Shown one piece after another: positions 1 to 64,000 of a stretch of 64,000 nucleotides of DNA. Under the pieces are notes generated by a model that saw only the letters and a list, made by a program, of their open reading frames with translations, did not search any database and had not been told where the DNA came from. The DNA comes from Candidatus Magasanikiibacteriota bacterium. Lineage in GTDB: Bacteria > Patescibacteriota > Patescibacteriia > Magasanikbacterales > UBA922. Within the stretch, counting starts at the first letter, position 1, and every line of letters begins with the position of its first letter. Both the position numbers and the translations under genes were made by a program. The DNA lies in contig JABIBU010000013.1 in assembly GCA_018652595.1 (NCBI GenBank), positions 93,043 through 157,042 on the forward strand. The letters run 5' to 3'.

Positions 1-104
1 TCGACAAGTGCTTAAGTGTTTGCGCGCCCAAGTTATCCACAGCATACCAGCTGTTACCAAACAATTCTGAAATTTGTGTAGATTTGTGTTAAGATTCGTG
101 GGCA

Positions 105-133
105 TTGACAAATTCAAATTAACCTGCTATAAT
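105..133 (+). promoter_or_regulatory. Consensus sigma70 promoter TTGACA-N17-TATAAT upstream of rny, with a long leader
   Basis: TTGACA at 105-110 and TATAAT at 128-133 with a 17-nt spacer, read directly. rny starts 260 nt downstream, so either a long 5' UTR or a small leader ORF (235-342) lies between. Confidence 0.45.
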
Positions 134-393
134 GTATTTACACTTTAATCATTAAGGTGATGAAATCGATATTATTTTAGTAGAGAAGGAATACGAGAAA
201 AAACTGTTTTATCGAACAAGAAATATAAATAATTATGCTGAAATTAGCTAAATTATCACTTCTTCAAGAATACAATTACTCTCTTCAATCTGACTATTCA
301 GATTCTTTTGAGCTAGGCAAAAATTCTTTGCTTTTAGCTTAATTCTTCTCACAATATTAGTATCATTCTCATCACGTATGGGAAATTTTTTAT

Positions 394-1926
394 ATGCAAG
401 ACTTACTAATATTAGCAATTGCTGGTGGTGGCCTAGGTATCTTTGTGGGTATCCCTCTGGGTTATTTTTTGCGCAAGCAACTAGCCCAAGGTCAAGCCAA
501 TTCAGTAGAAGCTAAGGCCGAAAAGATGATGTCTGAGGCCAAAAACAAAGAGCAAGAGATCTTACTAAAATCCAAAGAAAAGGCCATCAAAATGATTGAT
601 GATGCCAAAAAAGAAGAGACAGACAGACGATCTGAGATGCAAAAAACTCAATCTAGACTCGAACAGCGTGAAAACATGTTTGACAAAAAGTTACTTGAGT
701 TTGAAGATCGCAAAACAAATCTACAAAAAAAAGTAGAAGAAATCCAAACAATCAAACAAAAGATTGATGTCGCAAAAGAAGAAGTTGGAAAAAAACTAGA
801 AGAAGTTTCTGGTTATTCCAAAGATCAAGCTGTGGATGAGCTCTTTCATCGTGTAGAAGAAGAAAGTAGCGAAGACTTGGCCATGCGCATCATGAAGATG
901 GAAAAGACAAACAGTGAAACTTACGAAGAAAAAGCCACGAGAATAGTTTTGGAATCTATCCAAAGATGTGCCACCGATCACTCTAGTGAGACAACTTCCT
1001 CATCTATTCCACTACCAAGTGAAGAGATGAAAGGTAGAATTATTGGAAAAGACGGTCGCAATATCAAGACTATTGAAAAGATGACTGGATGTGAGCTTAT
1101 TATTGATGAGACTCCAGAAATGCTTTTGATCTCTAGCTTCTCCCCTATTCGCAGACGAGTATGTTATCTAGCTTTGGAAAAACTGATCAAAGATGGTCGC
1201 ATACAACCAGCTAGAATTGAAGCATTTATAGAGGAGGCAAAAAAAGAAATAGCAATTGATATCAAAAAAACTGGCGAAGAAACTTTGTACAAACTTGGGT
1301 TCACAGGTATTGAGCCAAAATTAGTTTCCATTGCTGGGAGACTAAAATATCGTACTAGTTATGGTCAAAACATATTAAACCACTCTATCGAAGTCGCCCA
1401 ACTCTCTGGTTTAATCGCCGAAGAACTTGGAGCTGATGTAGCAAAAGCCAAAAAAGCTGGCTTCTTCCACGATATTGGAAAAGCTGTTGACCAAGAAACT
1501 CAAGGCTCTCATCCAGAAATTGGTGGTGTTATTTTGAAAAAATTTGGTTTGGATGAAGATCTCCAAGATGCTGCAATGAACCACCACGAAGATAAACCAG
1601 AAAAACTTATCACTCAGATTGTAAAAGCAGCCGATGCTATCTCTGGTGCCAGAGTCGGTGCTAGACGAGATACTTATGAGCAATATGTTGCTCGCTTGGA
1701 AGAACTAGAAGGAACTGCAAAACAATTTCCTGGTGTTGAAAAAGTTTATGCTATACAAGCTGGTCGTGAAGTTAGAGTATTTGTTAGCCCAGAAGAAATT
1801 GATGATTACAAAGCTTATAACTTAGCCAAAGATATTGCTCGTAAAATTGAAAATGAATTGCAATATCCTGGAGAGATCAAAGTCTGTGTAATTCGCGAAA
1901 GTCGTGTGATTGAATACGCAAAATAA
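394..1926 (+). CDS. rny: Ribonuclease Y (N-terminal TM anchor, coiled coil, KH domain, HD domain)
   Basis: N-terminal hydrophobic segment, a long K/E-rich coiled coil, the KH motif IIGKDGRNIKTIE, and the HD motif FHDIGKA...HHE. The length and domain order are typical of RNase Y. Confidence 0.9.
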   Translation: MQDLLILAIAGGGLGIFVGIPLGYFLRKQLAQGQANSVEAKAEKMMSEAKNKEQEILLKSKEKAIKMIDDAKKEETDRRSEMQKTQSRLEQRENMFDKKLLEFEDRKTNLQKKVEEIQTIKQKIDVAKEEVGKKLEEVSGYSKDQAVDELFHRVEEESSEDLAMRIMKMEKTNSETYEEKATRIVLESIQRCATDHSSETTSSSIPLPSEEMKGRIIGKDGRNIKTIEKMTGCELIIDETPEMLLISSFSPIRRRVCYLALEKLIKDGRIQPARIEAFIEEAKKEIAIDIKKTGEETLYKLGFTGIEPKLVSIAGRLKYRTSYGQNILNHSIEVAQLSGLIAEELGADVAKAKKAGFFHDIGKAVDQETQGSHPEIGGVILKKFGLDEDLQDAAMNHHEDKPEKLITQIVKAADAISGARVGARRDTYEQYVARLEELEGTAKQFPGVEKVYAIQAGREVRVFVSPEEIDDYKAYNLAKDIARKIENELQYPGEIKVCVIRESRVIEYAK

Positions 1927-1940
1927 ACATTTTGAGACTT

Positions 1941-1978
1941 AAAAAAACCCGCTAATACAGCGGGTTTTTGTTTTTTAT
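1941..1978. terminator. Bidirectional rho-independent terminator between the convergent rny and the GC-rich ORF
   Basis: aaaaaaaCCCGCTaatacAGCGGGtttttgtttttt: a 6-bp GC stem flanked by an A-run and a T-run. Confidence 0.6.
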
Positions 1979-2044
1979 AAAAACGAAAAAACTCGACGTC
2001 AGCATAAATGCAAAACGTCGAGCCCTTCCTCCCTCTACACCTCC

Positions 2045-2593
2045 TTACCTCTTCAAGAAACTATCAATCTCAAAGAAGTTCTCTACTAGAATATCGTGTG
2101 AATCCCCAAGAACAACGAAACATTCCACTCCATCAATATGTTGGATTGCCGTTATTGGCTCTCCATCACTGCTGGAGAGTGGAACAAGTCCTCGTAAAAT
2201 CCTCACTGCTTCTTCGGCACCGGAGAACCCCAGCACCTTCCATGGAACAGTCTCGTCGAGACTAATGATCCTCTTCTCTTGAGGATGGCTTGCCTGATCA
2301 ACTACGAAACTAAACAGACAGACCAACACATAAGGATTATCATACCCCAACTTTTCCAAAAGCGCCCTATAAGGCGGGCGTCTCCAGGTCCACTCTCTTC
2401 TCTTGTGCTGATTGAGCCTCCAGGTTACCTCACCAGCAGTCTCAAGTTTAAAGAGTGTGTTCTGAATCTCGTTTGGACTTGCTAGATTGTCCCAACCCCA
2501 ATCTGGATCATTGTGATCCACACACCTCTCGCCTTCTTCTCCCCATTGCTCAGCAAAGAGGAGGATGGATAAAACCAGCTCTCTGATTTCCAT
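2045..2593 (-). CDS. Hypothetical protein with atypically high GC. Start reassigned to the internal Met (MEIREL...) preceded by AGAGGAGA
   Basis: The ORF track gives 2045..2644. The second ATG has a strong SD (agaggagaagtcATG). The segment is much more GC-rich than its neighbours and throws off overlapping spurious plus-strand ORFs. I recognise no family. Confidence 0.4.
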   Translation of the reverse strand: MEIRELVLSILLFAEQWGEEGERCVDHNDPDWGWDNLASPNEIQNTLFKLETAGEVTWRLNQHKRREWTWRRPPYRALLEKLGYDNPYVLVCLFSFVVDQASHPQEKRIISLDETVPWKVLGFSGAEEAVRILRGLVPLSSSDGEPITAIQHIDGVECFVVLGDSHDILVENFFEIDSFLKR

Positions 2594-2756
2594 GACTTCT
2601 CCTCTAAATTGTGGGTTCTGTTTTTTCTCTCTTACATAGAACAAAAGGAGGGAACCCCCTTATTAATATATAGTAAAGCATATTTTAAAAAAAATTTCAA
2701 CCATTATTTTAAATTTTTATTAAGATATGTCTATCCACAGATATTTTTTCGCTCTG

Positions 2757-2785
2757 TTGACGGCTTTTTTAAAAAAAGCTATAAT
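2757..2785 (+). promoter_or_regulatory. Sigma70-type promoter TTGACG-N17-TATAAT for hup
   Basis: TTGACG at 2757-2762, a 17-nt spacer (gcttttttaaaaaaagc), and TATAAT at 2780-2785, about 75 nt upstream of the HU start. Confidence 0.5.
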
Positions 2786-2862
2786 AGCAATATAAATTAA
2801 ATTAACTTTTAACTCTTTCCGTACCCCGACTATGCTCGGGTTCGGAATTATAGGAGAATATT

Positions 2863-3141
2863 ATGAACAAAGCAGAACTAGCCGCTACAATTGCCGACAA
2901 GGTCGGCGTATCAAAAAAAGAAGGAGAGGGAATGGTAGCCGCTTTTGTAGAGACCGTTACCACCACACTAGTATCTGGTGGCGAAGTATCTATTGCTGGT
3001 TTTGGTGCCTTTAGCGCCAAACTAAGAGCCGGTAGAGTTGGTGTTAATCCACAAAACCCAACAGAAAAAATTCAAATCCCTCCAGTGACTGTACCGAAGT
3101 TTAAGGCTGGCAAAGGATTGAAAGATGCTTTGAAGAAATAA
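2863..3141 (+). CDS. hup: HU/IHF-family nucleoid DNA-binding protein
   Basis: The 92-aa product MNKAELA...GFGAF...RAGRVGVNPQNP...IPPVTVPKFKAGK matches the HU fold signature (arm with R-N-P). An RBS (aggagaa) precedes the ATG. Confidence 0.9.
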   Translation: MNKAELAATIADKVGVSKKEGEGMVAAFVETVTTTLVSGGEVSIAGFGAFSAKLRAGRVGVNPQNPTEKIQIPPVTVPKFKAGKGLKDALKK

Positions 3142-3180
3142 CACTGATTTAGACAGATTTTAAAAGATTACACAGATAAA

Positions 3181-3212
3181 AAACCACTCGCTAAATAGCG
3201 AGTGGTTTTTTG
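3181..3212. terminator. Bidirectional rho-independent terminator. It ends hup on the plus strand and the tRNA operon on the minus strand.
   Basis: aaaaCCACTCGCTaaatAGCGAGTGGtttttt. Confidence 0.6.
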
Positions 3213-3214
3213 TG

Positions 3215-3271
3215 TAAGGAGGGAGATTTGCCACCCTCGCGGGTGGTCAGCCTTGGGCTGAAACTCCCGAC
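3215..3271 (-). other. tRNA-Met 3'-half-like fragment (T-arm plus acceptor 3' strand) interrupted by a 30-nt GC-rich double hairpin
   Basis: taaGGAGGGAGATTTG[ccaccctcgcgggtggtcagccttgggctg]AACTCCCGAC matches the 3' end of the downstream tRNA-Met (tcaGGAGGGAGATTTGAACTCCCGACC), except for an insertion within the T-loop. No D or anticodon arm is present upstream. Confidence 0.4.
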
Positions 3272-3318
3272 TTGCTTTGTAAAAAAAATAAGTCCTGTGT
3301 TTTACAGAACTTATTTTG

Positions 3319-3392
3319 TGTCAGGAGGGAGATTTGAACTCCCGACCTTAGGGTTATGAATCCTACGCTCTCACCAACTGAGCTACCCTGAC
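3319..3392 (-). tRNA. tRNA-Met (anticodon CAT; initiator, elongator or Ile-lysidine type not resolved)
   Basis: Manual fold of the reverse complement: acceptor GTCAGGG, D-arm GCTCAGTTGGTGAGAGC, anticodon loop TTCATAA, T-arm GGGAGTTCAAATCTCCC, acceptor 3' TCCTGAC+A. Confidence 0.8.
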
Positions 3393-3429
3393 ATAGAAAA
3401 ATAAATTGTCTAGATGATCCCGACACTCG

Positions 3430-3501
3430 TAGCCCCAAGGGGAATCGAACCCCTGTTTTATGGATGAGAACCATATGTCCTAACCACTAGACGATGGGGC
3501 C
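3430..3501 (-). tRNA. tRNA-Glu (anticodon CTC)
   Basis: The reverse complement GGCCCCATCGTCTAGTGGTTAGGACATATGGTTCTCATCCATAAAACAGGGGTTCGATTCCCCTTGGGGCTA matches canonical tRNA-Glu architecture (GUCCCCU-UC-GUCUAG...). The anticodon loop is TTCTCAT. Confidence 0.75.
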
Positions 3502-3584
3502 AGAAGTCTCGGGACTATCCACTAGACGACCGGACCATTATACAGACAAAATTATACAGGAAATATAATTTTTTGTCAATATTT

Positions 3585-4868
3585 TTATCTTAGCAAAACA
3601 AAAGGTGCACTATATAGTTGTTTTATTGAAACAGGTTCACCCAATGGCAAAAAACCTCGCGGAGACGCTATTAATAATAGATAGTTCCAGACGAAAAAAA
3701 TAAAAATAATACCTAAATAAACTATAGCTTTAACTTTACTTTTATCTACTCTGTCAAACAAATAAGCAAAACCAAATGCAAATATAAACAATGAACCAAT
3801 CATCTTTCGAGCTCCAAAAGCTGAGCCACCCCACCAATCCAACAAACTTGCATTAAGATAAACCTGCACAAACAGCATTATAGACATTGCTGTAACTAAA
3901 AACTTATTTTTTCTAAAGGCCAGAATTAAACCCAACACACCTACCAATAAAAATGGATGCCAACTAAATAGACCATGATAACCAGAAAATAATACGGATA
4001 AAATTTTGGGTTGTAGAAACTGTATAAAACCAGATCCTTGCGGTACTAGAAAAAAAGAACCATATAAAAATTTCCACATTAAAAATTGTGGTAATAAAAT
4101 TAGCAAAACAACAAGAGGAGAGATAAATACCTTACTAGTTATTATTTTTCTTTCTTGTATTTTTTTGAGATAAATTATAGCAGGGAATAGTACAAAAATA
4201 ATATTTTGCCACCTCACTAAGACTGTCAAACCAATGGAAAGACCTAGAAATATTAGTGTTTTGCTGTCTATTTTTTCTTTTTTTAAAAAAACTACAGAAT
4301 ACCAAAAAAGTAAACAGCATGCAAAAAAAGACAGACCATGTGACATCATCGGTTCGTATATAACATAGTGCAAAAGGGGCGAACAAAAAATAACCACTAT
4401 CACCGACAACCAACTAGACAGGCTAGAAAAAAAACTTTGCAGGGCCTTGAATAAAAAGACAGCCCCCAGCAATACATAGAAAATAGAACCAAAACTTAAA
4501 AATAGCTGGTAATAAATACTAAAACCAAGTAAACCAAATTGGGCAAAACCTGAAAAGAAATCTAGTAAAATAGCCGGAATAAAAAATGGGGACAGTAGTA
4601 TGCTCATACCGATAGCAAAAGGATTTCCATGCTTACCAATCGATGTAGTTGCTTGATTGCTTAAATCTGTTCCATAAATACCATCATAACGAATGTATTC
4701 GTTAGTAAAATCAAAATCCCCGTCAAAAGCTAGGGACCTTAGATACATATAATAACCATGGCCATCCCCCGCTATATCCCATTTTGGATTTAAAATAAAA
4801 ATTGAAATTGAAAAAACTAATACTAAAAATAATACTAGAGATAATGAAGAAAATAATTTAAATTTCAT
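3585..4868 (-). CDS. Polytopic integral membrane protein, possibly a GT-C-type glycosyltransferase or mannosyltransferase-like
   Basis: 427 aa with at least 10 hydrophobic helices and an N-terminal periplasmic-loop motif (DGHGYYMY...DGDFDF). No soluble catalytic domain is visible, so function is inferred only from topology. Confidence 0.4.
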   Translation of the reverse strand: MKFKLFSSLSLVLFLVLVFSISIFILNPKWDIAGDGHGYYMYLRSLAFDGDFDFTNEYIRYDGIYGTDLSNQATTSIGKHGNPFAIGMSILLSPFFIPAILLDFFSGFAQFGLLGFSIYYQLFLSFGSIFYVLLGAVFLFKALQSFFSSLSSWLSVIVVIFCSPLLHYVIYEPMMSHGLSFFACCLLFWYSVVFLKKEKIDSKTLIFLGLSIGLTVLVRWQNIIFVLFPAIIYLKKIQERKIITSKVFISPLVVLLILLPQFLMWKFLYGSFFLVPQGSGFIQFLQPKILSVLFSGYHGLFSWHPFLLVGVLGLILAFRKNKFLVTAMSIMLFVQVYLNASLLDWWGGSAFGARKMIGSLFIFAFGFAYLFDRVDKSKVKAIVYLGIIFIFFVWNYLLLIASPRGFLPLGEPVSIKQLYSAPFVLLR

Positions 4869-4910
4869 AAGAAACCAATTATATTTCGTAATTCCTAAAT
4901 TTGTATATTT

Positions 4911-6710
4911 TTATCGACCTGGTGGAACTTGGTAGTATTCCAAAATAAACTTGGCTATATCACCAAAGACTGGTGCGGCAGTGACTGAGGAATATTGCCG
5001 TTCTGGTTTTTCAAACTTTACTATCATGGCAAATTTTGGATCATCTACCGGTCCAAACCCTATAAAAGAGTGGTTAGTGTCTTCGGTATAACCACCTAAC
5101 CCAGAAATCTGAGCCGTTCCAGTCTTTCCAGCTATGTAATAACCATCTACTTTGGCAGACGAAGCTTGCCCCCTATCTATAACATTGACTAGCATACCAG
5201 ACAAAAGCATGGCGCTACGACTATCTAAGACTTTTCTTATTTCTTGTGGATAAAATCTTTCTATTTTTCCATTTGCATAACGCAATTCTTCCACCACATA
5301 TGGTTTCATCAAATTTCCTCCATTAGCGATCGCGCCAAATGCTGATACCATTTGCAAGGGGGTGGCTGTAAGACCCTGGCCAAAGGAAGCTGTGGCTGTA
5401 TAACAATCTACACTATCACCCTTATTTTGACTAAGGGAATCAATCGTGCCAGAAGCTTCGCTATCTAATTCAATACCAGTCTTTACACCAAAACCAAAAT
5501 CTTCTACATATTTTTTAAATTTTTTCTTACCCAAAACATTTACCACTTCTACCATTCCAGTATTAATAGAATTTTCCAAAACACCGGTCATGGTCTGATC
5601 TTCATAAATTTTGCTACCAGCGTTCTCTATCAATTTGGTACAACCACCATCAACTTTTCCACTATCATAAAAATAAGTATCTGGAGTAATTAAATTTTCA
5701 TTCAAAGCCGCTGCCATAGCAATTGGCTTAAAAACAGATCCCGGCTCATATGGAGTAAAGATACTGTCATTATTATAAATAATAACAGAATCAACCTGAT
5801 TATACTGATTTGGATCAAAATCTGGAGATCCACAGATAGCCCTTATTTTGCCCGTATTAGGCTCCATTATTACAAGTGAGGCCGATGTCGCCCCAAACCC
5901 CTCTCTCGCTTCTGAGAGCCTCTTACAAGCCTTGAATTGCAGGGTACGATCGATGGTGAGAAGCATGTCCAACCCATCTTCAGCTGCTTCAAAATTCCAG
6001 CCAGCCAAAGGAATCCTACCGCCACCAACACTTTTGGACCCCTCAAAAAATCCACCCTTTCCTGCTAGCTCTTTTTGCCAATAACCCTCTATGCCATAAT
6101 GACCAATACTATCACCATCCTTGTCTTTACCAAGGAAGCCAATAACATGAGCAGCTAGATTTTCTTCTGGATAAAAACGTAGTGGGTGACGCGAAAAAGC
6201 AATACCGAGTAAATCAAGTTCTTTTAATCTATCAACAATACTTTCATCTACTTTATTCTCAATTGGCTCATATGGATCATCGCGTTTATTTATCCTCAAA
6301 TAAACGTCAAACTTTTTTTCATCATCATAATTAAATATTTCAGCCAATTTACTAGCAACATTCTCAGCCTCTTCATCTGTTTTTATTACACGAGTATCAG
6401 CATAGACAATGAAATAATCTCTGTTCATTGCCAAAGGATATTCCTCACCGGTTCTAGAATCTTGCACATACACCTGGCCGCGAACTGGAAAAAGATTTCT
6501 ATAAACCTCTCTAGATCCAGCCGCCAAAGCAACATAAAAACTATGTTGAAAAATCATCAAAATTACAAGACGTACTACAATTATAGAGGAGACAACAAAA
6601 AAAAATCCTAAAATAAATCTGAGTCTGGGGTCCCCTGACTCCTTCTTATTAGCTTTGAAGCCGAGATTGTCACGTGATTTTACTCTAATTTTTTGCATAA
6701 AGAAATACAA
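4911..6710 (-). CDS. Class B penicillin-binding protein (PBP2/FtsI-type peptidoglycan D,D-transpeptidase)
   Basis: N-terminal TM segment, SVFK (SxxK), SIN (SxN) and KTGTA (KTG) active-site motifs in canonical order and spacing. Confidence 0.85.
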   Translation of the reverse strand: MYFFMQKIRVKSRDNLGFKANKKESGDPRLRFILGFFFVVSSIIVVRLVILMIFQHSFYVALAAGSREVYRNLFPVRGQVYVQDSRTGEEYPLAMNRDYFIVYADTRVIKTDEEAENVASKLAEIFNYDDEKKFDVYLRINKRDDPYEPIENKVDESIVDRLKELDLLGIAFSRHPLRFYPEENLAAHVIGFLGKDKDGDSIGHYGIEGYWQKELAGKGGFFEGSKSVGGGRIPLAGWNFEAAEDGLDMLLTIDRTLQFKACKRLSEAREGFGATSASLVIMEPNTGKIRAICGSPDFDPNQYNQVDSVIIYNNDSIFTPYEPGSVFKPIAMAAALNENLITPDTYFYDSGKVDGGCTKLIENAGSKIYEDQTMTGVLENSINTGMVEVVNVLGKKKFKKYVEDFGFGVKTGIELDSEASGTIDSLSQNKGDSVDCYTATASFGQGLTATPLQMVSAFGAIANGGNLMKPYVVEELRYANGKIERFYPQEIRKVLDSRSAMLLSGMLVNVIDRGQASSAKVDGYYIAGKTGTAQISGLGGYTEDTNHSFIGFGPVDDPKFAMIVKFEKPERQYSSVTAAPVFGDIAKFILEYYQVPPGR

Positions 6711-6713
6711 ATA

Positions 6714-7748
6714 TCAAATTCGTTTCTGTCTACCTGTCCTCTTCTCAACCATGCCCTCGTCAATCAAATCTTCTTTAACTAGTTGTTTCAAAGAATTTTC
6801 CAAAGTAGACATGCCATCTTTCATACCAGTCTGAATAGAACTTGGAATCTGAGCAATATTGTTTTCACGAATCAAATTAGAGATAGCCGGCGTATTAACT
6901 AAAATTTCACGAGCAGCCACTCGTTTGCCATCTTTTGTTGGTATTAATTGCTGAGACACCACACCTCGCAATACTGCTGACAATTGAATCAAAATCTGTT
7001 TTTGTTTTGCGCCATCAAACACATCTACTATTCTCTCAATAGCTTCGGCAGCACTAGAGGTGTGCAATGTAGAAAATACCAGGTGACCAGTCTCAGCAGC
7101 TGTCAAAACAGTAGCAATAGTCTCCGGGTCACGCATCTCACCAACCAAAATCACATTTGGGTCCTGACGCAAAACATGTTTTAGGGCAGCAGCAAAAGAC
7201 TTTGTATCAGTTCCCACTTCTCGCTGTTCTATCATGCTTTCTTTATCCTCAAATAAAAATTCTATTGGATCCTCTATTGTTATTATATGAGCTTTTCTGG
7301 TTTTATTAATTTCTTCTATCATCGAAGCCAGTGTGGTAGATTTGCCATGACCAGTTGGACCTACCACCAAAACCAAACCATTGAGTAAATTCGTAAAATC
7401 ATTCAAAATTGACTCGAAACGTAAATCTTCTGGACTAGGTATGTCATGTGGAATAAGACGAGCTGCCATACCAATTTTTTCTTGCTGTTGATGCAAGTTA
7501 ACACGAAAACGCATATCTTTGTCTTGATAACCAAAATCAAGTTCTAATTCTTCTTGATACTTCTTTTTTTGCTCAGCACTAAGTAGACTTAATAAGCCGG
7601 TTTCTAGTTCTTTTTCTGGTAAATCTTTGTCTTCTATATCTACTAGATTACCATCTACACGCAATGTTGGTCTCTCCCCTGACACCAGATGCAAATCTGA
7701 GGCTCCTTTTCCAATTGCTAAGTCAAAGTATGATTTTATACTCTTCAT
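6714..7748 (-). CDS. pilT: Type IV pilus retraction ATPase PilT
   Basis: Walker A GPTGHGKSTT, Asp box, His box FSTLHTSSAAEAIERI, and length 344 aa, all typical of PilT/PilU. Confidence 0.85.
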   Translation of the reverse strand: MKSIKSYFDLAIGKGASDLHLVSGERPTLRVDGNLVDIEDKDLPEKELETGLLSLLSAEQKKKYQEELELDFGYQDKDMRFRVNLHQQQEKIGMAARLIPHDIPSPEDLRFESILNDFTNLLNGLVLVVGPTGHGKSTTLASMIEEINKTRKAHIITIEDPIEFLFEDKESMIEQREVGTDTKSFAAALKHVLRQDPNVILVGEMRDPETIATVLTAAETGHLVFSTLHTSSAAEAIERIVDVFDGAKQKQILIQLSAVLRGVVSQQLIPTKDGKRVAAREILVNTPAISNLIRENNIAQIPSSIQTGMKDGMSTLENSLKQLVKEDLIDEGMVEKRTGRQKRI

Positions 7749-7822
7749 AATAAAAATACTTAAAATGCCAAAAAAGCTATAGACACTTAAAAGGCTTACT
7801 AATACACTTATTTTAACATAAT

Positions 7823-7851
7823 AAAAACCAAGCTACAATGCTTGGTTTTCT
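7823..7851. terminator. Rho-independent terminator hairpin
   Basis: aaaaACCAAGCtacaatGCTTGGTtttc, downstream of the minus-strand gene 7882..8199. Confidence 0.5.
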
Positions 7852-7881
7852 GCATATTCCAAAAGTTCCGTACTTTATGTC

Positions 7882-8199
7882 TTATTTCTCCATCTCACCT
7901 TTTAAATTCTTATATTGAGCACTGACGACCTTAACGACCATTTTTTTCACATTTTCAGCTAATCCATTTTCAACAGCATATTTATTAACCGACTCACGAA
8001 CCAATTTTACATATTGATTCTTATTTAAGTTTTTGTACTCCTTGGACACCAAAACTTTTTCTTTTAGCCCCACATAAACTTCAGCAGCATGATCGAGCAT
8101 CTGCTCACGCATATCCCTTCCTTTTTGTGTTGTGTTGAGCCAGACTAAACCAGCACCCAGTAAACCACCTAGGCACAGACCTTTTTTAAATTTTCCCAT
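7882..8199 (-). CDS. Small membrane-anchored protein, YtxH/DUF948-like
   Basis: 105 aa: an N-terminal Gly-rich hydrophobic segment (GLCLGGLLGAGLVW) followed by a K/E-rich helical region. Weak family assignment. Confidence 0.35.
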   Translation of the reverse strand: MGKFKKGLCLGGLLGAGLVWLNTTQKGRDMREQMLDHAAEVYVGLKEKVLVSKEYKNLNKNQYVKLVRESVNKYAVENGLAENVKKMVVKVVSAQYKNLKGEMEK

Positions 8200-8270
8200 A
8201 TAAATAAATTAAGATTAAAGACTAAAAATTAAAGATTGTTTATAGTATACCAAACAAAACCACAAAACAA

Positions 8271-8298
8271 AAGGCCATCCACAAGGATGACCTTTTAA
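8271..8298. terminator. Rho-independent terminator (imperfect stem) after the dsbA-like gene
   Basis: aaaAGGCCATCCacaaGGATGACCTtttaa. Confidence 0.4.
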
Positions 8299-8316
8299 TT
8301 CATTTAAATTAGTCTG

Positions 8317-9078
8317 CTATTTCAATCCCAACTGAGTTGCAGCTTTTTTGAAGTTTGTTACACTCATAGTTCCGGCCTCTGATAAAACAAACAGTTCATC
8401 ATGCATTTCAAAAGCTTTTCCTTGTTCTTTTGCACACTCAAATGCTTCTGCTGCTTTTTGAGCCTGTTGATGAAAAGATAGTGGGAAATGACGGAAAGTA
8501 AATCTAACATCATCACCATAATTGGCCAAAACCTGCTCAACAGTTGGTACAAAACGAGCACAGTATGGACATTCAAAATCAGAAAACTCCACAATTGTAA
8601 TAGGAGCATCTTTTTCTCCTCTCCAAACAACATCTTTTAGCTCAGGCATATCTACCTTTGTTAGATTGCCAGCATCATCTTTCATAAATTCAAAATCTGG
8701 TTCTTCTCCTGCAAGCAGAGCATCAATCACTTGCTTTGCCATATCATATGGTAAGGCACCGCTCATAAGATAACCGTTTACAAAAGTAGCTGGAGTACCA
8801 CGAACACCCAGACTAGAACCCAATTGCATATCAGCATTTACTGCGCTAGCATACTTATCAGTATCTAGACACTCACTAAATTTTTTCGGACCATCAACAT
8901 CTTCTGAGCCAGTTTTACCACTAGACTTGTCAGAATCAATTGCACCACCATTTAGCATTATACCCAAAAGGATAAAAAAACCAATGGCACATAGTACCAA
9001 AAAACCAGCAACCAAACCAAACCCGAAAGCTTGTTTACCACCCATATTACCGAGTGGATTTGAACTCTTATTTTCCAT
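8317..9078 (-). CDS. Membrane-anchored DsbA-family thiol:disulfide oxidoreductase
   Basis: N-terminal TM segment plus a thioredoxin-fold CxxC motif (FECPYCARF) and a downstream cis-Pro region. Confidence 0.8.
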   Translation of the reverse strand: MENKSSNPLGNMGGKQAFGFGLVAGFLVLCAIGFFILLGIMLNGGAIDSDKSSGKTGSEDVDGPKKFSECLDTDKYASAVNADMQLGSSLGVRGTPATFVNGYLMSGALPYDMAKQVIDALLAGEEPDFEFMKDDAGNLTKVDMPELKDVVWRGEKDAPITIVEFSDFECPYCARFVPTVEQVLANYGDDVRFTFRHFPLSFHQQAQKAAEAFECAKEQGKAFEMHDELFVLSEAGTMSVTNFKKAATQLGLK

Positions 9079-9129
9079 ATGTAATTTATTAAATATGATT
9101 TATTTCGTCTGTATATACTATCATCTAGC

Positions 9130-10329
9130 TCATTTTTTGGCAAGCTGTTGATAAATAGTATCTAAATTTTTTGTAATTTTAGTCCAATTATACTTGTTTT
9201 TGGCAACTATTCTAACCTCGCGGGCAAACTGATCCCTATCCACATCTTGAGCAAAATAATTGTAAATTGCCTCAGTCAAATCATCTGTATTATTTGGACG
9301 AACCAACACCCCACCATCTCTAGCCACAGACCTAACACCAGGTAAATCACTGGCCACCACTGGGACACCACTGGCCATAGATTCCAAAAGCACCATACCA
9401 AAAGCCTCGGCTTGGCTTACCGATGGCAATACAAATAAATCAGCCAAATTATAAAACTCAGGCAATTCTTCATTAGTGACCTTTCCAACAAACTTTACCA
9501 GACCAGACAATCCAGAAACTTTGGTCTGCATCTCAAAATCAGCACGCAAATCACCATCACCTACCAAAATACACTGAACCGGCGTTTCATTCTTTTTTAA
9601 TTTCGAAAGCGCCCTGAGTAATACTGGGACACCTTTGAAATGATGGGCCATATCCATTCCACCAACAAATAAAACTGTTGGCAACTCACTAGATAATTCT
9701 ATTTTTTCAAATAAATCTTTTGGTTTTTCTCTTGGTGCAAATCTATCCAAATCCACACCAAAAGGAAGCTCATGCCATTTTTCTGGATTGGCACGATAGA
9801 CTGCAACCGCATCACTACTTTCTATATAATCAAAGGAGCTAACCATAATGGCATCTGCTGAATTTAAAATTTTTGGCATCCAGAATTTGGAATAATACTT
9901 AAAAATCAAACCTTTCCAACCGGGTCCGCGCGTGTCCATATGATAAGTAATAACCAAAGGCTTGTCTGGATTTTTTAATTTCCATTTTCTAACAAGATTG
10001 GCAGTACCAAAAAAAGGATAGTGCAAGTGTACCAAATCAAACCCATCCAACTCTCTGCCAATTTGTGGTAAACGAGCAGCATTACCATATTGTATACTTG
10101 GCTTTAAACGTCGACCATAGTCTTGCATCTCTTCCTGCTTTTCAATATGCTCACCAACTTCTATGTCTTCTCTTCTTTCTTCAAACTTTTTTTCTTCATG
10201 GTAGTACAGTGGCGTAATGACCTCTACATCGTGCCCCAAGTCTGATAAATGACTGATTGTTTGAAACACAACATTGCCCATACCTCCGTAGTATGGTGGA
10301 TAAGTACAAACTATGTGGGCTATTTTCAT
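9130..10329 (-). CDS. GT4-family glycosyltransferase (GT-B fold). Start moved to MKIAHIV... to avoid overlap with the upstream small ORF.
   Basis: C-terminal GT4 signature EAFGMVLLESMASGVPVVASDLPG. The ORF-track start (10404) overlaps the neighbouring gene by 60 nt. Confidence 0.75.
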   Translation of the reverse strand: MKIAHIVCTYPPYYGGMGNVVFQTISHLSDLGHDVEVITPLYYHEEKKFEERREDIEVGEHIEKQEEMQDYGRRLKPSIQYGNAARLPQIGRELDGFDLVHLHYPFFGTANLVRKWKLKNPDKPLVITYHMDTRGPGWKGLIFKYYSKFWMPKILNSADAIMVSSFDYIESSDAVAVYRANPEKWHELPFGVDLDRFAPREKPKDLFEKIELSSELPTVLFVGGMDMAHHFKGVPVLLRALSKLKKNETPVQCILVGDGDLRADFEMQTKVSGLSGLVKFVGKVTNEELPEFYNLADLFVLPSVSQAEAFGMVLLESMASGVPVVASDLPGVRSVARDGGVLVRPNNTDDLTEAIYNYFAQDVDRDQFAREVRIVAKNKYNWTKITKNLDTIYQQLAKK

Positions 10330-10342
10330 AAAATCAGCTCTA

Positions 10343-10669
10343 TTAAACACTATCCAAACTATCTTTTCTAACCACTTTAGTAATATCTCGCCCAATTGAC
10401 TCAATCTTTACATGCAATCGAAACAAAATAAAAAATATTATTGCCAGAGATACGTATAGTACTAGATCTGTTCCACGGCCAATACCTAAATAATTAGCCA
10501 ACTTTACAGTACTCTCAGGCCACCAAACAAAGATTGAGGCTAGTAACCAAAATACCACCCAAAAAATCGTACCTTTTGGGCCGAGTAAACTTTCCTTTTT
10601 CTTTTTTAAAACAGAAACTATCGCAAACAATGCGAAAGCTGTAAATAAAGTTTGGAATAATATAAGCAT
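10343..10669 (-). CDS. Small membrane protein (DUF2304-like) coupled to the polyprenol-phosphate GT2
   Basis: 108 aa with 3 TM helices. Its position immediately downstream of a DPM1-like GT2 is the usual GT2-DUF2304 pairing. Confidence 0.5.
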   Translation of the reverse strand: MLILFQTLFTAFALFAIVSVLKKKKESLLGPKGTIFWVVFWLLASIFVWWPESTVKLANYLGIGRGTDLVLYVSLAIIFFILFRLHVKIESIGRDITKVVRKDSLDSV

Positions 10670-10701
10670 AAATCAAGTCTTAAGTTATAAGTTTTAAATT
10701 A

Positions 10702-11361
10702 TTATCTCAAAAACTTCCCAAATACCAAATCTTTCACAACACCCAAACCATGTATCAATCCACCGCCATATTCATGGTACACTACTCGAACAGGATACTC
10801 AACATATTTTAAATCAAGCTTCTTGGCTTTGGCTGGAATCTCGGTAGCATGAGCCATTCTATCTTGTTCTATTTTTATCTGCTCTAGCGCTTTTCTATTT
10901 AAGATTCTAAAGCCATTGTGAATATCTGTCAAATTAACCCCACCAAATAATTTATTAAATAACCTAGCTGGTGGGAATAAAATATATTTTTTGAGCCAAG
11001 GAATTTTTGTTCTATCATCCAAAAATCTGGAACCAAACAATATATCAGAATTGGTTTTCTTTAGCTCTTCTAAAGCTGGTACAATATCACCCACATCAAA
11101 TTGCCCGTCACCATCAAAATGTAGTACATAATCAGCATTGTTTTTTAAGGCATAATCATGACCAGTTTGCAAAGCTGCCCCCTGACCACGATTTATTTTG
11201 TGTTGCAATACAGTGGCACCAGCCTTACTTGCATTTTCAATAGTTTTATCTTCTGAATTATCATCCACTACTACAACCTTATCAGTATGACCAAAAAGGC
11301 TCTGGACGACAGAGCCAATATTATTTTCTTCATTATATGCCGGAACTATCACTACAAACAT
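10702..11361 (-). CDS. GT2 polyprenol-monophosphate glycosyltransferase (DPM1/GtrB-like)
   Basis: VVIVPAYNEENNI...VVVVDDNSEDKT...DGDGQ: a GT-A fold with the DxD region, about 220 aa. Confidence 0.8.
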   Translation of the reverse strand: MFVVIVPAYNEENNIGSVVQSLFGHTDKVVVVDDNSEDKTIENASKAGATVLQHKINRGQGAALQTGHDYALKNNADYVLHFDGDGQFDVGDIVPALEELKKTNSDILFGSRFLDDRTKIPWLKKYILFPPARLFNKLFGGVNLTDIHNGFRILNRKALEQIKIEQDRMAHATEIPAKAKKLDLKYVEYPVRVVYHEYGGGLIHGLGVVKDLVFGKFLR

Positions 11362-11376
11362 ATTTATTATTCACTA

Positions 11377-12393
11377 TTAACCCCCCAACATCTCTTTATT
11401 AGCTATTGTATAATCAATTGTCTTTTTCAAACCATCTTCCAAAAGGATCAAAGGAATCCACCCCAAATCTTCTTTTGCGCGTGTCAAATTTGGTATTCCT
11501 TTTGGTGTCAAAAATACCAGAGGATCCTCTGTGACGACTTGTGAAGATGAGTCTGTCATCTCAATTATCTTGCGGGCCACATCGCCTATCTTTATAGGCC
11601 TATCGTGACCCAAATTCACCAAAGACATTTCTGGTCCAGTCCTCATAAGTCGCACAATACCATCCACCATATCAGTAACATAACAAAGAGACTGTTCCAT
11701 ATCCTCAGTTCCATAAATCACCAAATCCTTGCCCTCAAGAGCGGCAATAATAAAATCCGGAATCAAAAAACCGTCACGCAATTTCATACGAGGCCCAAAA
11801 GTAGTAAATACACGCGCAATTTTTGCGTCTAAACCATAAACTTGACGGTATGTCTCAACACAGGTCTCTGCAAAACGCTTTCCCTCGTCATAACACCCTC
11901 GTGGAGACAGATGATTTACTATCCCCTCATCCTCTTCTTTAAAAACACTGTGCCCCTCTCTAGGTGGTCCATAAATAACTGAACTGGAAGCAAAAACATA
12001 CTTTGCCTTGTGTTTTACTGCAAGATCCAAAGTAGAGATCATTCCATTGGAATTTGCCCACAGAGAATTTAGTTTTAATTTTTCAAAATTCTTTGGGCTA
12101 GTTGGGCAAGCGAGGTGATAAATTTCTTGAATACCTTGAAATTTTACTTTAAATTTTGCCAACTCTTCAAAATCGTCCAGATCTATCTTTTTATTTGTAT
12201 CATATTTTATAAATTCAAAATCAGGATATTGTAAAAGATGTTCAATATTATTAATTTTGGAATTGGACAAATCATCCATGCAAATTACTTTGGCCTCTTT
12301 CAAAAGACGCTCACATAAATGTGAACCCAAAAATCCAGCCCCACCAGTAACAAGCACATTCTTTTTTTCAAAAATTGGTGTTTCTCCTATCAT
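11377..12393 (-). CDS. NAD-dependent epimerase/dehydratase, UDP-glucuronate decarboxylase (UXS)-like
   Basis: GxxGxxG (VTGGAGFLGSHL), YxxxK, and TTFGPRMKLRDGFLIPDFI, which resembles the UXS NTYGPRM...GRVVSNFI block. Confidence 0.65.
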   Translation of the reverse strand: MIGETPIFEKKNVLVTGGAGFLGSHLCERLLKEAKVICMDDLSNSKINNIEHLLQYPDFEFIKYDTNKKIDLDDFEELAKFKVKFQGIQEIYHLACPTSPKNFEKLKLNSLWANSNGMISTLDLAVKHKAKYVFASSSVIYGPPREGHSVFKEEDEGIVNHLSPRGCYDEGKRFAETCVETYRQVYGLDAKIARVFTTFGPRMKLRDGFLIPDFIIAALEGKDLVIYGTEDMEQSLCYVTDMVDGIVRLMRTGPEMSLVNLGHDRPIKIGDVARKIIEMTDSSSQVVTEDPLVFLTPKGIPNLTRAKEDLGWIPLILLEDGLKKTIDYTIANKEMLGG

Positions 12394-12452
12394 ATTTTTA
12401 TGTTATCTTTTTATATATTAAATTATACCACATTGCTAATATGTCAACAATT

Positions 12453-14426
12453 TTAATAAGTTAACAATTCAAGATTTACATGACCCAAGCCTTCAAAAGG
12501 TTCCCACTCTGCTATTTTTTTTGCTCTATATGTCCAAACTCGCATCGGCTGATCACCTTTTTTTGCATAGACTGCTACATCGTCTTTGTTGTCTCCGTCA
12601 TAGTCTATAATATCTATATCTAGAGCCCCTATATAATTTAAATTATAAGGTGAAAACTTACGCTTCAGTTTACCATTGCTCTCCAAAAATAACAAAAATG
12701 CTGATTCTTTTTCTCCACCAGTCAAAACAAACTCATCGTCACCATCATTGTCTACGTCCCCAACAGTAATATCACCCCTATCATTAAAATATTTTATTTC
12801 TACACTCTTCAACAAACTTCCATTACCACGATATTTTTCTAATTTTAGGGAATTACTTTTGTAGTACACCACCACGTCATATTTTCCAGCGCTTCTTTTG
12901 TATAAATCTAGCGAAACACCTTTGTGGTTTTTTTCTAGATCAACTTTTTTCAGTAATTTTCCTTCCAGATTGTAAACCTGAAATAAATTCTTTGATTTAT
13001 TTTTTGGGGCAATAATTATCTCTTTATTACTATCACCATAAACATCTCCGACCACAATACTTTGCCCACCCTCAGCAGAGACTCTAAAACCACCAATCTG
13101 ATCACCTAATTTATTTTTTGTCAAAATTTCTATCTGACCCTCTACAAATGAATCTCTCGCTACTACAAATAAGTCAGCACCTGACTTTTTATAAACCGCC
13201 ACATCATAAATATCTTTCAAAAATAACTTATCATCCGAAAAACCGCGGTTATCTATCTTTTGATCCCAACTAGATCCAGTGTCTGTATTGAATGAAAGAA
13301 TGTGATTAAATTTAGAACCACCATTCAAAAAACCAGCAGCATACTTAACAGCCTCATTTGCTTGCACAAAACCAGCACCAAAAAGTTGAGCATAACCCTC
13401 AACATCATCATTTGGAGTACGGTGTACTGTGCTAATCAAGGCTTCCATGATCTCTATTGGATTCCAACTAGGTTGCAGACTCTTTACCAATGCCGCTACC
13501 CCACTTATAATTGGTGCTGCGAAAGAAGTTCCATTCCAACCACCCATATAACGATCTTTCAATCCATTGGTAGGTGAAAACCTAACCGTAGTAGAAATAT
13601 TGGCTCCAGGAGCAGTTATATCTATACAGTCTGATCCCGTATTAGAGAAGGATGTTAAATGGTGTTTTTCATTGGTAGCACTGACTCCAAATACTGTCTG
13701 GATATCACTACCAGAATCAAAGCATATTGGATAAAGAGAGTTGTCACCATTTAGAGAATATGAATTATTTCCAGCGGCCGCGACCACTAGTACATTCTTT
13801 TCGTAGGCATAATCAACCGCATCTTTCATTTCTTCTGTATAGTACCCAACCATGCTGATATTTATTATATCTGCTCCATTGTCTACTGCATAGCGAATTG
13901 CCTCATCCATAGTATCTAGGCTTCCAGAGCCAAGATTGCCCAAAACTTTTATATTCATTAGCTTGACTCTCCAATTTATCCCAACTCCATCTTTTTTGTT
14001 ATCTCCCCTAGCCCCTATCAGTCCCGCCACCATAGTACCGTGACTAAAAATCTGTTTAGATATTTCAGACTCATCCAAATTATCTACTTTCGGCCTAGGA
14101 TCATTATTATCATCAGCAAAATTCCAACCATAGACATCATCTATATATCCGTTATCGTCATCATCTAGACCGTTATTTTTTATCTCATCATTATTTATCC
14201 ACAAATTATCGCGCAAATCAGGATGAAAACTGTCAAAACCATTGTCAATTATGGCGACTATCACTTCGTCTGATCCAACAGTATAGTCCCAAGCTTCATA
14301 AAGGCCAATATCCTTATAGGCCCACTGATATACAAAAGGATCGTTTGGTTCTAGAGCCAAACAAAAACTAGGCATTAAAAAAATGCTTATTACCAAAAAT
14401 GATATTGATTTGTAATATTTAAACAT
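12453..14426 (-). CDS. Secreted subtilisin-like serine protease (S8) with C-terminal FG-GAP/VCBS-like repeats
   Basis: Signal peptide, catalytic triad motifs VAIIDNGFD / HGTMVAG / GTSFAAPIISG, and C-terminal VGDVDNDGDDE repeats. Confidence 0.85.
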   Translation of the reverse strand: MFKYYKSISFLVISIFLMPSFCLALEPNDPFVYQWAYKDIGLYEAWDYTVGSDEVIVAIIDNGFDSFHPDLRDNLWINNDEIKNNGLDDDDNGYIDDVYGWNFADDNNDPRPKVDNLDESEISKQIFSHGTMVAGLIGARGDNKKDGVGINWRVKLMNIKVLGNLGSGSLDTMDEAIRYAVDNGADIINISMVGYYTEEMKDAVDYAYEKNVLVVAAAGNNSYSLNGDNSLYPICFDSGSDIQTVFGVSATNEKHHLTSFSNTGSDCIDITAPGANISTTVRFSPTNGLKDRYMGGWNGTSFAAPIISGVAALVKSLQPSWNPIEIMEALISTVHRTPNDDVEGYAQLFGAGFVQANEAVKYAAGFLNGGSKFNHILSFNTDTGSSWDQKIDNRGFSDDKLFLKDIYDVAVYKKSGADLFVVARDSFVEGQIEILTKNKLGDQIGGFRVSAEGGQSIVVGDVYGDSNKEIIIAPKNKSKNLFQVYNLEGKLLKKVDLEKNHKGVSLDLYKRSAGKYDVVVYYKSNSLKLEKYRGNGSLLKSVEIKYFNDRGDITVGDVDNDGDDEFVLTGGEKESAFLLFLESNGKLKRKFSPYNLNYIGALDIDIIDYDGDNKDDVAVYAKKGDQPMRVWTYRAKKIAEWEPFEGLGHVNLELLTY

Positions 14427-14433
14427 TTTAAAA

Positions 14434-15960
14434 TTATAAATTACTTAGATTTCCTTCTTTACTTACGCGCTGTGGAATAGATATTTTCTGGTCTCCCATG
14501 CTTACATTACCTGAATTACTAAAAGGTACAGTAATTGGTGATTTAACAATAAACTTAGCTTGGAAGTTATTAGATTTAAAACGCTTATCACTAGACTTAC
14601 TAGACACATAACGATAGGATCCTTCGTGATCACGATAGTAATATTTGTTATTTTTTCTAACTAGCGTACCTTTGGCATATTCATAAGTACCAGCACCTGC
14701 CTCAGTTATTGCACTTACCCCAACTGGTGAAAAACCACTGACCACTTCCACCCCGTCTTTAAAGCCATCATTATCACTATCATCGTCTACCGGATCAGAA
14801 AACCAATAAAAAATTTCTTCATAATCGGACAAACCATCAGAATCCGTATCTTTATTGTGATCACTAGAACCATATACATCTTCTGTGCTATCCTCTACTC
14901 CATCTTTATCGCTATCAGTATAATCTTCGTCTTCACCTAATAAATAGTGTGGATAATTGACTTTATAATAACTTTTTAAGACTAGATCTAACTCTAAAAT
15001 TCTGTTTGACCAATTTACCCCATAAATAAGACTGGCTTCTGCCTCTGAACGCAATAGTCTCAATTGGCAACCAGGTTCCACTGCATATACATGTGGCAAA
15101 CTTTTAAATTTTACCAACCAGGTACCCTGCCTCACACAAACAGGAGACCCAACTTTATATTGACTTAATTTTGAATTACTAACATATTGTATTTTGTCAA
15201 AATTTTCATGCCAAGAATGATAGATAGCACCATTGAAAAATGGATGGATCCTTCCATCATATCCCAAATAATAAACGGTGCTTACCTGCCCTTTGAGCAA
15301 GGTACCCTCTGAGATATAATAACCTGGCTGTTCATATCTAATTTCTTTTTTTATTGTTTTTGTCTCACCTCTGATATCCTTAAATTGAACAAATACTTCC
15401 TTGTCGCCAGTTTCTGCAGTTAAAATCCAGGCAGCAGTATCTTCTATCCACAACCAACTAGAATCTGAAAAATCGTTTGAATTGCTTATTCTAATTTTTT
15501 CTACTCCAGGTGACCAATCTAAATTTAATTGTATATAACGAGAATCAACAATCCCGTCACTCTCTTCGTCATCACCACCATCATCAACAATTTCGAAATC
15601 AACGGACATATTAATTGGTGAAGATAATAGTATATAATCCCGATAAATACCGGAAATATCGTTATCCTTGGTTTTAAATCGAACATATACAGTCTGATAC
15701 CCGCTACCATATTCCAAATACCATACTTTAGAAGTTTTGAAGGACTCCCAATTGGAACCGGAAAAATCAGCTATATTCGATATTCTCATCTCCTTAACAT
15801 TTTCTGGTCCTTTTAGGTATAGGTTTACTTTTCTAGCCTGAGTAGAAAGACTGCCTTTGTTAATTCGAACATATGGCTCTTCTACTGCCAAAACCCGAAA
15901 AACACCGCCAAAAACACAGGTAAATAAAATTAAGCAAAGAAAGACTTGATTTTTCTTCAT
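14434..15960 (-). CDS. Secreted protein with TSP3/dockerin-like acidic Ca-binding repeats
   Basis: Signal peptide and repeated DxDxDGxxD motifs (DSDGLSDYEE, DSDNDGFKDG). Confidence 0.45.
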   Translation of the reverse strand: MKKNQVFLCLILFTCVFGGVFRVLAVEEPYVRINKGSLSTQARKVNLYLKGPENVKEMRISNIADFSGSNWESFKTSKVWYLEYGSGYQTVYVRFKTKDNDISGIYRDYILLSSPINMSVDFEIVDDGGDDEESDGIVDSRYIQLNLDWSPGVEKIRISNSNDFSDSSWLWIEDTAAWILTAETGDKEVFVQFKDIRGETKTIKKEIRYEQPGYYISEGTLLKGQVSTVYYLGYDGRIHPFFNGAIYHSWHENFDKIQYVSNSKLSQYKVGSPVCVRQGTWLVKFKSLPHVYAVEPGCQLRLLRSEAEASLIYGVNWSNRILELDLVLKSYYKVNYPHYLLGEDEDYTDSDKDGVEDSTEDVYGSSDHNKDTDSDGLSDYEEIFYWFSDPVDDDSDNDGFKDGVEVVSGFSPVGVSAITEAGAGTYEYAKGTLVRKNNKYYYRDHEGSYRYVSSKSSDKRFKSNNFQAKFIVKSPITVPFSNSGNVSMGDQKISIPQRVSKEGNLSNL

Positions 15961-16023
15961 ATATATGCTAATATTAAATTGTTTTATGGTATAATTATAC
16001 CAAAAGTAACCACAAAATACAAT

Positions 16024-17412
16024 ATGAAAATTGTCTATAGGATAAAGCAGTTGATGTTAGGAAGTGGAGACTTCCTTGCTTTTGTTGTCGCATTTTGGCT
16101 AAGTCTAACAATTAGAAATTGGCAAATACCAAACTGGGAGAGACTTGAAGCTCATTTGAGCCTATTCTTCTTCCTTTTCTTGGTTTGGATAGTGGTCAAC
16201 TTTATTAATGGACTTTATGATTTGGGAAAGCTAAAAAATAAAGAAATTACTCGTCATTTTATAGAAGCCGGATTGATTTCACTAGTCTTAAGCTTTGTAC
16301 TCTCTTATATAATTCCGCACAAAGGTATCGAACCAAAAACAATTCTGATTTTGAATATTCTATTCGGATATATTCTTAGCTGGTCATGGCGACTAATCTA
16401 CAACAAATATATTGGACTAAAACGACTTAATAGCAATGTAATGTTTATTGGTTTCAATGAAGAAGCCAAGGAGCTTGTAGATATTTTACAAAATAATTTA
16501 GAGACTGGCTATAAAATTGCATGTCTAATTGATCCAGAAAACAAAGTGAAGTCTGTTGACTACCCATTTTTTGATGTTTATCACAATCTGAAGGCTATCC
16601 GACCAGCAGTGACTAATCATAGTATAGATCTGGTTGTAATTGCACCACACCTAAACAAACAAAAAGATACTTTGGGTGAAGTCTATGAGCTACTATTTTG
16701 GGGCACACAAATTTATGACATGCCAAATTTTTATGAAACAATCACTGGACGCATTACACCTTCTGTTTTTTCAGAAGGATGGTTTTTGGAAAACTTAAAA
16801 AATAAATATCACCCTATTTATGAAAAACTAAAAGCAGTTGTTGACGTAATAATCGGAATTATTATTGGCTTAATTACCATACTACTATTACCACTAATTG
16901 CTTTGGGCATAAAAACAAGCTCACCAGGTCCGATTTTCTACAAACAAAAAAGAATTGGCCAAGGAGGAGTAATATTTTCTCTTTATAAATTTCGCTCCAT
17001 GTATGCCCTAACAGATGACGGCGGAGCTGAGACAGGAGGGGCGCAATTTGCCATAAAAGATGACAAACGGGTAACTAGAGTAGGAAAATTTTTGAGAAAA
17101 TCTAGATTGGACGAAATACCTCAATTTATAAATCTTCTGAAACGTGATATCACCTTAATTGGGCCCAGACCAGAAAGACCTGAAATAGTGAAGCAACTAG
17201 AAAGCCAAATGCCATTTTACTCTCTTCGTCACATGGTAAAACCAGGACTAACTGGTTGGGCAGTGATTAACCAGCACTACACTGATACCTTAGAAAAATC
17301 TCTACAAAAAATCCAATATGACTTGTACTACATAAAAAATCAAGGCTTTCTGCTTGATTTATCAATACTGCTTAGAACAGTCAATGTTATTTTGAGAATG
17401 ATGGGACAATAG
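16024..17412 (+). CDS. Initiating polyprenyl-phosphate hexose-1-phosphate transferase (WbaP/WcaJ family bacterial sugar transferase)
   Basis: N-terminal TM helices plus a C-terminal bacterial sugar transferase domain (SPGPIFYKQKRIG..G..F.LYKFRSM...DEIPQFINLLKRDITLIGPRPERPE). Start set at MKIVYRIK (16024), because the track start overlaps the divergent gene. Confidence 0.85.
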   Translation: MKIVYRIKQLMLGSGDFLAFVVAFWLSLTIRNWQIPNWERLEAHLSLFFFLFLVWIVVNFINGLYDLGKLKNKEITRHFIEAGLISLVLSFVLSYIIPHKGIEPKTILILNILFGYILSWSWRLIYNKYIGLKRLNSNVMFIGFNEEAKELVDILQNNLETGYKIACLIDPENKVKSVDYPFFDVYHNLKAIRPAVTNHSIDLVVIAPHLNKQKDTLGEVYELLFWGTQIYDMPNFYETITGRITPSVFSEGWFLENLKNKYHPIYEKLKAVVDVIIGIIIGLITILLLPLIALGIKTSSPGPIFYKQKRIGQGGVIFSLYKFRSMYALTDDGGAETGGAQFAIKDDKRVTRVGKFLRKSRLDEIPQFINLLKRDITLIGPRPERPEIVKQLESQMPFYSLRHMVKPGLTGWAVINQHYTDTLEKSLQKIQYDLYYIKNQGFLLDLSILLRTVNVILRMMGQ

Positions 17413-17462
17413 TCACTGGATCACCCTATTACCAAATCACTTAATCACATCGATAATTAATA

Positions 17463-17484
17463 AAACTGCCGACTTGGCAGTTTT
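17463..17484. terminator. Bidirectional terminator hairpin between convergent genes
   Basis: aaaACTGCCgactTGGCAGTttta. Confidence 0.55.
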
Positions 17485-17507
17485 ATTGTGATAGGGTGAT
17501 AAGGTGA

Positions 17508-18413
17508 TTAAGTGATATTCCATTCTTCTTTCAGATTTTTAATTCCCTCTTCAAGCCCTATCGTCGGTCCCCAATCTAGTAGTTTTTTTGCTTTAGTATT
17601 GTCAGCCTCTATAAATTTCATCTCACCTGGTCTTTCATCAACATTTACAGATTCACCACCAATCAATTCTGCTATTTCATTTACACTGGTTTGCACTCCT
17701 GAACCAATATTTACTCCCCTACCATCGCTGATATCTGACTGCCAAGCTTTGATATTAGCTTCTACCACATCACTAACGTAAACATAGTCTCTAGTTTGTT
17801 TTCCGTCACCAACAATTGTTAATTTCTCTCCTCTTTTCTTTTGTCCTAAAAATATTGGAACTACCATTGGATATGAACCAGTATCCAATTTACGAGGACC
17901 GAACACATTAAAATACCTTAGGCACACCGCGTCAAGATCAAATAGCTGGTGGAATAAACGACAATAATTCTCCCCCATTAATTTGTGAAGTGCATATGGG
18001 TTCATTGGATCTGTAGAATGTTTTTCTGTGATTGGTAATTTTTCTTGATCACCATAAATAGCACAAGAAGAAGAAAAAATTACCTTCTTAACATTTGACT
18101 CTTTGGCAGCTAGCAAAATATTTAAAGTGCCTGTTACATTAATCTCATGAGTACTTATTGGATCTTCAATTGAAGTTTGCAACCTAGGATCAGCGGCTAG
18201 ATGAAAGACAACCTCTACATCTTTAAATAATTTCTTAATTTTTTCTAGATTACGTATGTCTGCTTTGTAAAATTTTGATTGTTTATTAATAAATTCCTTT
18301 TTGCCGAGCATCAAATTATCTATGACTATAACATCATGACCTAATTCTATTAATTTGTCTACCAAATGTGAGCCAATAAAACCAGCCCCACCTGTTACCA
18401 AACATTTTGACAT
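17508..18413 (-). CDS. NAD-dependent nucleotide-sugar epimerase (GalE/UDP-hexose 4-epimerase-like)
   Basis: CLVTGGAGFIGSHLVDKL, a YxxxK motif, and 301 aa. Confidence 0.75.
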   Translation of the reverse strand: MSKCLVTGGAGFIGSHLVDKLIELGHDVIVIDNLMLGKKEFINKQSKFYKADIRNLEKIKKLFKDVEVVFHLAADPRLQTSIEDPISTHEINVTGTLNILLAAKESNVKKVIFSSSCAIYGDQEKLPITEKHSTDPMNPYALHKLMGENYCRLFHQLFDLDAVCLRYFNVFGPRKLDTGSYPMVVPIFLGQKKRGEKLTIVGDGKQTRDYVYVSDVVEANIKAWQSDISDGRGVNIGSGVQTSVNEIAELIGGESVNVDERPGEMKFIEADNTKAKKLLDWGPTIGLEEGIKNLKEEWNIT

Positions 18414-18426
18414 ATATTTATTTTAA

Positions 18427-19818
18427 TTATTTTTTAGCTTTTAAAAATGGAGAACCCACAGCAACAATATTAAATCCGGCATTTTGCAAATCTTCATAGC
18501 GATGCTGAAGCATGCGACGACCATCCATTATAAGTGGTTTTTTATTCCCAACCCTTTCAAGAATAAGATCACCGAGGGATTTAAACTGTGGCCAATCAGT
18601 AGCAATAATAACAACATCGCAATCTGATAGAGCCTCTAATTCGCTATCTTTATATTTAATTGTTTTAGATTCTGGAAAAACTTGCTTGAAGTATTCCATC
18701 GCAGCTGGATCAAAAATACTAACTTCACTAATACCATTATCATTTAAAAAATGCATGATGTCAATACTTGGTGAGTTGCGAATGTCATTTGTATCGCGCT
18801 TGAAGGCAACACCGAGTAAAGCAACCTTCTTATCCTTCCAATTGAAATTAGCTTCATTTTTTGCTCTGCTAATAAATAATTCCAACTGTCTTTTGTTTCC
18901 CTGATATATTTCATTCACCAATGAAGCATCTGTGCCTGAAGTTTGTAACTGGTGAGACAGCGATCTAATGTCTTTTACCAGGCAACTACCACCAGCATAT
19001 AGACTGTCAAAAAATCCCCAATTACCTATCCTCTTGTCTGTAACCAAGACATTTCGGATATTTTCAAATTTTAAATCTTCAAAAGTTTCACAAGTTCTAC
19101 CTATTACATCATAACAGGCAATTAGCTTGTAAGCTAAATAAAAATTAGCCAATAACTTGCTCGCTGCTGCCTCTTTTGGATTGATCTCGATATAACTTAC
19201 TGTTGGAGAATTATAAAATCTCTCATAAACCTCTCGCATAATTTTAAAATCCTCTTCTTTCCAAGCACCGACGACAACTCTATCAGGTTTTAGGGAGCCT
19301 TGCACAGCCTTTCCTTCTACCAAAAATTCTGGATTAGAAACTACACCATAATTTTTAACCCCGGCCTTATCCATTATCTCTTGGGTCTTGTCTACCATAT
19401 CAATCGGCACAGTGCTTTTATTAACTATGACAATATATTTATCCTGCTTTTTTTTATTTCTATTTAGCAATGCTTGAGATAATTTATCAGCAGCATCAAA
19501 ATAATAGTTCAAATTACTCTCGCCGGTTTCACCAATCTCTGGGGTTGGCAGACACATAAAAATAGCACCACATACATCCAAAAAACTCTCAACTTTTTTA
19601 TAATCGGCAGTAAATTCAATACGTTCTTTGTTACGCACAAGAAGATCTCCCAGACCTTCTTCAAAAAGACAAGACTCTATCGTGCCCCGATCACCGGAGG
19701 AAAGCATTTTAATTTTTTTCTCATCTATATCATAAACAAGGACATTGTGTCCAGAAGAGGCTGAGATAGCCGCTGAGCAGGCTCCCACGAAGCCCGAACC
19801 TATATATAGTATGTTCAT
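18427..19818 (-). CDS. Nucleotide-sugar dehydrogenase (UDP-glucose 6-dehydrogenase family)
   Basis: N-terminal NAD-binding IGSGFVGA, a central catalytic Cys region (GGSCLVKD), and a C-terminal UDP-binding domain. 463 aa. Confidence 0.8.
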   Translation of the reverse strand: MNILYIGSGFVGACSAAISASSGHNVLVYDIDEKKIKMLSSGDRGTIESCLFEEGLGDLLVRNKERIEFTADYKKVESFLDVCGAIFMCLPTPEIGETGESNLNYYFDAADKLSQALLNRNKKKQDKYIVIVNKSTVPIDMVDKTQEIMDKAGVKNYGVVSNPEFLVEGKAVQGSLKPDRVVVGAWKEEDFKIMREVYERFYNSPTVSYIEINPKEAAASKLLANFYLAYKLIACYDVIGRTCETFEDLKFENIRNVLVTDKRIGNWGFFDSLYAGGSCLVKDIRSLSHQLQTSGTDASLVNEIYQGNKRQLELFISRAKNEANFNWKDKKVALLGVAFKRDTNDIRNSPSIDIMHFLNDNGISEVSIFDPAAMEYFKQVFPESKTIKYKDSELEALSDCDVVIIATDWPQFKSLGDLILERVGNKKPLIMDGRRMLQHRYEDLQNAGFNIVAVGSPFLKAKK

Positions 19819-19822
19819 ATCA

Positions 19823-20950
19823 TTATTTGCATATAACCTTATTATACAATTCTTCTGTTTTTTTTAACATTTTATCTATTGAAAATTCACTTAAAACCTT
19901 TTCTATAGAGACAGCTCCCATTTTTTCTCTCAATCTTTTATCAATAATTAATTTTTCCAAAGATTCCTTTAATTCTTCAGCAGAATTATTTTTTAATAAA
20001 AATCCATTTATACCATCTTCTATAATTTCTCCAACTCCCCCCACATCTGAGGCAACTACGGGCAAACCAAAACTCATTGCCTCTAAAATTGTCATTGGTA
20101 GCCCCTCATACTTGGAGACTAGAACAAATACATCCGATTCATTCACCATATCAAAAACCTGATCCCTAGACAAGCTTCCTAATAAATTTACATTTTTAAC
20201 TTTATTTTGTACTATAAATTTTTCTAATTCAATTTTCTTTGGACCACCACCTATTATAATTATCTCTGACTTTTCTTTCAGTTCATTGGATAATTCCTCG
20301 TAAGCTTTTACTAAAATAATAGGGTCTTTAGGCTCTGCTAATCTGCCAACAAAAACAATCTTAATTTTTTCATTGACTTTAGACTTTTTACTTTTCAGAG
20401 AATACTGATGCCCTGTGGGTATGACTTTTGACTTAATTCCATTATATATAATTTCAAACTTTTCTTTTTTTGCTATCTTATTTTTTATTCCCAATTTTCT
20501 AACAAATTCTGAGACAGTAATTATTTTAACAGAGTACTTAGATACAAATTTTTCAGCAAGAATTGCAATTTGCTTTTGCAAAAAAGGTACCCCAATATTA
20601 AAACCCCAACCGTGGGCAGTGAATATAGTTGGAATTTTATTTCTAGTAGTCAAACGCCCAATAAAACCAGCTCCAGAACTATGGCAGTGTACGATGTCCG
20701 GATTAAATTCTTTTACAATGTTTTTTACCAATTTTATAGCTTTGAAAACCTTGAAAGGATTTATACTATTAGAAAAATATTTGTTTGAGACAAATTTGAT
20801 ATTCAAATCTTTAGACTGATCCTCCAGCCAGCCCCCAGGAAACGACATTAAAACCACTTCATTTTTCTTACCAAAATACTTACACAATTCATAAACATGT
20901 GATTGTGCCCCACCAGCCTCTGATTTTGTTATTAAGTACAAAATTTTCAT
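19823..20950 (-). CDS. GT4-family glycosyltransferase
   Basis: EGLPMTILEAMSFGLPVVASDVGGV motif in a GT-B C-terminal domain. Confidence 0.8.
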   Translation of the reverse strand: MKILYLITKSEAGGAQSHVYELCKYFGKKNEVVLMSFPGGWLEDQSKDLNIKFVSNKYFSNSINPFKVFKAIKLVKNIVKEFNPDIVHCHSSGAGFIGRLTTRNKIPTIFTAHGWGFNIGVPFLQKQIAILAEKFVSKYSVKIITVSEFVRKLGIKNKIAKKEKFEIIYNGIKSKVIPTGHQYSLKSKKSKVNEKIKIVFVGRLAEPKDPIILVKAYEELSNELKEKSEIIIIGGGPKKIELEKFIVQNKVKNVNLLGSLSRDQVFDMVNESDVFVLVSKYEGLPMTILEAMSFGLPVVASDVGGVGEIIEDGINGFLLKNNSAEELKESLEKLIIDKRLREKMGAVSIEKVLSEFSIDKMLKKTEELYNKVICK

Positions 20951-21747
20951 CTCTTAGAAATTTTTAAATAATTAATTAATCTCGACAATTTTAAAAAAAC
21001 TAAAAATCCTTTTACTCTCCATTTTAAAACACCCAAAATATAATTGGGGTATTCCTTTTTATATTTTTTAATTAAAATAATATTAGCCCTTATTTGTTTC
21101 AAATTATTTTTTTGAGTTACACCTTCTTGATTAAGCAAATAGCCAGTACTATATTCTGGAATATTGGCTAATTTGTGTTTTTTACCCATTTTCAACCACA
21201 GAGCATAATCCTCCACATATTCTTGGCTTTCATTATAATTACCACATTCATTGGCGACACTCTTTCTAAATAAAACACTGGAATGAACAAAACAATTTTT
21301 TAATAATATTTTTTGTTTAATTTTTTCAAAATCCGTGTCATGAGTAATTTTAAAAAGTTCAACTACTTTTTCATTATACACTTTTGCCCAAGTCCCAACC
21401 AAGGCATAGTCTGTATTATTGTCTAGAAAATCAACTTGTTTTTTTAATTTTTCTTTATCTATCCACCAGTCATCACTATCAATTCTAGCAATATACTCGC
21501 CCTGTGCCAAATTAATGCCCTTATTCAAATTGAAGAGGAGTCCTTTATTTTCTTCATTTTTTATATAAATAATTCTGCCATCATCAAAGCCTTTTACAAT
21601 CTCTTCTGTGTTATCCTGTGAACTATCATCAATTATAATAAACTCAAAGTTATCATAACTTTGCGACAACACGCTCTTAATTGCCTTTCCTATGTATCCA
21701 GAATCATTATAGGTGGACATTACTATAGACACTTTTTTTTTCATCAT
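20947..21747 (-). CDS. GT2-family glycosyltransferase
   Basis: VSIVMSTYNDSGYI...IIIDDSSQDNT...DSDDWW (GT-A DxD). Confidence 0.8.
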   Translation of the reverse strand: MMKKKVSIVMSTYNDSGYIGKAIKSVLSQSYDNFEFIIIDDSSQDNTEEIVKGFDDGRIIYIKNEENKGLLFNLNKGINLAQGEYIARIDSDDWWIDKEKLKKQVDFLDNNTDYALVGTWAKVYNEKVVELFKITHDTDFEKIKQKILLKNCFVHSSVLFRKSVANECGNYNESQEYVEDYALWLKMGKKHKLANIPEYSTGYLLNQEGVTQKNNLKQIRANIILIKKYKKEYPNYILGVLKWRVKGFLVFLKLSRLINYLKISKR

Positions 21748-22595
21748 ATTCTAATCCAATCAGAAGGTATTAAATCTTTTGTATCAATTTTTGAAGCTAC
21801 CAACCAACGACTTGGTGCTATCACAATTTTTTCATTATTTTTGTTTAGCCATGCTGACCACCAACTAAATGTACTATTAGCAATTATCTGATGTTTACAC
21901 AAACTCATAAGCAACAATTCCTCAACAGCACCCAGTGTTGGACGAGAAACAAAAACCATAGGGACATCAAACTTAAAATTTTCCTTAGCCCATTGAATGT
22001 CATCAGAGAAAATAAATAATTTTATGTTGGAGTGTTTTTTATTTATTTCTGCTATAGCCTTTCTATAATAATCTACAGAACAGAGACCGTTCCAATCTTT
22101 GCAGGAAGTAACATAGTCTCCCCTACGCACATGAATTGCCACAGACTGCTCAGATTCTTCAATCTCTTTTTTTAGACCCTCAGCCTCAACACCGTAACCA
22201 TTTTTTAAAACAAAATCATTGAGCAATTTTTCTCTAATAGGGTTAAGGTACTTATAGCTCTGAAAATATCCATCCAATAAAATATCTTTCCGCCTCTTTA
22301 GCAGGTGAGGATGGAATGTGAAAAAATAATTCCTATTAAAACGCCCGTTAATTCTCTCCAATATTTTTCTAATTGGGTTTGGTTTTACACTAGACACTTC
22401 TGACACATTTGCCTTATCAAATACAATATTGAATGCACCTATTTCAATCTCTCTTGGTGTCTCCCCTTTTCTCACCTCATCAAACCAAGAGAAGTCAAAT
22501 TTTAATTTATCCTGCCAATCCAAAGACAAGCGCCTACCAAGAGCATATTGAAACATTTGATTTCCCAAACCAGCCTTAACCTTTACTACAATCAT
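21744..22595 (-). CDS. Alpha-1,2-fucosyltransferase (GT11)
   Basis: GT11 motifs GLGNQMFQYALGRRL and HVRRGDY, with length about 283 aa. Confidence 0.85.
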   Translation of the reverse strand: MIVVKVKAGLGNQMFQYALGRRLSLDWQDKLKFDFSWFDEVRKGETPREIEIGAFNIVFDKANVSEVSSVKPNPIRKILERINGRFNRNYFFTFHPHLLKRRKDILLDGYFQSYKYLNPIREKLLNDFVLKNGYGVEAEGLKKEIEESEQSVAIHVRRGDYVTSCKDWNGLCSVDYYRKAIAEINKKHSNIKLFIFSDDIQWAKENFKFDVPMVFVSRPTLGAVEELLLMSLCKHQIIANSTFSWWSAWLNKNNEKIVIAPSRWLVASKIDTKDLIPSDWIRI

Positions 22596-22604
22596 AAGAG
22601 ATAG

Positions 22605-24752
22605 CTAAGATTTATTCTTTGCCTGTTCATCTACCCACTGATAAGTCTTTCTTATGCCTTCTACGAGCGGTTGCGATGGTTTCCATCCCATTTTTTCTTC
22701 AAATAAAGTATTATCAGAATTTCTTCCTCTTACTCCTTGTGGCCCATCAATATGTTTGATACTTAATTTTTTTCCAGCAATTTCTGCGGTCATATCTGCC
22801 AACTGATTAATTGTTACCATTTCTTCAGATCCAATATTTACTGGCTCTTTAAAGTCTGAATCCATCAAACGTCTAACAGCCTCTAAACATTCATCTATAT
22901 ACAGAAATGATCTTGTTTGTTTTCCATCTCCCCACATCTCTATTTCACCACCATCAGGCACCTCTGATACTTTTCTACAAAAAGCAGCAGGCGCTTTCTC
23001 CCTGCCACCTTTCCAAGTTCCTTCTGGTCCAAATATATTGTGAAATCTTGCAATTCTCACATTTAAACCATAATTTTTTGCACAAGCCAAATAAAATCTT
23101 TCGCTGAACAGTTTTTCCCAGCCATATTCGCTATCAGGTTGCGCTGGATAAGCAGTATCCTCACCACATTTTGGGTTGTCTGGGTCCTCTTGGTTAAATT
23201 CTGGATACATACAAGCAGAAGAAGAATAAAATATCTTACCAACTTTCATATCACTTGCTCTTTTGGCAATATTTAAATTAATCAATGCCGAATTATGCAT
23301 AATATCTGCATCATTGTCCCCAACAAAAACAAAACCAGCACCCCCCATATCAGCTGCCAATTGATAGACTTCGTCGAAAGGCTTATCTAAAACCTGCTCA
23401 CACACCTTAGGATCTCTCAAGTCACCCACAACAAAATCATCTGCTTGTGTCTTTGCAAATTCATGCTGTTTTAAATCAACCCCCCTGACCCAATACCCCT
23501 CTTTTTTCAATCTTTTAACCAAATGCCCACCTATAAACCCACCTGCCCCACAAACCAACGCTGTTTTAGTTTTGTCCATATGAAGTAAATTAATTTTAAA
23601 TTTAGATAATTTTCTTATTATTTTTTTATAATTTAGTTTTATTTTGGCCGATAACTCATATGGCCAGTTCCTATTCATACATGGTTTTTCAACCAAAATA
23701 AAATATATTGCACTTATAACCAAAATAGGTACTATTAGAATTATAGTTTGGAGTAAAATATTTAATTCATAGTTAGATGATATATTCCAAAAAACAGTTG
23801 TGTTACCGAAGCCTGAAATAACAACTGTATGAAATAGATAGATAGTGTAGCACATTCCACCTATCGTCGTAAATAGCTTATTACTAAATATACGACGCCA
23901 AATTGATGAGGTCAATACTATATAAATAAAAACAAATAATAGTGTAACAAATACTAATTTGTTAAAAAGTGGTACTATGTCAATAATATACAAAACAGAA
24001 AATGACAACATACCGACAAATAAGGCTAACTTGTCATTTAGTTGATATTTTTCTTCTGTAATATAAAGATCTGCAATCAAAAAACCTACTAAAAAATAAA
24101 AGAGGTAGTTATAAAGTGAAATATGTTGGGATACTAGAAATACATTAACAATTGGAATACCTAGTATAGCCACAATCAACAACAGTCTACGCTTAAACTT
24201 GTCGATATAAAACACGCTTGCCAAAATCGGAGCTACCAAATAAAACTGAACTTCTACCTCCAATGTCCAAGTTATATTTCCAATCATTGGTTGAATTTCA
24301 AGCCAAGCAAAATTTTGTAAATAAGCCAAATTAAAAAACAAACCATTCACCAAATCACCCAATGGATAAACCCCCTTAATTACATGTAAAGTAAAAAAAA
24401 TTAATAATGCTATAAAATATGGTGGCTCCAATCTGGATAGTCGGCGGTAATAATAACTTTTCAAATTGGGTTTTTTTCCATCTGCCAAAAAATACTTTAC
24501 GAAGGGTAATGCTAAAATAAAACCACTAATAATGAAAAAAATTTCAACTCCTTTAAAACCATTATTAAACAGATCATACAAAACATTTTCGTAATTGTAT
24601 ACAGAATGTGTTTTTGCAACAAAAAACAATTGGATATGATAAAGTATAACCACCATAACTGCCAAAAAACGAAGACCATCTATTTCTGGAATAAAATTCC
24701 CAGATGACGTTTTTCTCTTTAATTTATTGTATAAATAAAGTTTTAGATTCAT
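22605..24752 (-). CDS. In-frame fusion (or read-through pair) of an acyltransferase-3 family membrane O-acyltransferase with an NAD-dependent sugar epimerase/dehydratase
   Basis: The N-terminal ~390 aa carry about 10 TM helices typical of acyltransferase_3. The C-terminal ~320 aa have GAGGFIGGHL and YxxxK. An internal Met (MDKTKTALVCGAGG) sits at the junction but no stop separates the two halves. Confidence 0.6.
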   Translation of the reverse strand: MNLKLYLYNKLKRKTSSGNFIPEIDGLRFLAVMVVILYHIQLFFVAKTHSVYNYENVLYDLFNNGFKGVEIFFIISGFILALPFVKYFLADGKKPNLKSYYYRRLSRLEPPYFIALLIFFTLHVIKGVYPLGDLVNGLFFNLAYLQNFAWLEIQPMIGNITWTLEVEVQFYLVAPILASVFYIDKFKRRLLLIVAILGIPIVNVFLVSQHISLYNYLFYFLVGFLIADLYITEEKYQLNDKLALFVGMLSFSVLYIIDIVPLFNKLVFVTLLFVFIYIVLTSSIWRRIFSNKLFTTIGGMCYTIYLFHTVVISGFGNTTVFWNISSNYELNILLQTIILIVPILVISAIYFILVEKPCMNRNWPYELSAKIKLNYKKIIRKLSKFKINLLHMDKTKTALVCGAGGFIGGHLVKRLKKEGYWVRGVDLKQHEFAKTQADDFVVGDLRDPKVCEQVLDKPFDEVYQLAADMGGAGFVFVGDNDADIMHNSALINLNIAKRASDMKVGKIFYSSSACMYPEFNQEDPDNPKCGEDTAYPAQPDSEYGWEKLFSERFYLACAKNYGLNVRIARFHNIFGPEGTWKGGREKAPAAFCRKVSEVPDGGEIEMWGDGKQTRSFLYIDECLEAVRRLMDSDFKEPVNIGSEEMVTINQLADMTAEIAGKKLSIKHIDGPQGVRGRNSDNTLFEEKMGWKPSQPLVEGIRKTYQWVDEQAKNKS

Positions 24753-24762
24753 TACATCTTGA

Positions 24763-25689
24763 TTATCTGACTAATTCTAAAAAATTTTCTGCAATAACCC
24801 TGTTTGAAAAATTTATTTTTGCGTACTTTCTAGGAGAAAATGTATTAGATTCACTTAAAAAGACATTCCATTTATTTACAAAATCATCAAAATCTTTAAA
24901 AAACAGGCCAGATTGCTCATTTAAATAAGGTGCGCCTATCTTATTATCTTCCCAATAATTACCGCCGTAGGACCAGTATCCCCTATTCCATACTATTGTC
25001 GGCACATCTTTCATCCAAGCCTCGCACAAGGCTATACCCTGACTTTCTGACTCTGACAAGCATATCATAACCTTAGCACTGTCCAAAAGTTTTAAGTATT
25101 TTTTATGGGTATAAAAACCGTACTTTATAACTTCGCAAGGAGTATTATTTTTATCAAAAAAATCAACAATCTTTTTAGATAGATCCTGATCATCGTTTTT
25201 CTTATACAATAATATTTTATTCTTCTTCTGATTGATCAATGGATATACATCCACACCAACAGCCCAAACTATAATCTTGTCCTTTATGCCTGGCTTTATG
25301 CTAACCCAGAAATCCTTGACCCACTTAGATGGGGCTATAACAATATCAATGCTTGTATCACAAATAACACTATTCTTTTCATCAGGAGAAACCACCATCA
25401 CCGGACCTACAATTAATTTCTTGATCTTCTTATTCTTTTTTGCATCTATTGCCCATTTGAGTGCTTCATAACTAGCATTTACATATACAATATCATCTTC
25501 GTGTATATCACCAACATTTATATTATATTTATACTTATAACCAATCTCACGGAACCCCTTCATAAGGCTATCCGTTACGAGGTCTTGGCCTCTTTTTTGC
25601 CCCAACAAAAATTTGACAAATAATTTGAAACTTTTCATTGAGTCATTCCAATTGTAGACTGGTGATTTTGTCAAAATTACTAAGGACAT
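24763..25689 (-). CDS. Hypothetical protein, possibly a GT-B-like glycosyltransferase
   Basis: ESQGIALCEAWMKDVPTIV resembles the GT1/GT4 E-x7-E region. Otherwise unrecognised. Confidence 0.35.
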   Translation of the reverse strand: MSLVILTKSPVYNWNDSMKSFKLFVKFLLGQKRGQDLVTDSLMKGFREIGYKYKYNINVGDIHEDDIVYVNASYEALKWAIDAKKNKKIKKLIVGPVMVVSPDEKNSVICDTSIDIVIAPSKWVKDFWVSIKPGIKDKIIVWAVGVDVYPLINQKKNKILLYKKNDDQDLSKKIVDFFDKNNTPCEVIKYGFYTHKKYLKLLDSAKVMICLSESESQGIALCEAWMKDVPTIVWNRGYWSYGGNYWEDNKIGAPYLNEQSGLFFKDFDDFVNKWNVFLSESNTFSPRKYAKINFSNRVIAENFLELVR

Positions 25690-25706
25690 AAAATAATTTA
25701 TTTACT

Positions 25707-26759
25707 TTAAATATTTTTTCTAAAATATTTAATTTTTAAATTTTCTAATAACTTTATTTTTTTGAATGGTTTATAAAAGAAAGCAAATATTTTTCTTATA
25801 CCAAGGGTCACGATTGCATACTTTGCCACAACCCTTTCATTCTTCTCTAGATTTAGCAATTTTACAGGATTAATAGTACTCCTCTTGGCAAAAGACAGCT
25901 TCTGATCAAATATTTGTCTCAAAAAAACTTCAAAACCCTGATTAACCCTATCAAAGCTGTAATTTTCAGCCATAATTGGCTCATTGACAATTTGTAAGTA
26001 CAAATCATCATTTTCATCTATATCCTTTATTCTTTCGACAACTTCATCAAAACTGCCGTAATCATGGCAATTGATGATTCTACTTTTATTAAACTCACGG
26101 CCTATTTCAGGATTACCCCAATAAATAGGTATGGTATTCGCCACCAAAGATGTGACAATTTTTTCTGTTGTATAGCCCAAGCGAGAAGAATTTTCAAATG
26201 CAATTGAAAACTTATGTTTCAATTCAAATTCTAATTTGTTACCTACCCTACCTCCAATATTATTTAGATAACCTCCACCAGCATTAACTTTTTTGTAACT
26301 ACTAAGTTTATCAAAAAATATTTTACGCGTAGTGTCTGCTAAATAATTTGAGTACACAAAACTACAAAAATCTGACTTGCCAACCAAGTCATCTTTTGTA
26401 TACACTATTGGTTTATTAAAATCAAAACCACCGGCCATCTCCTTTTCACCCTCATTATAAAAAGTAGCCATCATGTAGACAGGAAACCTATAGTATCTAT
26501 CCTCAAAATTCATATAATCACAGCCTATCGCATAATCACACAAATTAAAATTTGGGGAAATATTTTCTCCAGTATAAAATATTTTTACACAATCATACTC
26601 TAGATGTTCGTAAGTCGACTCATGATAAAATAAATAGTCTGGGTCTTCTGAAAACTCAACATCGTAATACTTTTCTAATATCTTTAGAACTAGAAAACCA
26701 AAATGTGTAGCCTCACTTTTATCATCAAAATCACAGATTTTAATTTTAATTTTTTTCAT
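25707..26759 (-). CDS. Alpha-1,3(/4)-fucosyltransferase (GT10)
   Basis: GT10 motifs FCSFVYSN...R and IAFENSSRLGYTTEKI (FxxxFENSxxxxYxTEK), with length 350 aa. Confidence 0.75.
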   Translation of the reverse strand: MKKIKIKICDFDDKSEATHFGFLVLKILEKYYDVEFSEDPDYLFYHESTYEHLEYDCVKIFYTGENISPNFNLCDYAIGCDYMNFEDRYYRFPVYMMATFYNEGEKEMAGGFDFNKPIVYTKDDLVGKSDFCSFVYSNYLADTTRKIFFDKLSSYKKVNAGGGYLNNIGGRVGNKLEFELKHKFSIAFENSSRLGYTTEKIVTSLVANTIPIYWGNPEIGREFNKSRIINCHDYGSFDEVVERIKDIDENDDLYLQIVNEPIMAENYSFDRVNQGFEVFLRQIFDQKLSFAKRSTINPVKLLNLEKNERVVAKYAIVTLGIRKIFAFFYKPFKKIKLLENLKIKYFRKNI

Positions 26760-26775
26760 AGTATTTTATATAAAT

Positions 26776-29517
26776 TTATTTTACCTTATAAAGATGCAGC
26801 CCACTTCCGCTATTACTTAGCTCTGTATATTTTTCTTCTATTATTTTTTTAATCCTGATATCAAAAATATTATAATATTCCAAAGGACTTTCTACAAAAA
26901 TCTTAGTATCATTTTCATTTTCCAACAAATCAATTATCAAATTCATCTCACCAGAGAAAGGGATATCGGCAATAGAGGTTGTATCCACTATAGAGCGTGT
27001 ATTACTTTCGGCGTAATAAACGCCCTGATTAGGAGAACTCAGTATAAATATACTTTCTTTCTCATATGTATTTTCTTTTATAAAGTTAATATTTTCAAAA
27101 TAAGCAGACTCCTTTACACCAAACGATGAAACACCCGAACTAACAAAATTAAAATATTTATTTATATTAAAAAATAAACTAAATGGCGCCGAAAGAAGAA
27201 CGTAAAAAATACAAATAAACAGAATTGCTTCCCCATAGTTACCCCGCCCATGCTCCTTGATTCTATGCCACAGTACATCTGCAAAAATTACAAGTAGTAT
27301 CAATGCTGGGTATGATGTTCTAAACAAAGTAGTGTCGCTGGACTGCCCTTCGTAATAACTAAAAAGCCCAACACCTAGAATAGACAAAAATAATATTATC
27401 CTTTCAATATAGTTCGCATTCTTTAGAACAAATGATCTTACAGAGATTAAAATTCCAATCAAATATATTAAAATAACTACACTCCACATATGTGGTGGTG
27501 GTATCATTTTAATCATTAAATAACCTGACAAGAATATCTTTTGATACTGTAATAAAAAAGAAACACTAGGTAATTGCCCACTATTCAAATAGGTGACAAA
27601 AATGAAATAACCAGTGACCAAAAATAAAGCGACAGATCCCACCACAAAGTGTTTTAGCATCTTCACAATCTTAACTTTCCATATACTATCTTTTACTAAC
27701 TCATTATAAAACAAGACTGCCAGCCATGATAAAAACACCACAACACCAACATCAAAATTCCACAAAATACCGATAGAAAAAAATAAGAAAGAAATATAGT
27801 ACAAAAATCTACTATTATTTTTAAAGTAACTTACCACCAAAAATATACTTAGACAAGGAAATACATATCTAATAGGCCAATATTGAAAGTAATATTCTGG
27901 TACAGCCCTAGTAGCCAATAAGGAATAAAAAATTGTACTAAAAAATCCCAAAAATAATAGTAGTTTATTTTTTATTATTTTATACATTGAGCCAAATAAA
28001 AAGAATACTGATATAACCATTAAAAAAGCCATGACCACAGAAAATTTTAAAACACTCAAACCAACAACCTTGAATATGGGTGCTAAAAAGAATGCGTATA
28101 GACCATAAAAACTAGCTAGATTAACCAAGAGACTCTTACCTGCCATAACTTGACTAACTGGATATAAAACAGGATCAAATGTATAAGCATCAAAATAGTT
28201 TGTCAGATTAAAGACATTCATGAAAAAAACTAAAGTAAAAATAAAAAAAACTAAGATAAATAGGGTATTTTTTATTCCTTTTGAGAGATTATCATTTGCA
28301 AAAAACACCAAAAGAAACAAAGGAAATAATATTAAATTAAAAAGGTACTTACCAACTCCACTAAAATAGAAACTATCCTGTATGTAATAAAAACCAGTCA
28401 TAGCCAAACCAAGATAGACCACTGAAAAAATAAAGAAAATACTGACCCCAACCACTCTTGGGTAATATTTTTCTACAAACTCTTCTGTTCTAGATACTTT
28501 TTTATTAAATAAAGCATAAAAGAACCACAAAACAAAAGGAGAGGTTATGCTACTTAAAATAAATTGCAATCTTTCGACCGGTTTTGGTCTAAAATTTTTA
28601 TAAAAATAATCCAAATAATCACCGGAAAGCCCATTCAAAATTTCAGATATATCTGGTTTATAAAAATAATACACAAAATAATTTAAAATAAATAATAAAC
28701 CAACTGTGGAAACAATAGTGATAGAAAAAACAATAAACTGTCTTTTATATGAACTAGGTCTATTAGTAGGGCAATCTATTTGCCCATTACCCAAATATAA
28801 AAACATGACCCTCAAAATCAACCCGAATATAAAAAATATTGAAATCAAAATTAATGCAGATACAAATGGTTTAATAAGTATCTTATCATCGCCACTCCAA
28901 TTTATTAGGCTTCCAAAAAAACTCTTATAAATTGGTATTTTTGATCTGCCCAAACTAACCTCCTCAGGAGCTTCCAATACCAGAAAGCTATCATAATCTT
29001 CGACCTGCAACTCTGATTTAATTAAAGATTTATCAAAAACATGCCAATCTTTTTTTATTTGTTCTCCGCTAAAATGAAAAGGTTTATCACCAATCCATAT
29101 ATCCAAATTGGCCAAAACAGAAAGATCGTCTTCATTGAGACCAAGCAAAATCTTTTTCATAAAAACACCATCTACTGTCCATCTCTTATCTAGATTTTGA
29201 TTGGGTCTTATATATGTATAATTACCAGACCTAGCCAGTTGCATATATCTTTTTAAAGAATCTATCTCTTTACCTTGTACATCAGTCGCCTCAATCCTTA
29301 CTGGCTCAATTATTTGCCGACTACCAACCACAGAGATCATCTGACCAGCAAAAAATACCAAAAAAAATAAAATAAGTAATAAAACTCCCACTTTATACTC
29401 TTTTTTAAAAACCTTAAAAATAGAATCTGCAAATGATCTATTATAAATTATTTTCTTGAATTTTTCCAAATCAAATAGGTCTTTTTTCATAGTATATAAC
29501 ACATCTCTATTTACCAA
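26776..29517 (-). CDS. Very large polytopic membrane protein (more than 20 TM). Candidate glycan polymerase or GT-C glycosyltransferase.
   Basis: 913 aa, almost entirely hydrophobic helices, with a soluble C-terminal domain. The alternative start MKKDLF (29490) avoids the 11-nt overlap. Confidence 0.45.
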   Translation of the reverse strand: MVNRDVLYTMKKDLFDLEKFKKIIYNRSFADSIFKVFKKEYKVGVLLLILFFLVFFAGQMISVVGSRQIIEPVRIEATDVQGKEIDSLKRYMQLARSGNYTYIRPNQNLDKRWTVDGVFMKKILLGLNEDDLSVLANLDIWIGDKPFHFSGEQIKKDWHVFDKSLIKSELQVEDYDSFLVLEAPEEVSLGRSKIPIYKSFFGSLINWSGDDKILIKPFVSALILISIFFIFGLILRVMFLYLGNGQIDCPTNRPSSYKRQFIVFSITIVSTVGLLFILNYFVYYFYKPDISEILNGLSGDYLDYFYKNFRPKPVERLQFILSSITSPFVLWFFYALFNKKVSRTEEFVEKYYPRVVGVSIFFIFSVVYLGLAMTGFYYIQDSFYFSGVGKYLFNLILFPLFLLVFFANDNLSKGIKNTLFILVFFIFTLVFFMNVFNLTNYFDAYTFDPVLYPVSQVMAGKSLLVNLASFYGLYAFFLAPIFKVVGLSVLKFSVVMAFLMVISVFFLFGSMYKIIKNKLLLFLGFFSTIFYSLLATRAVPEYYFQYWPIRYVFPCLSIFLVVSYFKNNSRFLYYISFLFFSIGILWNFDVGVVVFLSWLAVLFYNELVKDSIWKVKIVKMLKHFVVGSVALFLVTGYFIFVTYLNSGQLPSVSFLLQYQKIFLSGYLMIKMIPPPHMWSVVILIYLIGILISVRSFVLKNANYIERIILFLSILGVGLFSYYEGQSSDTTLFRTSYPALILLVIFADVLWHRIKEHGRGNYGEAILFICIFYVLLSAPFSLFFNINKYFNFVSSGVSSFGVKESAYFENINFIKENTYEKESIFILSSPNQGVYYAESNTRSIVDTTSIADIPFSGEMNLIIDLLENENDTKIFVESPLEYYNIFDIRIKKIIEEKYTELSNSGSGLHLYKVK

Positions 29518-30208
29518 ATCTTAATTTTAAAATTGTAATAACATAAGTTATAGCAAATAAAAATAAATTTCTCTTTGTCTTACCAAATTCTCTTTTTTTA
29601 AATGTGTATGGCAATTCAAGAAATTTTATACTTTTATTTTTTTTCTTCAACTTAAACATTATCTCCTCTACAATATCAAAGTTATTGCAATTTAGAGACA
29701 AGTCTTTTAGTTGGTCTGATCTATACAATTTAAAACTGTTAGAAACATCTTTGCATTTCAAATTTAATATTGATGAATATAAAATATTAATAGCAAGGCT
29801 CATCAAAATCAAAATTTTGCTATTTTCAGTATTACCACCCTTTACATAACGGGAAGCAATAACAACATCAGCGTCGTTTCTATGAGAATAGAGTTTCTTT
29901 ATAAATTCAGGTGAATGCGAACCATCTGCATCCATAAAGACAAAAAATTCTCCTGTTGCATTTTTTATACCAGTCCTTATCGCGTCTCCATAATTATTTC
30001 CATTATCTCTATTTAGATAGACTACAGAATTATCTAAGCAGATATCTTTTGTGTCATCCATTGCGCGCAATGTATCCACAACTATAATCTCATAATTTAT
30101 ATTTAGTTGATTCAACCCATCTTTTATTTTGGGTAATATAACAGATAAATTTTCTGCTTCTTGATAAGCTGGTAGGACTACACTAAGTTTTATTATTTTA
30201 TTTTCCAT
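29507..30208 (-). CDS. GT2 polyprenol-phosphate glycosyltransferase (GtrB/DPM1-like)
   Basis: LSVVLPAYQEAENL...VVDT...FMDADGSHSP. Confidence 0.8.
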   Translation of the reverse strand: MENKIIKLSVVLPAYQEAENLSVILPKIKDGLNQLNINYEIIVVDTLRAMDDTKDICLDNSVVYLNRDNGNNYGDAIRTGIKNATGEFFVFMDADGSHSPEFIKKLYSHRNDADVVIASRYVKGGNTENSKILILMSLAINILYSSILNLKCKDVSNSFKLYRSDQLKDLSLNCNNFDIVEEIMFKLKKKNKSIKFLELPYTFKKREFGKTKRNLFLFAITYVITILKLRFGK

Positions 30209-30216
30209 AAACTATT

Positions 30217-31245
30217 TTAAAATATCTTATTATCTGTTATCCATTTTAGCATACTTCTTATTCCTTCCTTTTTGCCAACTTTTGGTTTCCACCCTAAAAA
30301 TCTTTCTATCTTACTAATGTCAGCGATAAAGACCTTTTGATCACTCTCTCTTGGTGGTAAATTTGTATATTTTAATTTTACCCCCAACTCTTCTTCCAAA
30401 ATATCAAAAAGCTCTAACAACGATAGACTATTTTCAACTCCCCCACCAATATTAAATACTTGCCCCTTAATCTTTTCAATATTTTTTGCAGCCAAAAAAT
30501 AAAGATCCACCATATCATCTGCATGCAAAACATCTCTAACCTGCTTACCATTACCAGATATTGTAAAAGGCTCTCTTTGTGGATTTTCTTTTGTGGAAAC
30601 TGCCTGTGCACAAAACCAACCTATCCAGCCCTGATCTTTACTTGAAAATTGACGAGATCCATACATTGAAGAATGTCTCATAACTGCAGTTTTTATACCA
30701 AATACTTTATTATAATCTAAAATATACTGATCAGCAGAACCTTTTGAGCATCCATAAGGAGATGCGAAGGATAATCCAATATTTTCATCAAAACCATCAG
30801 AAAAATCTAAGGACTTATATCTCCTTTCTTCTTCTACAAAATTAATATGTTCCAAGTCACCATAGACCTTGTTGGTTGAAGAATATATAACTGCTGTACT
30901 AGAGCTATGCTTTCTTATTGCCTCAAGTAAATTTAAAGTGCCTAATGCGTTTGTATTAAAATCTAATAGTGGATCTTCTATTGAAGATGTCATTGCAACT
31001 TGTCCGGCAAAATGAAATACTACATCTGGCCTCTCATCAATTATTACTCTCTCTATTTCACCATACTTACTAATATCACCCTGAACAAAAGTAAAATCAC
31101 CCAATGTATTTAACCATTCTAAATTTTTTTCTGACCCAAATCTAGATAAATTATCAAAAATAATTAATTCGTCACCTTTTTGTAAAATTTCTTTTGATAG
31201 GTTTGACCCCAAAAAACCACAGCCTCCGGTTATTAAATACTTCAT
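30217..31245 (-). CDS. CDP-paratose 2-epimerase (tyvelose epimerase RfbE)-like SDR
   Basis: MKYLITGGCGFLGSNL...HFAGQVAMT...IYSSTNKVYGDLE...SPYGCSKGSADQY...HSSMYG.RQF...DQGWIGWF...FTISGNGKQVRDVLH tracks Salmonella RfbE block by block (recalled, not searched). Confidence 0.7.
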   Translation of the reverse strand: MKYLITGGCGFLGSNLSKEILQKGDELIIFDNLSRFGSEKNLEWLNTLGDFTFVQGDISKYGEIERVIIDERPDVVFHFAGQVAMTSSIEDPLLDFNTNALGTLNLLEAIRKHSSSTAVIYSSTNKVYGDLEHINFVEEERRYKSLDFSDGFDENIGLSFASPYGCSKGSADQYILDYNKVFGIKTAVMRHSSMYGSRQFSSKDQGWIGWFCAQAVSTKENPQREPFTISGNGKQVRDVLHADDMVDLYFLAAKNIEKIKGQVFNIGGGVENSLSLLELFDILEEELGVKLKYTNLPPRESDQKVFIADISKIERFLGWKPKVGKKEGIRSMLKWITDNKIF

Positions 31246-31251
31246 AACTTT

Positions 31252-32148
31252 TTATATTATACTTTTTAACTCAAAATCAAGTGTTTTTTTTATCCCATCT
31301 TCCAAAGAAGTTCCGCACTCCCAACCAAATTTCTTAATTGCGCTTGTGTCTGCTATGCACTCCATTACTTCGTGTTTTCTATATGGCAATGCTCCAAAAT
31401 TCAAAACTGTTTTATTAAGAGGTAATAATTCTTTCATCATTTCCACAAGCTTTCTAATTGTAACAGCCTTATTACTTCCAATTTCAAAATAATAAAAATC
31501 AGAACTAAAACTATCTAAGTTCTCCAAAATTGTCATAAAGGCATTCACCACATCATCTACGAACACAAAGTCTCTTTTTTGCTCGCCCTTAGTCAAATCT
31601 ATATTATCTACACCTTCTACAAGCTTACGAAGTATGTTTGAGACAAATTTAGTACTATCGTCTCCGGGACCATAAAAATGTTCTAATGCAATATTGATGC
31701 ACACTAAGTCATTTTTATAACTAGTTAGCCAATCCTTAAATTGCCTTTTTGATAAGGAGTAATTATTTATTCTTTTATCAAGGATAGTATCTGTGTTTAT
31801 AAAATATGTTACACCATTTTCTCTTCCAAGCTCCAGCAAGCTCAACGGCAACAATAAATTGGCCTCGAGTGTGTGTATTGGATCTCTACCCTTTCTTCCA
31901 TAGTCAGTTGCACAATGTAAAATAATATCTATTTTATTTTCTTCAAAAATCTTTCTCAATTTTGTCTCGTCTGTATTATAAGTCTTTATTTTATCTATAT
32001 ATTCATCAATTCTAAACGTATTTGAAAAAGATCTCTTCAAAACTATAATAGAATACCCCTTATAAATTAATTTTTTTAAGATACTACTACCAAGATATCC
32101 AGTAGCCCCCGTCAATAAAATTACTTTTTTATCTTTTTCCATATACAA
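31252..32148 (-). CDS. CDP-3,6-dideoxyhexose synthase-like SDR (RfbS/RfbJ-like 4-ketoreductase)
   Basis: LLTGATGYLGSSI, LEHFYGPGDDSTKF and TKGEQKRDFVFVDDVVNAFMTILEN resemble CDP-abequose/paratose synthases (recalled). 298 aa. Confidence 0.55.
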   Translation of the reverse strand: MYMEKDKKVILLTGATGYLGSSILKKLIYKGYSIIVLKRSFSNTFRIDEYIDKIKTYNTDETKLRKIFEENKIDIILHCATDYGRKGRDPIHTLEANLLLPLSLLELGRENGVTYFINTDTILDKRINNYSLSKRQFKDWLTSYKNDLVCINIALEHFYGPGDDSTKFVSNILRKLVEGVDNIDLTKGEQKRDFVFVDDVVNAFMTILENLDSFSSDFYYFEIGSNKAVTIRKLVEMMKELLPLNKTVLNFGALPYRKHEVMECIADTSAIKKFGWECGTSLEDGIKKTLDFELKSII

Positions 32149-32153
32149 ATATA

Positions 32154-33089
32154 TTACTCAATATGTGCTATAACCTGACTTATATATTTCTCGTCACAAC
32201 AATCTTCCGGATCTCTTTCGTTTATTTCATTAAAATACTTATGTGAGACCTTTATTTGCTTGTCTGCCTTTCTCAAAAACATTTCGTACTCCATGTCTAT
32301 ATGACCGATATCTACAACACGATAACCCAGCAAGAACAAATCATAAGCCAAGACTTTTGCCGTTGGCCCAAGAGAAAGTAATATGAGTTTATCCTTATCT
32401 ATTTTCAAGGCTTCATTTTTTATTTTTTCGTATTTATCATAAGCACTTTCAGGTGGACATAAGATCCTTTGCAAAGACTTTACACTATCAAACATATCAT
32501 TGCCAACACCCAAACGACTTTTTGAACCTTCAACAAGCACTACATCTTTATTCGCCCAAATAGAAAATAATTTTTTAAAAACATATGCAGAGTTTGACCT
32601 ATCAACGTATGCCAAATAAGGACGGGTCATATTGGTATCACCATATTTTTTTTTGTAAGACAGTAGTTTTTTCCACACATGCCCATGTCTATACAAGTGA
32701 TGCATATTAAACCAATATGCGTAACTCTTGAATCCATTCAATTTTTCCCAAATACCTGGAATACATATTAATAGACCATCTCTGTTGCTTTTCAAAATTA
32801 GTTCTAATTTTCTAGACAATTCTTCATTTGTTTTCTGAAAAGCAAGCGTCAAATTATCTATTAAAGAAATTTCTCCATCCCCAAACCTAATTACAGACAT
32901 ATTTTTTTCTACTACCAAATCTACAGTCTCTGGAATAGAGAGCACATCTGGACGTTTTCGTTTTTTTCTTAAATAGACATTGAATACGTACAATACAAAT
33001 GCAATGACAGGGCCTATCTTTTGTCTAATGCCAAGTGGTGTAAAATCTCTCAATTTTTGAATAAAATTTTGTATTAATGATTTTTTCAT
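32154..33089 (-). CDS. GT-D-fold glycosyltransferase (DUF1792 family)
   Basis: RFGDGE motif near the N-terminus and the overall size match the DUF1792/GT-D family. Confidence 0.5.
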   Translation of the reverse strand: MKKSLIQNFIQKLRDFTPLGIRQKIGPVIAFVLYVFNVYLRKKRKRPDVLSIPETVDLVVEKNMSVIRFGDGEISLIDNLTLAFQKTNEELSRKLELILKSNRDGLLICIPGIWEKLNGFKSYAYWFNMHHLYRHGHVWKKLLSYKKKYGDTNMTRPYLAYVDRSNSAYVFKKLFSIWANKDVVLVEGSKSRLGVGNDMFDSVKSLQRILCPPESAYDKYEKIKNEALKIDKDKLILLSLGPTAKVLAYDLFLLGYRVVDIGHIDMEYEMFLRKADKQIKVSHKYFNEINERDPEDCCDEKYISQVIAHIE

Positions 33090-33101
33090 AATATATTTGA
33101 T

Positions 33102-33941
33102 TTAAGAATCAAAATCTTTTAACAGATCTTCTTTTGACAGACTATACTTTTCTTCTATGCTTTCTAAAGTAATGTTATTTTCAAGCTCAAAGAGTCTGGC
33201 ATACGCCATCAATCTAAAAAATGCGTAACTCAGTATAATTATTATACCAAGCCTACCACTTCTCCAGCCTCTCTTTCCATAAATCCAAATATAACGCAAC
33301 ATAGCAGCGAGCATTCGAATAATGCTAAATTTTTTTTCTAAAAGATATTTTTCAGCTGCCTCAGCTTCAGCATATCGCAAATGTCCAATCACAAATTTAT
33401 TTATACTATATGTACTAAAATGCTTCAATGCATATTTTTCTTTATTTGGAAGCTTGAGTTTTTGATCTTTTGAGCCCAAAAACTGTCCCATTCCATGAAT
33501 GTAATTCTCTTTATAATTTATGAAATCTTTATGAAACAAAAATGGTGAATATGCTTTTTGTATATAGTTATCTGTATTACCCCACAAATATGTATATAGA
33601 GGTACGAGTACATATTTATATTTATCTTGCATAGAAATCTCAATCATTTTTTCCACCAAACTTTTTGGAGCAATATTATCAACATACCCCCAATAAATCC
33701 AATCAGTATTCAGATTTGATTTTAAAAAATCAAAATTTTCCTGTGTTTCAACCTGAGGCTTTTTGCTTGGCGGCCTCGAGAGAAATCTAGCCCCAAGCGA
33801 TTCAGCGATCTCTTGTGTTTTATCAGTACTACCGCCATCCATCAATATTACCTCACCACACTTAATAAAATTCCTAATAGCATAGGAAATTCTTTTTTCC
33901 TCGTTATAAGTAAACAAAACAAATGTAATATTATTATTCAT
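33102..33941 (-). CDS. GT2-like glycosyltransferase with a C-terminal membrane segment
   Basis: ITFVLFTYNEEKRI...LMDGGSTDKT N-terminal GT-A half, with a hydrophobic C-terminus. Confidence 0.5.
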   Translation of the reverse strand: MNNNITFVLFTYNEEKRISYAIRNFIKCGEVILMDGGSTDKTQEIAESLGARFLSRPPSKKPQVETQENFDFLKSNLNTDWIYWGYVDNIAPKSLVEKMIEISMQDKYKYVLVPLYTYLWGNTDNYIQKAYSPFLFHKDFINYKENYIHGMGQFLGSKDQKLKLPNKEKYALKHFSTYSINKFVIGHLRYAEAEAAEKYLLEKKFSIIRMLAAMLRYIWIYGKRGWRSGRLGIIIILSYAFFRLMAYARLFELENNITLESIEEKYSLSKEDLLKDFDS

Positions 33942-33943
33942 AT

Positions 33944-34855
33944 TTATAATTTTCCAAATAACCTCTTTATAAAATCACGAACATTCTGACTTCTAAATAA
34001 GTACTTTCTCAAAACACTAATGATCCAGGTTTTAAATAAATTAATTACTTGCTTTATTTTTAAGATCCATTTAGAATATTTTAACTCGTATGTATCGAGG
34101 ATCCACATTTGCAATTTGGATGTAGACTCTGCGCGCTTCGATAAAGTTTCTAATCCAGGAAAAACATCCCAGCGAATATTGGCAGCACGAACCTTAATTA
34201 GAGGCTTTGAAATAATTGCAAAACGCCTACCTTTCATAGCAGACAACAAAATATACACATGCACGGCATTAGAACCCACATGTTCAGTTTTGTTTTTCAA
34301 AGATTTCCAAAATTCTCTTTTAAATAATTGCATAGAAAGCCCGCAAAATTGACCGACTAGATCATTTTTTTTCATCTCTGATACGCGATCATCTACTAAT
34401 TTATAATATTGATTTGATTCAATAATAAAATTAGGCTGTGACACAGAGGGCTTACTTAGCGAATTATTATAACCCAGACAATTAACTATACAATAATCAA
34501 ACTTATCCAATTTTAACTCCTCTAGCATGTGCTCTAGTGCGCCCTCAAACAAAGCATCGTCATCTCCCAAAAACCAAACAAAGTCACCTTTTGCTTTTTC
34601 TACAACATTTATTATATTCCGATCTACTCTTATATTCTCTGAATTTCTATAATAAAAAATATTTGAATAATCCCTTTGAAATTCATTTACAATTTTTTCA
34701 GTATTGTCCGTGCTTGCATTATCTGATATTACAATCTCAACACTCTCTCGTACGACAGAATCTTCGAACTGCAAAACAATGCTATTTAGACATTGTCTCA
34801 AGCATTCATCGCGATTATAAGTCGGTATACATATACTGATAATAGGATTGTTCAT
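33944..34855 (-). CDS. GT2-family glycosyltransferase
   Basis: ISICIPTYNRDECL...ISDNASTDNT...DDD. Confidence 0.75.
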   Translation of the reverse strand: MNNPIISICIPTYNRDECLRQCLNSIVLQFEDSVVRESVEIVISDNASTDNTEKIVNEFQRDYSNIFYYRNSENIRVDRNIINVVEKAKGDFVWFLGDDDALFEGALEHMLEELKLDKFDYCIVNCLGYNNSLSKPSVSQPNFIIESNQYYKLVDDRVSEMKKNDLVGQFCGLSMQLFKREFWKSLKNKTEHVGSNAVHVYILLSAMKGRRFAIISKPLIKVRAANIRWDVFPGLETLSKRAESTSKLQMWILDTYELKYSKWILKIKQVINLFKTWIISVLRKYLFRSQNVRDFIKRLFGKL

Positions 34856-34883
34856 TTTATTTAAAGATTAAAATTAAAAATCT

Positions 34884-35894
34884 CTATGCTTTATCTTTCC
34901 TTATCTTGTCTATTAGTACTTGAACTTTATGCCCCTCCACAAATGAGGGTAATATTTGTTCCTTGTTATTACACCCTACAACAAATCTAGTTGCTATTTT
35001 TCTAACAGTATCAACTCTTTCATCTTCTTCGTTATCTATTTTAACTTTTTTATCCTCCACAAGGATCCTTTTTGATTCTTCTTTGGTATAAATATTTATA
35101 GTAAAATTTTCAGTTACACTATTTTTGTTTTCCAAAATAATTTTACCTTTTTCACATTCAAATATTAGTTGGTGCCTATTTAAGCCTGCATTGCTTGCAT
35201 TAATATGAGCACTACCATCAACTCCATTTTTAAATTTTATAATTATATCTAGGCCAGATTCTCCTCCATTGGCACTGCCATCTGAATAAGAGAAAGAGCT
35301 CTTTACATCTAGTATTTCACCGGCATAATATTCCAAATAATAGAGCGAATGAGAAAAATAAAAAGACAGCGCACCTCCACCCTCATTTATATCTGTCTTC
35401 CATGAAGAAATGCCGTTTTTTATATCATAACTCAAAAAATCCCAATTCACAGAAACATGCTTTAACTTTCCGTAAGTATCCTGATCTAGCATTTTTTTTA
35501 CTTCTTGCCATGCCTTTATTTCCGGAAAAATAAAATCGACTGCATGCACGATACCATTCTTTTCTGCCAGATCCAGAAGTTCTTTTGTTTGCTCTTGATT
35601 TAAAGCAAGTGGTTTTTCAGCAAATATATTTATTTTCTTTTTTATTGCAACCCTTGCTATTTCATACTGAGTTCTTGGTCTAACTGCAATTGCCAAAGCA
35701 TCTAGGTCTTCGTTTTTCAGCATATCTTTCCAATCTGTATAAACATTATCCAAATTTATGCTTTTGCAGTATTTCAATAAACGATCTGTTTTCTTTCCAC
35801 AAATAGAAACCACATGACAATCATTTATATCACTGAATGCAGGAAGCAGTCCATAAAGACCAAATCCTGAACCAATTATACCTACTTTTAACAT
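34884..35894 (-). CDS. Gfo/Idh/MocA-family NAD(P)-dependent oxidoreductase
   Basis: N-terminal Rossmann motif KVGIIGSGFG and a length of 336 aa. This family is common in sugar 3-oxidation and amination steps. Confidence 0.65.
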   Translation of the reverse strand: MLKVGIIGSGFGLYGLLPAFSDINDCHVVSICGKKTDRLLKYCKSINLDNVYTDWKDMLKNEDLDALAIAVRPRTQYEIARVAIKKKINIFAEKPLALNQEQTKELLDLAEKNGIVHAVDFIFPEIKAWQEVKKMLDQDTYGKLKHVSVNWDFLSYDIKNGISSWKTDINEGGGALSFYFSHSLYYLEYYAGEILDVKSSFSYSDGSANGGESGLDIIIKFKNGVDGSAHINASNAGLNRHQLIFECEKGKIILENKNSVTENFTINIYTKEESKRILVEDKKVKIDNEEDERVDTVRKIATRFVVGCNNKEQILPSFVEGHKVQVLIDKIRKDKA

Positions 35895-35903
35895 AAATTA
35901 ATA

Positions 35904-37184
35904 TTATACATCTTCATTTTTTACTATTTCAAAGTCTGGCAATGGTATTACAAAATCGGACTTCAACCCCCTTGCCTTCAATTGTTCCATTATTGGCTTG
36001 GCATAATGCCAAGCCAAAATAATAACATAGTCAGGCTGTTCATCGATAAGGATCTGATTGTTAACCACAGGAATATGCTTGCCCGGCAAATATTTGCCCA
36101 ATTTGAGCGATGCTGGCTGTTCTGCTAAGTATGGTAGTAATTCTGTGCCTACTCCATAATAATTTAATAGAGTTGAACACCTGCCAGGACATGAATTTCC
36201 CACTATACTCTTCCCTTCCCTATTGGTGCTGATCAAAAAATCCATAAACTTTAGACGGGCCATCTTTACTCGATCTGCAAATTTCTGAAATGTTTCTAGT
36301 TTTCCAAGACCTGATGCATCTTCTAAAGCAAGCAAATCAGTCACCGCTTGGCTCACAGGCCTCCCCTTTCCTTTGGTAACATGAACACGAATATTTCCAC
36401 CATATCTATCGCCTCTTTCTACATCAGTCACAGTAAAGTCGTATTGATCAAACAGAGCCACAAGAGCACGCAATGAATAGGTGCGCAGATGTTCGTGGTA
36501 GACTGTATCAAACTGCCCACCTTCAACCACATTCAAAAGATAGTGGGTCTCAGAGACAAAAACCCCATCTTCTTTTAAGAGTGTATATGCACCCATAATA
36601 ACCTCTCCCAAGGTCTGCATATGTGCAAATGTATTTGTAGTCACAATGACAGACGCTTCTCCATGCTTTTCCTTAATCATTTCGGCGGTCTTAATATCAA
36701 AGAAAGATTGAACTGTCTCAATACCCCTTTCATTTGCAAACTTTGCAATATTTGTAGGTTCGACACCAATAGTTTTAATACCAGTACCCTCAAAACCACT
36801 GAGCAAAGTCCCATCATTTGCACCGACATCAACCACTAAATCACCCTCTTGAAGATTATATTTATTGATAAGTGATTCGGCAATCTTTACTTGGTATTCC
36901 ACCAATTCTTTTGTCACACCACTCTTGTATGGATAGTCTGGATGATAGACCTCTTTACCATCGACACAGTAATCTATCTGAGCGTCAGTACAATTTTCAC
37001 ACCAAATCATACGAAGTGGAAAAGTTTTTTCTGGCTGATCAAGCATTTCTTTTGTCAAAAGTGTGTCACATAAAGGCTGATGCCCAAGATCAAGTATGGT
37101 GTGCAATTTATCTGAATTACAAACTTGACACCTGCTAATGTGCCCAGTTTTTATATCGTGATGTTCTGGATAGTTTAGACTCAT
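35904..37184 (-). CDS. NDP-hexose C-methyltransferase (Zn ribbon + class I SAM MTase + C-methyltransferase C-terminal domain)
   Basis: CQVCNS...CENC zinc ribbon, the SAM motif VVDVGANDGTLL, and a C-terminal domain as in TylCIII-type sugar 3-C-methyltransferases. Confidence 0.7.
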   Translation of the reverse strand: MSLNYPEHHDIKTGHISRCQVCNSDKLHTILDLGHQPLCDTLLTKEMLDQPEKTFPLRMIWCENCTDAQIDYCVDGKEVYHPDYPYKSGVTKELVEYQVKIAESLINKYNLQEGDLVVDVGANDGTLLSGFEGTGIKTIGVEPTNIAKFANERGIETVQSFFDIKTAEMIKEKHGEASVIVTTNTFAHMQTLGEVIMGAYTLLKEDGVFVSETHYLLNVVEGGQFDTVYHEHLRTYSLRALVALFDQYDFTVTDVERGDRYGGNIRVHVTKGKGRPVSQAVTDLLALEDASGLGKLETFQKFADRVKMARLKFMDFLISTNREGKSIVGNSCPGRCSTLLNYYGVGTELLPYLAEQPASLKLGKYLPGKHIPVVNNQILIDEQPDYVIILAWHYAKPIMEQLKARGLKSDFVIPLPDFEIVKNEDV

Positions 37185-37231
37185 AAAATTAATATTAAAT
37201 TAAGTTAAATTATTTTTTATTATTTAAGTTT

Positions 37232-38542
37232 TCAAGTTTTATTCATATTTTTTATAAATTCATTAAATTCATTTACTATATAATTCAGCATATCCTTGGA
37301 CAACCCAGGATGAACACCGATCCAAAAAGTATTAGTCATTACAAGATCAGTATTAACAAGATTATCTACAATCCTATATTTAATATTCTTTTCCACAAAA
37401 TAAGGTTGTTTTATAACGTTGCCGGCAAATAGAAGCCGTGTACCAATTTTCTTTTCATTTAAATGTTTTATTAAATCATCCCGTGTAAAACCCGCATCAT
37501 CTTTCACTGTCAAAAGAAAACCAAACCAACTAGACTCAGCCTTATCCGACCAACTAGGAAGAATAAAATAGTCTTCGTGTTTTTTTAATTTCTCATAAAG
37601 ATAGTCAAAATTGTCTCTTCTCTTTTGTATAAAATCCTCCAGTTTATCCAATTGTGCAACACCTAGAGCAGCCTGTATATCGGTCACCTTCAAATTATAA
37701 CCCATCTCAGAATAAATATATTTATGATCATACCCAAGAGGTAAATTGCCAAGCTTCCAAGAAAAACGTCTTTTACATGTATCATCCATACCTGTTCTAC
37801 ACCAGCAATCCCTACCCCAATCACGAATTGATTTAATTATGCGATATAGCAAAGCATCATCTGTAAACACAGCTCCACCCTCCCCCATAGTAATATGGTG
37901 TGCGGGATAAAAACTACATGTAGCCACATGTCCAAATGTACCTGTTTTTTTACCATCATACACAGAACCTAGAGCATCACAATTGTCTTCTACAAACCAA
38001 AGACCATGCTCTTCGCACAACTCGGCTATCTTATCCAACTCGCAAGGATTTCCCAAAGTATGTGCCAAAAAAATTGCTCGTGTTTTTGGGCCAATTGCTT
38101 TTTTTAATTTCTCTATATTTATATTGTATGTACCCAAATCAACATCTACAAAAACAGGAACCAAACCATTTTGAACTATAGGATTCACTGTTGTTGGAAA
38201 TCCTGCCGCAACACTAATAACCTCATCACCTGGTTTCAGTCTCCTATCCTTTAGCTTTGCAGACATCAGGGCAGAAAAAGCAACTAAATTTGCAGATGAA
38301 CCTGAATTAACTATAGCTGTAAACTTTACCCCCAACCACTCACTAAGCCTTTTTTCAAATAAATCTGAAAATCTTCCCTCTGTCCACCACCCGTCCAAAA
38401 CTGCTTCGGTCATATTTAATATTTCCTTCTCATCAAATGTTTTACCAGAGACAGGAATAAAAGATTCTCCTGGTACAAATTCTTTGGGAGAAAATCTTTC
38501 TTTGTATTCTTCTCCCAATAATTTTTTTAAGTTATCATTCAT
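37232..38542 (-). CDS. rfbH: CDP-4-dehydro-6-deoxyglucose 3-dehydrase E1 (RfbH/DdhC; PMP-dependent, DegT family)
   Basis: 436 aa. LKPGDEVISVAAGFPTTVNP, SFYPAHHITMGEGGAVFT and RDWGRDCWC...YDHKY..EMGYNLK are near-identical in pattern to Salmonella RfbH (recalled). Confidence 0.8.
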   Translation of the reverse strand: MNDNLKKLLGEEYKERFSPKEFVPGESFIPVSGKTFDEKEILNMTEAVLDGWWTEGRFSDLFEKRLSEWLGVKFTAIVNSGSSANLVAFSALMSAKLKDRRLKPGDEVISVAAGFPTTVNPIVQNGLVPVFVDVDLGTYNINIEKLKKAIGPKTRAIFLAHTLGNPCELDKIAELCEEHGLWFVEDNCDALGSVYDGKKTGTFGHVATCSFYPAHHITMGEGGAVFTDDALLYRIIKSIRDWGRDCWCRTGMDDTCKRRFSWKLGNLPLGYDHKYIYSEMGYNLKVTDIQAALGVAQLDKLEDFIQKRRDNFDYLYEKLKKHEDYFILPSWSDKAESSWFGFLLTVKDDAGFTRDDLIKHLNEKKIGTRLLFAGNVIKQPYFVEKNIKYRIVDNLVNTDLVMTNTFWIGVHPGLSKDMLNYIVNEFNEFIKNMNKT

Positions 38543-39425
38543 ACAAAAAATCTTTTTTATTTAATTTATTTAAAATAGTTTTATAATATTTTATCAACTC
38601 TAGCAATGATTGGTCTAGTTCAGTATATTCTATATTTTTTAGCTCTGATTTTAATCTTGAGATATCACATGTATACTCTTTATTCAAGTCAGGTTTATTA
38701 ATTTTTATATCTTTTTCCTCATCTAAAACATATAAAATTCTATGAACTATTGACGACAGAGACACTCTCTCCCCCCTGCCTATATTATAAAATTTGTGCT
38801 TTGTCTTTTCATTTTCAATAAAATATCCTAAAATTTTTACAAAATCATTCACATACAAATAGTCGAAATAAGTGTCTTGATTCATTGTTACAGGAAGACC
38901 TAGCAATACTTTGCAGATAATATTTGAAATAAATCTAGTTTTATAATCTTCATATTTCCCATAAACCCCAAACAATCTCAGGTGGGTAATGAAGCTAGCT
39001 TCCTCACAGTATTTTGCACATACATATTTATAAAAACCATATGGATCTTCTGGTACAGATTTATCAAAATCAGATTCTCTTATATTTTTTAATTCTTGTT
39101 GTTTATTATATTCTGCACCAGAACCTAAGAAAATCATCCTCTTGTACATTTTTTTTGCCCTAACTAGATTGAAAAACATTTTTAAATTATCCAATACAAT
39201 ACCTGGATTATCTTTCTCATTTCTAGCAACGCCCACTGCTGCTGCATGAATTACAATATCTACTTTTTCTTTTTTTAAAAAATTATAAACCAAGCTAGTG
39301 TCTAATAAATTTAATTCTTTACTATTTGGTGCCAGTATTTCGTACTTATCTCCCAATAGCTCAACTATATTTCTACCAAAAAAACCACTACCACCGGTTA
39401 AAAGAATTTTAATTTTCTTTTTCAT
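38535..39425 (-). CDS. NAD(P)-dependent sugar epimerase/reductase (SDR)
   Basis: ILLTGGSGFFGRNIV, YxxxK (YKYVCAKY), and 296 aa. Confidence 0.6.
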   Translation of the reverse strand: MKKKIKILLTGGSGFFGRNIVELLGDKYEILAPNSKELNLLDTSLVYNFLKKEKVDIVIHAAAVGVARNEKDNPGIVLDNLKMFFNLVRAKKMYKRMIFLGSGAEYNKQQELKNIRESDFDKSVPEDPYGFYKYVCAKYCEEASFITHLRLFGVYGKYEDYKTRFISNIICKVLLGLPVTMNQDTYFDYLYVNDFVKILGYFIENEKTKHKFYNIGRGERVSLSSIVHRILYVLDEEKDIKINKPDLNKEYTCDISRLKSELKNIEYTELDQSLLELIKYYKTILNKLNKKDFLYE

Positions 39426-40335
39426 ATATTTCCTTTATTATACCGACCACATTAGAGGTGGATAGACCAGACACACCTCTTAAATAATCTTGTCTGCCTA
39501 TTAATTTTGGGTACTCGTCATTAATTCCAATTCTTTTAAAACTGCATTTTTTATCAGATTCAGCAATAACCTCGGACACTGCACTACCCAGACCTCCTAT
39601 GTAGCTGTGTTCTTCAAGGGTGATAATAATTTTTCTATTGGAAATTAAATTCTCTATCAAGTCTACATCCAGTGGTTTTAAGGTGTGAAAACTAATTACT
39701 TCTACGTCAATCTTATCATTTTTAAGCAATTGGGCGGCTTCTAGAGCAATTTCTGTAATAGAACCTGTGGACAATATACTAACTTCTTTACCTTCTCGTA
39801 AAATACGCCCCTTACCAAAACTAATTTCTTTATTTTTTGAACTTAAATTTTCTTCACCACCCCTATTCAATCTAATAAAAAAAGGGCCTTTGTTTTTAAT
39901 AATATATTCTATTAATTTTTCTGCCTCCAAAGGATCTGCTGGAGATATAATTTTCATATTTGGCAAAACACGCATCACTGCTATATCCTCAATAGAATGA
40001 TGTGTGGCACCCAAAGTGCCGTAAGCAAAACCAGCACCAACCCCCACAACCGTTACATCCAAATTTTGATAACAAATATCAACTCGTATTTGTTCCAAAC
40101 AGCGCATAGTCACAAAAGGCATTATTGAATAAATAAAAACTTTTTTACCCTGCAAGGCTAATCCAGCGGCAACACCAACCATATTTTGCTCAGAAATACC
40201 GACATTAAAGACCTGCTCTGGTAATTCATTTTGAAAATCTTCTATAACTGAAAAACCCAAATCTGCCGTTAAAAAAATAATATTTTTATTCTTCCTGGCA
40301 GCCTCATGAATTGTATTTATAACCGTATTTCTCAT
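39409..40335 (-). CDS. Transketolase, C-terminal (pyrimidine-binding + C-terminal domain) subunit
   Basis: About 308 aa matching the C-terminal half of split transketolases (IFLTADLG...GISEQNMVGVAAG...GATHHSIEDIA). Confidence 0.8.
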   Translation of the reverse strand: MRNTVINTIHEAARKNKNIIFLTADLGFSVIEDFQNELPEQVFNVGISEQNMVGVAAGLALQGKKVFIYSIMPFVTMRCLEQIRVDICYQNLDVTVVGVGAGFAYGTLGATHHSIEDIAVMRVLPNMKIISPADPLEAEKLIEYIIKNKGPFFIRLNRGGEENLSSKNKEISFGKGRILREGKEVSILSTGSITEIALEAAQLLKNDKIDVEVISFHTLKPLDVDLIENLISNRKIIITLEEHSYIGGLGSAVSEVIAESDKKCSFKRIGINDEYPKLIGRQDYLRGVSGLSTSNVVGIIKEIYEKEN

Positions 40336-41144
40336 ATTTTTTCTAATTCACTAATTGCCATTTTATACTCTTCTTCATTAGGGCTTTTGTAATGCCACTT
40401 GATCTTATCCTCCATAAAGGATACACCTTTACCTTTCACAGTATTGGCAATTAAGACTGAGGGCTTTTCTCCCTTTTTTTGAGAAAAAGAAGTTAATTGA
40501 GTATCTAGCGCATTTAAATCATGCCCATCAACTTCTTTTACATCCCAACCAAAAGACTCCCATTTTTTAGCCATTTCATTCATATTAATAATATTATCAG
40601 TTTTTCCCAAACCCTGTTGCTTGTTAACATCTACGATTAAAATAATATTTTTAAGTTTAAACTGGCTACAAAACATAGCAGCCTCCCAAACTGAACCCTC
40701 ATTACACTCTCCATCACCCAAAATACAATAAAATTTTCTATTATTATATCTATTTGCCAAGGCCATACCAGCTGTCATGGATAAACCATGCCCCAAAGAA
40801 CCAGCAGTAGCCTCTACTCCAGATAGGCAATCTTTTATTACATGCCCAGCTATTTTTGAACCATTTTCACAAAAACCTTCCAAATTACTTATAGGAAAAA
40901 ACCCCCTCAAAGCCAAGGTGGAATACAGTGCTGCAGCAGCGTGCCCCTTACTCAATACAAAAATATCCCTATCTTCAAAATTTGGTTTTGATGGTTTGAT
41001 ATTCATTACTTGAAAATATAAGACAGTCAGTATGTCAATAATACTAAAACACGAACCAATATGAGAACTCTTCGACTTATAAATCATCTCTAATACCTGT
41101 CGTCTAATCTCCGAAGTCTTAATTTTTAATTCTTTTTTATTCAT
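40332..41144 (-). CDS. Transketolase, N-terminal ThDP-binding subunit
   Basis: GHAAAALYS...GSLGHGLS...LGDGECNEG (ThDP motif GDG-x-N). Start set at MNKKEL to avoid a 58-nt overlap with the upstream gene. Confidence 0.8.
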   Translation of the reverse strand: MNKKELKIKTSEIRRQVLEMIYKSKSSHIGSCFSIIDILTVLYFQVMNIKPSKPNFEDRDIFVLSKGHAAAALYSTLALRGFFPISNLEGFCENGSKIAGHVIKDCLSGVEATAGSLGHGLSMTAGMALANRYNNRKFYCILGDGECNEGSVWEAAMFCSQFKLKNIILIVDVNKQQGLGKTDNIINMNEMAKKWESFGWDVKEVDGHDLNALDTQLTSFSQKKGEKPSVLIANTVKGKGVSFMEDKIKWHYKSPNEEEYKMAISELEKI

Positions 41145-42102
41145 GTCCAAAATATTTTTTATACCAATTATAGGTCTCTTTAATACTATCTTCAAAGCTA
41201 CTCTTTGCTTTCCAATTTAAAACTTTTTCTGCTTTATCATAATTTAAACTTTGAGCTGGAATCTCATTTGTTTGATTATTTACTATTTTATAATCAATTT
41301 TTTCTTCCAAAACCGCCCCCATCTTCTCAATCAAATCTAATACAGAAAAATTATAACCGGAACTAAAATTGAAAGCTTCGCCTTTTGATTTGTCTATTTG
41401 TTCAGCAAGTTGAATATAGCCATCTACCACATCCTTTACATAAACATAATCGCGAACAAAAGTACCATCGCTTCTTAATTCCAAAGTACTCTTATCTAAA
41501 ACAGACTTCACAACCCCTGGTATAATACGATTCATATTCAAATCTCCAGGACCATAGATATTCCCGAACCTACTAACTGTTACGGGTAAATCGTAAGTAT
41601 TGTGATATGCCAAAGAAATCAAATCAGCACAAGACTTTGAAACATCGTATGGATGGTCACCGCCCATAGCATTTTCTTCTGTGGCATCTGTACAATCCTT
41701 GCCATATGCTTTGTCACTAGAAGCAACCACCAATGCCTTAACTCTGGGAGACATTTTGACTGCCTCTAGAATATTTACTGTACCCATTACATTGGTACTA
41801 ATAGCTTCATAAGGATTGATCACTGCGGTTGGCACTATAGCTTGGGCGCCTATATGAAATACATAATCAATTTCATATTTTGTTACTACATTCATAATTC
41901 TTTCTTTATCATTCAAGTCACCGTATGCACAAACAACACTCTCATCCAATTTGTTCATATAAAAATATGAACTAGGGTCCTTACTACGAACCAGACAAAC
42001 TATTTTATAAGGTTTCAATTTCAAAAGCTCTTCCACCAAGTGAGAGCCAACCAAACCAGTCGCTCCTGTTATCAAAATATTTTTTCCTGTTAGATTTGAC
42101 AT
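41137..42102 (-). CDS. CDP-glucose 4,6-dehydratase-like SDR (RfbG/DdhB-like)
   Basis: ILITGATGLVGSHL, STNVMGTVNILEA and SSDKAYG resemble RfbG blocks (STNVMGT, SDKCYDN). Confidence 0.65.
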   Translation of the reverse strand: MSNLTGKNILITGATGLVGSHLVEELLKLKPYKIVCLVRSKDPSSYFYMNKLDESVVCAYGDLNDKERIMNVVTKYEIDYVFHIGAQAIVPTAVINPYEAISTNVMGTVNILEAVKMSPRVKALVVASSDKAYGKDCTDATEENAMGGDHPYDVSKSCADLISLAYHNTYDLPVTVSRFGNIYGPGDLNMNRIIPGVVKSVLDKSTLELRSDGTFVRDYVYVKDVVDGYIQLAEQIDKSKGEAFNFSSGYNFSVLDLIEKMGAVLEEKIDYKIVNNQTNEIPAQSLNYDKAEKVLNWKAKSSFEDSIKETYNWYKKYFGHE

Positions 42103-42117
42103 AAAAAAATTATTATA

Positions 42118-42906
42118 TTAATTCCAAACTTTCCAAAAAGGATTTTTTGCCCAAAGTTCGTTCATCTCCTCGACCTCTTTATAATTGTCCATGCATTTCC
42201 ATCTTCCTGGACTATTATAAACCATGACCTGACCATCTTTGGCGAGTTTTGAGAAAACACTTTCAATCATACTATCATCTTCGATAAAATCAAAGATATC
42301 TCTTCTAAATACCATAAACCCCCCATTAATAAGATCCTTTGCGCCTTCATTTTCATCCTCTGTAGTGACATTGTGTTGTGCAAAGTTAATCACTTTACTA
42401 TCAGCATCAATATTTAAAAAACCAAAACGAGTAGCCGGCTTCACTCCAGTAATGGTCGCCACAAGACCGTGCTCTTTGTGAAATTCAACAAGTTTAGAAA
42501 TATCTATATCAGCAACACCATCACCATAAGTAACCATAAAATGCTCGTCATTGCCTATATATTTTTTCAGACGCTTGATACGCTCACCTGTTAAACTTTT
42601 TAAACCTGTCTCTGCGAGAGTAACATTAAAATCATCGCAATGATTATTATGCATTACCATATCACCTGTCTTGGTGTTTAGGGTAAAATCATTAACAAAG
42701 GTACGCTCATGTAAGAAATAATCTTTTATCAGATCACCCTTATACCCCAAGGCCAATATAAAATCATTGAAACCATAGTGAGCATATATTTTCATAATAT
42801 GCCACAATATTGGCTTGCCACCTACCGATACCAATGGTTTTGGCTTAAACTCTGTCTCCTCCTTCATACGTGTGCCTGTTCCCCCACACAAAATTATTGT
42901 TTTCAT
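42118..42906 (-). CDS. rfbF: Glucose-1-phosphate cytidylyltransferase (RfbF/DdhA)
   Basis: MKTIILCGGTGTRMKEE...KPKPLVSVGGKPILWHIMKIY...TYGDGVADIDI...INGGFMVF parallels Salmonella RfbF throughout (recalled). Confidence 0.8.
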   Translation of the reverse strand: MKTIILCGGTGTRMKEETEFKPKPLVSVGGKPILWHIMKIYAHYGFNDFILALGYKGDLIKDYFLHERTFVNDFTLNTKTGDMVMHNNHCDDFNVTLAETGLKSLTGERIKRLKKYIGNDEHFMVTYGDGVADIDISKLVEFHKEHGLVATITGVKPATRFGFLNIDADSKVINFAQHNVTTEDENEGAKDLINGGFMVFRRDIFDFIEDDSMIESVFSKLAKDGQVMVYNSPGRWKCMDNYKEVEEMNELWAKNPFWKVWN

Positions 42907-42922
42907 ATGTTAAATATTATAT

Positions 42923-43792
42923 TTATTTTTTTAAAATTATATCCCACTGATCTTTGCCTAGAATAATCTGACCCAGTAAGAGACTTTTTATTAGACGGAA
43001 TAGTCTTTTTTTCTCTGACCAGTCAAACTTTTTTATTAAACTAATAATATTTTCATTTCCTGCTCTCACTGCTTTTTTATTTAAAATTTTTAAGCCACTT
43101 TTTTCACAAATATAATCAATTGATCCTGAAGAAAAGAAATTTAAATGACCAAATGGCAATACCATGCCCCATTTACCTTTCATCATCCTGGCTTTCAAAC
43201 AATCTTTATTAGGAAAATTTAAATATATGATTGCATCCTCGTTCGCTACTTTACTTACTTTTTTTATCATAGACTTTGGATCAGCAACGTGCTCTAAAAC
43301 ATCCCCAAAAACTATAATATCAAACCTAACACCCACTGGTAAATCATTTACATCTTGGACAACTTTCAATTTTTCACTTTTTCCCCACCATCCTGGCTCA
43401 ACACCATATGACATATCCGCCCTTTCAGAAAAATACTTCAACAAATTTCCACTTCCACATCCTATTTCTAAATAATTAAACTCGGTTTTATCAATACACC
43501 TAGTCAGTCTTGAGAAAATTTTCTCAGCATAAATATTATCAGGAGATGTCCCACTATAACCAGGTGGATAAACTACAAATCCAGAACCCTCTCCATACCA
43601 CTTCGATAATACTTCTTGTCTTGGCATAGGATCAATCCACCAATGACTACAGATACTACACTCACGTAAACTTACCTTGTCATCGCAATTTTTATTTATA
43701 ATTTGTACATAATTATCAATAATTTTTGATTTACCAGAACAAACTGTACAATCTACTTGGGCTATTAACCAACTATTATCTATCTTGTCCAT
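42923..43792 (-). CDS. Class I SAM-dependent methyltransferase with an N-terminal Cys-rich zinc ribbon
   Basis: CTVCSG...CSICSHWW followed by LEIGCGSGNLL and DIIVFGDVLEH. Confidence 0.65.
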   Translation of the reverse strand: MDKIDNSWLIAQVDCTVCSGKSKIIDNYVQIINKNCDDKVSLRECSICSHWWIDPMPRQEVLSKWYGEGSGFVVYPPGYSGTSPDNIYAEKIFSRLTRCIDKTEFNYLEIGCGSGNLLKYFSERADMSYGVEPGWWGKSEKLKVVQDVNDLPVGVRFDIIVFGDVLEHVADPKSMIKKVSKVANEDAIIYLNFPNKDCLKARMMKGKWGMVLPFGHLNFFSSGSIDYICEKSGLKILNKKAVRAGNENIISLIKKFDWSEKKRLFRLIKSLLLGQIILGKDQWDIILKK

Positions 43793-43842
43793 ATTAATTT
43801 TTTTAAAATAAAAATATATATTTATTTACACAATGTCAATAA

Positions 43843-44685
43843 TTATTTTATATAATCAATTAAGGCTTCTTGCCAATTGCGTAATACTGGCACATTTATT
43901 TCTTTCAATCTTTTGTTTTCCAAAATAGAATTTTGTGGTCTTTTTATTTTTGTCCCACTCTCACTTGTCTTTATTGGAATAGGAGCAGATTCAATCTTAG
44001 AAAATTCTAATATTTTATTTGCAAATTCATACCAGGAACAATGCCCACTATTCGTTATGTGATAAACTCCAGGCTCAGCATCTAATACTATCAATTCATT
44101 TATTTTTTTTGCTAGATCATTTGTATATGTTGGAGAGCCAATCTGATCTTCCACTACTCTAATTTCTTCTTTTTCTCTGGCTTTCAAAATCATTGTCTTT
44201 ACAAAATTTTTCTCACTATTATCTTTATTATTACCAAAGAGCCAGCTCGTACGTATAATTAAATTATTTTCATTTGCCAACTGCACCATATATTCTCCAG
44301 ATAGTTTTGATGCACCATATACATTTAGGGGTCTTGGGCAATCTATTTCGGAAAAACTATTTTGGTCTCCACCAAACACATAGTCAGTACTTATGTGTAC
44401 AATTTTTGCTCCAAAATCATTAGATACTTTTGCAAGAAGATACGGCCCGAAAGCATTAACCCTATAAGCATCCTCTATACATTCTTCTGCTTGTTCCACC
44501 TTATTATATGCGGCACAATTTATCACAATATTAGGATTATATTTACCAAACACTTCTAGTATAGCGTCTTTATTTGTAATATCCAAACCGATCCTATCCA
44601 ATGCAATATAGTCTACTCCCAATCCAGAAAACAGCTGTTGCAATGCATTTCCAAGTTGTCCATTAGACCCAGTAATCAATATCAT
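43843..44685 (-). CDS. rmlD: dTDP-4-dehydrorhamnose reductase
   Basis: MILITGSNGQLG, VINCAAY, HISTDYVFGG and NVYGASKLSGE match the RmlD pattern. Confidence 0.8.
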   Translation of the reverse strand: MILITGSNGQLGNALQQLFSGLGVDYIALDRIGLDITNKDAILEVFGKYNPNIVINCAAYNKVEQAEECIEDAYRVNAFGPYLLAKVSNDFGAKIVHISTDYVFGGDQNSFSEIDCPRPLNVYGASKLSGEYMVQLANENNLIIRTSWLFGNNKDNSEKNFVKTMILKAREKEEIRVVEDQIGSPTYTNDLAKKINELIVLDAEPGVYHITNSGHCSWYEFANKILEFSKIESAPIPIKTSESGTKIKRPQNSILENKRLKEINVPVLRNWQEALIDYIK

Positions 44686-44697
44686 ATTGCAAAAACT

Positions 44698-47007
44698 CTA
44701 ATAATAATCTGCTCTCTGTTGACGATCATAATGTTTAATAAACTCTTCTTTATTTTTTACATCTTTCCACCATGCTTCATTGTTAATATACCACTCTACA
44801 GTATGTTTCATAGCATCTTCGAAATTATGCTGAGACGACCAGCCGAGATTCTGACTTAATTTTGTAGAATCTGGAGCATAACGCAAATCTGCACCAGGAC
44901 GATCATTTGTGTGCTCTACACACTCAGATAGCTCCTTCTCCAATGCCAACATATCTCTAATTGATCCTAAAATTTCAAGATTAGTTTTTGGTGTACCACT
45001 CACATTATATATATGCCCATCCTCTCCTTTGTGTATTACAATATCAATAGCGTTACAAAAATCATTAACATATATCCATGATCGTATATGCATGCCATCA
45101 CCATGGACAGGAATTTTTTTATCTTCAATCAAATTTGAAATTGCAAGTGGAATCAATTTTTCTGGATATTGATATGGACCAAAATTATTTGACCCTCTTA
45201 TAATTAGAGCGGGTAATCCATGACTACGAATATAAGACCTAACAACCAGATCTGCACTAGCTTTAGAGGCGGCATAAGGATTGGATGGATTTGGAGAAGA
45301 CATTTCTGTAGAATGCCCCTCTGGTATATCTCCATAAACCTCATCTGTTGATATCTGCAAAAAACGTGGTATACCGTGTATACGACACTCTTCTACCAAC
45401 ATATGGGTTCCAACAATATTAGTATTTATAAAATCATAAGATGAACACAGTGAACGATCAACATGGGACTCCGCAGCAAAATTTACAACTACATCAAACT
45501 TATTATTGCTAAAAAGATTATCTAGAAAAACCTTATCACAAATATTACCATGAATAAAATTGTATCTTTTATTTTCCTTGGTTTTTCCCAACTCTATTTC
45601 TGTTATGTCTAACAAATTATTTTGATTTCCAGAATAAGTAAGTAAGTCTAGATTAAATAATTCATAATCTTCATACTTATTATAAAGATGGCGTATAAAA
45701 TTTGAGCCGATAAAACCAGAACCACCGCAAATCAATATCTTTTTCCTGTCACCCTTGGGAACACTTTTTAATTTACTATTGCTAGAAATTACTTCACCAC
45801 TTGGCAAGATAAAAGAACCGCCCGCCTCTAAAAAATCTTTCTCTTTTTCAAGAATAACTTCCAGGTAATTCCAGGCTAACAATAAAAAATAATCTGGTAA
45901 ATTTTGATGTGCAGAAACACTATCGATAGTTGGGATGTGCATACCAGGAGTAAATAATCCCTGTTTGGCTTGTAAATCCTCCAAAGCATAGTTTAGTACG
46001 CTATCATCTAAACCACAGTAATTTAGCATGGTATTCCCCTTTGCAGGTGCCCCATAAGCAGCTATTTTTTTACCGGAATTTTTCAAATCAGTCAAGAGTC
46101 CAACTAATTTTTGTTTTTGTGCCTTAACCTTTTGTGCCAACACACTATATGCGCTTATAGAATTCAAGCCCAACTCTAATTCTCTGTCAATCCATTTTTG
46201 TACACTATTACTAACACTATGTTTGCCAGCACGCCCCACAAACAAGCGCAAGGATCTTCCTTGTACTTTGTGAACCTCCACATCAAAAATTTCAAATCCA
46301 TACTGTTCAAAAAGTTTTTTCAATGGGCGAACCGCCAAAAATGATAAATGCTCATGATAAATAGTATCGTATGTCAAATTTTCAAACATATCAATCAAAT
46401 AAGGGGCCTCCATAACAAATACTCCGTCTTCATCGAGTAATTTATCAATACCTTTTACTAGATCGTGGTGATCATCTATATGTGCGACCACATTATTAGC
46501 CATTATTATTTTGGCTTTCCCGTGTTTTTCTGCAATATTTGCACCCACCACTTCTGAAAAGTAATCTACGATTGTTTCTACCCCCACCCTATCTGCAACT
46601 TTCACTACATTTTCAGCTGGGTCTACTCCCAAGGCTCTATAACCCAGATCTTTAAAAAATTTTAATAATATACCATCATTACTTGCTATTTCTACAACAA
46701 AATTTCCAGGTTCCAAAAAACGCTCTACAACATCTTCGGCATATACCTGAAAATGATTTGATAGCTTGGGCATTCCAGAAGAAAAATAAATATAATCAGC
46801 AAACATCTCTTCCTTATTCACAACATCCAAAAGCTGTGCGAGATTACACTCATGACAAAAATATGCAGCAAGTGGATACTTTTTTTCATTTGAAAAATCA
46901 GATTTATTTTTCAAAAAAGAATTGGCAAGGGGCTGATCGCCCAAATCCAAAAATTTTGTTAATTCTTCACTCTTACAAATTCTACATTTTGTATTATGTT
47001 TATGCAT
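44698..47007 (-). CDS. Bifunctional fusion of a sugar C-methyltransferase (N-terminal) and dTDP-glucose 4,6-dehydratase RmlB (C-terminal)
   Basis: N-terminal CRICKS...CHECN zinc ribbon plus a SAM MTase and C-MT C-terminal domain. The C-terminal ~330 aa carry ILICGGSGFIGSNFI, YAASKASAD and DGMHIRSWIYVNDF (RmlB). There is no internal start codon at the junction. Confidence 0.75.
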   Translation of the reverse strand: MHKHNTKCRICKSEELTKFLDLGDQPLANSFLKNKSDFSNEKKYPLAAYFCHECNLAQLLDVVNKEEMFADYIYFSSGMPKLSNHFQVYAEDVVERFLEPGNFVVEIASNDGILLKFFKDLGYRALGVDPAENVVKVADRVGVETIVDYFSEVVGANIAEKHGKAKIIMANNVVAHIDDHHDLVKGIDKLLDEDGVFVMEAPYLIDMFENLTYDTIYHEHLSFLAVRPLKKLFEQYGFEIFDVEVHKVQGRSLRLFVGRAGKHSVSNSVQKWIDRELELGLNSISAYSVLAQKVKAQKQKLVGLLTDLKNSGKKIAAYGAPAKGNTMLNYCGLDDSVLNYALEDLQAKQGLFTPGMHIPTIDSVSAHQNLPDYFLLLAWNYLEVILEKEKDFLEAGGSFILPSGEVISSNSKLKSVPKGDRKKILICGGSGFIGSNFIRHLYNKYEDYELFNLDLLTYSGNQNNLLDITEIELGKTKENKRYNFIHGNICDKVFLDNLFSNNKFDVVVNFAAESHVDRSLCSSYDFINTNIVGTHMLVEECRIHGIPRFLQISTDEVYGDIPEGHSTEMSSPNPSNPYAASKASADLVVRSYIRSHGLPALIIRGSNNFGPYQYPEKLIPLAISNLIEDKKIPVHGDGMHIRSWIYVNDFCNAIDIVIHKGEDGHIYNVSGTPKTNLEILGSIRDMLALEKELSECVEHTNDRPGADLRYAPDSTKLSQNLGWSSQHNFEDAMKHTVEWYINNEAWWKDVKNKEEFIKHYDRQQRADYY

Positions 47008-47013
47008 ATTTCA

Positions 47014-47652
47014 TTAGACTACGTTATAAATAAAATTCTCTGACCTAATATCTTTTGACCAATCCTGCAAAGATAGCCCATGCTTATCTCTATTGCCCAT
47101 TAAATAATCTTTACTTATAAATTCATCGAACTCTTTCTTTAGGTCTTTATCACATAGTGCCCAATCAATTCCTTTTGACAATGGGGAAATGCCTGCCTCA
47201 CCCTCTGGGTTATAATCTCCAGAAAAAAAGTATTCTATTGTACTATCCTCCAAAAAAAAGCTACCGTGTGCAATACCAGGTGGCAACCAAAGCCACTCAC
47301 CATAGTCCGAGCTACCATCAAATGGCATATCATATAGAATGATCTTCCCCTCTGTAGGAGAACCTTTTCTTATGTCTAGCATTATATCTACCATATGACC
47401 GGACACAGTTCTAATCAATTTTCCAAGAGCTGGCTCCCACTGAAAATGAAGCCCCTTAAGCACGCCTGCTTTTGAAAAATTCTCATTAAACTGAACAAAA
47501 TCAACATCTTTTAAAAACCCTAATTCTTTATTTTTTTTAATATCACTTTTTCTTAATATTTCAGAAAAATAACCCCGCTCATCCGCAAATCTTCCAAATC
47601 GGATCACTTGTACACCCGGTAATTCTAATTGTTTTACCTCAATTAATTTCAT
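47014..47652 (-). CDS. rmlC: dTDP-4-dehydrorhamnose 3,5-epimerase-like cupin (RmlC family)
   Basis: FADERGYFSE, KGLHFQ and KLIRTVSGHMVDIMLDIRKGSPTEGK parallel the RmlC blocks. Confidence 0.7.
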   Translation of the reverse strand: MKLIEVKQLELPGVQVIRFGRFADERGYFSEILRKSDIKKNKELGFLKDVDFVQFNENFSKAGVLKGLHFQWEPALGKLIRTVSGHMVDIMLDIRKGSPTEGKIILYDMPFDGSSDYGEWLWLPPGIAHGSFFLEDSTIEYFFSGDYNPEGEAGISPLSKGIDWALCDKDLKKEFDEFISKDYLMGNRDKHGLSLQDWSKDIRSENFIYNVV

Positions 47653-47656
47653 ATGC

Positions 47657-48547
47657 TTATTTGAGCACTCTTTTTATACCCCTGTACAGTTTGCCCGCAG
47701 ACTTTCTTGAATAACTATATGCAACATTGAATGGTAGCAAAAGTGTAAGGAAAAACGAAGGCTTTTCTTTTGTGTTATACGGAGGCTTGTAGATCAAATC
47801 AGAACTATCTAAATTTGATAGTTCATAAAACATTGGTGTCTCCATCCCCTCTTTGACAACCAGGCTTTTTCCATCTTGGCTTTTTGAATATTTTTTATCA
47901 AAAAACTCATTATTAACTGCGGAATATTTTCCAACACCTCCATCTGTTTTTTCTGATATATTTGCCCATCCAGCATTTTCTTGGGGTGCAACATAGTTAA
48001 CTATCCCATGACAGACAAATTCGGGAACATCTTTTCCTTTTGCCAAAATACGATTTATATAATCGCCATCTTCCTGCCCAGTACCCAACAGTCTCTCCTC
48101 AAACCAGCCAACCTCTTTCATAAAACTCTTTGAAATTAAGAAGTGGCTCCAACTCTTATTAATTATAAAAAATGAACTATTGTTTTCTAAAACTTTTTCA
48201 AATTGTTTTCTAAATAATAAATTCAAGCTAACATCATCATTGATAATCAAGGATCTTTTTGCAAAAGACATCATTGCGATCCAATTAAAGCATTTTGCGA
48301 GAGACTGATGCTTCTCATTTGTAATATAATGAACATTGGGAAATTTGTTCAAAAAAGCTGTAACCTGCTTTAGATAATTGATCTGCAACGCCTCGTCATG
48401 ATGGCCATTGATAATACAGATGATTTCTTTGTCAGGAAAAACCTCAACCAACTGATTAATTAGAGGTATAAAAAATTCTTCAAATCTCGCTACATAGGTA
48501 ACAACCCCAATAGAATATTCAAGATTTATCTTTTTTTTATTACTCAT
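47657..48547 (-). CDS. Hypothetical protein, possible divergent glycosyltransferase
   Basis: No recognised motif except a DxD-like LGTGQEDGDY. Its placement inside a glycan operon suggests a glycosyltransferase. Confidence 0.3.
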   Translation of the reverse strand: MSNKKKINLEYSIGVVTYVARFEEFFIPLINQLVEVFPDKEIICIINGHHDEALQINYLKQVTAFLNKFPNVHYITNEKHQSLAKCFNWIAMMSFAKRSLIINDDVSLNLLFRKQFEKVLENNSSFFIINKSWSHFLISKSFMKEVGWFEERLLGTGQEDGDYINRILAKGKDVPEFVCHGIVNYVAPQENAGWANISEKTDGGVGKYSAVNNEFFDKKYSKSQDGKSLVVKEGMETPMFYELSNLDSSDLIYKPPYNTKEKPSFFLTLLLPFNVAYSYSRKSAGKLYRGIKRVLK

Positions 48548-50082
48548 ACTCTAAATTTAATTGCCTTATTAAAAAAAGTTTTGAACAGTTCCAATTCATC
48601 TCTTTCAAAAAATCCAAAAAGTCTAAATAGACCAAAGAATGCGACAATACTAACCCCACCCAAAATAATAACGGAAAATAAATTAGTTATATAAGGAGTC
48701 AAAATTAGTGAGGATAGTAGATATATTATTATAGCAACAAAGACTATTTTAGAAATATTAGTTGTATAAAAATGAATAATCTTTTTTGTCGAAAAACCGA
48801 GCATTTTTCTTTCTACATAGAATAAAATAAATGGGATCGGCAACACGCCGATAAGATATGCAATTGAAGCGCCCACCGCCTTATACGATGGAACCAGCAA
48901 AAACATAGAGACGATATTTAATATCGCCATTGACATGGTACTAATAGCTATAAATTTTAATCTTCTTGTCCCACTTAGATAAAAATGCATAAAAACATTT
49001 ATTGAAAATAAAAAATATGTGACAGTGAGGATATACATTGGGATTGTAGCATTGTCTGCAAACTCTTGTCCCAACCAATACTTTAGCAACCAATAGCCGT
49101 ATACGAAGACTAGTGTGGCCAAAGAAGCAGAGATCAGTAATATAATCTTTATATACCTATGAAAAATATTTTTAATCTTTTCACTGTCCTGCAAAAAGCT
49201 AATATTGGAAAAAACTGGGAATAATGATGTAGACAAACTAAAGCTTGTTGCCTGGATCTTTTCTGGGATCATCTGTGCCGAAGCATAGTATGATACATAC
49301 ACTGGGCCCCAAAAAGCACTCATTACAAATTTATCAAACTGTGTAAGAATATTATTCATTATATTACTTACAGAAACCCAGAAACCATCTTTCATCAAAC
49401 CTTTGAAAATACTTGGTGAAAAAAATAAGACAAACTTTAGATCTGGCAATAATTTCTTCCATATATATACATAGGCCACGAACAAAAACATGGATGATAA
49501 TGCCTGTAGAATAACTAGAGACATTATACCGTACCCAGTGTAAACAGCTACGATACTAGATATTTGTAAAAAAGTTATACTTATCAGGTGCGCCTTGGTC
49601 ATAATTCCAACCCTCTGTAGAGCATAAGGAATTTGAATTAACGGACTAACTATCATCTTAAAAAAGAATGCAAACCCCAAAAACATGAAAGTTACTTTAT
49701 ACGAGTAAACAAAACCATCTGGAATCTTGAGAACCCCCCTAAAGAAATCTGGCAACAACAGTAGTAAAAAAAATACCAAACACCCAATAAATAAATATAA
49801 AATAAATGTAGAACTAAACACCTTGGACAGCTCCTCATTATTTCTTGAGTCTGGATTTTCAGAAAGTTTTTTTACAAAAGTATAATTAAAACCAAAATCC
49901 AATAAAGAAAATAAGGCTAGACTGGCATTTAAGAGGACATAAAATCCATATTTTGAAGGACCCAACCGACTTATCAAAATCGGCATAACAACAAAAGCCA
50001 AAGCCATTGGCCAGATAAAACCAATGAAGCTATAGGCAGAATTTTTTATTGTTCTATTTGCCAATTCACTCATAATTACCAA
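48544..50082 (-). CDS. wzx: Wzx-type oligosaccharide flippase (MOP superfamily polysaccharide biosynthesis protein)
   Basis: 512 aa, about 14 TM, with an N-terminal region typical of Wzx/RfbX. Confidence 0.7.
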   Translation of the reverse strand: MVIMSELANRTIKNSAYSFIGFIWPMALAFVVMPILISRLGPSKYGFYVLLNASLALFSLLDFGFNYTFVKKLSENPDSRNNEELSKVFSSTFILYLFIGCLVFFLLLLLPDFFRGVLKIPDGFVYSYKVTFMFLGFAFFFKMIVSPLIQIPYALQRVGIMTKAHLISITFLQISSIVAVYTGYGIMSLVILQALSSMFLFVAYVYIWKKLLPDLKFVLFFSPSIFKGLMKDGFWVSVSNIMNNILTQFDKFVMSAFWGPVYVSYYASAQMIPEKIQATSFSLSTSLFPVFSNISFLQDSEKIKNIFHRYIKIILLISASLATLVFVYGYWLLKYWLGQEFADNATIPMYILTVTYFLFSINVFMHFYLSGTRRLKFIAISTMSMAILNIVSMFLLVPSYKAVGASIAYLIGVLPIPFILFYVERKMLGFSTKKIIHFYTTNISKIVFVAIIIYLLSSLILTPYITNLFSVIILGGVSIVAFFGLFRLFGFFERDELELFKTFFNKAIKFRV

Positions 50083-50321
50083 TCTTTAGTTTTATCTATA
50101 GTTTTAATTTTTACTTTTTGATATAAATTTGTTGCCTTTTTATCAACCTCTGGAGAGACTATACGCAACAATTCATGCCCTAAAATCCTATATTGTTTGC
50201 CAACTTTATTGGCTCTAAGAAGCCCCTTCTTTAGAAGACGTTTCATGGTGCTATTACTGACTTTTAGCAATTTTTCAGCTTCGGCAGTTGTATACACCTC
50301 ATTTGGGTTGATTTCTCCCAT
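50076..50321 (-). CDS. Small HTH DNA-binding protein (excisionase/MerR-like HTH_17 family), first gene of the wzx operon
   Basis: 81 aa. YTTAEAEKLLKVSNSTMKRLLKKGLL is a helix-turn-helix. Confidence 0.6.
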   Translation of the reverse strand: MGEINPNEVYTTAEAEKLLKVSNSTMKRLLKKGLLRANKVGKQYRILGHELLRIVSPEVDKKATNLYQKVKIKTIDKTKDW

Positions 50322-50349
50322 ATTTTAGCAGAAAATGAATAATAATACA

Positions 50350-50379
50350 AGTATAGCATGTGGTGTCATTGGGTGTCAA
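50350..50379 (-). promoter_or_regulatory. Sigma70 promoter TTGACA-N18-TATACT (minus strand) for the HTH_17-wzx operon. Its -35 is embedded in a triple direct repeat.
   Basis: Minus-strand TTGACA = plus 50374-50379 and TATACT = plus 50350-50355, with an 18-nt spacer. Located about 30 nt upstream of the HTH ATG. Confidence 0.5.
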
Positions 50380-50388
50380 ACGGTGTCA
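50362..50388. repeat. Three tandem 10-bp-phased direct repeats GGTGTCA (minus: TGACACC) overlapping the -35
   Basis: tGGTGTCAttgGGTGTCAaacGGTGTCAtcc. Confidence 0.7.
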
Positions 50389-50450
50389 TCCTAAGTTATC
50401 CACAAAATATCACTTTTGTCAAGCTTTTTCACCTTTTTACGCATAAAATC

Positions 50451-50477
50451 AAAAAATCACCTAATTGGTGATTTTTA
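50451..50477. terminator. Rho-independent terminator downstream of fcl
   Basis: AAAATCACCtaattGGTGATTTTt. Confidence 0.55.
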
Positions 50478-50493
50478 TATAAATAATGTTGTT

Positions 50494-51444
50494 TTATTGA
50501 TTTTTGAACCACTCATAACTCAATTTTACCCCCTCTTCCAGGTCAATCTTGTGTTTCCAGCCCAAATCATGCATTTTACCCATATCCAAGAGCTTGCGGG
50601 GAGTTCCATCTGGCTTGGAAGTATCCCAGACAATCTCACCCTCAAACCCAACTACTTTTTTGACTATTTCTGTCAATTCCTTGATGCTCACATCCTCCCC
50701 CACACCCAAATTCATGAAAATCTCTCCTTTTTCATTCTGGGCCTCATTTGGATCAAAATTATTCATAATAAATACAGATCCACCAGCCATATCATCCACA
50801 TAGAGAAATTCGCGTTTTGGACTGCCTGTACCCCAAGCTATGACTTCCTTATCCCCTTTTTCTTTGGCCTCATGGAACTTTCGGACTAATGCTGGCAATA
50901 CATGAGAGGTTTCTAAATCAAAATTGTCCCCCGGACCATAAAGGTTTGTTGGCATTACTGCAATAAAATTTGTTCCGTACTGTCGATTGTAGCTCTGGCA
51001 CATCTTAATACCAGCAATTTTGGCCAAAGCATACGGTTCGTTTGTCGGCTCGAGCAATCCAGTGAGCAGATACTCTTCTTTCATTGGCTGTGGGCACATC
51101 TTGGGATATATACAAGAAGAACCCAAAAATAATAGCTTCTTGATGCCGTTCAAATATGCTTGATGGATAATATTATTTTGAATCTGCAAATTTTCATAAA
51201 TAAATTGTGCCGGATAGGTATTATTAGCCATTATTCCACCAACCTTGGCAGCTGCCAAAAACACATACTCGGGTTTTTCTGCAATGAAAAAATCAGTAAC
51301 AGCCTTTTGATCTAATAAATCCAACTCTGTGTGAGTTTTTACAACTAGATTAGTGTATCCATCTGATTCTAATTTGCGAACAACAGCAGAACCAACCAAA
51401 CCTCGATGGCCTGCAATATATATTTTTGCATTTTTATCCATCAT
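50494..51444 (-). CDS. fcl: GDP-L-fucose synthase (GDP-4-keto-6-deoxymannose 3,5-epimerase/4-reductase)
   Basis: [38 protein letters not shown] and [12 protein letters not shown] are near-identical in pattern to E. coli Fcl. Confidence 0.9.
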
Positions 51445-51448
51445 AATT

Positions 51449-52339
51449 TTAACTATTAACTGTCTTTTTGAGATATTCCTCTGAATCTTGGTCTAATTTG
51501 GGATCTATTAGACTCTGCAAGTGATCACAAATTAATCTAGCGACCTCTTCTTGATATTGTGCATATGTCTTTACCTCGACCAAACCGTCATCTACACTCT
51601 CGCAATCACCCACTTCAACCACTTCTCCGGCATCATCAAAACCCAAACCCTCTTTATACAAAAAAGGATAGCGCTCTTTAAATTTACCAGCTTCCATCCT
51701 CTCACCTGTTGTTACAAATTTTGTATCTCCTTTTGTACCAGGTAGAGGTGAAGATGTCATATCATCTGCCAAATGAACTATCATATCTTCGATACTTCTA
51801 TCTGGATTCAAAACTAACTCTCCATCTTCATCTAAGCTAATGAAATCTTCTAGACTCCCATGACCTGTTTCTTTGCCAGATGCTTCTACATAGCTCAATA
51901 AATCTTCTGAAATCCCCTGATCTTTCAATAAACTCTGCATGGTCTCGTAAGCCTCTTTATCATAAACACCCTCAGATTGATGCGAGCCTCTAGCTTTTTT
52001 TCTAAAAATTTCAAAGCGCTTATTAGCATCGTGTATTAAAGATCTTTCTGTAATATTTCTATACATTTCATCATCAATGGCCCCTGAACTCAATAATTTC
52101 TCAGCTATTTTATTTGCACAAATTCCGACGGATATACAATGTTCCCCCACATTACGAAAATCTTCAGCGTCTGGTTCATTATCTTTGTATGGATTGGGAA
52201 CTGCTTCAGTTTTATCTGGATGCACTCCGCCAACCTCCAAAACCTTGAAAGCCTGTGGAAATTCTTTTGTAAATTCTACTTTTGCCTCTGCATATCTCTG
52301 TTCCCAAGGTTTAAATTTTCCTGTGTCATGTGTGCTCAT
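51449..52339 (-). CDS. Hypothetical HD-domain-like protein, atypically GC-rich, inserted between fcl and gmd
   Basis: Candidate HD motifs [15 protein letters not shown] and VHLADDM. GC content is clearly above the surroundings, with spurious overlapping plus-strand ORFs. Confidence 0.4.
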
Positions 52340-52367
52340 ATTATAAAATACTATATTTTATTAATTT

Positions 52368-53420
52368 TTATACTAAATAATCCTTTGATACGAGACCCAT
52401 CTCTTCAAACTCAGCCTCTACCATTAATTTTACAAGCTCTTCAAATTTTACTTTCGGCTCCCAACCCAAAGTGTTTTTTGCCTTAGTAGCATCGCCAAGC
52501 AGTTTCTCAACTTCTGCTGGACGAAAATACTTCTCATCAATTTCGATCAGAACCTTCCCAGTCTTTAGATCTACACCTTTTTCATCTACACCACTCCCCT
52601 TCCATTCTATCTCATATCCAAGAAGTCGTGCACTGTGTTCTACAAACTCACGAACAGTATGTGTCTCACCAGTAGCCACAACATAGTCATCTGGCTTTTC
52701 TTGCTGGAGCATTAGCCACATGGCCTCTACATAATCTTTTGCATAGCCCCAATCACGCTTGGCATCTAGATTTCCCAAATATAATTTATCTTGCTTTCCT
52801 AGTTTAATCTTGGCAAATGCATTGGTAATTTTTTTTGTTACAAAGGTACCACCACGACGAGGAGATTCATGATTGAATAATAATCCATTGCAAATAAACA
52901 TGTCATAACTCTCGCGATAGTTTATACAGATATTATGCGCAAAAACTTTGGCGCAAGCATACGGACTACGCGGATAAAATGGTGTAGTCTCTTTTTGTGG
53001 AGTCTCAAAGACCTTACCAAACATCTCAGAAGATCCTGCCTGATAAAATTTTACATCAACACCTTTATCTTTTATTGCATCTATTAGCCTAAGAGTACCA
53101 AGGCCATCAGCATTACAAGTATACTCAGGTATTTCAAAACTTACTTTCACATGGCTCTGGGCACCAAGATTATAAATCTCATCTGGTTTTATTTTATCCA
53201 AAACACGACTGATATTACTAGAATCTGTAAGATCTCCGTAATGCAAAAACATTTTTACATTTTTTTCATGTGGATCTCTATATATATGATCAATTCTATC
53301 AGTATTAAAGCTACTAGAGCGACGAATAATACCGTGAACCTCATACCCCTTTTTTAATAAAAATTCTGCCAAATAAGAACCATCTTGACCAGTAATACCC
53401 GTAATTAGTGCTTTCTTCAT
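52368..53420 (-). CDS. gmd: GDP-mannose 4,6-dehydratase
   Basis: [22 protein letters not shown], YxxxK, and conserved GMD blocks over 350 aa. Confidence 0.9.
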
Positions 53421-53436
53421 AAAAACATATTAAATA

Positions 53437-55461
53437 TTATTCACTCTGCAAAATAGAATCCACTACACCACTGCCCTTTGCATCAAAAACAATACCATCG
53501 TCCATTGCCTCTTGTAAAATTTCTTTTGCCTTTTCAACGTCTCCCATCTGCTTATAAAGCAAAGCCATTCTCCACCAACCCTCACCAATTCGCGGGTCAT
53601 TGTCAATACTGTCTTGTAATATTTTAACAGCCTCATCATTTTTATTTAGTTGGGACTTTAGTGATGCCAATGTATATTGAAGCTGTTGGCGTTTTGGTGA
53701 AAGAACCAAAGCATCTTCCAAATACTGCTCTGCCTCAAACAAAAGATCTGGGCTCTGCTCTAGTTGGGCTCCTAGCGTGTTGATAAATGCTAATTCAATA
53801 TTAATTCTAATATCCATTGGATGTAATTCTAAGTTTTTTTGCAACTCAGAATGCATCAACTCAAACAATCTAAAAGCCTCTAACCCCTTATTATTTTGGG
53901 ATAGTTTGGGAATTATATTGCCTGATATACGAGCAACATCTTTTCTAATGTCATCTATGTGTGGTGAGGGTGTGCTAGTAGCATGATTATATACTTCTGA
54001 TATATCTTGCCCTGTGTTTAGTACCCTTATGACATTGAGGGCTGCTATGTTTGCTCTAGCTGGGTTTATATTTGTAGAAAACACCATCAACAAAACTACC
54101 AGGCTCACAATAGTAGTCAGACCAACAGAAATATTTTTAGATGTCTTTTTCTCTGCACGTACATCCAAATTATTTGTATGTCTCGATATTAGTGCCAAAA
54201 AGAAAAAGAAATACAAATACGAAGTTGGGTTATCAAAAACAGTAACCAGACTTACCAGGTGTGCGATTAAAAACGCAGAGCCAACAGCAACAATATGTGG
54301 ATCTAAATTATCTTTTTTACGACTTCTCCATAGCATAATAAAAGCTACGACGAAAACCCCAAGATAAGTCACAATACCAACTCCACCCTGCACAGCTAGT
54401 GTATTCATTACTACACTATGAGCGTTATCAAACCAAGTTTCACCCCATCCGTGTTCCAAAAATTCTGCCCTATAGTACTTATTAAAGGCGTAATAATAAT
54501 TATTGGGCCCCCAACCAAATACTGGTCTTTCTTTCCAAGCATCCACAGCAATACCCCAAGCCATAATACGAGTGTTGGCTGTACCACCAGAGATCTGTGT
54601 ATTTACCAAACGACCAACTGCTGGAATATTTTTTACAAAATCAGTCTGTCTAAAATTGAATAGCAGGGCTAAAACAATAACACCTAGAATTATCAAAATA
54701 CCCAATCCTTGTCTAATTTTTTTGTGCTCTCTAAGGCTAATAATATATGAAACTGCCAAAACACCCAATCCTGCAACTAGCCCCAAAAAAGCACCACGAG
54801 TACCACCACCAAAAATACCCCAAAAACCAAGCAAGCCACCTACCACAGCATACCAAAACCATAGATTGGTCTTTTTTATTTTTTCTTTTATGGCCAATAA
54901 ATAACCAACAAACAACAAGAATAAACCATAACCACTAAAATATATTGCATTGCCCAATGTAGAAGATACACGAGATACCTTGCCCTGATTCACAACCAAA
55001 TCATGATTGACATATGTCTGCAAAAAACCTATAAACATCACGATTCCACCAGCAAACAAAAAGGCCCGAAGTAGCCATTTCCAGTCTTCCCACTCTCGAA
55101 CTACAGATGTAGCAATAAAATAATAAACTACATAATGAAAAATAGTAAAAAGCCCCAACATCCTCTCATGATTATCCCAAAGACTGTGATACCAATCCAC
55201 ACCAGCAAAAGTAGAAATAGCAAAACTAATAAAAAATAGACCTACCACAGTATTTATAGGCGTTAGTCTAATCCTATACCTAGCCCAATTACTAGCCAAA
55301 AGCAAAATATACGCCCCAAGCATGAGCATTACAAAGCTCCTAAACCAGACAATCTTCGGTACTATAAAAGGAAAAATGTAACTATCTGGTATAACAATCA
55401 AAGGCACGAAAAAGGTTGCGCAGATCAATATTTTAATTATGTATTCTAATTTTTTTTGCAT
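53437..55461 (-). CDS. O-antigen ligase-family (Wzy_C) membrane protein with a C-terminal TPR domain. Candidate O-oligosaccharyltransferase.
   Basis: About 12 TM with a large periplasmic loop in the N-terminal ~430 aa. The C-terminal ~230 aa carry TPR-like repeats (ALLYKQMGDVEKAKEIL...). Confidence 0.65.
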   Translation of the reverse strand: MQKKLEYIIKILICATFFVPLIVIPDSYIFPFIVPKIVWFRSFVMLMLGAYILLLASNWARYRIRLTPINTVVGLFFISFAISTFAGVDWYHSLWDNHERMLGLFTIFHYVVYYFIATSVVREWEDWKWLLRAFLFAGGIVMFIGFLQTYVNHDLVVNQGKVSRVSSTLGNAIYFSGYGLFLLFVGYLLAIKEKIKKTNLWFWYAVVGGLLGFWGIFGGGTRGAFLGLVAGLGVLAVSYIISLREHKKIRQGLGILIILGVIVLALLFNFRQTDFVKNIPAVGRLVNTQISGGTANTRIMAWGIAVDAWKERPVFGWGPNNYYYAFNKYYRAEFLEHGWGETWFDNAHSVVMNTLAVQGGVGIVTYLGVFVVAFIMLWRSRKKDNLDPHIVAVGSAFLIAHLVSLVTVFDNPTSYLYFFFFLALISRHTNNLDVRAEKKTSKNISVGLTTIVSLVVLLMVFSTNINPARANIAALNVIRVLNTGQDISEVYNHATSTPSPHIDDIRKDVARISGNIIPKLSQNNKGLEAFRLFELMHSELQKNLELHPMDIRINIELAFINTLGAQLEQSPDLLFEAEQYLEDALVLSPKRQQLQYTLASLKSQLNKNDEAVKILQDSIDNDPRIGEGWWRMALLYKQMGDVEKAKEILQEAMDDGIVFDAKGSGVVDSILQSE

Positions 55462-55573
55462 ACTAAAAAGCCTAAAATGCCTTAAAAGCTGAAAAAGCTG
55501 AGAAGGCTTATAAAAATAATATACTAATTATAGCCTTTTTAAAAATTTTTGGCAATAGTACGCAAGACAAACC

Positions 55574-55606
55574 AAAACCCCCCCGACTAGGTCGGGAGGG
55601 TTTTGT
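55574..55606. terminator. Bidirectional rho-independent terminator downstream of the giant surface-protein gene
   Basis: aaaaCCCCCCGACtagGTCGGGAGGGtttt. Confidence 0.6.
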
Positions 55607-55654
55607 ATTCTGAGTATAAAATTTATACTAGAAAATTAGAACACTAAACAACTA

Positions 55655-58600
55655 TTAGTTGTTTGTTGGGGCTGATATCTTTGTACCGCCAATACTTGTA
55701 GTATCTAGTAATAGATAATCGAAGTTACTAGCTGTAGCATAAACAGTATCATAACCATCAAACCAATCAATATTGTTGTTTGCATCAGCAGCTCCACCCT
55801 TTAGATCATCCAATCCAACCTGAATCCAGTTGGTAATATTTGATGTTGGGCTTAAGCTGTTAATGTTAGCGTTTAGAGCAAAGTAAGCTGTTGTTCCGGC
55901 ATCGATGAAAGCGTCGTTTCCAAGAGTGGATGTAACGCTAGTCATTGTCCAGTCACCAGCAATATCTGCTGTAGTTGCGCCAGTACTACTTCCTGTTACA
56001 GTCAAATTAACTGCACCATTTGCACCACCAATTCTCTCGATAGTAGCACCACTAATAGAAGTAGATGCAAACTTTGTCATATCGAACAAGAAATTGTCAA
56101 TACCTAATTTTAGAGCATTGCCATTGGCGTCAGTATTACTACCAGCTTCAACAGTAATGGCCACGATACCTACAGTAGTACTACCAGTACCTGCAATAGT
56201 TGAGGCAACTGTCTTACCACCATAAGAACTAACTAATTCTACATTGCTGATCTTTGTACCAGATATATAGAAAATAGTTGTACTTGCTGTACCGGTAAGA
56301 TCGGCTTCTTCACCAAAAGTACCATTGACATCAAGATCGAATACTATATCACCTGCGGCAATAGCGGCAGCAGAGCTAGAATAATAAGCTAACTCATCAC
56401 CAGATTCTACACCTTGAGCAGTCAAATGACCACTAGAAGTAACAATTCCAAACTGTACTAGGTCTTGTGAGTCTGCAGTAGCAGCACCAGCATTACCCAT
56501 TTCGTTTGTGGCCACATAGATATACCAATCATGTGTACCCATTGTCACTGTTTCATTGATATTATCAAAGAAAGCAAGCTGACTATTAACAGTAGTACAA
56601 CCAATTAGGTTTTCAGCAACAGCAGACATAGCAGAATACAGACATACTGATTCTACTGAGTCTTCGTCACCTGCGCTACTATTTGTCAACTTAAGATCTT
56701 TTACCATGATATCCTCAAAATCAGCTCTCATACGCAATTTACCAACCCAAGCATCTGAACCTGCCATCAACACTCTATCTTTGTCGAAGCTAGTATCAGC
56801 ATTACGCATTTGAACATATAGAATACCCTTTGAATTCAATGTTAGAATACGAGTAGTATCCAACTCATTACCAGCACTATCAAGAGCTGTGCCAGCTGAA
56901 TTGACAACACTAGCATCGTCATTATCTACATCTTTTGCTGTCAAACCGTCCATACGGATATGAACTATATTGGCAGTAGTACTTACAGTACTAGCGACGC
57001 TACCTTTCACAACAAAGGTGGCTTTGTCACCAGATGCGACAGTAAAGTCTAGGGTGTCAAAATCCAAATCATCAGCAGTCATTCCTGAGTTAGTGATGTT
57101 TTGTTGTAATTCATATTCACCAGCATCGCTAACCAAGTAAAAGCCCATATCAGACCAATTTGTAATAGCAAATAAATTGGTAGTAGTAGCTTCGAATTGT
57201 GCGCGTTCTATTCTAACATCACCAGCAGTAGCATCCATTGTACCTTGGAATAAGATTACGCTACTATCATTTACTACTGCATTACCAGTATTCATTGGAG
57301 TAGCTTTTACAGTCAAAGTAGGTTTTCTTACAGTAATCAACTTACCAGTAACAGTACCTACAGAGAAATTGCTAACAGAGTCTCCTGCAGGAACAGTCTC
57401 AGCTGTAATATTTGCAGTATTGACGCTTAGCTTGTAGCTATCATCTTCACCAGCAGTAGTACTAGCTGGGATATCACCACGAACAAGCAAAGTGATTGAT
57501 TCGCCGGCTGAAAGATAAATTTCATCAGTATAAACCCAATCTTCAGTTACAGCGTCAGTATCTACTCCGCTAGCAGTAGTACCAGAATAAGCAGCGCCAG
57601 AAACAACGTCTACCAATTCTAGATCGTCTACAGCTATTACAAAAGTACCAGTATCGGCACCGTCTGTTTCGTCAACATCTACTTGAATAGATGTAATCTT
57701 GATATCTGTAGAACCAGAGCTAAGTGTAAGACGACCGAATTCTACATCAGTAGAATCATCAGCAGTTTCTAGAGCAACACTAGTTAGACCTACATTAAGC
57801 TCTGCACCAGCGATGGTAATAATATTACCTTCAGTGGCTGCATCATAGTTATCATCTGTAACAGTAAGTCTTGTGTTGTATGTATCACCAATTACATTCA
57901 AATCAGTTGTTGAGTCCAACACAAATTCAACTGTATTGGCAGCACCATTCACAATATCACCTTTTACAGTGAAAGTTTCATTCTTACTCTTAGAAATTGG
58001 AAATGCTTCATCCAAAACAAAAGTAATCTTGTCACTTACCATTGAAACAGGACCAGCCAATAAATCAGCGCCTTGATAAAGATAGATATTAGCTAAATTA
58101 TCATCAGCAGCGTTATTAGTCGCAGCCTTATTCTTCAATGTAATAGCGTTAAACATTGAATTTTCTACTGAATTTACAGCCAATTTGAACTTTGTCAAAG
58201 CGACATCAGTAGTACCAATATTCTTGCTTCCAGTAGTACCAACACCTGTAATAGTAACTCCACCAGTAGTTACAGAGACACCTGTCATCTGATTACCATA
58301 TAGAGGAGTACCACCTACATCACCGTCGTTTCCTAGACCCAAGTCTAGAATACCAATGGAGTTATAAGTTCCAGCTGTAAGTAAGTTAACAACGACAGTC
58401 AATTCCTTTGAAGTACCTGCTGTGATTGTCCAACCACCAGAGATATTATAAGTCATATAACCATCTGAGTGCCATGATGTTCTAGTACTACCAAGTTTTG
58501 TAGCACCATCATACAATGTAACAGATGTAAAGTCACCAGTAGCACCAAGACCGGTACGACCAATCTTTACAGAATTAACTACAGCATCATTGTCGTCACT

Positions 58601-59455
58601 AGCACGTAATATAGCCTTTAAGAAGACTACATTGTCAGTAGCTACAACAACATTACCTGCGTCAGGTGTGTTGGCTGATAGACTTACAGTCACATCACCA
58701 CCAACAACAGCTGGAGTTTCTGTATCATCATCAGCATCATCCCCTGCACTAGCAGTAATCTGACCTGGATCCTCTACTAGAGAGCCGGTAGTAACAGTTT
58801 CAGCACCCATTTCTAAGCTATCAAACGCAGCTTGAGAAACAGTATACAATACACCATTATAATCGCCATCTACCTCGTATGTCATGCCGTCTACAACAGA
58901 GTATACTTTTTCACCATCAACGGTGACAACCATACCATTTTGTAAAGTAACGTCAAGTGTTTCGGCTCCAGTAGTATAGTTAGCCCAATGAAAAGCGTGC
59001 ACATCTCTTACCATTGAAGCCCAAGCATCTCCGAAAAGACCTTTTGCAACTGCCTCGCTAGTAATTTTTGTACGCATATTACCTGGAAGAACAGCAAAGA
59101 CAGATGGACCGTCAATACGTTTTACTAGGTAAGAACCAGGGCGATAGTTTACGCCAGCTGGATCACCTTGTGGATATAACTCATTACAGGCAGCTGAAAT
59201 TTCTTCAACACCTGAATAATCTACAAACCAAGTTTTGTATACTTCCGCATTTGGGAAGTACATACTTTCCATATCTGCATTCAAGATGTACACAGCTGTA
59301 CCAGCACTTGTTTTGTACAAGTCACCAGCTTCTAGCTCTGGACATGCATCTTCTGCTACAGCAACCATAGGAACCAAGGCAGCAAGGCCAACGCTCCATA
59401 CAATTGTCATAGCGACAACAGACACGGTAAAGAATTTTTTTGCAATTTTTACCAT
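55655..59455 (-). CDS. Giant secreted surface protein (S-layer-like or adhesin-like), Thr/Ser/Gly/Val/Asp-rich
   Basis: 1266 aa. N-terminal signal peptide (MVKIAKKFFTVSVVAMTIVWSVGLAALVPMVAVA), no TM, low-complexity beta-rich repeats, and higher GC than neighbours. Confidence 0.65.
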   Translation of the reverse strand: MVKIAKKFFTVSVVAMTIVWSVGLAALVPMVAVAEDACPELEAGDLYKTSAGTAVYILNADMESMYFPNAEVYKTWFVDYSGVEEISAACNELYPQGDPAGVNYRPGSYLVKRIDGPSVFAVLPGNMRTKITSEAVAKGLFGDAWASMVRDVHAFHWANYTTGAETLDVTLQNGMVVTVDGEKVYSVVDGMTYEVDGDYNGVLYTVSQAAFDSLEMGAETVTTGSLVEDPGQITASAGDDADDDTETPAVVGGDVTVSLSANTPDAGNVVVATDNVVFLKAILRASDDNDAVVNSVKIGRTGLGATGDFTSVTLYDGATKLGSTRTSWHSDGYMTYNISGGWTITAGTSKELTVVVNLLTAGTYNSIGILDLGLGNDGDVGGTPLYGNQMTGVSVTTGGVTITGVGTTGSKNIGTTDVALTKFKLAVNSVENSMFNAITLKNKAATNNAADDNLANIYLYQGADLLAGPVSMVSDKITFVLDEAFPISKSKNETFTVKGDIVNGAANTVEFVLDSTTDLNVIGDTYNTRLTVTDDNYDAATEGNIITIAGAELNVGLTSVALETADDSTDVEFGRLTLSSGSTDIKITSIQVDVDETDGADTGTFVIAVDDLELVDVVSGAAYSGTTASGVDTDAVTEDWVYTDEIYLSAGESITLLVRGDIPASTTAGEDDSYKLSVNTANITAETVPAGDSVSNFSVGTVTGKLITVRKPTLTVKATPMNTGNAVVNDSSVILFQGTMDATAGDVRIERAQFEATTTNLFAITNWSDMGFYLVSDAGEYELQQNITNSGMTADDLDFDTLDFTVASGDKATFVVKGSVASTVSTTANIVHIRMDGLTAKDVDNDDASVVNSAGTALDSAGNELDTTRILTLNSKGILYVQMRNADTSFDKDRVLMAGSDAWVGKLRMRADFEDIMVKDLKLTNSSAGDEDSVESVCLYSAMSAVAENLIGCTTVNSQLAFFDNINETVTMGTHDWYIYVATNEMGNAGAATADSQDLVQFGIVTSSGHLTAQGVESGDELAYYSSSAAAIAAGDIVFDLDVNGTFGEEADLTGTASTTIFYISGTKISNVELVSSYGGKTVASTIAGTGSTTVGIVAITVEAGSNTDANGNALKLGIDNFLFDMTKFASTSISGATIERIGGANGAVNLTVTGSSTGATTADIAGDWTMTSVTSTLGNDAFIDAGTTAYFALNANINSLSPTSNITNWIQVGLDDLKGGAADANNNIDWFDGYDTVYATASNFDYLLLDTTSIGGTKISAPTNN

Positions 59456-59790
59456 ATTAATAGATATCCTAACTTATTTTAGGGCGCGATCCACTTTAAA
59501 GTAGACGTCTCCAAAATAAGCGAGTTTGTCGTTCTCCTAATCGAAGTAACGACTATTACATCCGACGACCGTCAGGCCTCAACCTTTGGTCAGATGGTTC
59601 TCCCCTTTCGCTGAAGCTACAGGGGATAAATCCCCCTTTCTTTTGCTAATTAGCAAAATTAGGGAGAAAAGATGCCTCCCCTCGACGTAACGTCGAGGTT
59701 ACTGTATGGCACGGGTCCTTCTAGCCAAACAAGTGCTACAAGGACCTAGCCGTACAGTATTTTAAAGGGCGATTAATAAACTCTTCTTTT
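59456..59790 (-). promoter_or_regulatory. About 335-nt GC-rich, highly structured 5' leader of the surface-protein gene
   Basis: Multiple perfect palindromes and hairpins (CCTCGACGttaCGTCGAGG, TTTTGCTAATTAGCAAAA, GGGGGATTTATCCCC, CTTATTTT...AAAATAAG). No ORF. Confidence 0.45.
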
Positions 59791-61203
59791 TTATTCAATA
59801 TTATTCTCTACCCAGCCCGAGACTGCCTGCCCACCAGATTGGAGGGGCCCGCCTTGGGTGGAAAAAACCTCTTCTACAATATCTGTACTAGTAGAATTTT
59901 CTACATTGGAATCAGCATTATGATCTACAACTTCTTCCTGCTCTACATCTAAAACATTCTCAACATCTATATCGCCCACAACATCTACAACACCTTCTTC
60001 TAATAAAATCTTTGTCTCTTTTGAGATTTCATCTATAGCTTTTTTTACTTCGTTTACTTCTTGTCCTGTTTGCTCTGTAGTATCTGACGCTTGTCTTACT
60101 CTTTCTAGAGCTTCTGATATTTGATTATTATCAACCAAATCCCTCATTTCTTCTAAGTCTTTTACAACCTCTTCTGTGTCATCAGTCTTTTTTACAACAC
60201 TGTCTACTGCAGTCTCTACATCTGCCAATTGAACACTACTAGTGGAAACAATATTTTCGACAACTGGTGCGGTACTAGTTGGCATACTAGTCTCGTCAAT
60301 CTCATCTTCTTTTTTTTCTTCCAGCTCATCCAATACGACCTTCATTTCTTCCAAATCTTTTACTACCCCATCTGTCTCCGTCTTTAGATCTCCCACATCC
60401 TCCAAAATACTATCTATCTGATCCTTTATTAAACCTTGCAAATCCTCGTCTGAAACTTCTACACCCTCTCCCTTTACCTGAACCACAGCTTCTACTGCCG
60501 AAATATTGGCCTCATTTACTTTTTTCTTTGTAGCAGACATATCTAGACCCTCTTCAGACGATTTTTCAGCATCTCTCAAATCATCCTTTATTTCCTTGGT
60601 CTTTTCTGCTACCACCTTACTAGCTTCTACTACTTTTTCTGGTTGATTTTCTGTGACTTTTTTCAACTTATCATTAGCAGAATCAATTGACTTTTCTAGG
60701 TGCTCTATAGCTATGCCTACATTTTTAGAAGTTTCTTCTTTGGATATTTCTTCGTCTTTTTTTTCTACTATTTTTTTCACTTCTTTTGCGCGACGAGTGG
60801 CAAATTCTAGATGTAACTCTGCTTCTTTTTGGTCCGAAGAAGTCATAGATGCTACAATTTGTTGTGTTTTTTCGGTAGCCATCTTTACTCCATAGCCTAT
60901 ATCTCCTGGCAAGGAATTGGCCGTAGCTCCCACACTAGCTATCCATCCACTAGTTGCGACTGCTCCGATGAGCAAGAACACAAGCACTGGACGAACAACT
61001 GAATAAACCATCTGACCCGGCACAATGACATTAATCATGTCCCAAATATATGTAAAAGAAAATGTATTTTTTTCATTAGTAGTGCTATTGCCAATTTGGC
61101 ACATCATCTTTTCTTTGTTTTCCAAAACCCAAGAACGATCGGGGTTAATCCGACTGTTAGTATTTTTTAGTTTCTTCAATTGTTCTTTGGTGTTGTGGTA
61201 CAT
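59791..61203 (-). CDS. Putative anti-sigma factor: single-pass membrane protein with a long acidic coiled-coil extracytoplasmic domain (DUF5667-like)
   Basis: It lies immediately downstream of the ECF sigma gene. About 70 aa of cytoplasmic N-terminus, one TM (PVLVFLLIGAVATSGWIASV), then a D/E/K-rich helical domain. Confidence 0.5.
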   Translation of the reverse strand: MYHNTKEQLKKLKNTNSRINPDRSWVLENKEKMMCQIGNSTTNEKNTFSFTYIWDMINVIVPGQMVYSVVRPVLVFLLIGAVATSGWIASVGATANSLPGDIGYGVKMATEKTQQIVASMTSSDQKEAELHLEFATRRAKEVKKIVEKKDEEISKEETSKNVGIAIEHLEKSIDSANDKLKKVTENQPEKVVEASKVVAEKTKEIKDDLRDAEKSSEEGLDMSATKKKVNEANISAVEAVVQVKGEGVEVSDEDLQGLIKDQIDSILEDVGDLKTETDGVVKDLEEMKVVLDELEEKKEDEIDETSMPTSTAPVVENIVSTSSVQLADVETAVDSVVKKTDDTEEVVKDLEEMRDLVDNNQISEALERVRQASDTTEQTGQEVNEVKKAIDEISKETKILLEEGVVDVVGDIDVENVLDVEQEEVVDHNADSNVENSTSTDIVEEVFSTQGGPLQSGGQAVSGWVENNIE

Positions 61204-61211
61204 AACTATGA

Positions 61212-61760
61212 TTAGTCTTGTTCCAAAAGCTCTTGAAGTTTTTTAGTTGCACGATGCAAGGTCACTCTTACATTAGTTTTTGATTTGTCTAGTATTGAAG
61301 ATATTTCTGAAGTTGTCAGCTCTTCTACAAAACGCAGTAGTATCACTTCCTGATATTCCTGCTTCATTCTTTTTACAACTATCATTATTTTTTCCACCTC
61401 AATATCTATTTCAACTTTTTCATAATTTTTATCATCAGCCAGCAAGACTACTGAATCAAGTGAACACTCTTGCCTTTTTGCTCTCTGGCGATAAAAATCA
61501 ATTATTGAATTTCGAGCTATTCTATAAATTAATCCTGTAAAGCTTCCTATTTCTTTTTTTCTATTTTCAATTAAATAGTTCCAAACTTTCAAAAAAACAT
61601 CACTCGTAATATCTTCGGTCTCTTCCTTATTATTAATTTTAAAGAAAACAAACCGATAAATTTTTTCTACATACAAATTATAAAGCTCACCAAAAGCAGC
61701 AGAATCTTTCTTTGTTCTAATCTTAAATAGTAATGCTTTTTCTTCCATTTTTAGCTTCAT
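61212..61760 (-). CDS. ECF-type RNA polymerase sigma-70 factor (sigma-24 family)
   Basis: Region 2 (FGELYNLYVEKIYRFV...DVFLKVW) and a region 4 HTH (LTTSEISSILDKSKTNVRVTLHRATKKL). 182 aa. Confidence 0.85.
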   Translation of the reverse strand: MKLKMEEKALLFKIRTKKDSAAFGELYNLYVEKIYRFVFFKINNKEETEDITSDVFLKVWNYLIENRKKEIGSFTGLIYRIARNSIIDFYRQRAKRQECSLDSVVLLADDKNYEKVEIDIEVEKIMIVVKRMKQEYQEVILLRFVEELTTSEISSILDKSKTNVRVTLHRATKKLQELLEQD

Positions 61761-62047
61761 AGTAGAAGACGTGAAAGTTAGTAAAGTGTTACACTTGGAC
61801 TATCTAGGCAAATTACGATGTAAACGTAATCAAAATAAGCCACCCGTTACGGTGAGCCCTAAATACTGTACGAGATGCATTATAGCACAACTTAGCACAA
61901 AAAAGCAAGATTGGGACCCTAAACTGGGGATAAGTAGGCTTAGGTATAATAGGTATTAGGTGTGTAGATTTTACTTTTCATTTTAAACGATACTGATTAT
62001 TTTTTATCTAAAACTTTATGCTTTCCCCCTTTCTACTTTATACTCAA

Positions 62048-62134
62048 TTGTATACACTACTCTATACATTTTTAAATTAAACGCTATTTTTTGCCTAATT
62101 CTAAATAAGTATTTTTGTATACACTACTCTATAC
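62048..62134. repeat. Two copies of a 20-bp direct repeat TTGTATACACTACTCTATAC, 67 bp apart, in a 610-bp AT-rich divergent promoter region. A related TGTATA...TATACA palindrome lies at 62219-62240.
   Basis: Exact 20/20 match read directly at 62048-62067 and 62115-62134. Both copies are followed by a T-run and TAA. Confidence 0.7.
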
Positions 62135-62369
62135 TTTTTAATATATTTCTTATAAAAATATTGTTTTTCTACCCAAAGATACTTAAAACTTGACATATTT
62201 TCACAAAAATGTTAAAATTTGTATAGACAAACATATACAAATGCAAGTTAAAAGACAATAGTAGAATGAATTACTTTAAAAAATACGCAAGGGTTAAATA
62301 ATCCAATGTATTACATCTTCGAAAGATCCCTCCTCGTCGTTCCTCCTCATTCGGGATTTTACTAAAAAT

Positions 62370-62699
62370 ATGGTTGATTCAACTATACAAAAACCAGATA
62401 CTAGTGAAAAAGAGATAGTAAGAGTTTCTATTTCAGAGGCCGGCCGTCTTTTTGGTGTAAATCCACAGACAATCAGGCGTGCTATCCAAGCTGAAGAAAT
62501 CACTTACATAATAGTGGCTGGTAGGTATAAGATAAACTTTGAGAGTCTAGTAAAATGGTCACAAGCCAAAACAACTGTGAAAAATAAAAGCGATCAAAGA
62601 GGAATCGGACAATATGTGGATAGATGGAAGATAAAGAACAAGCTATACTCTCCGAGTAAAAAAACGATTAAATCTAAAAATAAAGACTCTGCTGAATAG
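62370..62699 (+). CDS. Small HTH DNA-binding protein (excisionase-like HTH_17 family)
   Basis: ISEAGRLFGVNPQTIRRAIQAEEI helix-turn-helix. 109 aa with a basic C-terminal tail. Confidence 0.55.
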   Translation: MVDSTIQKPDTSEKEIVRVSISEAGRLFGVNPQTIRRAIQAEEITYIIVAGRYKINFESLVKWSQAKTTVKNKSDQRGIGQYVDRWKIKNKLYSPSKKTIKSKNKDSAE

Positions 62700-62873
62700 G
62701 CAGGGTCTTTTTGACTATCTATAATCTTAGAACACCGCTTCTCCTTGACAGGGAGAAGGACAGCCTGCCCGCCAGTGCCAGGCATGGCAGGCGGGGATGA
62801 GGTTATGGGTGAGTGTTGGAGTAAAGACATAAGTTTTATATACTACGTAGCTTCTATGAGACCTCGCCCCTAA

Positions 62874-62918
62874 CCCCTCTCCTTATAAAGGAGGGGGGGG
62901 ATACTTTCTTTTCTTCCC
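62874..62918 (+). terminator. GC-rich hairpin plus T-rich tract downstream of the HTH gene
   Basis: CCCCTCTCCTTataaAGGAGGGGGGgg followed by atactttcttttcttcc. Confidence 0.4.
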
Positions 62919-62970
62919 TAAACTTGAATAAAATAGTATAATACATATAATATTACTTCGATTAAACAGT

Positions 62971-64000
62971 ATGCAATTTGTAGAAGAACATCTAACCCGA
63001 CACCATCTGCTCAACAAACCCCACAGATGGTTTTTGGCATTCTTATCCTCCCCTATCCACTTTGCCGAGATGCACTATAAGAAAAAGTATCATCTCAATT
63101 TTAAGCATGCAAAAAAACTGTTTATCTTTGATATGGTTTTGGTCTTTTCCATTCTTATTTTGGCAAGCTCATCTATTTCTTGGTACTATTACAATCCAGA
63201 TGTAGTTGACCAAATTGACTTATCAATAGCACCATCCTCAGACCGTATTATTAGTGGTGACTATATTACTTATGAAATCAAGTACAAAAACAATAGCGAC
63301 AAAAAATTGACTAACGCATCCCTGCTTATAAACTTACCAAAAGGTCTGATTGTGGATAAAATTGAACCAAACGAAATCTACCAAAAAGAAAATCACAGCT
63401 TTGACTTGAAAGAACTATCAAAAAACGAGGCGGGTGAGATAAAAATATCTGGCTGGTACTACGATACACCGCACCAAGAGACCCACATTACGACCGAACT
63501 CATATACAACCAAGAAGATAGAAAAACCCAAGAAATTAAGCTGGTAAACCTAATTCAAATTCATCGTGGCTCTATCTTGCAAGGAGTTTTAAATATCTCC
63601 AATTCCTCTCTTGCTCAAGGCAGTATACCTTTGAAAATTAGCTTGAAAAATACTGGCAAACAAAAATTAGAAAAACTAGTTTTACCACTCAACTTACCCG
63701 CTGGATTGCAAATTTTAAATCCTACCAGCAAAGATGGAATAGTAGAAAATTTGACATGGAAGATTGACCAACTTACTCCAGACGAAGAAGTGGTATTGGA
63801 TGCAGTAGTTCAGACCAATCTAAATCCTAATACCTATAGTATTGATCTTGAACTAACTCCCAAAATAACGATTAATAATGTATTGATAGACCAGGAGAGT
63901 CTAAGCCACAAATTAAACATTGTTCATCCAGAATTAAAATTAAATGCCCTATGGCAGGAAGGTATCGGCTCTATTTCTCCTGGCGATAAGAAAATACTGG
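62971..64000 (+). CDS. Membrane-anchored protein with DUF11/CARDB-like repeat domains (partial; continues beyond the window)
   Basis: Manual translation from ATG 62971 stays open to the window end. It has an N-terminal TM (LFIFDMVLVFSILILA) and repeats of the form Y.T.EI.YKNNSDKKLTNASLLINLPKGL / ...LKNTGKQKLEKLVLPLNLPAGL (DUF11-like ...N.G...L.LP.GL). It is absent from the ORF track because it runs off the end. Confidence 0.5.
   Translation, partial: MQFVEEHLTRHHLLNKPHRWFLAFLSSPIHFAEMHYKKKYHLNFKHAKKLFIFDMVLVFSILILASSSISWYYYNPDVVDQIDLSIAPSSDRIISGDYITYEIKYKNNSDKKLTNASLLINLPKGLIVDKIEPNEIYQKENHSFDLKELSKNEAGEIKISGWYYDTPHQETHITTELIYNQEDRKTQEIKLVNLIQIHRGSILQGVLNISNSSLAQGSIPLKISLKNTGKQKLEKLVLPLNLPAGLQILNPTSKDGIVENLTWKIDQLTPDEEVVLDAVVQTNLNPNTYSIDLELTPKITINNVLIDQESLSHKLNIVHPELKLNALWQEGIGSISPGDKKIL

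Follow-up and report, generated by a model that had tools for sequence, protein, structure and literature searches.

A conserved, covarying RNA structure directly upstream of a surface-protein gene in Magasanikbacteria and neighbouring lineages

The surface-protein locus and its relatives

The window analysed here is the whole stretch of DNA, 64 kb in length, and all positions are counted within it. It contains a gap of 335 nt between an anti-sigma gene and the ATG of a large surface-protein gene, and the open reading frames on either side were as the original prediction had described them. All genes around the gap are encoded on the minus strand, in the order ECF sigma factor, anti-sigma factor, gap and surface protein.

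61212-61760, minus strand: ECF-type sigma factor gene (Sigma70_r2/r4)
59791-61203, minus strand: anti-sigma gene, 470 aa (DUF5667)
59456-59790, minus strand: gap or leader, 335 nt, from the anti-sigma gene to the surface-protein gene
55655-59455, minus strand: surface-protein gene, 1266 aa, with an N-terminal signal-like segment
55573-55605, minus strand: strong intrinsic terminator 3' of the surface gene (15-bp stem and U run)

The 470-aa protein with its DUF5667 domain fits an anti-sigma factor. Together, the sigma and anti-sigma genes (59791-61760, minus strand) form a conserved synteny outside the RNA element, and the identical sigma protein was recovered from one contig of the Candidatus Magasanikbacteria MAG GCA_018657365.1 and from about 20 further metagenome contigs. 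No Pfam domain was detected in the 1266-aa surface protein. An S-layer identity is suggested by its signal-like N-terminus and its size, by the SLH or PG-binding domains (PG_binding_1) present in some of its distant homologues, and by the adjacent Wzy_C and glycosylation genes. The surface gene is followed by a Wzy_C/TPR gene, which has its own near-consensus promoter, and then by a glycosylation cluster.

The surface protein has 117 homologues; most are 1.2-1.3 kaa long, and most come from Magasanikbacteria or unclassified Patescibacteria. For comparison, we used 15 genome loci, 25 metagenome loci and 5 loci obtained by exact look-up, which left 33 distinct loci after duplicates had been removed. 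They span the Magasanikbacteria and neighbouring CPR lineages and keep the same gene order, consisting of the gene for an HTH_17 protein (in some cases), the sigma and anti-sigma genes, a gap of 209-563 nt, the surface gene and the Wzy_C/TPR gene. This order persists even where the surface proteins are only 30% identical, and the shape of the RNA encoded in the gap is kept in about 30 genomes. The proposed leader had been expected to be conserved upstream of orthologous surface-protein genes, and the element is indeed present in 33 loci.

The DNA of the gap is better conserved than the surface protein. Between the window and locus L013, the gap is 76% identical over 400 nt, compared to 53% for the protein; between the window and L057, it is 84% identical (91% in the core), compared to 43% for the protein over half its length. 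The element also keeps its place when the locus is rearranged. A GIY-YIG open reading frame is inserted after the anti-sigma gene in L052 and L053, and AT-rich repeat arrays follow it in L013 and L023, yet the conserved block still adjoins the surface gene in all four. Likewise, the leader remains with the surface gene in distant loci that differ in their downstream gene content.

Folding, coding strand and known RNA families

The gap had been described as far more GC-rich than the rest of the genome. Its GC content of 0.44 is indeed high for an intergenic region, as the window averages 0.347 and ten other intergenic regions range from 0.25 to 0.40, but the wording is somewhat overstated because the adjoining surface gene itself reaches 0.40. 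The accompanying description of the gap as highly structured was borne out, since the gene strand folds with a minimum free energy (MFE) of -127 kcal/mol, compared to -86 +/- 5 kcal/mol in dinucleotide shuffles (z = -8.0), and none of 100 shuffles folded as well. The opposite strand of the gap gave z = -7.4 against dinucleotide shuffles. Across the related loci, the gene strand had the lower MFE in 28 of 29 cases (Wilcoxon p = 6e-6), and G-U pairs, which become A-C mismatches on the opposite strand, made up about 15% of the paired cells in a structure-registered alignment. These data show that a structured RNA is encoded on the gene (minus) strand directly 5' of the surface-protein gene. A terminator-like sequence on the plus strand (59621-59637) has no plus-strand gene to serve.

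Known RNA families were searched with cmscan using all 4227 families of Rfam 15, counting as membership only a score at or above the gathering threshold of a family on either strand. The only matches in the whole window were two tRNAs at 3.3-3.5 kb, outside the gap. A permissive Rfam scan of the region (E<=10) returned three chance-level matches of 15-16 bits, compared to thresholds of 48-88, and the permissive scan of the L046 leader likewise gave chance-level matches only. An Rfam scan of ten related loci found only tRNAs, and ARAGORN found no tmRNA. The original prediction had seen no resemblance to RNase P, tmRNA, SRP RNA or 6S RNA, and both programs agree with it; a known non-coding RNA on either strand, which would have spoken against a leader, was not found by Rfam or ARAGORN. 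A limited literature search for leaders of CPR or S-layer genes, or for this RNA motif, found no earlier description, nor did it find a lineage-specific RNA regulator described for CPR/Patescibacteria. The RNA family is new and gene-specific, being absent from Rfam 15 and from the limited literature search. Its kind is a familiar one, that of orphan cis-regulatory motifs or of structured mRNA leaders specific to one gene.

Architecture and covariation of the leader RNA

The same architecture was obtained by folding each sequence independently and by an automated parser anchored on the junctions. In the window, the elements follow each other in the direction of the gene as listed.

59700-59759, minus strand: H1, long hairpin; lower stem UACUGUACGGC/GCCAUACAGUA, 2x3 internal loop and variable upper stem
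59680-59698, minus strand: H2, hairpin CCUCGACG-UUA-CGUCGAGG
59662-59681, minus strand: H3, GGGGAG-GCAUCUUUU-CUCCC with a conserved GGCAU loop
59641-59658, minus strand: H4, 18-nt perfect palindrome UUUUGCUAAUUAGCAAAA
59601-59636, minus strand: H5 region, which can pair in two mutually exclusive ways, as GGGGGAUUUAUCCCC or as UCCCC...(GUAGC..GCGAA)...GGGGA
59559-59596, minus strand: universal core P1/J12/P2, with P1 (CAUCUGAC/GUCGGAUG) enclosing bulge J12 and hairpin P2
59579-59588, minus strand: unpaired bulge J12, CAAAGGUUGA in the window (family consensus AAAGGUCGA)
59556-59560, minus strand: J13, UGUA(A) directly 3' of P1; TGT invariant in a 13-sequence seed
59528-59553, minus strand: P3, variable hairpin that some loci lack, with double changes in columns 291/312 and 292/311
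59473-59520, minus strand: P4/P5 domain; P4 is CUUAUUUUGGAG/CCCUAAAAUAAG with a closing G-C pair
59508-59507 (5' AC) and 59488-59485 (3' CGCG), minus strand: internal loop between P4 and P5
59506-59489, minus strand: P5
59453-59472, minus strand: A/U-rich unstructured tail, UUAGGAUAUCUAUUAAU, and AUG of the surface-protein gene

The core of P1, J12 and P2 was parsed in 29 of 29 loci and seen in four more. It is the universal core of the element because P4/P5 is missing or unrecognisable in the divergent loci L015, L017, L021, L035 and L056. J12 is a 9-nt bulge on the 5' side that ends in AAAGGUCGA and represents the best-conserved sequence of the element; every locus has a motif of the type AA(A)GGUYGA at a distance of 100-260 nt 5' of the ATG, and the 64-kb window contains only a single copy of it. 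Across the family, P1 has 3-12 bp and P2 4-7 bp, with 0-2 nt opposite the bulge. The loops of P2 are often GNRA-like; they include AUAA, GUAA, GAAA and GCAA, and conform to UNNC in the subgroup of the window. In the window itself, P2 reads GGCC-UGAC-GGUC.

Closer to the gene lies the P4/P5 domain; where present, its end is separated by 13-40 nt from the AUG that starts the 1.2-1.3-kaa protein. The pattern GAC ... (C)GCG(C) of its internal loop, with invariant GAC and GCGC, was found in about 24 loci; the loop is of a 1x2 type (G-A-C/G-C-G-C), with A(C) in its 5' strand and (C)GCG in its 3' strand. The original prediction had reported an outer stem formed by CTTATTTT (59520-59513) and AAAATAAG (59480-59473), which is present and corresponds to the conserved helix P4. 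It had overlooked the invariant features, i.e., the AAAGGUCGA bulge, UGUA and the GAC/GCGC loop. The 13-40 nt between P4 and the AUG are A/U-rich, often with UUAAUUAAU. No Shine-Dalgarno sequence precedes the surface gene or any of the approximately 48 genes of the window, so its absence here is normal for the organism. For the same reason, we rejected the reading of the AAAGG of J12 or of a purine tract, GGAGAGAGAAA, as a displaced Shine-Dalgarno sequence. A pseudoknot between GGUCGA of J12 and UYGACC at the end of P4 found no support either: complementarity holds throughout for no more than the invariant GUC:GAC triplet, there is no covariation at the positions flanking it, and P4 already uses the G of GAC for pairing. 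Partition-function folds gave a mean unpaired probability of 0.50 for the start region, compared to 0.35 for the leader, but no consistent sequestering or exposure of the start codon, and therefore no translational mechanism is visible.

The 5' part of the leader is less uniform. About half of the loci, including the window, carry a 5' module consisting of H1 and further hairpins, and the remaining ones begin with the purine tract GGAGAGAGAAA about 20 nt before P1; a purine-rich G(A)GGGGCAU or GGAGAGAGAAA tract is conserved 20-60 nt 5' of P1. Roughly half of the loci share an invariant 11-bp base of H1 (UACUGUAYGGC/GCCAUACAGUA), and GCCATACAG of H1 occurs in 14. The lower 10 pairs of H1 are invariant, and the upper pairs show double changes (columns 32/72, 33/71 and 44/58). 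H1 is absent from a subgroup with AUAA loops (L019, L020, L024, L029, L030, L036 and L046).

The palindromes and hairpins stressed in the original prediction lie mostly within this part. The four repeats named there can all be located on the minus strand, but they are mostly lineage-specific hairpins and do not make up the conserved core. The 8-bp perfect stem is H2, with the DNA arms CCTCGACG (59698-59691) and CGTCGAGG (59687-59680) on the minus strand; its pairs are kept with changes (columns 90/115, 92/113 and 96/110), and relatives carry UCCCGAC/GUCGGGA or CCUCCGACG/CGUCGGAGG instead. At the site of H4 (DNA TTTTGCTAATTAGCAAAA, 59658-59641), L057, L011, L026 and L013 carry unrelated hairpin-forming sequences. 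The repeat GGGGGATTTATCCCC (59636-59622) exists as described, but its hairpin competes with an alternative pairing preferred by the consensus fold, which picks UCCCC...GGGGA (columns 198-234; double changes occur at 213/230 and 214/229). The pairing GGGGGAUUUAUCCCC, also compatible in L057, shares its C-run with this helix, and the G-runs and C-runs of the 5' half generally permit several mutually exclusive pairings. H3 is followed in the window by UAAUUUUGC and was therefore picked up as terminator-like in a terminator scan; the U-tract is not kept in L011, L013 and L026, and an attenuator based on H3 (59681-59662) was rejected because of this lack of conservation.

Conservation of the base pairs was analysed in several ways. 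Alignment of the raw leaders with MAFFT and RNAalifold gave no usable consensus because the variable lengths of the hairpins break the alignment, and this approach was replaced by junction-anchored parsing and match-column seeds. Applied without supervision to five close relatives, the same programs yielded 91 pairs, 18 of them compensatory, and recovered H1, H2 and P1-P5. The parser score of P1-J12-P2 exceeded those of 300 flank shuffles (p < 0.05) in 25 of 29 loci and that of P4-P5 exceeded the shuffles in 19 of 29, with Fisher p-values of 3e-29 and 1e-22, respectively, which overstate the independence of the loci because these are phylogenetically related. For the covariation analysis, 24 sequences were aligned over 31 pairs, each registered on its own helices. 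Standard pairs occupied 96.9% of the cells, compared to 57.1% in shuffles; the former value is inflated by construction because the helices were registered individually, which does not affect the diversity of pair types per position. Double changes were found in 30 of the 31 pairs (14 of 14 in the P1/P2 core and 16 of 17 in P4/P5), and the covariation score was 0.819, compared to 0.202 in shuffles (none of 500 as high) and 0.08-0.17 after sliding the partners by 1-3 columns. The check by folding and covariation across homologous loci suggested with the original prediction thus showed pairs kept by compensatory changes beyond the controls.

A first covariance model without P3 (R1) was discarded because it mis-assigned P3 as P4, and it was rebuilt as model R2, covering the core and P3-P5. 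R2 found the element at the expected place and on the expected strand in 16 loci, gave a single match in the 64-kb window (59479-59594, minus strand, 33.5 bits) and one chance-level off-target match in 356 kb; it misses loci without P3. A model of the core only (R3, 33 positions) is specific but weak, with 17 on-target and two weak off-target matches. These analyses establish a conserved, covarying and strand-specific RNA structure which moves with the surface gene and abuts its start codon.

Possible functions of the leader

To judge how the element is transcribed, we scanned the gap for sigma-70 promoters and found none that met the criteria in the window, L046 or L019. Visual inspection of many loci showed -10-like boxes (TATAAT, TAAAAT) at a distance of 10-25 nt 5' of the first conserved element. 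An ECF promoter of textbook form, TGTAAC-N16-CGTC, lies immediately 5' of the sigma gene in the window and at least five loci. The same motif is absent from all 29 leaders, and there is thus no obvious sign that the surface gene is under ECF control via its leader. No terminator was found between the element and the AUG in the window, L046 or L019. We infer that the leader is transcribed as a 5' UTR; given the negative sigma-70 and ECF searches in the gap, transcription may also reach it by read-through from the sigma operon.

Our preferred interpretation, to which we assign a probability of roughly 0.6, is that the conserved multi-helix RNA on the gene strand represents a new 5' leader that stabilises the mRNA, binds a regulator, or does both. 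It would act in cis on its own surface-protein mRNA, where the stacked stable hairpins may shield a very highly expressed message against 5'-dependent decay, much like the leaders of other S-layer genes. A trans-acting factor would dock specifically on the invariant unpaired nucleotides and may tune the translation or decay of the surface-protein message. Stabilisation is suggested by analogy to known systems. Lactobacillus S-layer genes carry long structured 5' UTRs that lead to mRNA half-lives of 14-15 minutes (PMC3666127), and the present leader resembles the UTLS of slpA from Lactobacillus acidophilus and Lactobacillus crispatus in being long, strongly folded and located directly before the gene for what is probably a major surface protein, with high and stable expression as the expected role (PMC3666127). 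The difference from these S-layer leaders follows from phylogenetic distance rather than from a direct comparison of sequences or structures, and the host here is an uncultured, ultra-small CPR bacterium without Shine-Dalgarno usage, unlike the hosts of those leaders. Further stabilising S-layer 5' leaders are those of Aeromonas vapA and Thermus thermophilus slpA, and the T. thermophilus SlpA protein binds its own 5' UTR.

The binding of a partner is suggested because AAAGGUCGA, UGUA and the internal loop are invariant within freely varying helices, which points to specific recognition. In a simple 5' hairpin stabiliser, such invariant nucleotides in a bulge and an internal loop are not expected, whereas here they are kept between loci whose proteins are only 30% identical. 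Invariant loops are not needed for a purely stabilising role. We favour a protein as the partner, either autogenous or a dedicated regulator, over a small molecule because the element is confined to a single gene family and offers no expression platform. It resembles autogenous protein-binding leaders such as those of ribosomal-protein genes, which are gene-specific, have conserved unpaired nucleotides near the start codon and are present only before the one gene to be regulated; no mimicry of another RNA site was identified in the present leader. A rather unlikely extension would be a true sensor RNA, either riboswitch-like or protein-bound, that couples the synthesis of the S-layer-type protein to the state of the cell envelope in CPR/Patescibacteria, possibly in concert with the neighbouring ECF sigma/anti-sigma pair.

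As a rule, a known riboswitch governs several genes that are functionally linked. A small-molecule or ion riboswitch at this locus, in which the P1-J12-P2 and P4-P5 junctions would form a ligand pocket and binding would alter translation, appears unlikely to us, because the element precedes a single gene family in fixed synteny, matches no riboswitch in Rfam and lacks a conserved expression platform, given that the terminator-like H3 is specific for the window and the start codon is not sequestered. These same properties, a single gene family and the lack of a terminator or start-sequestering platform, distinguish it from the riboswitch candidates of the Breaker-lab pipelines. On the other hand, the invariance of AAAGGUCGA, UGUA and GAC/GCGC within covarying helices is of the type seen in aptamers, and the alternative pairings of G-runs and C-runs in the 5' half would suit a switch. 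Like the orphan motifs of the same laboratory, the element lies 5' of a coding gene and combines covarying helices with nucleotides that are invariant at the junctions, and a long GC-rich gap in an AT-rich genome is the discovery signature of such candidates, e.g., in DIMPL (PMC8723152).

An intercistronic processing or uncoupling element appears still less probable. The mRNA would be read through from the ECF-driven operon, and the hairpins would serve as RNase III/E/J sites and 5' stabilisers, leaving the downstream mRNA to accumulate; the invariant 11-bp stem of H1, a perfect duplex of invariant sequence in its lower part, would be especially implicated. The undetected promoter agrees with this model, as does the start of the gap right after the anti-sigma stop codon without a conserved terminator. 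However, H1 is missing in half of the family, in many loci the -10-like boxes closely precede the first conserved element, and in several loci the AT-rich repeats of 200-300 nt or the GIY-YIG open reading frame separate the anti-sigma gene from the leader.

The original prediction had also considered the perfect palindrome as a possible operator. This is unlikely from the sequences compared, since both the palindrome and the CCTCGACG hairpin differ in sequence among close relatives; as H2 and the 18-nt palindrome change their sequence and keep their hairpin potential, RNA hairpins are favoured over a DNA operator. More generally, we consider it very improbable that the region acts at the DNA level, with inverted repeats that would serve the conserved divergent HTH_17 protein or some other factor as operators. 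The 18-nt perfect palindrome of the window would be in line with operators, as would the sequence-invariant arms of H1 (TACTGTA...TACAGTA), although invariance in itself is uninformative, and a TACAGTA half-site recurs beside a sigma-70-like promoter upstream of the sigma gene. Against this, the helices covary, so that sequences change while pairing stays, the palindrome is not conserved in sequence, the H1 arms lie 38-60 bp apart, and the strand asymmetry caused by G-U pairs in 28 of 29 loci is not expected of operators.

There is equally little to recommend an independent sRNA gene, or an antitermination RNA of the EAR or put type that would enable read-through into the 50-kb glycosylation cluster. 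Like EAR of B. subtilis and put of phage HK022, the leader has hairpin domains with conserved internal loops, two in this case, at the head of a cell-surface polysaccharide region; this long cluster is co-directional, and a strong terminator follows the surface gene. But no terminator separates the RNA from the AUG as expected of an sRNA gene, no match to EAR (assumed to be included in Rfam) or to other families was obtained, the gene after the surface gene has its own near-consensus promoter, and unlike EAR and put, the leader goes with the surface-protein gene rather than with an operon, as the distant loci with their different downstream genes demonstrate.

The CPR/Patescibacteria comprise a large share of bacterial diversity and have very small genomes, and their cell surface is central to an attached, host-dependent lifestyle. 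The leader adds a defined RNA motif, for which a covariance model is feasible, to the annotation of Patescibacteria genomes and marks the gene for a probable major surface protein that has no Pfam domain itself. It also offers a testable entry into post-transcriptional control in organisms without Shine-Dalgarno-based initiation. If the leader acted only as a stabiliser, it would still be a potentially useful expression element for the genetic tools emerging in this group, whereas binding of a ligand or protein by its invariant loops would make it a new class of regulatory RNA. Should the sensor-RNA reading hold, it would represent the first regulatory RNA class specific to the CPR radiation and provide a means of approaching surface control in these episymbionts.

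Putative regulatory elements upstream of the sigma gene

Three features lie upstream of the ECF sigma gene (61212–61760, minus strand):
61765–61793, minus strand: ECF promoter motif TGTAAC-N16-CGTC, a textbook match
61830–61890, minus strand: extended -10 promoter TTGTGCTATAAT, followed by CGUACAGUAUUUA and then by a hairpin with U-run, GGGCUCACCGUAACGGGUGGCUUAUUUUGA
62370–62699, plus strand: divergent gene for an HTH_17 (MerR/excisionase-like) protein of 109 aa

With only about 8 nt between the end of the ECF motif and the sigma-gene ATG (61760), the position of the motif implies that the sigma mRNA is autoregulated and almost without a leader. This motif also precedes the sigma gene in five of the related loci sharing the order of sigma gene, anti-sigma gene, gap and surface gene (L013, L016, L021, L025 and L051). 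The arrangement at 61830–61890, which is kept in L013, lies upstream of the ECF promoter and could act as an attenuator or give rise to a short, terminated RNA. Its segment CGUACAGUAUUUA is complementary to the 5' arm, UACUGUACG, of H1, the long hairpin at the 5' end of the structured leader, and resembles the 3' arm of H1; a link between the two elements is possible. The HTH_17 protein is a candidate regulator of the sigma/anti-sigma/surface-gene locus; its divergent gene occupies the equivalent position in L001 and L054–L056 and is kept across the whole locus family. Several MAGs carrying this typically patescibacterial locus (L012, L013, L017) are labelled 'uncultured Gammaproteobacteria' in the public records, probably as a result of mis-binning or mislabelling.

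Translation starts

Initiation in this organism appears to be independent of Shine-Dalgarno sequences, since these are absent from all of the approximately 48 gene starts in the whole window, which are instead preceded by A/U-rich sequence (e.g., AATTAAT-ATG).

Insertions and divergence around the leader

In four loci, the anti-sigma gene is separated from the conserved leader by insertions (L052, 2273–2566; L053, 1753–2016; L013, 5438–5670; L023, 5448–5750). One type is an ORF for a GIY-YIG endonuclease, which in another contig also follows the surface gene, and the remaining ones consist of direct repeats in AT-rich arrays (TACTAATATACTA... and GACATTGGAAATT...). The leader of L057 (2650–3000) is 84% identical to window positions 59456–59775 and 91% identical in the core, whereas the corresponding surface proteins share 43% identity in an alignment covering only 48% of the length. 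The surface protein looks mosaic or fast-evolving downstream of a conserved leader and N-terminus.

The 3' side of the surface gene

The surface gene (55655–59455, minus strand) is followed by two elements:
55527–55605, minus strand: very strong intrinsic terminator with a 15-bp stem, then the promoter TTGCCA-17-TATAAT

This near-consensus promoter belongs to a Wzy_C/TPR gene. Minus-strand genes continue downstream of the surface gene in an unbroken run of about 55 kb (3585–59455), which includes glycosyltransferases, GDP-mannose dehydratase/epimerases and an O-antigen-ligase-like Wzy_C TPR protein. This gene content is suggestive of glycosylation of the surface protein.
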